Source: Planctomycetota bacterium (lineage in GTDB: Bacteria; Planctomycetota; GCA-002687715; DRQF01). From it: a DNA stretch of 23,435 bases. A program made the translations under genes and the position numbers. Below are positions 1-23,435 of the stretch, in pieces (position 1 is the first letter of the stretch; every line of letters begins with the position of its first letter). Location: the NCBI GenBank assembly GCA_027001995.1, contig JALTLO010000044.1, forward strand, positions 1-23,435. Reading direction: 5' to 3'. The notes under the pieces were generated by a model. That model did not search any database, was not told where the DNA came from, and saw only the letters and a list, made by a program, of their open reading frames with translations.

Positions 1-1
1 C

Positions 2-2023
2 ATTGAGAGAGTTTACCGGGGCCGCAAGTATCCGCTGATTGCGGCGGTCTTGGCGGACGAAGGAGCCTATGGGCATTTAGATGAATGCTGGAATGTGAGA
101 GACACGGAGCATGTCGAAGGGCGGACCAAGTGCTATCACTACACGATCTTGCACTATCAACCTTGGCGCCCACTGCCCGAGCGATTCTATTATCGGCCCA
201 ATGTGGAAGGCGGAGAACTTTGGGAGAACCTCGAGAAAGAGGCAGATGCTGCGGGTTTCCAGGTTTTTAGCAAACAACGGCCATCATTCCGCTTCAAAGA
301 AACCGGAGGTGTCCTTGATGAAAGCCAGAGTCCTCATTTTTATCCCAACCTTGTTTCCAAGATAGGGGCCGAGCTCGTCGAACGCACCTCTGCAGAAACG
401 ACTTTGTTGATTCATGACAAAGACCATAAAGAAGAAATTGTTGGCAATTTGTGGGGCTCCCGGTCAACTGACGCACTCGCCTTGCAGTCCTTAACTGAAA
501 AGACGGAGGCGATTGATCAAGCTGATGGCATAGTCATGACCGCCAACTTGAATCGGTGGTCGAAAGAAGACCTTCCTTGGATCATTGATGAAGTTTTCTC
601 AAAGGCCAAACGTTTCGTCGTCTTGGCGGTCCATGTGCCAGAAGCCATGAGTGGATCAGTGGCCAAGCGCAAGCTTGCCATGACTAAAGCAGCGGCTTGG
701 TGGTCCTGGGCATGTAAGGGGGCGGCGGCACACCACAAGAGCGTTTATTGGCGCTTGGCATTGATGCCGTCAAAAGAATCTTCATTGGACGACGTGACGT
801 TCCTCAGCGGAGGGAAGCATGTCTCTGATACCTGTCCAACCGTTTGGGTTCTCACCGATGAGAAACCTGGTCATAGCACACAGTCATTTGGGTTGATTCG
901 CGAGCTCTCTTGGCCCTTCGAGGAAAAGAAGCTTCGTTTCAACACCCGAGGGGAGCTGCCCAATGTCTTGGTAAAGGGGACGACTGCAAGCCTCAAAGGG
1001 ACGAGCGATTCTGTTGAAGGCCCACCTTGGCCAGATCTTGTGATTGCCACGGGACGCCGGACTGTCCCCATTTCCGAGTGGATTAGGCAAGAGTCTATTG
1101 GCCGCACGCGAACCGTACAAATGGGTCGTATTGGGACCTCCATGAATGACCGATTCGACATTGGCGTGGCTCCGGCCTATGCAGGCCTTTATCCCGATCC
1201 CCGGCGCCTTGAAACAGCGACTCCCATCACCCGTGTTTGTGAAACCGGTTTGGCAGAGGCTAGGCAAATCTGGGATCACTTGAAGGCTGCAACTCACCCC
1301 CGTGTGGCCCTTCTTATTGGCGGCACGAACGCTGAGCATGAGTTTAGCGCCTCGTGTGCCAAGAAATTAGGAGAAGAGGTGGCTTCCATGGTCAAGAGAG
1401 AAGGGGGTTCGGTGTTCGTGTCCACCAGCCGCCGTACTTCCAAGGCCGCAGCGGATGCGCTTTTGTCGGCCCTTGGGGACGTGTGTTTTCACGCACACGT
1501 TTGGCAGCGGGACATGGGGAGCCAAGAGAACCCTTATATGGGCTACCTCGCTGTTGCAGATGCCTTCGTTGTCACGGGAGAAAGTGCTTCCATGCTGGCC
1601 GAAGCCTGTACCACCAACAAACCCGTAGCTATCTTTCCCATTCCCAGCCGTCTTCGTGGCCTTCGTGCTTGGATTCGTTCCTGGGGTCGGAGCTTGGGTG
1701 ACGCGGTGGCCGAAATTGCTTACTCAAAACCGACGAATAGACGGGGGATCGAGAGACCTCAGAAAGGGCTGCAACGATTCTGTGCTGGACTTTTGGCGAA
1801 GGGTTTGGTCCGGACTGGAGGTCATAGCAGTCGTCTCCATGAATCATTGATTTCTCGGGGGCTGGCACAGAAATTCGATGGACGCCTACCTCTGCCACCC
1901 AAATCGAAATTGAATGAGGTACGCCGTGTGGCCGATCGAGTGCGCCAGGTTTTGGGTTTCCAAGAAGATGAAGGAGAGACGTCAAAGAGCTGTCCATCTT
2001 CTCATGCTGAGAGCGCCCAGTAG
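2..2023 (+). CDS. 5'-truncated multidomain protein: glycosyltransferase-like (GT8-like) C-terminal part + degenerate methyltransferase-like domain + ELM1/DUF1022 (mitochondrial fission ELM1 family) domain
   Basis: The frame is open from position 2 (IERVYRGRKYPLIAAVL...), so the real start lies upstream of the window. WNVRD...HYTILHYQPWRP resembles GT8-like C-termini. EDLPWIIDEVFSKAKRFVVLAV...WW resembles a class I MTase-like C-terminal half. From about 836 there are ELM1 motifs: VWVLTDEKPGHSTQ, PPWPDLVIATGRR, VALLIGG, STSRRT, NPYMGYLAVADAFVVTGESASMLAEAC. Confidence 0.75.
   Translation: MERVYRGRKYPLIAAVLADEGAYGHLDECWNVRDTEHVEGRTKCYHYTILHYQPWRPLPERFYYRPNVEGGELWENLEKEADAAGFQVFSKQRPSFRFKETGGVLDESQSPHFYPNLVSKIGAELVERTSAETTLLIHDKDHKEEIVGNLWGSRSTDALALQSLTEKTEAIDQADGIVMTANLNRWSKEDLPWIIDEVFSKAKRFVVLAVHVPEAMSGSVAKRKLAMTKAAAWWSWACKGAAAHHKSVYWRLALMPSKESSLDDVTFLSGGKHVSDTCPTVWVLTDEKPGHSTQSFGLIRELSWPFEEKKLRFNTRGELPNVLVKGTTASLKGTSDSVEGPPWPDLVIATGRRTVPISEWIRQESIGRTRTVQMGRIGTSMNDRFDIGVAPAYAGLYPDPRRLETATPITRVCETGLAEARQIWDHLKAATHPRVALLIGGTNAEHEFSASCAKKLGEEVASMVKREGGSVFVSTSRRTSKAAADALLSALGDVCFHAHVWQRDMGSQENPYMGYLAVADAFVVTGESASMLAEACTTNKPVAIFPIPSRLRGLRAWIRSWGRSLGDAVAEIAYSKPTNRRGIERPQKGLQRFCAGLLAKGLVRTGGHSSRLHESLISRGLAQKFDGRLPLPPKSKLNEVRRVADRVRQVLGFQEDEGETSKSCPSSHAESAQ
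1556..1577. repeat. 22-bp perfect inverted repeat, copy 1 (partner at 2393-2414)
   Basis: GCAGATGCCTTCGTTGTCACGG at 1556-1577 is the exact reverse complement of CCGTGACAACGAAGGCATCTGC at 2393-2414. Both copies encode ADAFVVT in the two ELM1 paralogues. Confidence 0.9.
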
Positions 2024-2033
2024 GCCCATCGAA

Positions 2034-3173
2034 CTAAGAAATCTGATCGCTTTTGAGGTTTTGTTGCCAAAGGCCTCGGACGCCTTTGGTGGCGTTCGCT
2101 AAGTCTTGGGTGGTGTAGCTTTTTCCTAGGTGGGGGGTGTCGTCCCCGAGCCACTGGATTCGGCCAAGCCTCAACAATTCTTCGTGAATTTTCTCAACTC
2201 GTCTACGAAGGCGCTTGGGACCAAAATGGTTCCTGAGATATGTGCCCCAGGCCCGACTCACTTTCTTGGATGTAAGCGTTACACCTGCGGGAACCAGGGT
2301 AGGATCGCCTTGGTGAAGTGGGCGATTCACATCAAAAACATACACAGGTTTGTTTGTTGAGCAAGCCTCCGCCAACATTGAAATGCTCTCTGCCGTGACA
2401 ACGAAGGCATCTGCTAAGGCCAAAAACGCAAGATAAGGATTCTGGGTCCCAGGGGCGTCGGCGTCAAAATGGAATTGGGGCACATTGATTTCGCTCAAGA
2501 AGAATGGCAAAGCGCCCTTGGGTGTTCTGGCGCTGGACGAGATGAGCAGAGACCCCTTGTTGTTCTGTGCCAGTTGACTGCTGTCGCGAGCGAGTTTCTG
2601 GATTGCAGCAGCGTTGTAGCGGCAGGTAGCACTATCGCCGCCAATGAAAACCCCAGTCCATGGGCGGGGCAAATGAGAGAATGTCGCTTGCCAGCTCTTT
2701 GCAGCGGTTTTCAAGACTCCTTGGTTGATGCGGTGAAGGGGGAGCTTGTTGACCAGGATGTTTTCGGCGTTGCCCAGATCATACTGAGGGGTTGTGATGA
2801 TGAGGTCGAAGAATTTTGGGTGCGCCCATGGACGACCCAAATGGACCAATTTGCATCGGCCATTCGTTTGTCTACGAATCCATCGGGCAACTGGTTCGTT
2901 TCGCCTTCCGGCGGAAATGACAAGATCAGGAAAAGGTGGAGTCATGGGGGCCGACTCCTTCCTTTTTAGACCTGCGAGTGTCACCTGCAAAAGGCGATTG
3001 GGGATGATCTCCAACTCTATGTAGCGCAGGTTCTTTTGGACACAGCGCCAACCCAGAGAATCGGCCAAGGCCAAGATTTGATTGTTATCACCAATCTTTT
3101 GGCCTAGAAGCGCCCAGATGAGGGGATCGTTGGGTATTCCGTCGCAACTTGTTGTCTCGGGCTCATCACTCAT
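2034..3173 (-). CDS. ELM1/DUF1022 family protein (putative nucleoside-diphosphate-sugar-related)
   Basis: 379-aa ORF with IWALLGQKIGDNNQ, PPFPDLVISAGRRNEPVARWIR, FDLIITTPQY, VFIGG, SSSARTP, NPYLAFLALADAFVVTAESISMLAEAC. Paralogous to the C-terminal domain of the convergent gene. Confidence 0.85.
   Translation of the reverse strand: MSDEPETTSCDGIPNDPLIWALLGQKIGDNNQILALADSLGWRCVQKNLRYIELEIIPNRLLQVTLAGLKRKESAPMTPPFPDLVISAGRRNEPVARWIRRQTNGRCKLVHLGRPWAHPKFFDLIITTPQYDLGNAENILVNKLPLHRINQGVLKTAAKSWQATFSHLPRPWTGVFIGGDSATCRYNAAAIQKLARDSSQLAQNNKGSLLISSSARTPKGALPFFLSEINVPQFHFDADAPGTQNPYLAFLALADAFVVTAESISMLAEACSTNKPVYVFDVNRPLHQGDPTLVPAGVTLTSKKVSRAWGTYLRNHFGPKRLRRRVEKIHEELLRLGRIQWLGDDTPHLGKSYTTQDLANATKGVRGLWQQNLKSDQIS
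2393..2414. repeat. 22-bp perfect inverted repeat, copy 2 (partner at 1556-1577)
   Basis: Direct base-by-base comparison with 1556-1577. Confidence 0.9.
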
Positions 3174-3179
3174 GGGGGC

Positions 3180-3208
3180 ATAATAGAGAGGAGAAGGGGC
3201 AATTGCCA
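3180..3208 (-). promoter_or_regulatory. Putative sigma70 promoter giving a leaderless mRNA for the ELM1 gene
   Basis: The minus strand reads TGGCAA-17 nt-TATTAT-GCCCCC-ATG. The -10 box is 6 nt from the start codon and there is no Shine-Dalgarno sequence. Confidence 0.5.
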
Positions 3209-3321
3209 GAAGGGGTTTGCTCCAGTTCCCACGTCCTTCTTCGTGGATCCCATCCGATCGGGGCCCTGTCGTGTTAGCTTGATGTCAGAATCATCTCCTT
3301 GCAAAAACGCAGATAGGCTTC

Positions 3322-4995
3322 ATGCAGATCAGACCTACAACATCCAACGAAGACCTCATGTTCCTGAGGGAGCGTGTTGTGAGCATGGCACGATTGGCTA
3401 GCATATTAGCCATTTTCATGCTCGGGGTTGTGGCCTTGATCGACCTCATGGAAGAAGGAAGAGTGGCCTGGGAGAAGCCGGCGAAGTGGTGGCAGGCGCT
3501 TGGCAGTGGTGTCCTTCTGTTGGTCTGGGTGGTCAATTCTCGGTGGCAACTTTCGCGACGGGGGATCCGTCTGAGCGAAGGTGCTGGCCTCGTTTTTTCA
3601 ACTTGGGCTTTTGCCATTATGACTTGTCAAATGTCCCCAGCTCAGTCGCCTCATATGGCCGCCTTGATGGCCGCCACCTTGATTGCTGTTCTGCGGGCTG
3701 TTTTTGTCCCCAGCAGTCCTCAGCGCACACTTCTACTGGGACTTGTACAAGGCATCCCCCTCATAGTCATTATTGTCTACTTCTATCGGTCCGCTTCTCC
3801 GGGGGATATGGAGGATCTGCGATTGAGTTTTGAAGTGGAGGACGCTCAAGACGTGGCCGGAATTCTGGGGCCAGTCGCCGCTGGCTGGTGGATAGCTTCC
3901 ATGGCAACAGCAACGGCGGCAAGCCATGTGATCTATGGTTTGCGGCGTCGGGTGCGGGAGATTCGTCATCTTGGGCAATATGCTCTTCAAGAGAAGTTGG
4001 GAGAAGGTGGGATGGGGCAGGTGTTTCGTGCTAGTCACGCTATGCTCCGGCGACCGACTGCGGTGAAACTCTTGGCATCGTCAAACATCTCTCCAGGTGA
4101 CATTCAGAGGTTTGAAAAAGAAGTCCAGTTGACCGCTTCTTTGTCCCATCCCCACACAGTGACGGTCTATGACTACGGAAGAACTCCCGATGGTGTGTTC
4201 TACTATGCCATGGAATTGATTGAAGGAGCTACCTTGGGGGAGATCGTTCAGGTGAGTGGTCCCCAAGACCCAAGAAGGGTAAAACACATTTTGGCTGCCG
4301 CTTTAGGAGCCTTGGCTGAAGCACATGGAATTGGCTTAGTACATCGTGACATCAAGCCAGCTAATATCATGCTCAGTCAGATTGGCGGAGCTTACGATTT
4401 CACCAAGGTGCTCGACTTTGGGTTGGTGATGGAAGTGGTTCACAAGGAACTCTCTACATTGGCTTCTGAAGTCGGAGATGTGACTGTCGCTGGGACTCCC
4501 CTATATATGGCCCCCGAGTCATTTGAGGCAAAGGCCACGATCGACGGTCGTACAGACATTTATGCCTTGGGAGCCGTAGCCTACTTCTTGTTGACAGGGA
4601 CCCACGTTTTCGACGGCAAAACAGTCGCTGAAGTGGCCTCAAGGCATTTGAATGAATCCCCTGAACCTCCCAGCTCACGCTTGGGATCTCAGACGAATTT
4701 CCAATTAGAGGAGTTTGTTCTCCTTTGTCTTGCCAAAGACCCCAAACGACGGCCAGATTCTGCTCATGAGGCCTTGGATCTTGTTCGGTCCATTGAAATG
4801 GGAGAATGGACGACTCGAGATGCTCAAGAGTGGTGGCAAACTTTTGGATTTGCCGTGGCTGATGGACGAGAAAAATTTGGAACCAAGGACATGGAGTCCC
4901 AGTCAACTGTCGGCTTTTTAGACTCGCAAGCAACAATTACCCTTGGAATGGACCGCAAGAGCTCCTTTTTAGAGGGCGATGGCGGAAGTTCATAG
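3322..4995 (+). CDS. Serine/threonine protein kinase (Hanks type) with N-terminal multi-pass membrane domain
   Basis: Several hydrophobic segments in the first ~205 aa, then LGEGGMGQV, AVK, HRDIKPANIM, DFGL, GTPLYMAPE, DIYALG. Confidence 0.93.
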   Translation: MQIRPTTSNEDLMFLRERVVSMARLASILAIFMLGVVALIDLMEEGRVAWEKPAKWWQALGSGVLLLVWVVNSRWQLSRRGIRLSEGAGLVFSTWAFAIMTCQMSPAQSPHMAALMAATLIAVLRAVFVPSSPQRTLLLGLVQGIPLIVIIVYFYRSASPGDMEDLRLSFEVEDAQDVAGILGPVAAGWWIASMATATAASHVIYGLRRRVREIRHLGQYALQEKLGEGGMGQVFRASHAMLRRPTAVKLLASSNISPGDIQRFEKEVQLTASLSHPHTVTVYDYGRTPDGVFYYAMELIEGATLGEIVQVSGPQDPRRVKHILAAALGALAEAHGIGLVHRDIKPANIMLSQIGGAYDFTKVLDFGLVMEVVHKELSTLASEVGDVTVAGTPLYMAPESFEAKATIDGRTDIYALGAVAYFLLTGTHVFDGKTVAEVASRHLNESPEPPSSRLGSQTNFQLEEFVLLCLAKDPKRRPDSAHEALDLVRSIEMGEWTTRDAQEWWQTFGFAVADGREKFGTKDMESQSTVGFLDSQATITLGMDRKSSFLEGDGGSS

Positions 4996-5278
4996 TTGCA
5001 AAGAATTCAAAGGAAAATGGCTAAGAGAGCCCGTTTTCTCGAATTGGGGCGTTTTTTCACGAAATGAACCAGGCAATTCGTACGTTAAGTAGTGAGCCTG
5101 TCTCCAGTTGAATGCTCGTTTTAGCCATGAGTTTTGGCCCCAGGTTGCAAAATACTCCCGGGCGGGTTTGACCACATGAATAATATCAAGGGGCTGCGTA
5201 GCACGAACCGAGCCTCTTGGTGTAGGATCAGTTTCCGGTCGGTCGCTAACCGACTATCAATTAGTTTTGGAGAAAACG

Positions 5279-6220
5279 ATGAAGAGAATCGTGGGAGTCC
5301 TAGCAGGACTCTTGTTGTTGGCTTGTGCCGTTTCGGCTCAATCTCAGCAAGAAGAAATGCAGGCCAATTATGACAAGAAGCTCAAGAAAGACTTCATGTC
5401 GAAAGTCAGTTGGGAAAGGGATTTCGCAGCCGCCAAGGCCAAGGCTGCAAAAGAGAACAAGTTGCTTTTGGCATACTTCAGCCGAAGTTACGCCCCATGA
5501 CCACCCTGCAATCAACTAGAGGGGGGTCCCCTTCTACAAGACTGGTGGGTAGCTGCAGCTAAAACTGTTGTCCCTTACATCAATATCACGGCGAGACTCA
5601 GTACGGTTCCCGATCAGGATTTGCTCGAAGAGAAAGGGGGAAGAGGATTCCCCTATTTCACTCTAATGAACAGCAAAGGTGATGTTGTTTGGGAGTTTTG
5701 GCCAGCAGACAAAGCGGCATTTGACAAAGCTTTCAACGCAGCCACATTACTGGTTGAGTTGCAAACGAAAGCAGCAGCGAAACCAGAAGATAAGGCTTTG
5801 GCCGCCGGCGTCAAGTTGCTCGATCACTTTGGGCGCGAACAACGCAAAACTTCGCTCAAAGACGAAGAAATCAAGGCTTTGGGGGCAACGAAAGGTCTTG
5901 ATGACCGGGTCGTGACCCAATTCAAAGCTTGGGAGAACGACAAGAAGCTCATGGATGCCCTCCAAAGCACACGTGCTGATGGGGGCGAAGGGGCCTTGAA
6001 GCTCTTTAAGGAGGGCACGGAGGTCACCGGTCGTTTGGCATTGCCATTCTACTATTGGGTTGTTCAAGGTGCGATCAAAGGGAAAGACGCAGCGAATGGC
6101 ACAAAGGCACTCGACCTCTTCATCAAGGCAGGCTCCAGCCGCAAGGATTTTGCTGAAAGAGCCAAGAAAGACATCGATGCTATGCGCGCGAAGCTCAAAG
6201 AGATAAGCGCGGGGAAGTAA
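5279..6220 (+). CDS. Exported thioredoxin-fold selenoprotein (UxxC, Sec74), 313 aa, with helical C-terminal extension; requires UGA read-through at 5498-5500
   Basis: GGAG at 5269-5272 precedes the ATG at 5279, followed by a signal peptide (MKRIVGVLAGLLLLACAVSA). The protein reads WERDFAAAKAKAAKENKLLLAYFSRSYAP-TGA-PPCNQLEGG. The 40 codons after the TGA are stop-free and join ORF 5621..6220 in frame, including the cis-Pro loop GGRGFPYFTLMNSKGDVV. A SECIS-like hairpin follows the TGA. Confidence 0.85.
5498..5548 (+). promoter_or_regulatory. Bacterial SECIS-like element directly 3' of the in-frame UGA
   Basis: Upper stem UAGAGGGG (5517-5524) pairs with CCCUUCUA (5529-5536), 8 bp with one G-U. 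The apical loop is GGUC (5525-5528), 24 nt after the UGA. A possible lower stem is CCACC (5501-5505) with GGUGG (5544-5548). Confidence 0.75.
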
Positions 6221-6251
6221 GTCCTTGCTGATGACTTCTTTGGCCTAGATC

Positions 6252-6299
6252 AAGAAATGGCGGAGACCAACCATTCGGTTCGTCTCCGCCATTTCTTTT
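6252..6299. terminator. Intrinsic terminator, probably bidirectional
   Basis: AAGAAATGGCGGAGAC (6252-6267) pairs perfectly with GTCTCCGCCATTTCTT (6282-6297), with an inner AACC/GGTT stem and a T-rich 3' end. It lies between convergent genes. Confidence 0.85.
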
Positions 6300-6382
6300 G
6301 GCTTCTCGGCACTAGAACAAAAGTTGCCCTGAGTTGAGTTGAGGAGAGGACTTTATCCTTGCTTCAGGAAGTTGGCGTTTGC

Positions 6383-8101
6383 CTAAGAACCAACGGTCGT
6401 TTTCTTGGCGCCGCCTTTCTGGGACTCGAAGTAAATTTCCAATGGCCCTTCGCCGGCGATAATCCACTGAAACTGTCTTCTACTTTTTGACCCCACTCCT
6501 GACTCGAGGCGAAGACGACCCGGGTCATTCGGAATGATTTTGTTTGTTTCGTTGTGAGCTGGGCCGCTGACTTCCATAGCAGCGATGATTTCTTGAGATT
6601 CCCTTAGTCTGATTCCCAAGAAATCAGGGAGTCCAATGCGCTTTTGAGCAGCCAAGGCCGTTCTGGTTGGGATGAGAGCATTGTTCGTGACTGTGACGCG
6701 AACTGTGCGGGTTTTCTCGGTGGGCCCGGAGCGCATTTCAGCGTTGAGCGTAACCCTGGGCATGTGCTCAGCTTGATTGAGCGTAAATATGGCATTGCGA
6801 TGACAAGTCTCCTCCAGCATGAAGCGTGGGTTGACCCGGCTACTTTCTTTTGTCCATCCACCGATTTCGATGTCGCCATATTGAGGATGTTTGTATGGCT
6901 TCCATTCTCGGTACAACGATCCCATCATGACTAAGTCGTTGAATTCTCGCCTGGCGTTGCGATTGCGCTCTTTGGTATGGAAACGCTGAGATTCGCTCCA
7001 GAGTTCGTTGGTGAAGCTAATAATTCCAAGAGTCTCAGCAGCGAAATTGACGAATCCGCCGTGGACGGTGTAGAGATCTTTGAAGAGTACCATGTAGCGG
7101 TAGAAAGGAAGAATTTTGGCACCTTCTTTGCCGATGGCATCATAAACCCGCAGGTCCGCTCGTGGGTATTCTGAGACATAGTCGGCCCCAGGTCCACGCA
7201 AGATCATCCCCCCTGCATTGTGATAGCTTTGAACGGATGCGATGTTGGGATGATTGAGGAGGAAGTTGCCAACGCTCCTCGCTTCCGGTTCGGAGAAAGG
7301 ATAAGGGCCTGCACCATACTGGACATAAGGTGGGCGCCAGTCCGCCGGATTATTTCGATTCATGTCATACCCACCGGGACCGTCTTCGTTGAGACGACCG
7401 TCGTGGTCATCATCGATCCCTTCCGAGCCCAGAAGAACATAGTCGCCGCTTTCACCTGCTTCGACGCGAATGAGGAAGCGATCATCTTCTGGGTCGGTTT
7501 TGTGGGTGCCGTTCTTCTCAACTTTCTTACGCATCCGCAGAATATTGCCGTCTCCATCCAGGTCATTGGGTGGATCTTCATCGAGTAAACCGTCTCGATC
7601 ATTGTCGATTGGCCTTTGACCCGACCGAGAACTGGACGACGTATTCCCCTGGTGAAGCCAAAAGTCTCGGCCATCGGGATTGACCGTGGGGGCGATGTAG
7701 AAAACCTTCTCATCGACCAGCTTAGTTACCCTTTCGATCTCGCCGTAGTTTTCGAGCAGATACCAAATCGTGTAGAGGCAGACTTCTGCGCCTTGGACTT
7801 CGTTGCCATGGATGTTGGCATCGATGTACATTGCGGCTTTTTCGTTTTCTGGGCCGGTTTTTCTGTTTTGCAAGGTGAGGACCCACATCTCTCGTCCTTG
7901 GAAACTCTTACCCATGGACCCAACGTCAACAAATTGGGGCCAAGTGGTTTTGAAGCGTTGCAGTATTTCGCCGATTTCTTTGTGGTCGTAATAGCGATTG
8001 AACGCCAGCTCCATTTTAGGTGCCGAGGTGTCGGCTGTTTGGGACCAAGTTGATGATGCGCAGAGGAATAGGGAAAACGCTAAGAAGAGGAGTGATTTCA
8101 T
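6383..8101 (-). CDS. Secreted M14 family zinc carboxypeptidase (catalytic motifs intact), 572 aa
   Basis: Start placed at the ATG at 8101 (signal peptide MKSLLFLAFSLFLCASSTWSQ), overlapping the upstream stop as ATGA. Motifs: NIHGNE (HxxE), VNPDG, DMNRN, SEPE, SYHNAGG (third Zn ligand), TNELW (catalytic Glu), plus DxDxDG loops. Confidence 0.9.
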   Translation of the reverse strand: MKSLLFLAFSLFLCASSTWSQTADTSAPKMELAFNRYYDHKEIGEILQRFKTTWPQFVDVGSMGKSFQGREMWVLTLQNRKTGPENEKAAMYIDANIHGNEVQGAEVCLYTIWYLLENYGEIERVTKLVDEKVFYIAPTVNPDGRDFWLHQGNTSSSSRSGQRPIDNDRDGLLDEDPPNDLDGDGNILRMRKKVEKNGTHKTDPEDDRFLIRVEAGESGDYVLLGSEGIDDDHDGRLNEDGPGGYDMNRNNPADWRPPYVQYGAGPYPFSEPEARSVGNFLLNHPNIASVQSYHNAGGMILRGPGADYVSEYPRADLRVYDAIGKEGAKILPFYRYMVLFKDLYTVHGGFVNFAAETLGIISFTNELWSESQRFHTKERNRNARREFNDLVMMGSLYREWKPYKHPQYGDIEIGGWTKESSRVNPRFMLEETCHRNAIFTLNQAEHMPRVTLNAEMRSGPTEKTRTVRVTVTNNALIPTRTALAAQKRIGLPDFLGIRLRESQEIIAAMEVSGPAHNETNKIIPNDPGRLRLESGVGSKSRRQFQWIIAGEGPLEIYFESQKGGAKKTTVGS

Positions 8102-9843
8102 GGGAGTACGATTTCCTTCGTCAATGGGCTGGTGTGCGCAGGGGAGAGATGCAAATGAATGGAGTCTCCGGATCTCCCTTTGAGCAGCCATTGGTATTTT
8201 TTGCGGCCAGACTTGGCTTCTAAGGAGGCGATGGTGTGTCGCCGTTGACCACTGAGGAGAGATTCTTTTGTGACTTCCAAGATGAGAAGGTCAGATGGAG
8301 CAAAGCGATTGAAAGTGTTTTGCTTTGTTTGACTCGGGTGCTCTCCTTCGTTGATCACCCAAGCCTTGAGCTCGAACAACCCTTCAGTGAGTTGCTTGCA
8401 TTGGACATCGCCGAGGTTGAGGCGGGCTGATCGACTCAGGAGCAAAGATAGGATCGGAAATTGTCGGTTGACCATCGAAGGAATATGTTCAGGTGCTGGG
8501 TTATCCCGGTAGAACGGTTTCCACCCGCCAATTTCTATTTTCCCCAGAGTTGGGTGAAGAAACGCTTTCCAAGGGCTGATACCCTTTTGCTTATTCTCTT
8601 TGGATGACTTGGGTGTGGATGGCTGTGAGGTGAAGGAGGAAGTGGGTTTCGTTGTTGGTTGACTGCTGGGATTCCTTTTCTTCGTTGTGGGCTGGGCGTT
8701 CTCTTTTGGTGTGCCAGCATCAAAAAGGTTGATTGCGGCGCTGACCAAACCCAATTGATAGTAAGTCCAGTCCTCGAAACTACCGGAGATGGATTGCACT
8801 CTTGATTGGGCGCACGCTTTGGATTCATGGGCTAGGTCGTGAATTGGCTCCAAGAGTTTTATGTCTTCACTGTGATATTGGGTGACTTCTGAACGCCGGC
8901 GAAAGGACTTTTGTTTTTGCTGTTTTCCGGCCATAGGAAGCGTGTGAATGTTGTCATGGCTCCCGTAGACCAAGACTGTTTCGATCCAAGGTCGAGCCAA
9001 TACAAAGTCGGCCAATGCTCGACTAGCCGGTTCGCTGACCGCATGTGGCCCGCTGGGGAGGTGGTGCTCCTGAAAGCCATGGGGGAAATTTCTGTCCAGG
9101 CGAACGCCGCAATTGGGGTCTTCCCCAAATGATCCATCATTGTCTTGATCTAAGGCTTCTGGAAAGACTCGATAGACGCCTCTTTCACCTTTGCTGGCAT
9201 CCGCAAGTCGCATGAGCCCCTTGTTTTCGGGATCGTCGATCCAAGTGCCGCTGAGATGTCTCTGGCGCATTTGAGTGATGATGCCATCGTGATTGAGGTC
9301 AACGGGGGTGTCTTCGTTCAAGGCACGGCCGTCACGGTCCCAGTCGATGGCTCTGGCATTGCCTAACTGTTCTTGGGCAGGACCACTTGCGAAGTATCGT
9401 TCGCTGCCATCCAAGTCAACTCTTGGAATGAAGATGAGCATGCGTTCGCCCAACGTTTGCGCCAGAGGCTCCAGTTCCAGGTTGGCGATTTTCTCAGCCA
9501 AACCCAGGATGACAGAACTTCCGATTAAAGAGTTGGACTCAAGTCCGGACACTACGAGAAGTCCGGATTTCCACATGGCCCGGGGTTGAATGTTGATCGG
9601 CCAGGCTTGGCGGGATTTTTGTCGCGGCACACACATGGTGAGGGCCAGGATCTCTCGGCCTTCTCCGGTCTTGCCTATGCTGGTGATTTCAATCTTGGCG
9701 TTGGAGTCTCTTGCTGCCAGCTGGCGCATGGCAGCATTCAGATTGTTTGCCTTCAAGTAAGAAAATCGGGGAGGAGATTGGGCGTGACTCAAGGTTGCGA
9801 AGAGGCAAACAAGAGTCATGCCGAAGATGTTGTGTTTGTTCAT
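8098..9843 (-). CDS. Secreted M14 carboxypeptidase-like protein with degenerate zinc and catalytic residues
   Basis: Signal peptide and colinearity with the downstream M14 gene (SIGKTGEGREI, DLNHDG, LDRNFP, SEP, HPTLGKIEIGGW). HGNE is replaced by ESNS, SYHN by VYGS, and NELW by INLF. Confidence 0.82.
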   Translation of the reverse strand: MNKHNIFGMTLVCLFATLSHAQSPPRFSYLKANNLNAAMRQLAARDSNAKIEITSIGKTGEGREILALTMCVPRQKSRQAWPINIQPRAMWKSGLLVVSGLESNSLIGSSVILGLAEKIANLELEPLAQTLGERMLIFIPRVDLDGSERYFASGPAQEQLGNARAIDWDRDGRALNEDTPVDLNHDGIITQMRQRHLSGTWIDDPENKGLMRLADASKGERGVYRVFPEALDQDNDGSFGEDPNCGVRLDRNFPHGFQEHHLPSGPHAVSEPASRALADFVLARPWIETVLVYGSHDNIHTLPMAGKQQKQKSFRRRSEVTQYHSEDIKLLEPIHDLAHESKACAQSRVQSISGSFEDWTYYQLGLVSAAINLFDAGTPKENAQPTTKKRNPSSQPTTKPTSSFTSQPSTPKSSKENKQKGISPWKAFLHPTLGKIEIGGWKPFYRDNPAPEHIPSMVNRQFPILSLLLSRSARLNLGDVQCKQLTEGLFELKAWVINEGEHPSQTKQNTFNRFAPSDLLILEVTKESLLSGQRRHTIASLEAKSGRKKYQWLLKGRSGDSIHLHLSPAHTSPLTKEIVLP

Positions 9844-9851
9844 GCCACAGT

Positions 9852-9867
9852 TCTACCCTAGGGTAGA
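9852..9867. promoter_or_regulatory. Perfect 16-bp palindrome, candidate operator upstream of the M14 pair
   Basis: TCTACCCTAGGGTAGA is its own reverse complement and lies 8 nt upstream of the 9843 start codon. Confidence 0.45.
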
Positions 9868-9930
9868 GTTGGCGTAAATGACCACTCAAGTACCGGTTCG
9901 GGACTGGGGTGGGTGCGGAAAATTTTCCGG

Positions 9931-10491
9931 TTAACCATCAAGTTGAGACAAGCGATAGCGAGCAGGTCTGTAGTCCGGATCTAGGTCAAGAGCCCGGTCG
10001 TATTCTCTTTCTGCTCGGGAATAATTGCCTTGGCGTTCGAAAAGTTCTCCTAAAGCGGTATGGGCCTCTGGGGTGCGGTATTCAGTGAGAGATTCTTTGA
10101 GCAAGCGTTCGCTTCTTTCTTCGTTGGCACTTCGAAGGGCTCGGGCCAGAAGTCTACGCGCAAGGACTTCTCGTGGTGCTCGGTTCTTGTACACGACCAC
10201 AGGACGAACCTCCGATTCATAAACCGGTGGAGAGTCGTGGAAGTGGGCATCACGGGCTTGAGCGTCTTGATCCGCTTGAATGGCACCGCCTAAGAGACCA
10301 ACCCCTGCACCGATAGCGGCTCCAACCCCGGGGTCACCAGCGGCTAGGCCGATGAGGGCGCCGAATCCAGCACCCAGGGCTGTCGAGCCAACCACAGTTC
10401 CGCCGGGGCTTCTATGGGGATTGGTTTGGCAGCCGGTCAGAAGGAACAAGCCGCAAATGAGAAAAGTCGCTGTGAATTTTGACGTGTTCAT
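9931..10491 (-). CDS. Glycine-zipper lipoprotein with C-terminal TPR
   Basis: Start placed at the ATG at 10491 (MNTSKFTATFLICGLFLLTGC, lipobox LTGC). Glycine zipper GTVVGSTALGAGFGALIG...GAAIGAGVGLLGG and TPR PEAHTALGELFERQGNYSRAEREYDRALDLDPDY. Confidence 0.85.
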   Translation of the reverse strand: MNTSKFTATFLICGLFLLTGCQTNPHRSPGGTVVGSTALGAGFGALIGLAAGDPGVGAAIGAGVGLLGGAIQADQDAQARDAHFHDSPPVYESEVRPVVVYKNRAPREVLARRLLARALRSANEERSERLLKESLTEYRTPEAHTALGELFERQGNYSRAEREYDRALDLDPDYRPARYRLSQLDG

Positions 10492-10715
10492 GTGTATCTT
10501 TCGCTGATCCAAATCCCGCTCGTTGGCAAGCAATTCCGCAACGTAATCGTGTATCACCAGTGTCATTACGTTGCAGAAGGTCGGCGGTCAGATCAAATGC
10601 AGAATTATTTGCGTGTTGAACGATGAGGCCCAAGGGGCCTGGTCGGGATTGACGGCGCCCGAGGTCATGAGTGTGGCTCTACTGGCTGGATAAACTCTTT
10701 GGTGGGAAGGCCCAG

Positions 10716-12164
10716 TCAAATCTCGGGATGAGAAAAATAGGATTGCCCTTTGTGCCTTTGAACCGCAGCCTGGGGCCGGTTTCCTCCTTCGTCGGGATAG
10801 TTGGGGTCGACATCGACGGGGCATAGGTGGGCGATGAGTGTTTGACGTCCGATGGGGTTGTTCCCATTGAGGGCGTGGCCATGGACCAAGCGAGGATGCC
10901 AAATGATGATGTCACCTCGCTTCCCAACAAGAGCGCTCATTGTTGTTGTTTCTTGGGGATAGTTCTTTTGGAGCCACGCATCATGGTCTTTGGATGTCTC
11001 TTCCAGGCGTCGATGGCCAACGATTTTTGCAATTGCCCCGGGCCCGAGGTGGCTCTGGGGGCAATAATGAAAAATCTCCGAAGTCCTGAGTTTGTCTCCC
11101 ATGACAACTTGGATTCCAACGAATTCCATGGGGGAATGGGGTGCATGAAAAGCCCCATCGATTCGCCGATTGTAGGTGGGACCTCTTTCATAGAAGCCAC
11201 TTTCGTAGATCTTGGCTGGACGCTCGAAGAGATGATTGAGAAATAGTGAAATGGGTGCACTGCTCAACAGGTCTCTTGCGGCCGATGAGACACCATGGAC
11301 ATCCAACACTTTGTGCCATGTCTGCCTGTGAGCCGGCCTCAGTTGTTCGATCTCGACCACACCGTTCCTGCGGACGGCGACGCGAAGATCGTTTCGGCCA
11401 CGGAACCACATGTTCTCCATCTCGCATTCGAAACGTTCCATGGGGGTTCGGGTGGCAGCCGATCTCAGAACGACGAATCCATGCTCGACCCAATGAGACA
11501 AAAGATCAGCAGTGGACTGATCAATGAAGTTCAGGAGTCTCTTTCCTTCTATACGAGCTTTCGCGTCAGTGAGATCGGTCCAGAAACCACCGAGGCTCGT
11601 GGGGAACTGTGGCGTGATCTTAACCTCTCTTGTCGTATCTAAGACTTGAGGCAATCCGTTCATGAGGTCGGTCCAGATCGCCACCAAGCGGGGATCATTT
11701 TGAGTTTCGTGTAGGGGACGAAGGGTCAAAGCCAGTTCGCATCCATCATCCTTCATGTCTTTGAAGTTGGCCTCAACGAGGCAATTGGGTTCCTGAGGTT
11801 TGTTGCCAGCCAAAAGCCCAATTTGGATTGAACAGGTAAAACTGATGTGGTGGGGGAAATCCAAAGATACAAAACGTCCGTAAAGTTCCACTCTCTGTTG
11901 GTTCTCAGTTTTCCACAGGAATGAAAAGCTGCCAGCGCACTCCGGTTCCATGGTCATAGACTCGAGGGAGGAATGGGCTACCACAGATAACCATTGCCTG
12001 AGTTTCGCAGGCGTTGTCCAGTAAGTGGCAACGTCGTGGCATGAGCAGGGGATTTGGCGTATCAATACGTCGAAATCCACAGTCTTGGGGATGTGTTTGT
12101 TCGGTGACTTCATCAATTTAGTTGTCAAAATGGCTTGCGAGTTCTTCGCCCCGGTTCTCATCAT
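10716..12164 (-). CDS. SRPBCC/Aha1-like domain fused to a phytanoyl-CoA dioxygenase (PhyH)-like domain; exact start uncertain
   Basis: N-terminal IRQIPCSCHDVATYWTTPAKLRQW...GRFVSLDFPHHISFT resembles SRPBCC. C-terminal HWVEHGFVVL, FYERG, YCPQSH, KRGDIIIWHPRLVHG resembles the PhyH fold. Confidence 0.7.
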   Translation of the reverse strand: MMRTGAKNSQAILTTKLMKSPNKHIPKTVDFDVLIRQIPCSCHDVATYWTTPAKLRQWLSVVAHSSLESMTMEPECAGSFSFLWKTENQQRVELYGRFVSLDFPHHISFTCSIQIGLLAGNKPQEPNCLVEANFKDMKDDGCELALTLRPLHETQNDPRLVAIWTDLMNGLPQVLDTTREVKITPQFPTSLGGFWTDLTDAKARIEGKRLLNFIDQSTADLLSHWVEHGFVVLRSAATRTPMERFECEMENMWFRGRNDLRVAVRRNGVVEIEQLRPAHRQTWHKVLDVHGVSSAARDLLSSAPISLFLNHLFERPAKIYESGFYERGPTYNRRIDGAFHAPHSPMEFVGIQVVMGDKLRTSEIFHYCPQSHLGPGAIAKIVGHRRLEETSKDHDAWLQKNYPQETTTMSALVGKRGDIIIWHPRLVHGHALNGNNPIGRQTLIAHLCPVDVDPNYPDEGGNRPQAAVQRHKGQSYFSHPEI

Positions 12165-12463
12165 TGGGCGGCTCCCCGCTGACGGATGAAAAGCTGAGCT
12201 GTTCGTGTGAATCCTACATCAGAAATGGAATTGATGATAGGTCCGTTTTGACGCAGGGGGAGTCCCAAGATGGGACAGGGATATTTGCAATAGAGTCAAG
12301 AGGGGCCTATGGCTGACGAATGGCCTGGGTTATCATGCGAAGGGCTTCAAGTCACCTCCTACACACGACTTGTACGATTGTCGTTCGATCTTGTCTGAGG
12401 GGTTGCCCCAAGACCTGAGCCCTTTTGAGATTCTCCCTGTCTCCTGCTTAAGCAAACAGCAAC

Positions 12464-12928
12464 ATGACTGATTCTTTGCAAAAGACCCTGAAGCAAAACG
12501 TCCCTTTCGTGAACCTGGACATGCGAACCATCGTCGCAACACTTCGTGCTGCGGCGGTTCTCCAAGAGTTGTTGCAGCCGTTCTTCAAGCAATTTGACAT
12601 TACTCATCAACAATTCAATGTCCTGCGAATTCTTCGGGGCGCGGGGGAAGGAGGATTAGCCTCTTTGGAAATACCCAAACGCATGGTGCAACGGGTGCCT
12701 GATACCACCCGGATCCTTCGCCGCCTGGAAAGTGCTGGCATGTTGATTCGACGAAGATGCTCCGAAGACCGACGTGTGATCTTTGTCCAGATTACCAAGA
12801 AGGCCCTCGACCTCCTGGCTTCCATGGACGAGCCTCTTTTGGAAATCGGCAGGGAAATCTGTTCTGTCTTCACTCTGGAGGAACAAGAAGCGTTTAATGA
12901 TCTGTTAGATTCCTTTTCCGAGCGCTAG
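12464..12928 (+). CDS. MarR family transcriptional regulator
   Basis: FDITHQQFNVLRILRGAG...EIPKRMVQRVPDTTRILRRLESAGMLIRRRCSEDRRVIFVQITKKA is the MarR winged-helix signature. Confidence 0.93.
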   Translation: MTDSLQKTLKQNVPFVNLDMRTIVATLRAAAVLQELLQPFFKQFDITHQQFNVLRILRGAGEGGLASLEIPKRMVQRVPDTTRILRRLESAGMLIRRRCSEDRRVIFVQITKKALDLLASMDEPLLEIGREICSVFTLEEQEAFNDLLDSFSER

Positions 12929-13074
12929 GTCGTAATCCCCCAGTTGGGGGTAAGATGCACGTTTTTACCTGGTGATCGCTGAATGAAAGTCACAAGAGAG
13001 TGGCTTTGGCCTCCTTGGATGAGGTTCGTTCCGCCGTCTATCTTGACTATTTGATACGGCCCTGAATTGTTCAA

Positions 13075-13103
13075 TTGACCCTTTCTCCACAAAGACTTAC
13101 ACT
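13075..13103 (+). promoter_or_regulatory. Putative sigma70 promoter of the large cytochrome gene
   Basis: TTGACC (13075-13080), 17-nt spacer, TACACT (13098-13103). Confidence 0.55.
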
Positions 13104-13153
13104 CATTGGGGGGCCCGTGGTGGCCCCCCTGAATTGAGAAAACCGTTTTCTGG

Positions 13154-16100
13154 ATGAGAGGGTCGGTCATGCGATGCATCCCCCTGTGGTTCGTTCTTTG
13201 CTTGTTCGTCATTTCCCCCACATTGTGGTCGGCCATGGGGCAACAAAATCAAGCGCCCTCTATTTCTTTGGGCTCCGTGCCATTGCTGACTCCCGGCAAT
13301 ACCTTGGCAAATCTCACAGCTACGGTCACTGACGACGGTTTGCCCTTGGGCAGCGTTTTGACGTTTTCCTGGTGCAAGTTTACGGGTCCGGGCCCGGTCA
13401 TTTTCGCTTCCCCGACTCAAATGCAGACGACAGCTCAATTTGACCAGGCTGGGGTCTATGACATCATCTTCAGTGCCAGCGATGGCGATTTGGTTTCGAC
13501 GGCGACGATCACAGTGACGGTTGAGAGAGTTATGAATGTTCCGATCGCCGTGACCAACATCTTAAATTCATTTGCCAATCCTTCTCTTGATCCTCTGTAT
13601 GCTGATCGTTTTTTGACGTTAATTCAAAACACGACAAATCTGAACGCCACCGGTGCGTCCTACTACGCAGCTATTGATCCTCTCAACGAAAAAACGACTT
13701 TTGCTGCCTTCAAGGCGAACAATGGTTTCATTCCCGGTAGCCCAGCGTTGGTGACTTCGGTGGGGGACTCCATGACTGGTTGTTGTACCGCTGGTGTCTA
13801 TGGGAATGCCGGGGACCTTGGATTCGGCCGACGCATGGTGATGGCAAGAAACGGTGGTGACATTGCTTTTTGGGTTACCAATTACTTCACCGTGCATGAT
13901 GCGGTTATAGAAGATCCAGCGGGGATCATCCTGACTGTATGCATGGAATACACGGCGACACCGGGAGCCCAATCCAGCTCTCGCTATGTAAAATTCTACA
14001 TGTACGACGCCTCCGGCAATCGCATTACGGATGTTGATTTCGATGGTCGGGGTCCTAAGCCCGTGCCACTTTCATGCGCTGTTTGCCATGGTGGGGTTTA
14101 CGCACCGGGAGGTACGATTCCGGTCGATGGTCGCATGGGGGCGTTCTTTATGCCCTTCGACTTAGATCAATTCGACTTCTCTTGTGAAGAGGCAACAAGT
14201 CGGGAAGCGCATCAAGATGCCTTTCGGGAATTCAATGGCGCCATTCTTCAAAGCGATGCCTCAGCAACCCTCAAGGATCTCATTAAAGGCTGGTACGGTG
14301 GTTTTGGTCTTCCAGATGCCACCCAAAATTCGAAATGGGTTCCCCCAGGTTGGAAAACCGAGCCAGAACTTTATCGTCAGGTGGTGGCACCATCGTGTCG
14401 CAACTGTCATCTCACTCGTACCAGCGCTTCCTTGGACTTTGATAGTTCAACTGATTTTACCGCTCGGCAATCTCAGATCAGCGGTAGCTTGGTCTTTGGT
14501 CCAAGCCCTTCCGGTTTTCGCATGCCCCATGCTGAGGCCACGTGGGAACGGTTTTGGCTGTCTACGACACCCCATCAGCCCGCAGTTTTGGCATCGGCGT
14601 TCAACAATGGAGTTTTTGTCGGTTTAGGTACTCCCCCGGGGCGGGTCTATGTCGATTCGAATGCGTCGGGAACCAATGATGGAAGCACCTGGGCCAATGC
14701 GTATGTAAGTTTGTCAACTGCGTTGAGTGATGCTCTAGCTGCGAATAGCACCATTGCTGAAATTTGGGTTGCAAGCGGGACCTACCTGCCGGATACAACT
14801 GGGCTCATGAACCCCAGAAATGGAACTTTTGATATCCCTGATGGCATTAAGATTTATGGAGGATTCGTGAGTGGTGATCTCCTCCTGGAGGATCGTATTC
14901 CGGGGGCGAACCCCAGCATTTTGAGCGGTGATCTCAATGGCGACGATTTGATGGTTGGTAAGAGTGACAATGTCTTTCATGTGGTGACTTTCAATCAGAC
15001 GGGTGGTGAAACCCGGCTTGATGGTTTTGAAATCCGCGGTGGCAACGCCATGGGAGCCATAGATCCGCGAGGCGGCGGGATCTACATGGTCGGGGGTGGC
15101 CCTTTGCTTGTCCGCAATAATGTTGTCGACAACATCGCCCCATCCGCTGGGGGGATGTTCATTGACGGCAGTGGACCGGTGTTAGTCGCGACTTCTTTCT
15201 ATGGTAACAATGGTGATACGCTCGCTGGAGGTATATGGATGACCAATGCCAGTGACGTCACCATTGAGAACTCAATTTTCTCTTATAACCTCGCCGAAGG
15301 CGTCGGAGGCGAAGCTGGCTTCTGTCTAGCAGAAGGTGGCACATTGCGCTTGAGGAACTGTACCATCTTCCGCAATTATTCTAAGCAAGCGGGTGGCGGT
15401 CTCATCGCACGCGATGGCGCTACCATCGAAGTCAGTAATTCCATCCTTTGGCACAATTGCACCAATGGCGTTCGCAATGAGGATGATCAGATCTTGCTGG
15501 ACAACAGCATGGGGCCTGTGTCTCTCCAGATTGACTACTCCATGGTGGACGGTCTTACGGGAGGCTTCGGTGGTGTCAATAATACCGGCGCAGACCCACT
15601 TTTTGTCAATGGCATGGGGGTTGATGGTATTCTCGGCACATTAGACGATGATTTGCGTTTACAAGATGGATCTCCTTTGGTGGATGCGGGAAACAATGAC
15701 TTAGTTCCCGTGGACCAATATGATCTCGATGTGAATTTTGACATCGCTGAAAAAGTGCCTCATGACGGTGCCGGGATGAGGCGCTTCTTTGACTCCAATC
15801 TTGTTGCGGACACCGGTGTGGGAACCGGTGCCATTGTCGACATGGGCGCCATTGAGATGATCAACGGATCCTTGGCACCTTGCGGCGCCGGAAATATCCG
15901 TGTGGGAGTGGATGGGCCCCATGACGTTGTACGGGTGAATGGGAGCACTGGTGGGAGTTCGCGTTTGGTCTACGTGGGGACAGGTGAAAACCTGACGATC
16001 TCGGTTTCTCAACCTCCTGGCCAACTTTTTGCACCTTTTGCCCTGTTCATTCATCTGGGGCTCCCTATGCCCAGTGAAGTTCGCACACTGGATTTTGGCA

Positions 16101-17230
16101 TCGGCGACATGTGCTTCACGCCAGCGCCACTTTTGCCCTTCGAAACGGGCGATTTCGTTTTGGCTGATAATCTGGGTTTGGGCTTTGGCGCAGCTTTGGC
16201 TTCCAACCCAGCTCCATGGACTATGCCCACATTTGTTACGGGCCTGGAAGAAACTGACTTTGTTGTTCAAGGACTGATCTGGGATGACACAAAAGTAATC
16301 CCTTTGTCGGTCACAAACGGGGTACTTGTAAGTATACGCGAGAATCCACCAGTGAATCTCTTACCCCAAGCGGTGGTCGCCGATTCTAATTTTCAGGTCT
16401 TCACCAATAGCGCGGTGAATCTGGATGGTTCTATGTCCTTCGATCCAGAAGGGGCGACCTTGAATTACTCTTGGGTGCAAACTGGGGGCACCATGGTAAC
16501 TTTGACGAATCCAGATCAGGCTGTGGCCTCGTTTGTTGCTCCGGGTGGCGCAGAGGTTCTTCAGTTCGAATTGACCGTCAACGACGCCGTGAACCCGAGC
16601 GCCCCTGCTGCCGTATCGGTTCAGGTTGTGCTCAACACCCCTATCGCTGATGCGGGCCCTGATCAAAACATTGTGACCAATGCGATGGTTGCCCTCGATG
16701 GCAGTGGGTCCTCTGATCCCCAAATGGACCCTCTTTCCTACAGTTGGACTCAAGTGAGCGGTACACCTGTTGTCTTGACCGGTGCGAATACCGTTTCTCC
16801 AACGTTCACAACACCTCCTTCGTCTGCTGTTTTGGTGTTCCAATTGATAGTGGATGATGGTGGAAACATGAGCTCCCCGGATACTGTCACGATTACCGTA
16901 TTAACGTCCTTCGCCAATGATGTATATCCGATCTTCTCGACGGTCTTAGTGGACTGCGGTGGTTTCAATAAAGTCTGTACCAACTGTCACAATAATCCAA
17001 CTCCTGCTGGGGGACTTCTCTTCGATCAGAGCGCTGCTGGTGTCTACACTGCTCTTCAGAGCGGGCGCGTTAACATCGCGAATCCTGCCCAGAGTCTTTT
17101 GCTCCGCAAGCCATTGGCTGTAGGTGCAGGAGGAGTATCCCATGGAGGCGGCGATATTTTCTGTTCGACAGTGGATCCCAATTACATCACAATCTTGAAC
17201 TGGATCATTGAGGGAGCCCTCAACAATTAA
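13154..17230 (+). CDS. Large secreted multiheme c-type cytochrome with PKD/Ig-like domains and a right-handed beta-helix (start may be 13169)
   Basis: Signal peptide, then a PKD-like domain (TVTDDGLP...FSW...AGVYDIIFSASDG). CAVCH at 14075-14089 and CRNCH at 14396-14410. Beta-helix (VYVDSNASGTNDGSTWANAY...IWVASGTY...GGGIY...DLRLQDGSPLVDAG...VDMGAIE). Two PKD repeats (LDGSxSxDP...YSWxQ). C-terminal SFANDVYPIF...CTNCH (16976-16990)...SLLLRKP...HGGG...ILNWIIEGA resembles the planctomycete cytochrome c domain. Confidence 0.85.
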   Translation: MRGSVMRCIPLWFVLCLFVISPTLWSAMGQQNQAPSISLGSVPLLTPGNTLANLTATVTDDGLPLGSVLTFSWCKFTGPGPVIFASPTQMQTTAQFDQAGVYDIIFSASDGDLVSTATITVTVERVMNVPIAVTNILNSFANPSLDPLYADRFLTLIQNTTNLNATGASYYAAIDPLNEKTTFAAFKANNGFIPGSPALVTSVGDSMTGCCTAGVYGNAGDLGFGRRMVMARNGGDIAFWVTNYFTVHDAVIEDPAGIILTVCMEYTATPGAQSSSRYVKFYMYDASGNRITDVDFDGRGPKPVPLSCAVCHGGVYAPGGTIPVDGRMGAFFMPFDLDQFDFSCEEATSREAHQDAFREFNGAILQSDASATLKDLIKGWYGGFGLPDATQNSKWVPPGWKTEPELYRQVVAPSCRNCHLTRTSASLDFDSSTDFTARQSQISGSLVFGPSPSGFRMPHAEATWERFWLSTTPHQPAVLASAFNNGVFVGLGTPPGRVYVDSNASGTNDGSTWANAYVSLSTALSDALAANSTIAEIWVASGTYLPDTTGLMNPRNGTFDIPDGIKIYGGFVSGDLLLEDRIPGANPSILSGDLNGDDLMVGKSDNVFHVVTFNQTGGETRLDGFEIRGGNAMGAIDPRGGGIYMVGGGPLLVRNNVVDNIAPSAGGMFIDGSGPVLVATSFYGNNGDTLAGGIWMTNASDVTIENSIFSYNLAEGVGGEAGFCLAEGGTLRLRNCTIFRNYSKQAGGGLIARDGATIEVSNSILWHNCTNGVRNEDDQILLDNSMGPVSLQIDYSMVDGLTGGFGGVNNTGADPLFVNGMGVDGILGTLDDDLRLQDGSPLVDAGNNDLVPVDQYDLDVNFDIAEKVPHDGAGMRRFFDSNLVADTGVGTGAIVDMGAIEMINGSLAPCGAGNIRVGVDGPHDVVRVNGSTGGSSRLVYVGTGENLTISVSQPPGQLFAPFALFIHLGLPMPSEVRTLDFGIGDMCFTPAPLLPFETGDFVLADNLGLGFGAALASNPAPWTMPTFVTGLEETDFVVQGLIWDDTKVIPLSVTNGVLVSIRENPPVNLLPQAVVADSNFQVFTNSAVNLDGSMSFDPEGATLNYSWVQTGGTMVTLTNPDQAVASFVAPGGAEVLQFELTVNDAVNPSAPAAVSVQVVLNTPIADAGPDQNIVTNAMVALDGSGSSDPQMDPLSYSWTQVSGTPVVLTGANTVSPTFTTPPSSAVLVFQLIVDDGGNMSSPDTVTITVLTSFANDVYPIFSTVLVDCGGFNKVCTNCHNNPTPAGGLLFDQSAAGVYTALQSGRVNIANPAQSLLLRKPLAVGAGGVSHGGGDIFCSTVDPNYITILNWIIEGALNN

Positions 17231-17324
17231 TGGCTCTTCTTTTGACAAATAGCTTGTGTGCTAAGCTCATACTGGCGATGTCAGCAAACGAATTTTTCAG
17301 AGAAGTTAAGAACGAGAAACAACG

Positions 17325-18134
17325 ATGAACAAAAGACAAAATCTCCCCCTCGCTGCTTTAGTTTTTTGCGTCATGATTGGCACCATTCCCGGGTGCGGAA
17401 GTGACAGTGGCCGCAGCAAAAGGAGCGTTATCGACATGACTTGGTCTGGGGGACGGGGATATTCGACAGACTACAATCGTAGCCGTGATCGTTACCGAGG
17501 CTTGGTGCAACAAATTCGTCTGTATGATGAAAAATACTATGAAAGTCACGTTCGCACGGAAGATGCCAATGGCAATCCCATCAAGCCTGTTGAACAAGTA
17601 GTCTTCACCGAATCCAAGGCAAACGTCCCCGTCAAGTCGGTCACCACTGCCGGTGTGAAGTCGAAGACTGAGCAAGGGAAGGGAGGTGCCGTTTTTCTAG
17701 ACGCCAATCGCAATGAAGTCCGCCTTGATGACTATCTGGGCAAACCTGTTGTTCTTGTCTTCACGCGAGGATTCCCAGGTTACATTTGCCCCATGTGCAC
17801 CACATACACAGCTCAAATTACCGTCGCTCACCAAAAGTTCAAAGATGCCGGGGCAGAGGTGCTCATTGTCTTCCCAGGAGAGGCATCTCAAGTGGATGAG
17901 TTTATTGATGCTTGCCAGCAAATAGCAGAAACGGATGAGGTCTTGCCTTTCCCGATTCTCATTGACCCAGATTTGGCTGCAGTGAAGGCCTTCAATATCC
18001 GTGCTGATCTTTCTCTTCCAGCAACTTACATTTTTGACAAGAACGGCGATATCGCTTGGGGTTTTGTTGGCGAGCAACCTCACCAACGCCCCAGCGTTGC
18101 TGTGCTTCTTGAAGAAGTTAAGAAACTCAAATAG
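17325..18134 (+). CDS. AhpC/TSA (peroxiredoxin-like/redoxin) lipoprotein with CxxC
   Basis: Lipoprotein-like signal ending IPGC. VRLDDYLGKPVVLVFTRGFPGYICPMC (CPMC at 17787-17798), FPILIDPD, PATYIFDKNGDI. Confidence 0.85.
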   Translation: MNKRQNLPLAALVFCVMIGTIPGCGSDSGRSKRSVIDMTWSGGRGYSTDYNRSRDRYRGLVQQIRLYDEKYYESHVRTEDANGNPIKPVEQVVFTESKANVPVKSVTTAGVKSKTEQGKGGAVFLDANRNEVRLDDYLGKPVVLVFTRGFPGYICPMCTTYTAQITVAHQKFKDAGAEVLIVFPGEASQVDEFIDACQQIAETDEVLPFPILIDPDLAAVKAFNIRADLSLPATYIFDKNGDIAWGFVGEQPHQRPSVAVLLEEVKKLK

Positions 18135-18139
18135 GTCTA

Positions 18140-21100
18140 TTGCCTGTGTCGAACGACAAAACAAACGATGACGCCGACCAAAACGACGAACCGGATCTGA
18201 CAATCTCGACTTCAGGGACCAATGCTTCAGTCGAAGACGATTCCGCTAGTTACGCCAAGACTGTTCGTCATGAGATTCAGCATGTGAGCAAGACAGTCGT
18301 CTCGACCAATACGGATATCGTCGAGGGCTATCAGATCATCTCTATGCTGGGTGAAGGCGGGATGGGTGTTGTCTATCTCGCCAACCAGCGGAGCTTGAGT
18401 CGAAGAGTCGCCTTAAAGCTGATGAAAGACATGGGCGACGATGAGTCTTTCGTTGCTCGGTTTCGTCGAGAGGCAATCACGGGAGCAAGGCTGAATCATC
18501 CCAACATCGTCAGTGTCTATGACCACGGGCATATCGAAGGGAAAGTTTTCTTAGTTCTTGAATACGTCAAAGGTCGCAATTGCAGTGAATTGATTGAACA
18601 GACCGGGCGCTTCCAGGTCAAGACGGTTTTGGAGATCATGCGTGGCTGCGTTCTTGGGTTGAGCCACGCCGAGAAACTTGGGGTGATTCATCGAGACATC
18701 AAACCCGCTAACATTATGATCTTGGAGGAAGAAGGCAGTGATGCCCGCCGCAGTACCAAAGCTCATCCAAAGATTGCTGACTTTGGTCTCGCTCGTCTTC
18801 ATGATCGAGATGATCCGGAACATATTGATCTGACTCAAACCGGAAGCATCATGGGCACCCCCGGATACATGGCACCGGAACAGGCCTTGGGTCATGAGGT
18901 TGATTTTCGGGCCGATATCTACAGCTTGGGCTCAACGATGTACTGCCTCTTGACGGGTAGCAAACCCTTTACCGGAGCTACTATGGTTGAGGTCCTCCAC
19001 AAGAAACTGAATGAACAAGCGCCCAATCCTCAAGATCTGGTCGGGGAAATCAGCAATGAAGTGATCTTGGTCTTGGACCGTATGATGGCGAAAAAAAGGG
19101 AAGATCGCTATCAAACCTATGAGGACCTCTTGATCGATTTGGAAGCCCTCATTGATGGCGAAGTTCCAAAAACGAAAGGTCTGGAACTGCTTGCGAGTAG
19201 CTTGGATGTGGGTGGCCTTGATACGCGCAAGAAGCTAGGAAAAGGTAAAACCCCTGGAGGTCGAGGGAAGAAGGCAAAGATTCTTGCCGTGGTGGGGGGA
19301 GTCGCTCTTGCTTTGGGAGCAGCTTGGGTGGTATGGCCTGCAGAGAAGGAAGTCCCCGCTGTTGTTTCCCAAGATCCCAACGTTGCCAAGCTCAATGCAC
19401 TCTTAGAGGAATGGGGAGGCGATTCCCCTGGGATCTATTTTTCTGCTCTTGAAAGGCGTTCCGTACTCTTTGACGAGGAGTTAAAGCGAGTTTCGGGGAA
19501 TGATGAAAAGACAAGGCTTGAGGAGGATTTTCGCACAATTCTGGCTGATAAATTGGCTCGAAACGAAGATTTTGTGCTGAGTCCCCTCGAGGCCGATTGG
19601 AAGGCCCGGAAGTGGAAGAGTATGGCTCTCGCTTGCGGCATCCTGAAGGGGCACTACCAACAAGCTGGCCTGAGCATACCTGCTCGTCTTAGTACTCTGG
19701 ATGAGTACGCCGGACAAGCGCAGCTCGGAAACATGGCAAAGGTAGAAGAAGAAGCCATTGCCAAGTTGATGAATGCGGAGCCAAGCAAGGCCACCTTAGA
19801 CGAGCTATTGGCCTTTTCCAACCGATTTCCGTTTAGCCCTAGTCTGAGTTGGGTGAAGCAAGAGATTCTTCGGATACAGCCTCTGGTGAGGGCGGCGGAG
19901 CAGAGTAGGCCGATTCGATTGGACTCCGTTTGGGATCAACTCGTTGCCCAATCACCTAGGGCTTTTATCGAGGCCTATACAAAAATGGGAGATGAATGGA
20001 AAAGGGAGCTCGCTGACGTTCCCAGTTCAAAGCGCAAGAATGCCGAGGAACGTTTAAGGGAACTTCTTAAGGACAATGGGGAGCTGGTCATTGCCGAAAC
20101 AACAACGTTTCTCACTCAATTGTGGACTACGAGGGATTATGTTCGGCTGCGGGCTCTCTTGGACGACTCTGCAACTCTTATCAAGAGGATAGGTCTTGAA
20201 GAGCCAGAATCTTGGGAACAGTTTCATCGGGTCGCTTCAGCTTCGAAAGATCGTTTGGGTCTTCAAGAAAAAATGGCATGGAAGGCTATCACGTCAGAAA
20301 AGGATGCCCTACTTCGTGTTCAACAACTTGAAGATTACATAGCGGAGTTCGCCTCATTCTCACCGACCATAGATGCTGCCCGATCCATGTATGCTGCGGA
20401 TTGCAAGAAAGCGCCCGCCTTGATCTTTGACGTGGAACCTGAGAGCGCATCGATCACTGTTAACGGCATTCAACTCAAGAAGAGTGATTGGAACGGTCAC
20501 CATTTGCCCGAAGACTTAGAGGTGTCCATTACTGCTCCTGGATATTTCGAGTCTAAACACGAATTGTCGCATCAAGGGGAAAAGACGGAGTTGATCGTTA
20601 GGTTGATCAAGAAGTCAAGGAACGATGTTTCGATTGACTTGAGCAAGAACGCCAACGTCCCTCTATCTGTTGACCCGCGGAATTCACGCAAGTCACCATT
20701 TCCTTTTGCTAAGGGTCTTCAACAGGGGGTCGCAACGGAAGAGGCGGGTTTACGTGTTGTCACGGTGGACAAGAAAAGAAAGAAATGGTGGTCAACTTCC
20801 CGCAGTTTGTTTGACAACATGATTGGCAAGGTCGTTTTCCCTCAAGGTGAAGAACATTTTTGGCAATTGCATGGACGTTTGATTCACCAAGAAGGCGCCA
20901 TGGAAGTGCGGCTTTTGAATGCTGCTGACGACCGTTCGGTGGTTCTTGGAATTCATCTCAATAGTGATGGCAAGAAAGAGTTCTACTTTGGTGAACGCCA
21001 GGACAAGAAGCTTGATGTCACTTATAAGGCTCCCATTACCAACAACGAGAGCGCCATTCGTTTTTCATTGTCTTGGTACGGTGATATCTGTGTCTTGGGT

Positions 21101-21253
21101 GTTTGTGATACATTAGAAGGGCACCCGGCAAAGGCCCGGATCTTGGCCTCGATTAATTATCTTCATCCGCTTGGCAAGCCCCAATCCATTGCATTGGCTG
21201 CCAGTCAAGGGGGAGGCATTTTTGCTGAACTGAAGCTTTACCCGATGCAGTGA
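18140..21253 (+). CDS. Serine/threonine protein kinase with a single TM and a large extracytoplasmic region including a PEGA-like domain
   Basis: LGEGGMGVVY, VALK, HRDIKPANIM, DFGLAR, GTPGYMAPEQ, DIYSLG. TM segment ILAVVGGVALALGAAWVVW. PEGA-like DVEPESASITVNG...VSITAPGY. The TTG start is uncertain. Confidence 0.92.
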   Translation: MPVSNDKTNDDADQNDEPDLTISTSGTNASVEDDSASYAKTVRHEIQHVSKTVVSTNTDIVEGYQIISMLGEGGMGVVYLANQRSLSRRVALKLMKDMGDDESFVARFRREAITGARLNHPNIVSVYDHGHIEGKVFLVLEYVKGRNCSELIEQTGRFQVKTVLEIMRGCVLGLSHAEKLGVIHRDIKPANIMILEEEGSDARRSTKAHPKIADFGLARLHDRDDPEHIDLTQTGSIMGTPGYMAPEQALGHEVDFRADIYSLGSTMYCLLTGSKPFTGATMVEVLHKKLNEQAPNPQDLVGEISNEVILVLDRMMAKKREDRYQTYEDLLIDLEALIDGEVPKTKGLELLASSLDVGGLDTRKKLGKGKTPGGRGKKAKILAVVGGVALALGAAWVVWPAEKEVPAVVSQDPNVAKLNALLEEWGGDSPGIYFSALERRSVLFDEELKRVSGNDEKTRLEEDFRTILADKLARNEDFVLSPLEADWKARKWKSMALACGILKGHYQQAGLSIPARLSTLDEYAGQAQLGNMAKVEEEAIAKLMNAEPSKATLDELLAFSNRFPFSPSLSWVKQEILRIQPLVRAAEQSRPIRLDSVWDQLVAQSPRAFIEAYTKMGDEWKRELADVPSSKRKNAEERLRELLKDNGELVIAETTTFLTQLWTTRDYVRLRALLDDSATLIKRIGLEEPESWEQFHRVASASKDRLGLQEKMAWKAITSEKDALLRVQQLEDYIAEFASFSPTIDAARSMYAADCKKAPALIFDVEPESASITVNGIQLKKSDWNGHHLPEDLEVSITAPGYFESKHELSHQGEKTELIVRLIKKSRNDVSIDLSKNANVPLSVDPRNSRKSPFPFAKGLQQGVATEEAGLRVVTVDKKRKKWWSTSRSLFDNMIGKVVFPQGEEHFWQLHGRLIHQEGAMEVRLLNAADDRSVVLGIHLNSDGKKEFYFGERQDKKLDVTYKAPITNNESAIRFSLSWYGDICVLGVCDTLEGHPAKARILASINYLHPLGKPQSIALAASQGGGIFAELKLYPMQ

Positions 21254-21281
21254 TAACGGAGGACTCTCCTTTCCGATGCAA

Positions 21282-21333
21282 AAAGAGAGCCTCGCTCCTA
21301 TTGATTCACTTCAATGAACGAGGCTTCTTTCTT
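21282..21333. terminator. Probable bidirectional intrinsic terminator
   Basis: AGCCTCG (21288-21294) pairs with CGAGGCT (21319-21325), with an inner ATTGA/TCAAT stem. It is flanked by A-rich and T-rich tails and lies between convergent genes. Confidence 0.6.
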
Positions 21334-21340
21334 GGCTGTC

Positions 21341-22822
21341 TTAGAAACTGATTTCGACGAAGGCCGTGACTCGCAAAGCATCTCCTTCTTCGCGGTTGGC
21401 ATATTGGGTTTTCCAGAAAATGACGTCCAAGCCACTTTGAACGCCGCTGCCCCAGTCGAATCGCGCCGCAGCATAAAGCGTCCAGTTGGATGCTCTTTGG
21501 GCTAGGTCGAGGTCGTCAAAGTCGGGATTATCGATGGAAGCACCGAATCCGAAGCCGAAGAAATCACTGGTTTGCCAGAAGAACTCGGCGAAACCACCCA
21601 TGCTATCGATCTCTCTTCCCGTTGTTACGTTGATCGATTGGGATATGCCTCCACGAAAGTCTGCAAGTGCTTGGCCAATGAAACCTTCCGCCTTGATGTG
21701 AGCACCTTCAAACAAAGGAATCACAACGTCGAAGGAAAGTGCCCAAGTCGTAAACTCATCTTCCCCAGCAAAGTCGGTGTCTGTCTCCAATTTTCCCCAG
21801 GCACCAGAAACCCCTATGCGAATACGTTCACCCGCAACCCAGGAATCGAAATCGACACCTGCCGCCAATTGAAGATGAGGTTGGCCAGAGTCAAATCCGT
21901 CTCTTTCGGTGGTCAAGAAGCTACCAAATCCGGTATCGGCGTCTAGGTTGTCGACAGCACCTGTTAGGCCAACGGCAAAGGCGATGTGATAGGCAACCCC
22001 GTCGCGACCGCCACCTTCGAAGTAGATTTGTGCCATCGGGCGCCGATCGCCCAAGTTTCCTGTGTCCCAAAGATGACGTTGGTTGTCGACCACTGGATTC
22101 AAAGGAGCCAAGATATCCCAATCTTGTCCGAACCGAAGGCTAAAATTGCCAATCTGAAAGTCAACGTAGGCCAAGAGCAAACGAACCCTTGCCCTTGATT
22201 CAGATTGGTCTTCTGTCTGATTGCTGTCAAAACCCGCGAAGTCAAATTCGAGCTTGCCTCGGACTTGGGCGTCTCCCACTCTGCCTAGGCTGGTATTGAG
22301 ACCGATCGTGCTGCGGCGAGCATTCATCGAAAACTGATCGTCGTTGTTGGAAGCAAATATTCCATCTTCCGGTTGCACCCACTGAGGGTCAATGGTGCGA
22401 TTAAAACGGGAATCGCTGTATGAAGCTTCGAAACGGATGGTGCCATAGAATTGGAGGCTGAAACCGGAGCGACTTATGGAACCACCCCCATAACCGCCAC
22501 CAACTACGGGGTTCCCGCCTAAATCGTCGGTTAGGCTGCCAATCGCATCCATGATGGCGCTGGTTTTATTGTGGTTGAGTTGTTCAGTGGCGTTGAGGCG
22601 TTGGCTCAACTCAGCGTTTTTTTGTTCCGAAGTGAGTAAACGCTGGAGAATCTGCGCACTTTGGCTTTCGATTCGGTGGTTTTGCTCGGCCAGCTTTTGA
22701 TTTTCTTTTTCGAGCTTCCTGACTCGTTCTTCAAGAGTCTGTGCAGAAAGCGACGGAAGGCCGAAAAGAACCGCGATGAGACAGAGTATGATTGACTTAG
22801 AAATGCTATTCGACATGGACAC
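21341..22822 (-). CDS. Outer-membrane beta-barrel porin, DcaP-like, with N-terminal coiled coil
   Basis: SD GGAGGAG 5 nt before the GTG, signal peptide and coiled coil (LEERVRKLEKENQKL). LQFYGTIRFEASY, FSMNARRSTIG, GKLEFDF, RLLLAYV, FGQDWDILAPLNP, alternating beta-strands and a C-terminal Phe (AFVEISF). Confidence 0.8.
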   Translation of the reverse strand: MSMSNSISKSIILCLIAVLFGLPSLSAQTLEERVRKLEKENQKLAEQNHRIESQSAQILQRLLTSEQKNAELSQRLNATEQLNHNKTSAIMDAIGSLTDDLGGNPVVGGGYGGGSISRSGFSLQFYGTIRFEASYSDSRFNRTIDPQWVQPEDGIFASNNDDQFSMNARRSTIGLNTSLGRVGDAQVRGKLEFDFAGFDSNQTEDQSESRARVRLLLAYVDFQIGNFSLRFGQDWDILAPLNPVVDNQRHLWDTGNLGDRRPMAQIYFEGGGRDGVAYHIAFAVGLTGAVDNLDADTGFGSFLTTERDGFDSGQPHLQLAAGVDFDSWVAGERIRIGVSGAWGKLETDTDFAGEDEFTTWALSFDVVIPLFEGAHIKAEGFIGQALADFRGGISQSINVTTGREIDSMGGFAEFFWQTSDFFGFGFGASIDNPDFDDLDLAQRASNWTLYAAARFDWGSGVQSGLDVIFWKTQYANREEGDALRVTAFVEISF

Positions 22823-22846
22823 AATTGCTCCTCCACAAGATACCCA

Positions 22847-22875
22847 AGATTAGGAGCTGATGGCTTAACTGTCAA
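22847..22875 (-). promoter_or_regulatory. Putative sigma70 promoter of the porin gene
   Basis: Minus strand TTGACA (22875-22870), 17-nt spacer, TAATCT (22852-22847). Confidence 0.65.
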
Positions 22876-22988
22876 GCCGATGATCAGTCACAAACCGTTG
22901 GCAGATCGGGAATTCCGCTGATAACGCTTGCCAGGCCATCATCTTTGCTACATGCTTGAAATCCACCGAGTTCTAACGAAGCGAAATA

Positions 22989-23435
22989 ATGGCAATTCTA
23001 CGTCGTGAATCTCACAATTCGACCGCAAATGGTTCTTTGGGCTCTCAGATCGTCCTCCCGATTGTTCTCTTCTTGGTGATGCTGGCTGTTGCCTATTGGG
23101 TCACTTCATGGGCTGAGCGGAGGGTTCAAGTGGTTGTTGGGGATCAGATGGTGAAGCTTCGGGGGGCGACTCAAACGGGATTGTTGGTATGGCTTGAATC
23201 TCGAGAGGGGGCGGCTTTGCTCGCGGCAACCAGTGAGGGGGTCAAGGAATCTTGTGTCGAGATAGCGAGCTTAGATGAGGTCGGCACGAACCCCCGCGCG
23301 ATTCACGCGTCTGCGGCTTTTGCACGATTGCGTGGGGCTCTCGCCGGCGCAGCAGGACATTTCGGCACGGGAGATTTCGTCATTATTCGTCCAGACGGTA
23401 TGACGATGGCCGCATCGAACCCGTCTTTGATGGGG
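22989..23435 (+). CDS. 3'-truncated membrane-anchored sensor protein (TM + probable Cache-like extracytoplasmic domain)
   Basis: Not in the ORF track. The frame is open from the ATG at 22989 to the window end (149 codons): MAILRRES...QIVLPIVLFLVMLAVAYWVTSW (TM), a long helix, then DFVIIRPDGMTMAAS, typical of Cache/PAS-like sensors. Confidence 0.65.
   Translation, partial: MAILRRESHNSTANGSLGSQIVLPIVLFLVMLAVAYWVTSWAERRVQVVVGDQMVKLRGATQTGLLVWLESREGAALLAATSEGVKESCVEIASLDEVGTNPRAIHASAAFARLRGALAGAAGHFGTGDFVIIRPDGMTMAASNPSLMG

Follow-up and report, generated by a model that had tools for sequence, protein, structure and literature searches.

The SECIS element of the Escherichia coli gene fdhF is the described structure with which the present locus is most readily compared. 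In fdhF the bulged U17 and the loop bases G23 and U24 are the critical bases and make the contacts with SelB, as stated in a passage of PMC8659212. In strain MG1655 the gene reads TGA CAC GGC CCA TCG GTT GCA GGT CTG CAC C from the stop codon onwards, with GGUC at the apex of the hairpin. A section of PMC4605307 gives the more general bacterial model: a stem of 6-8 bp, a conserved G in the loop some 20 nt beyond the UGA, binding by the domains WHD3-4 of SelB and a SelB hinge that tolerates different spacings. For sequence searches, the legend to Fig. 2 of PMC13188914 delimits bacterial SECIS (bSECIS) elements by a loop of 3-9 nt, a stem of 4-16 bp, a G in the first two loop positions (mostly with G or U next to it), a spacing of 16-37 nt and an energy of -7.5 kcal/mol or lower. 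On the protein side, Table 1 of the same source lists the UxxC motif for many catalogued selenoproteins.

The window analysed here, the whole stretch of 23,435 nt of planctomycete DNA, contains a predicted coding sequence for a thioredoxin-fold selenoprotein of 313 residues (5279..6220, forward strand, stop codon included). Gene callers break this sequence at an in-frame TGA (5498..5500, forward strand) into the ORFs 5267-5500 and 5621-6220, which share one frame and have this single TGA between them. The TGA is the predicted selenocysteine codon U74, found in the read-through translation in the context SYAP-U-PPC. A GGAG at 5269..5272 of the forward strand, 6 nt upstream of the ATG at 5279, was read from the sequence as the likely ribosome-binding site. 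The codons for MKRIVGVLAGLLLLACAVSAQ (5279..5341, forward strand) specify a hydrophobic N-terminal leader, judged by eye from the translation to be a likely signal peptide. Long ORFs of this genome end in TGA more often than in any other stop (1033 of 2423); there is therefore no general reassignment of the codon.

Downstream of the UGA and on the same strand lies a hairpin at 5517-5536. Its 5' arm UAGAGGGG (5517..5524) comprises positions 2-3 of codon L80 and the codons E81 and G82, its apical loop GGUC (5525..5528) consists of codon G83 and the first base of P84, and its 3' arm CCCUUCUA (5529..5536) is made up of positions 2-3 of P84 followed by L85 and L86. The stem of 8 bp is unbroken and includes one G-U pair; it begins 16 nt past the UGA (19 bases from the U of UGA) and closes a loop of 4 nt at a UGA-to-loop spacing of 24 nt. 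Sequence and folds thus agree with an earlier note on this DNA in the position of the hairpin, its loop, its stem length and the distance of the loop from the UGA; the GGUC apex which that note had given for E. coli fdhF is also correct (MG1655 ...GCA GGT CTG C...). We regard it as highly probable that hairpin 5517-5536 is the SECIS of an exported thioredoxin-fold gene, that SelB binds it via the GGUC loop and that the UGA is read as selenocysteine U74. In the proposed mechanism, the C-terminal winged-helix domains of SelB would bind the GGUC loop, and the bound SelB would bring Sec-tRNA(Sec) to the UGA (5498-5500), which precedes the loop by 24 nt. The UGA would then be read as selenocysteine and not as a stop, which would yield U74 of a U-P-P-C redox motif.

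Like the SECIS of E. coli fdhF, the hairpin is part of the coding sequence, follows the UGA immediately on its 3' side and carries a small loop of the identical sequence GGUC. In contrast to fdhF, where the loop follows after 18 nt, the loop is placed 24 nt from the UGA, i.e. two codons further; the stem starts 16 nt after the UGA, compared with 11 nt for the upper stem-loop of fdhF, and the lower helix is not conserved here. The 5' arm is also devoid of a bulged U, whereas fdhF has U17 at this place. Taken narrowly, with a bulged U17 and an upper stem-loop that starts 11 nt past the UGA, the fdhF type does not include hairpin 5517-5536. Measured against the bSECIS consensus model, all of its values (loop of 4 nt beginning with GG, stem 8 bp, spacing 24 nt, -10.5 kcal/mol) lie within the limits and none lies outside. 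An Rfam cmscan of 5300-5800 at E values up to 10 returned no SECIS family and three chance-level matches to unrelated families. Judged by these comparisons, the hairpin appears to work like an fdhF-type SECIS and fits the general bacterial model, but it does not replicate the E. coli element.

The genome (5.2 Mb, 92% complete) contains the full Sec machinery, i.e. selA, selB, selD and tRNA-Sec. The selB match (334 bits) is above the curated cut-off and includes the SelB-wing_3 domain, the SECIS-binding winged helix, with 60.7 bits. The genes selA (511 bits) and selD (357 bits) are adjoined by a tRNA-SeC(tca). An in-frame TGA is also present in selD itself, where U occupies the canonical G-G-U site and a hairpin CGCUCAA/GUC/UUGAGCG follows 33 nt from the UGA. 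The bSECIS constraints were applied here by an own, stricter script that demands a contiguous stem of at least 5 bp. This filter passes 40 of 1157 coding-like in-frame TGAs in the genome, true selenoprotein genes included. In eight further genes among the 40 matches, the TGA falls at a catalytic motif and is spanned by a Pfam domain. About four of these (three or four) are of the AhpC/TSA-Redoxin type with the motif W-U-G-P-C; the others are a Thioredoxin_7/DsbH protein, MsrA, a molybdopterin oxidoreductase of the FdhA type (S-R-A-U-H-A-P) and a CMD/AhpD protein (C-H-Y-U). The hairpins of the eight genes have the loops GGUC (3), GGUCU (2), AGUU (2) and GUU (1) at 18-31 nt from the UGA. Hairpin 5517-5536 thus shares with the other selenoprotein genes of its genome the small GU loop after the UGA, in five of them as GGUC or GGUCU, and differs from them in sequence, their stems being unrelated and their spacings ranging over 18-33 nt. 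Since a small GU loop is common to the presumed SelB ligands of this genome, the hairpin fits among them.

A search with the protein, read through one in-frame TGA, found matches in 19 of the order's 23 genomes (the order here equals the whole class) and at phylum level in 105 of 401 sampled genomes, often in several copies. A locus search of genome contigs with the single protein confirmed 0 loci; the homologues came from a separate genome search. From it, 99 loci anchored on the query protein by tblastn were retrieved, with 103 gene copies that span residues 70-90. Two loci cut by contig ends (L016, L033) and one that gave no alignment over the site (L056) were left out. At the codon aligned with U74, the 103 copies have TGA in 88 cases, TGC (Cys) in 7 and other codons in 8; the TGA copies derive from 74 genomes and the 15 non-TGA copies from 14. 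The homologue alignments run across the TGA at 5498-5500. The results as a whole confirm 5267-5500 and 5621-6220, two 'hypothetical' ORFs, as parts of a single selenoprotein gene, which public annotation gives in truncated form. A hand comparison of lists placed selA in 100 of the 105 family-bearing genomes, a co-occurrence of little power because 290 of the 401 sampled genomes have selA anyway. The homologues share ancestry, and shuffle counts as well as binomial and Fisher values therefore overstate their independence; in what follows the effect sizes count.

The hairpin tracks the TGA. Of the 88 TGA genes, 83 have a hairpin within the bSECIS limits at this offset, compared with 1 of the 7 Cys genes and 2 of the 8 others (3 of 15 non-TGA genes). 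The 83 passing TGA genes contain 57 distinct hairpin sequences with stems of 5-10 bp and, in 82 of the 83, a spacing of 23-25 nt; GU occurs within the loop of 55. Mean folding energies of the 31 nt at +14..+45 are -13.03 kcal/mol for TGA genes, -8.86 for Cys genes and -9.34 for the others. In a sliding window of 31 nt, the TGA genes exhibit a single dip to -12.8 at +12, with values between -3 and -8.7 elsewhere, whereas the non-TGA genes have no dip and reach -8.05 at +12. Exceptions are two homologues with neither Cys nor TGA that also pass the SECIS filter, and the Cys homologue L017, which retains a 7-bp hairpin of -16.3 kcal/mol (8 of 200 shuffles as stable) and whose genome has selA. The hairpin in L017 represents either a recent Sec-to-Cys change or chance.

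Pairing across the family was evaluated on alignment A1, which holds 86 distinct TGA sequences over 51 nt from the TGA onwards; this stretch is free of indels, and the alignment is thus ungapped and independent of structure. In the main register 86.4% of the cells pair, compared with 76.5% in column shuffles, none of 500 of which reaches 86.4%. Cells with a double change number 53, against 24.3 in the shuffles. In the comparison of TGA with Cys homologues for which the earlier note had called, the hairpin is present in 83/88 against 1/7, and the TGA genes show compensatory changes. Pairing is preserved through both synonymous and amino-acid changes, and the stem variants of the family include GGAGGGG/CCCCUCC, GGAGAGCG/CGCUCUCC, CUGGAAGC/GCUUUCGG, CGAGAACG/CGUUCUCG and others. 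Covariation links the third base of the Gly codon before the loop to the base that opens the codon behind it (nt26/nt30), the combinations being G-C 27, C-G 17, C-C 11 (mostly in another register) and G-G 1. Within the loop, G is found at offset 28 in 82 of 88 genes and U at offset 29 in 61 of 88. For the Gly in the loop, 48 of 73 genes (66%) use GGU, compared with 145 of 1060 (13.7%) other Gly codons of the same genes. The signals at synonymous positions, the nt26/nt30 covariation included, are the clearest, and the synonymous sites of the hairpin are under selection. The earlier view that the codons for LEGGPLL (L80-L86) double as an RNA element is borne out by a conserved hairpin that agrees with the bSECIS model in every constraint, and to which SelB would bind.

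Three pairing registers, with 45, 10 and 27 members, are in use among the 83 passing hairpins because runs of G and C permit slippage; one hairpin is located elsewhere. With the helix spread over three registers, any single consensus is blurred: RNAalifold on A1 gives a weak one of 5 pairs and -3.93 kcal/mol, and a structure displaced by 2 columns comes close to the main register in score. A basal helix below the hairpin, which the earlier note had considered possible, is present in the sequence, with CCACC at 5501..5505 (Pro-Pro codons) and GGUGG at 5544..5548 (Trp-Trp codons), both on the forward strand. It is not conserved, with 50.9% of the cells pairing across the family compared with 48.7% in shuffles, and the match is probably incidental.

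For the window's own gene, the minimum free energy (MFE) fold of 5498-5560 (-19.9 kcal/mol) contains hairpin 5517-5536, as does that of 5470-5600. The hairpin was hence recovered in the fold proposed by the earlier note, and the energy of that fold is not special: dinucleotide shuffles of these 63 nt have a mean of -19.87 kcal/mol, which gives a z of -0.01, and among 200 of them 83 are at least as stable. Shuffles of 5470-5600 likewise gave no signal (z -0.58). This lack of a signal against dinucleotide shuffles arises because the G and C runs pair in any order. The hairpin alone has -10.5 kcal/mol and its 31-nt window -11.2 kcal/mol, and with synonymous codon shuffles within the gene z is -1.5, 18 of 200 being as stable. 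The window's own hairpin is beyond chance only in comparison with its homologues, not by its energy.

These energies bear on the question whether the hairpin is a mere by-product of the peptide L-E-G-G-P-L-L, whose codons are inherently complementary (GAG/CUC, GGN/NCC), so that it would have no function at the RNA level and any recoding would depend on another signal. Synonymous permutation within a gene preserves the protein and the codon usage, and genes shuffled in this way retain a mean of -8.77 kcal/mol at the hairpin site; part of the hairpin therefore comes free with the peptide L-E-G-G-P-L, in which GAG faces CUC and GGN faces NCC. The modest z values of the window's gene and the hairpin retained in the Cys homologue L017 point the same way. 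The native TGA genes, however, lie at -13.03 kcal/mol with a mean z of -1.71, and in 22 of the 88 at most 5 of 200 synonymous shuffles are as stable as the native sequence. By contrast, z is near 0 in non-TGA homologues (-0.12 for Cys, -0.44 for the others), even though their peptides are similar (L-E-D-G-P-L, L-E-H-G-T-L), and 12 of the 15 are without a qualifying hairpin. The hairpin also persists with different peptides, such as L-E-A-A-A-L-S and L-E-S-R-V-L-S, and the bias of synonymous third positions towards pairs and towards the loop U (GGU 66% versus 14%), along with the covariation of nt26 and nt30, argues against a peptide effect. A by-product is accordingly improbable.

Still less probable is a hairpin that acts without SelB, either as an obstacle that delays the ribosome or release factor 2 at the UGA and favours near-cognate read-through, or as an element of mRNA stability or regulation. 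Nothing specific speaks for it, although a stable stem-loop 16 nt past a stop could in principle affect termination. A C follows the UGA in 70 of the 88 genes, and UGA-C is a weak context for termination in E. coli. The features conserved in the family are, however, those of a SelB ligand, i.e. a loop of small size in which offsets 28 and 29 are G and U. Unrelated selenoprotein genes of the genome, those for FdhA and SelD included, likewise have GU loops behind their UGA, and the full Sec machinery is present there, as is selA in nearly all family-bearing genomes (100/105). The remaining explanation takes the TGA as a true stop or a disabling mutation, in which case 5267-5500 and 5621-6220 would be two genes or a pseudogene and the hairpin would be irrelevant. 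Public protein sets hold only truncated pieces, namely the downstream part (P0001, 184 aa) and similar forms, and TGA is the commonest stop in this genome. Against this stand the TGA that 88 genes from 74 genomes share at exactly this codon, both flanks being conserved, the Cys at this position in 7 homologues, and a read-through protein whose model (pLDDT 94.1) shows a single thioredoxin domain and places U74 in the active site; we consider a true stop extremely unlikely. The SelB-dependent reading thus retained, which on the sequence data is most likely, is that an unannotated selenoprotein gene carries a genuine SECIS of the canonical SelB type; this makes the hairpin an element of a known kind. 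From it we infer SelB binding, selenium incorporation, export and a redox role of the protein.

The AlphaFold model of the protein, built with the 33-sequence alignment A2, has a pLDDT of 94.1 and a pTM of 0.84. It consists of a thioredoxin domain that extends to about residue 140 and a helical domain at 145-312. Along the chain come strand 63-69, then U74 at the N-terminal end of helix 75-81, loop 82-87 and helix 88-94. As in thioredoxin-fold UxxC selenoproteins, the motif U74-P-P-C77 is placed at the start of helix 75-81, and TGC replaces the TGA in 7 homologues. Foldseek with the model retrieved YbbN-type proteins (E 6e-5), DsbH (TMt 0.64, rmsd 2.9) and DsbD-gamma, and the family profile matches DsbH 2ju5 with an E value of 1.9e-8. 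The thioredoxin fold with a redox motif at the N-terminus of helix 1 is shared with DsbH and DsbD-gamma, with proteins of the YbbN (CnoX) type that join a Trx to a helical domain, and with catalogued UxxC selenoproteins named 'thiol:disulfide interchange protein' (PF13098). Searches with the single protein were less informative. No NCBIfam model exceeded its threshold, the best selenoprotein model being NF041383 with 18.7 bits against a cut-off of 275; the PDB sequence search gave nothing above threshold, and Pfam Thioredoxin_7 remained below threshold for this protein. No family was found for the C-terminal helical domain of 170 residues.

The codons of the hairpin correspond to the end of helix alpha-1 and the loop that follows (E81-G-G-P84), with the apex at the codon of G83. 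Residue 82 in the 88 Sec forms is Gly in 60, Ser in 17, Ala in 5, Arg in 4 and Asn in 2, compared with no Gly among the 15 non-Sec forms, which have Lys, Asp, Arg, His, Ser, Gln, Ala or Asn. This distribution suggests that residue 82 is set by the RNA requirement. We lean, by a small margin of confidence, towards a wider interpretation in which the SECIS dictates the alpha1-alpha2 loop (Gly82) in a phylum-wide, uncatalogued family of exported selenoproteins. In it the SECIS would slide among three registers with its apical G-U at 25-26 nt past the UGA, and replacement of Sec would release the constraints on both RNA and protein.

Hairpin 5517-5536 itself adds nothing new on the mechanism of Sec insertion, and its significance lies with the family. 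Searches of an open-access library brought up no description of this family in Planctomycetota. Annotation pipelines miss the predicted selenoprotein family because no NCBIfam model covers it. Roughly one in four of the genomes sampled from the phylum (105/401) has it. With 88 UGA and 15 non-UGA forms in one codon alignment, the family provides a clean comparative set, in which a bacterial SECIS and the peptide that it encodes are seen to constrain each other.

The genome from which the window derives (G000) carries selA, selD and a tRNA-SeC gene in a row (C148:21750-24413). Its selD has an in-frame TGA of its own in the context S-S-G-G-U-A-A-K-L, followed by the hairpin CGCUCAA/GUC/UUGAGCG with a spacing of 33 nt between UGA and loop. 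Outside the window, eight additional genes contain an in-frame TGA that coincides with a catalytic motif within a Pfam domain, and all eight have a hairpin with a GU loop 3' of the TGA. These loci are L112 (C105:26845-28008), L114 (C68:54417-55184), L118 (C27:3793-4632), L124 (C197:62473-65244), L125 (C43:32366-33550), L126 (C22:50954-51577), L127 (C76:34702-35817) and L128 (C138:5404-6633). Four of them encode AhpC/TSA-Redoxin proteins with the motif W-U-G-P-C; the others comprise one member each of Thioredoxin_7/DsbH, MsrA, the FdhA type and CMD/AhpD. Together with selD and the predicted thioredoxin-fold gene of the window (5279-6220, +), they bring the number of likely selenoprotein genes in G000 to at least ten.

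Two further genes of G000 with an in-frame TGA encode FG-GAP propeller proteins (L116, C49:25262-28249; L123, C105:3371-4462). The TGA-containing motifs of the pair are L-K-D-T-U-S-V-Y-W and N-N-W-U-C-I-G, and in both genes a hairpin with a GUU loop lies 3' of the TGA. One of the two proteins combines UnbV_ASPIC with a C-terminal thioredoxin-like part. The two are possible propeller-thioredoxin selenoproteins; Pfam assigns the TGA of neither gene to a known active site.

A homologue of the window's thioredoxin-fold gene in another genome of the phylum (L017, G005 C5:288553-292191) has the motif S-Y-R-P-C-E-P-C, with Cys in place of Sec at locus position 1675. The 7-bp hairpin UCGAGCG/CGGAC/CGCUCGA is retained at the SECIS position, and selA is still present in this genome; the hairpin is possibly a remnant from before a recent replacement of Sec by Cys. 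In public protein collections, the gene and its relatives (P0001-P0005) appear only as unnamed C-terminal pieces of 184-248 residues, the piece from the window corresponding to the ORF at 5621-6220. These truncated entries are an artefact, since the TGA misleads annotation.

Immediately upstream of the gene lies a kinase gene (3322-4995), preceded by two adjacent, convergent genes (2-2023, +; 2034-3173, -) that both match the Pfam family Mito_fiss_Elm1 (PF06258; 207 and 201 bits, respectively). Two neighbouring M14 zinc carboxypeptidase genes (6383-8191, -; 8098-9843, -) overlap by 94 nt in their listed ORFs; translation of the downstream gene probably begins after its listed start. A Cys-type AhpC/TSA-Redoxin gene (17325-18134, +) is followed after 6 nt by a gene for a Ser/Thr protein kinase of 1037 residues (18140-21253, +).

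The thioredoxin-like family of the gene was present in 105 of the 401 sampled genomes of the phylum, in some as tandem arrays; G240:C29, for instance, carries three copies, and G339:C262 carries four. SelA scored above the curated cut-off in 285 of the 401, and selenocysteine use is therefore very common in this phylum.
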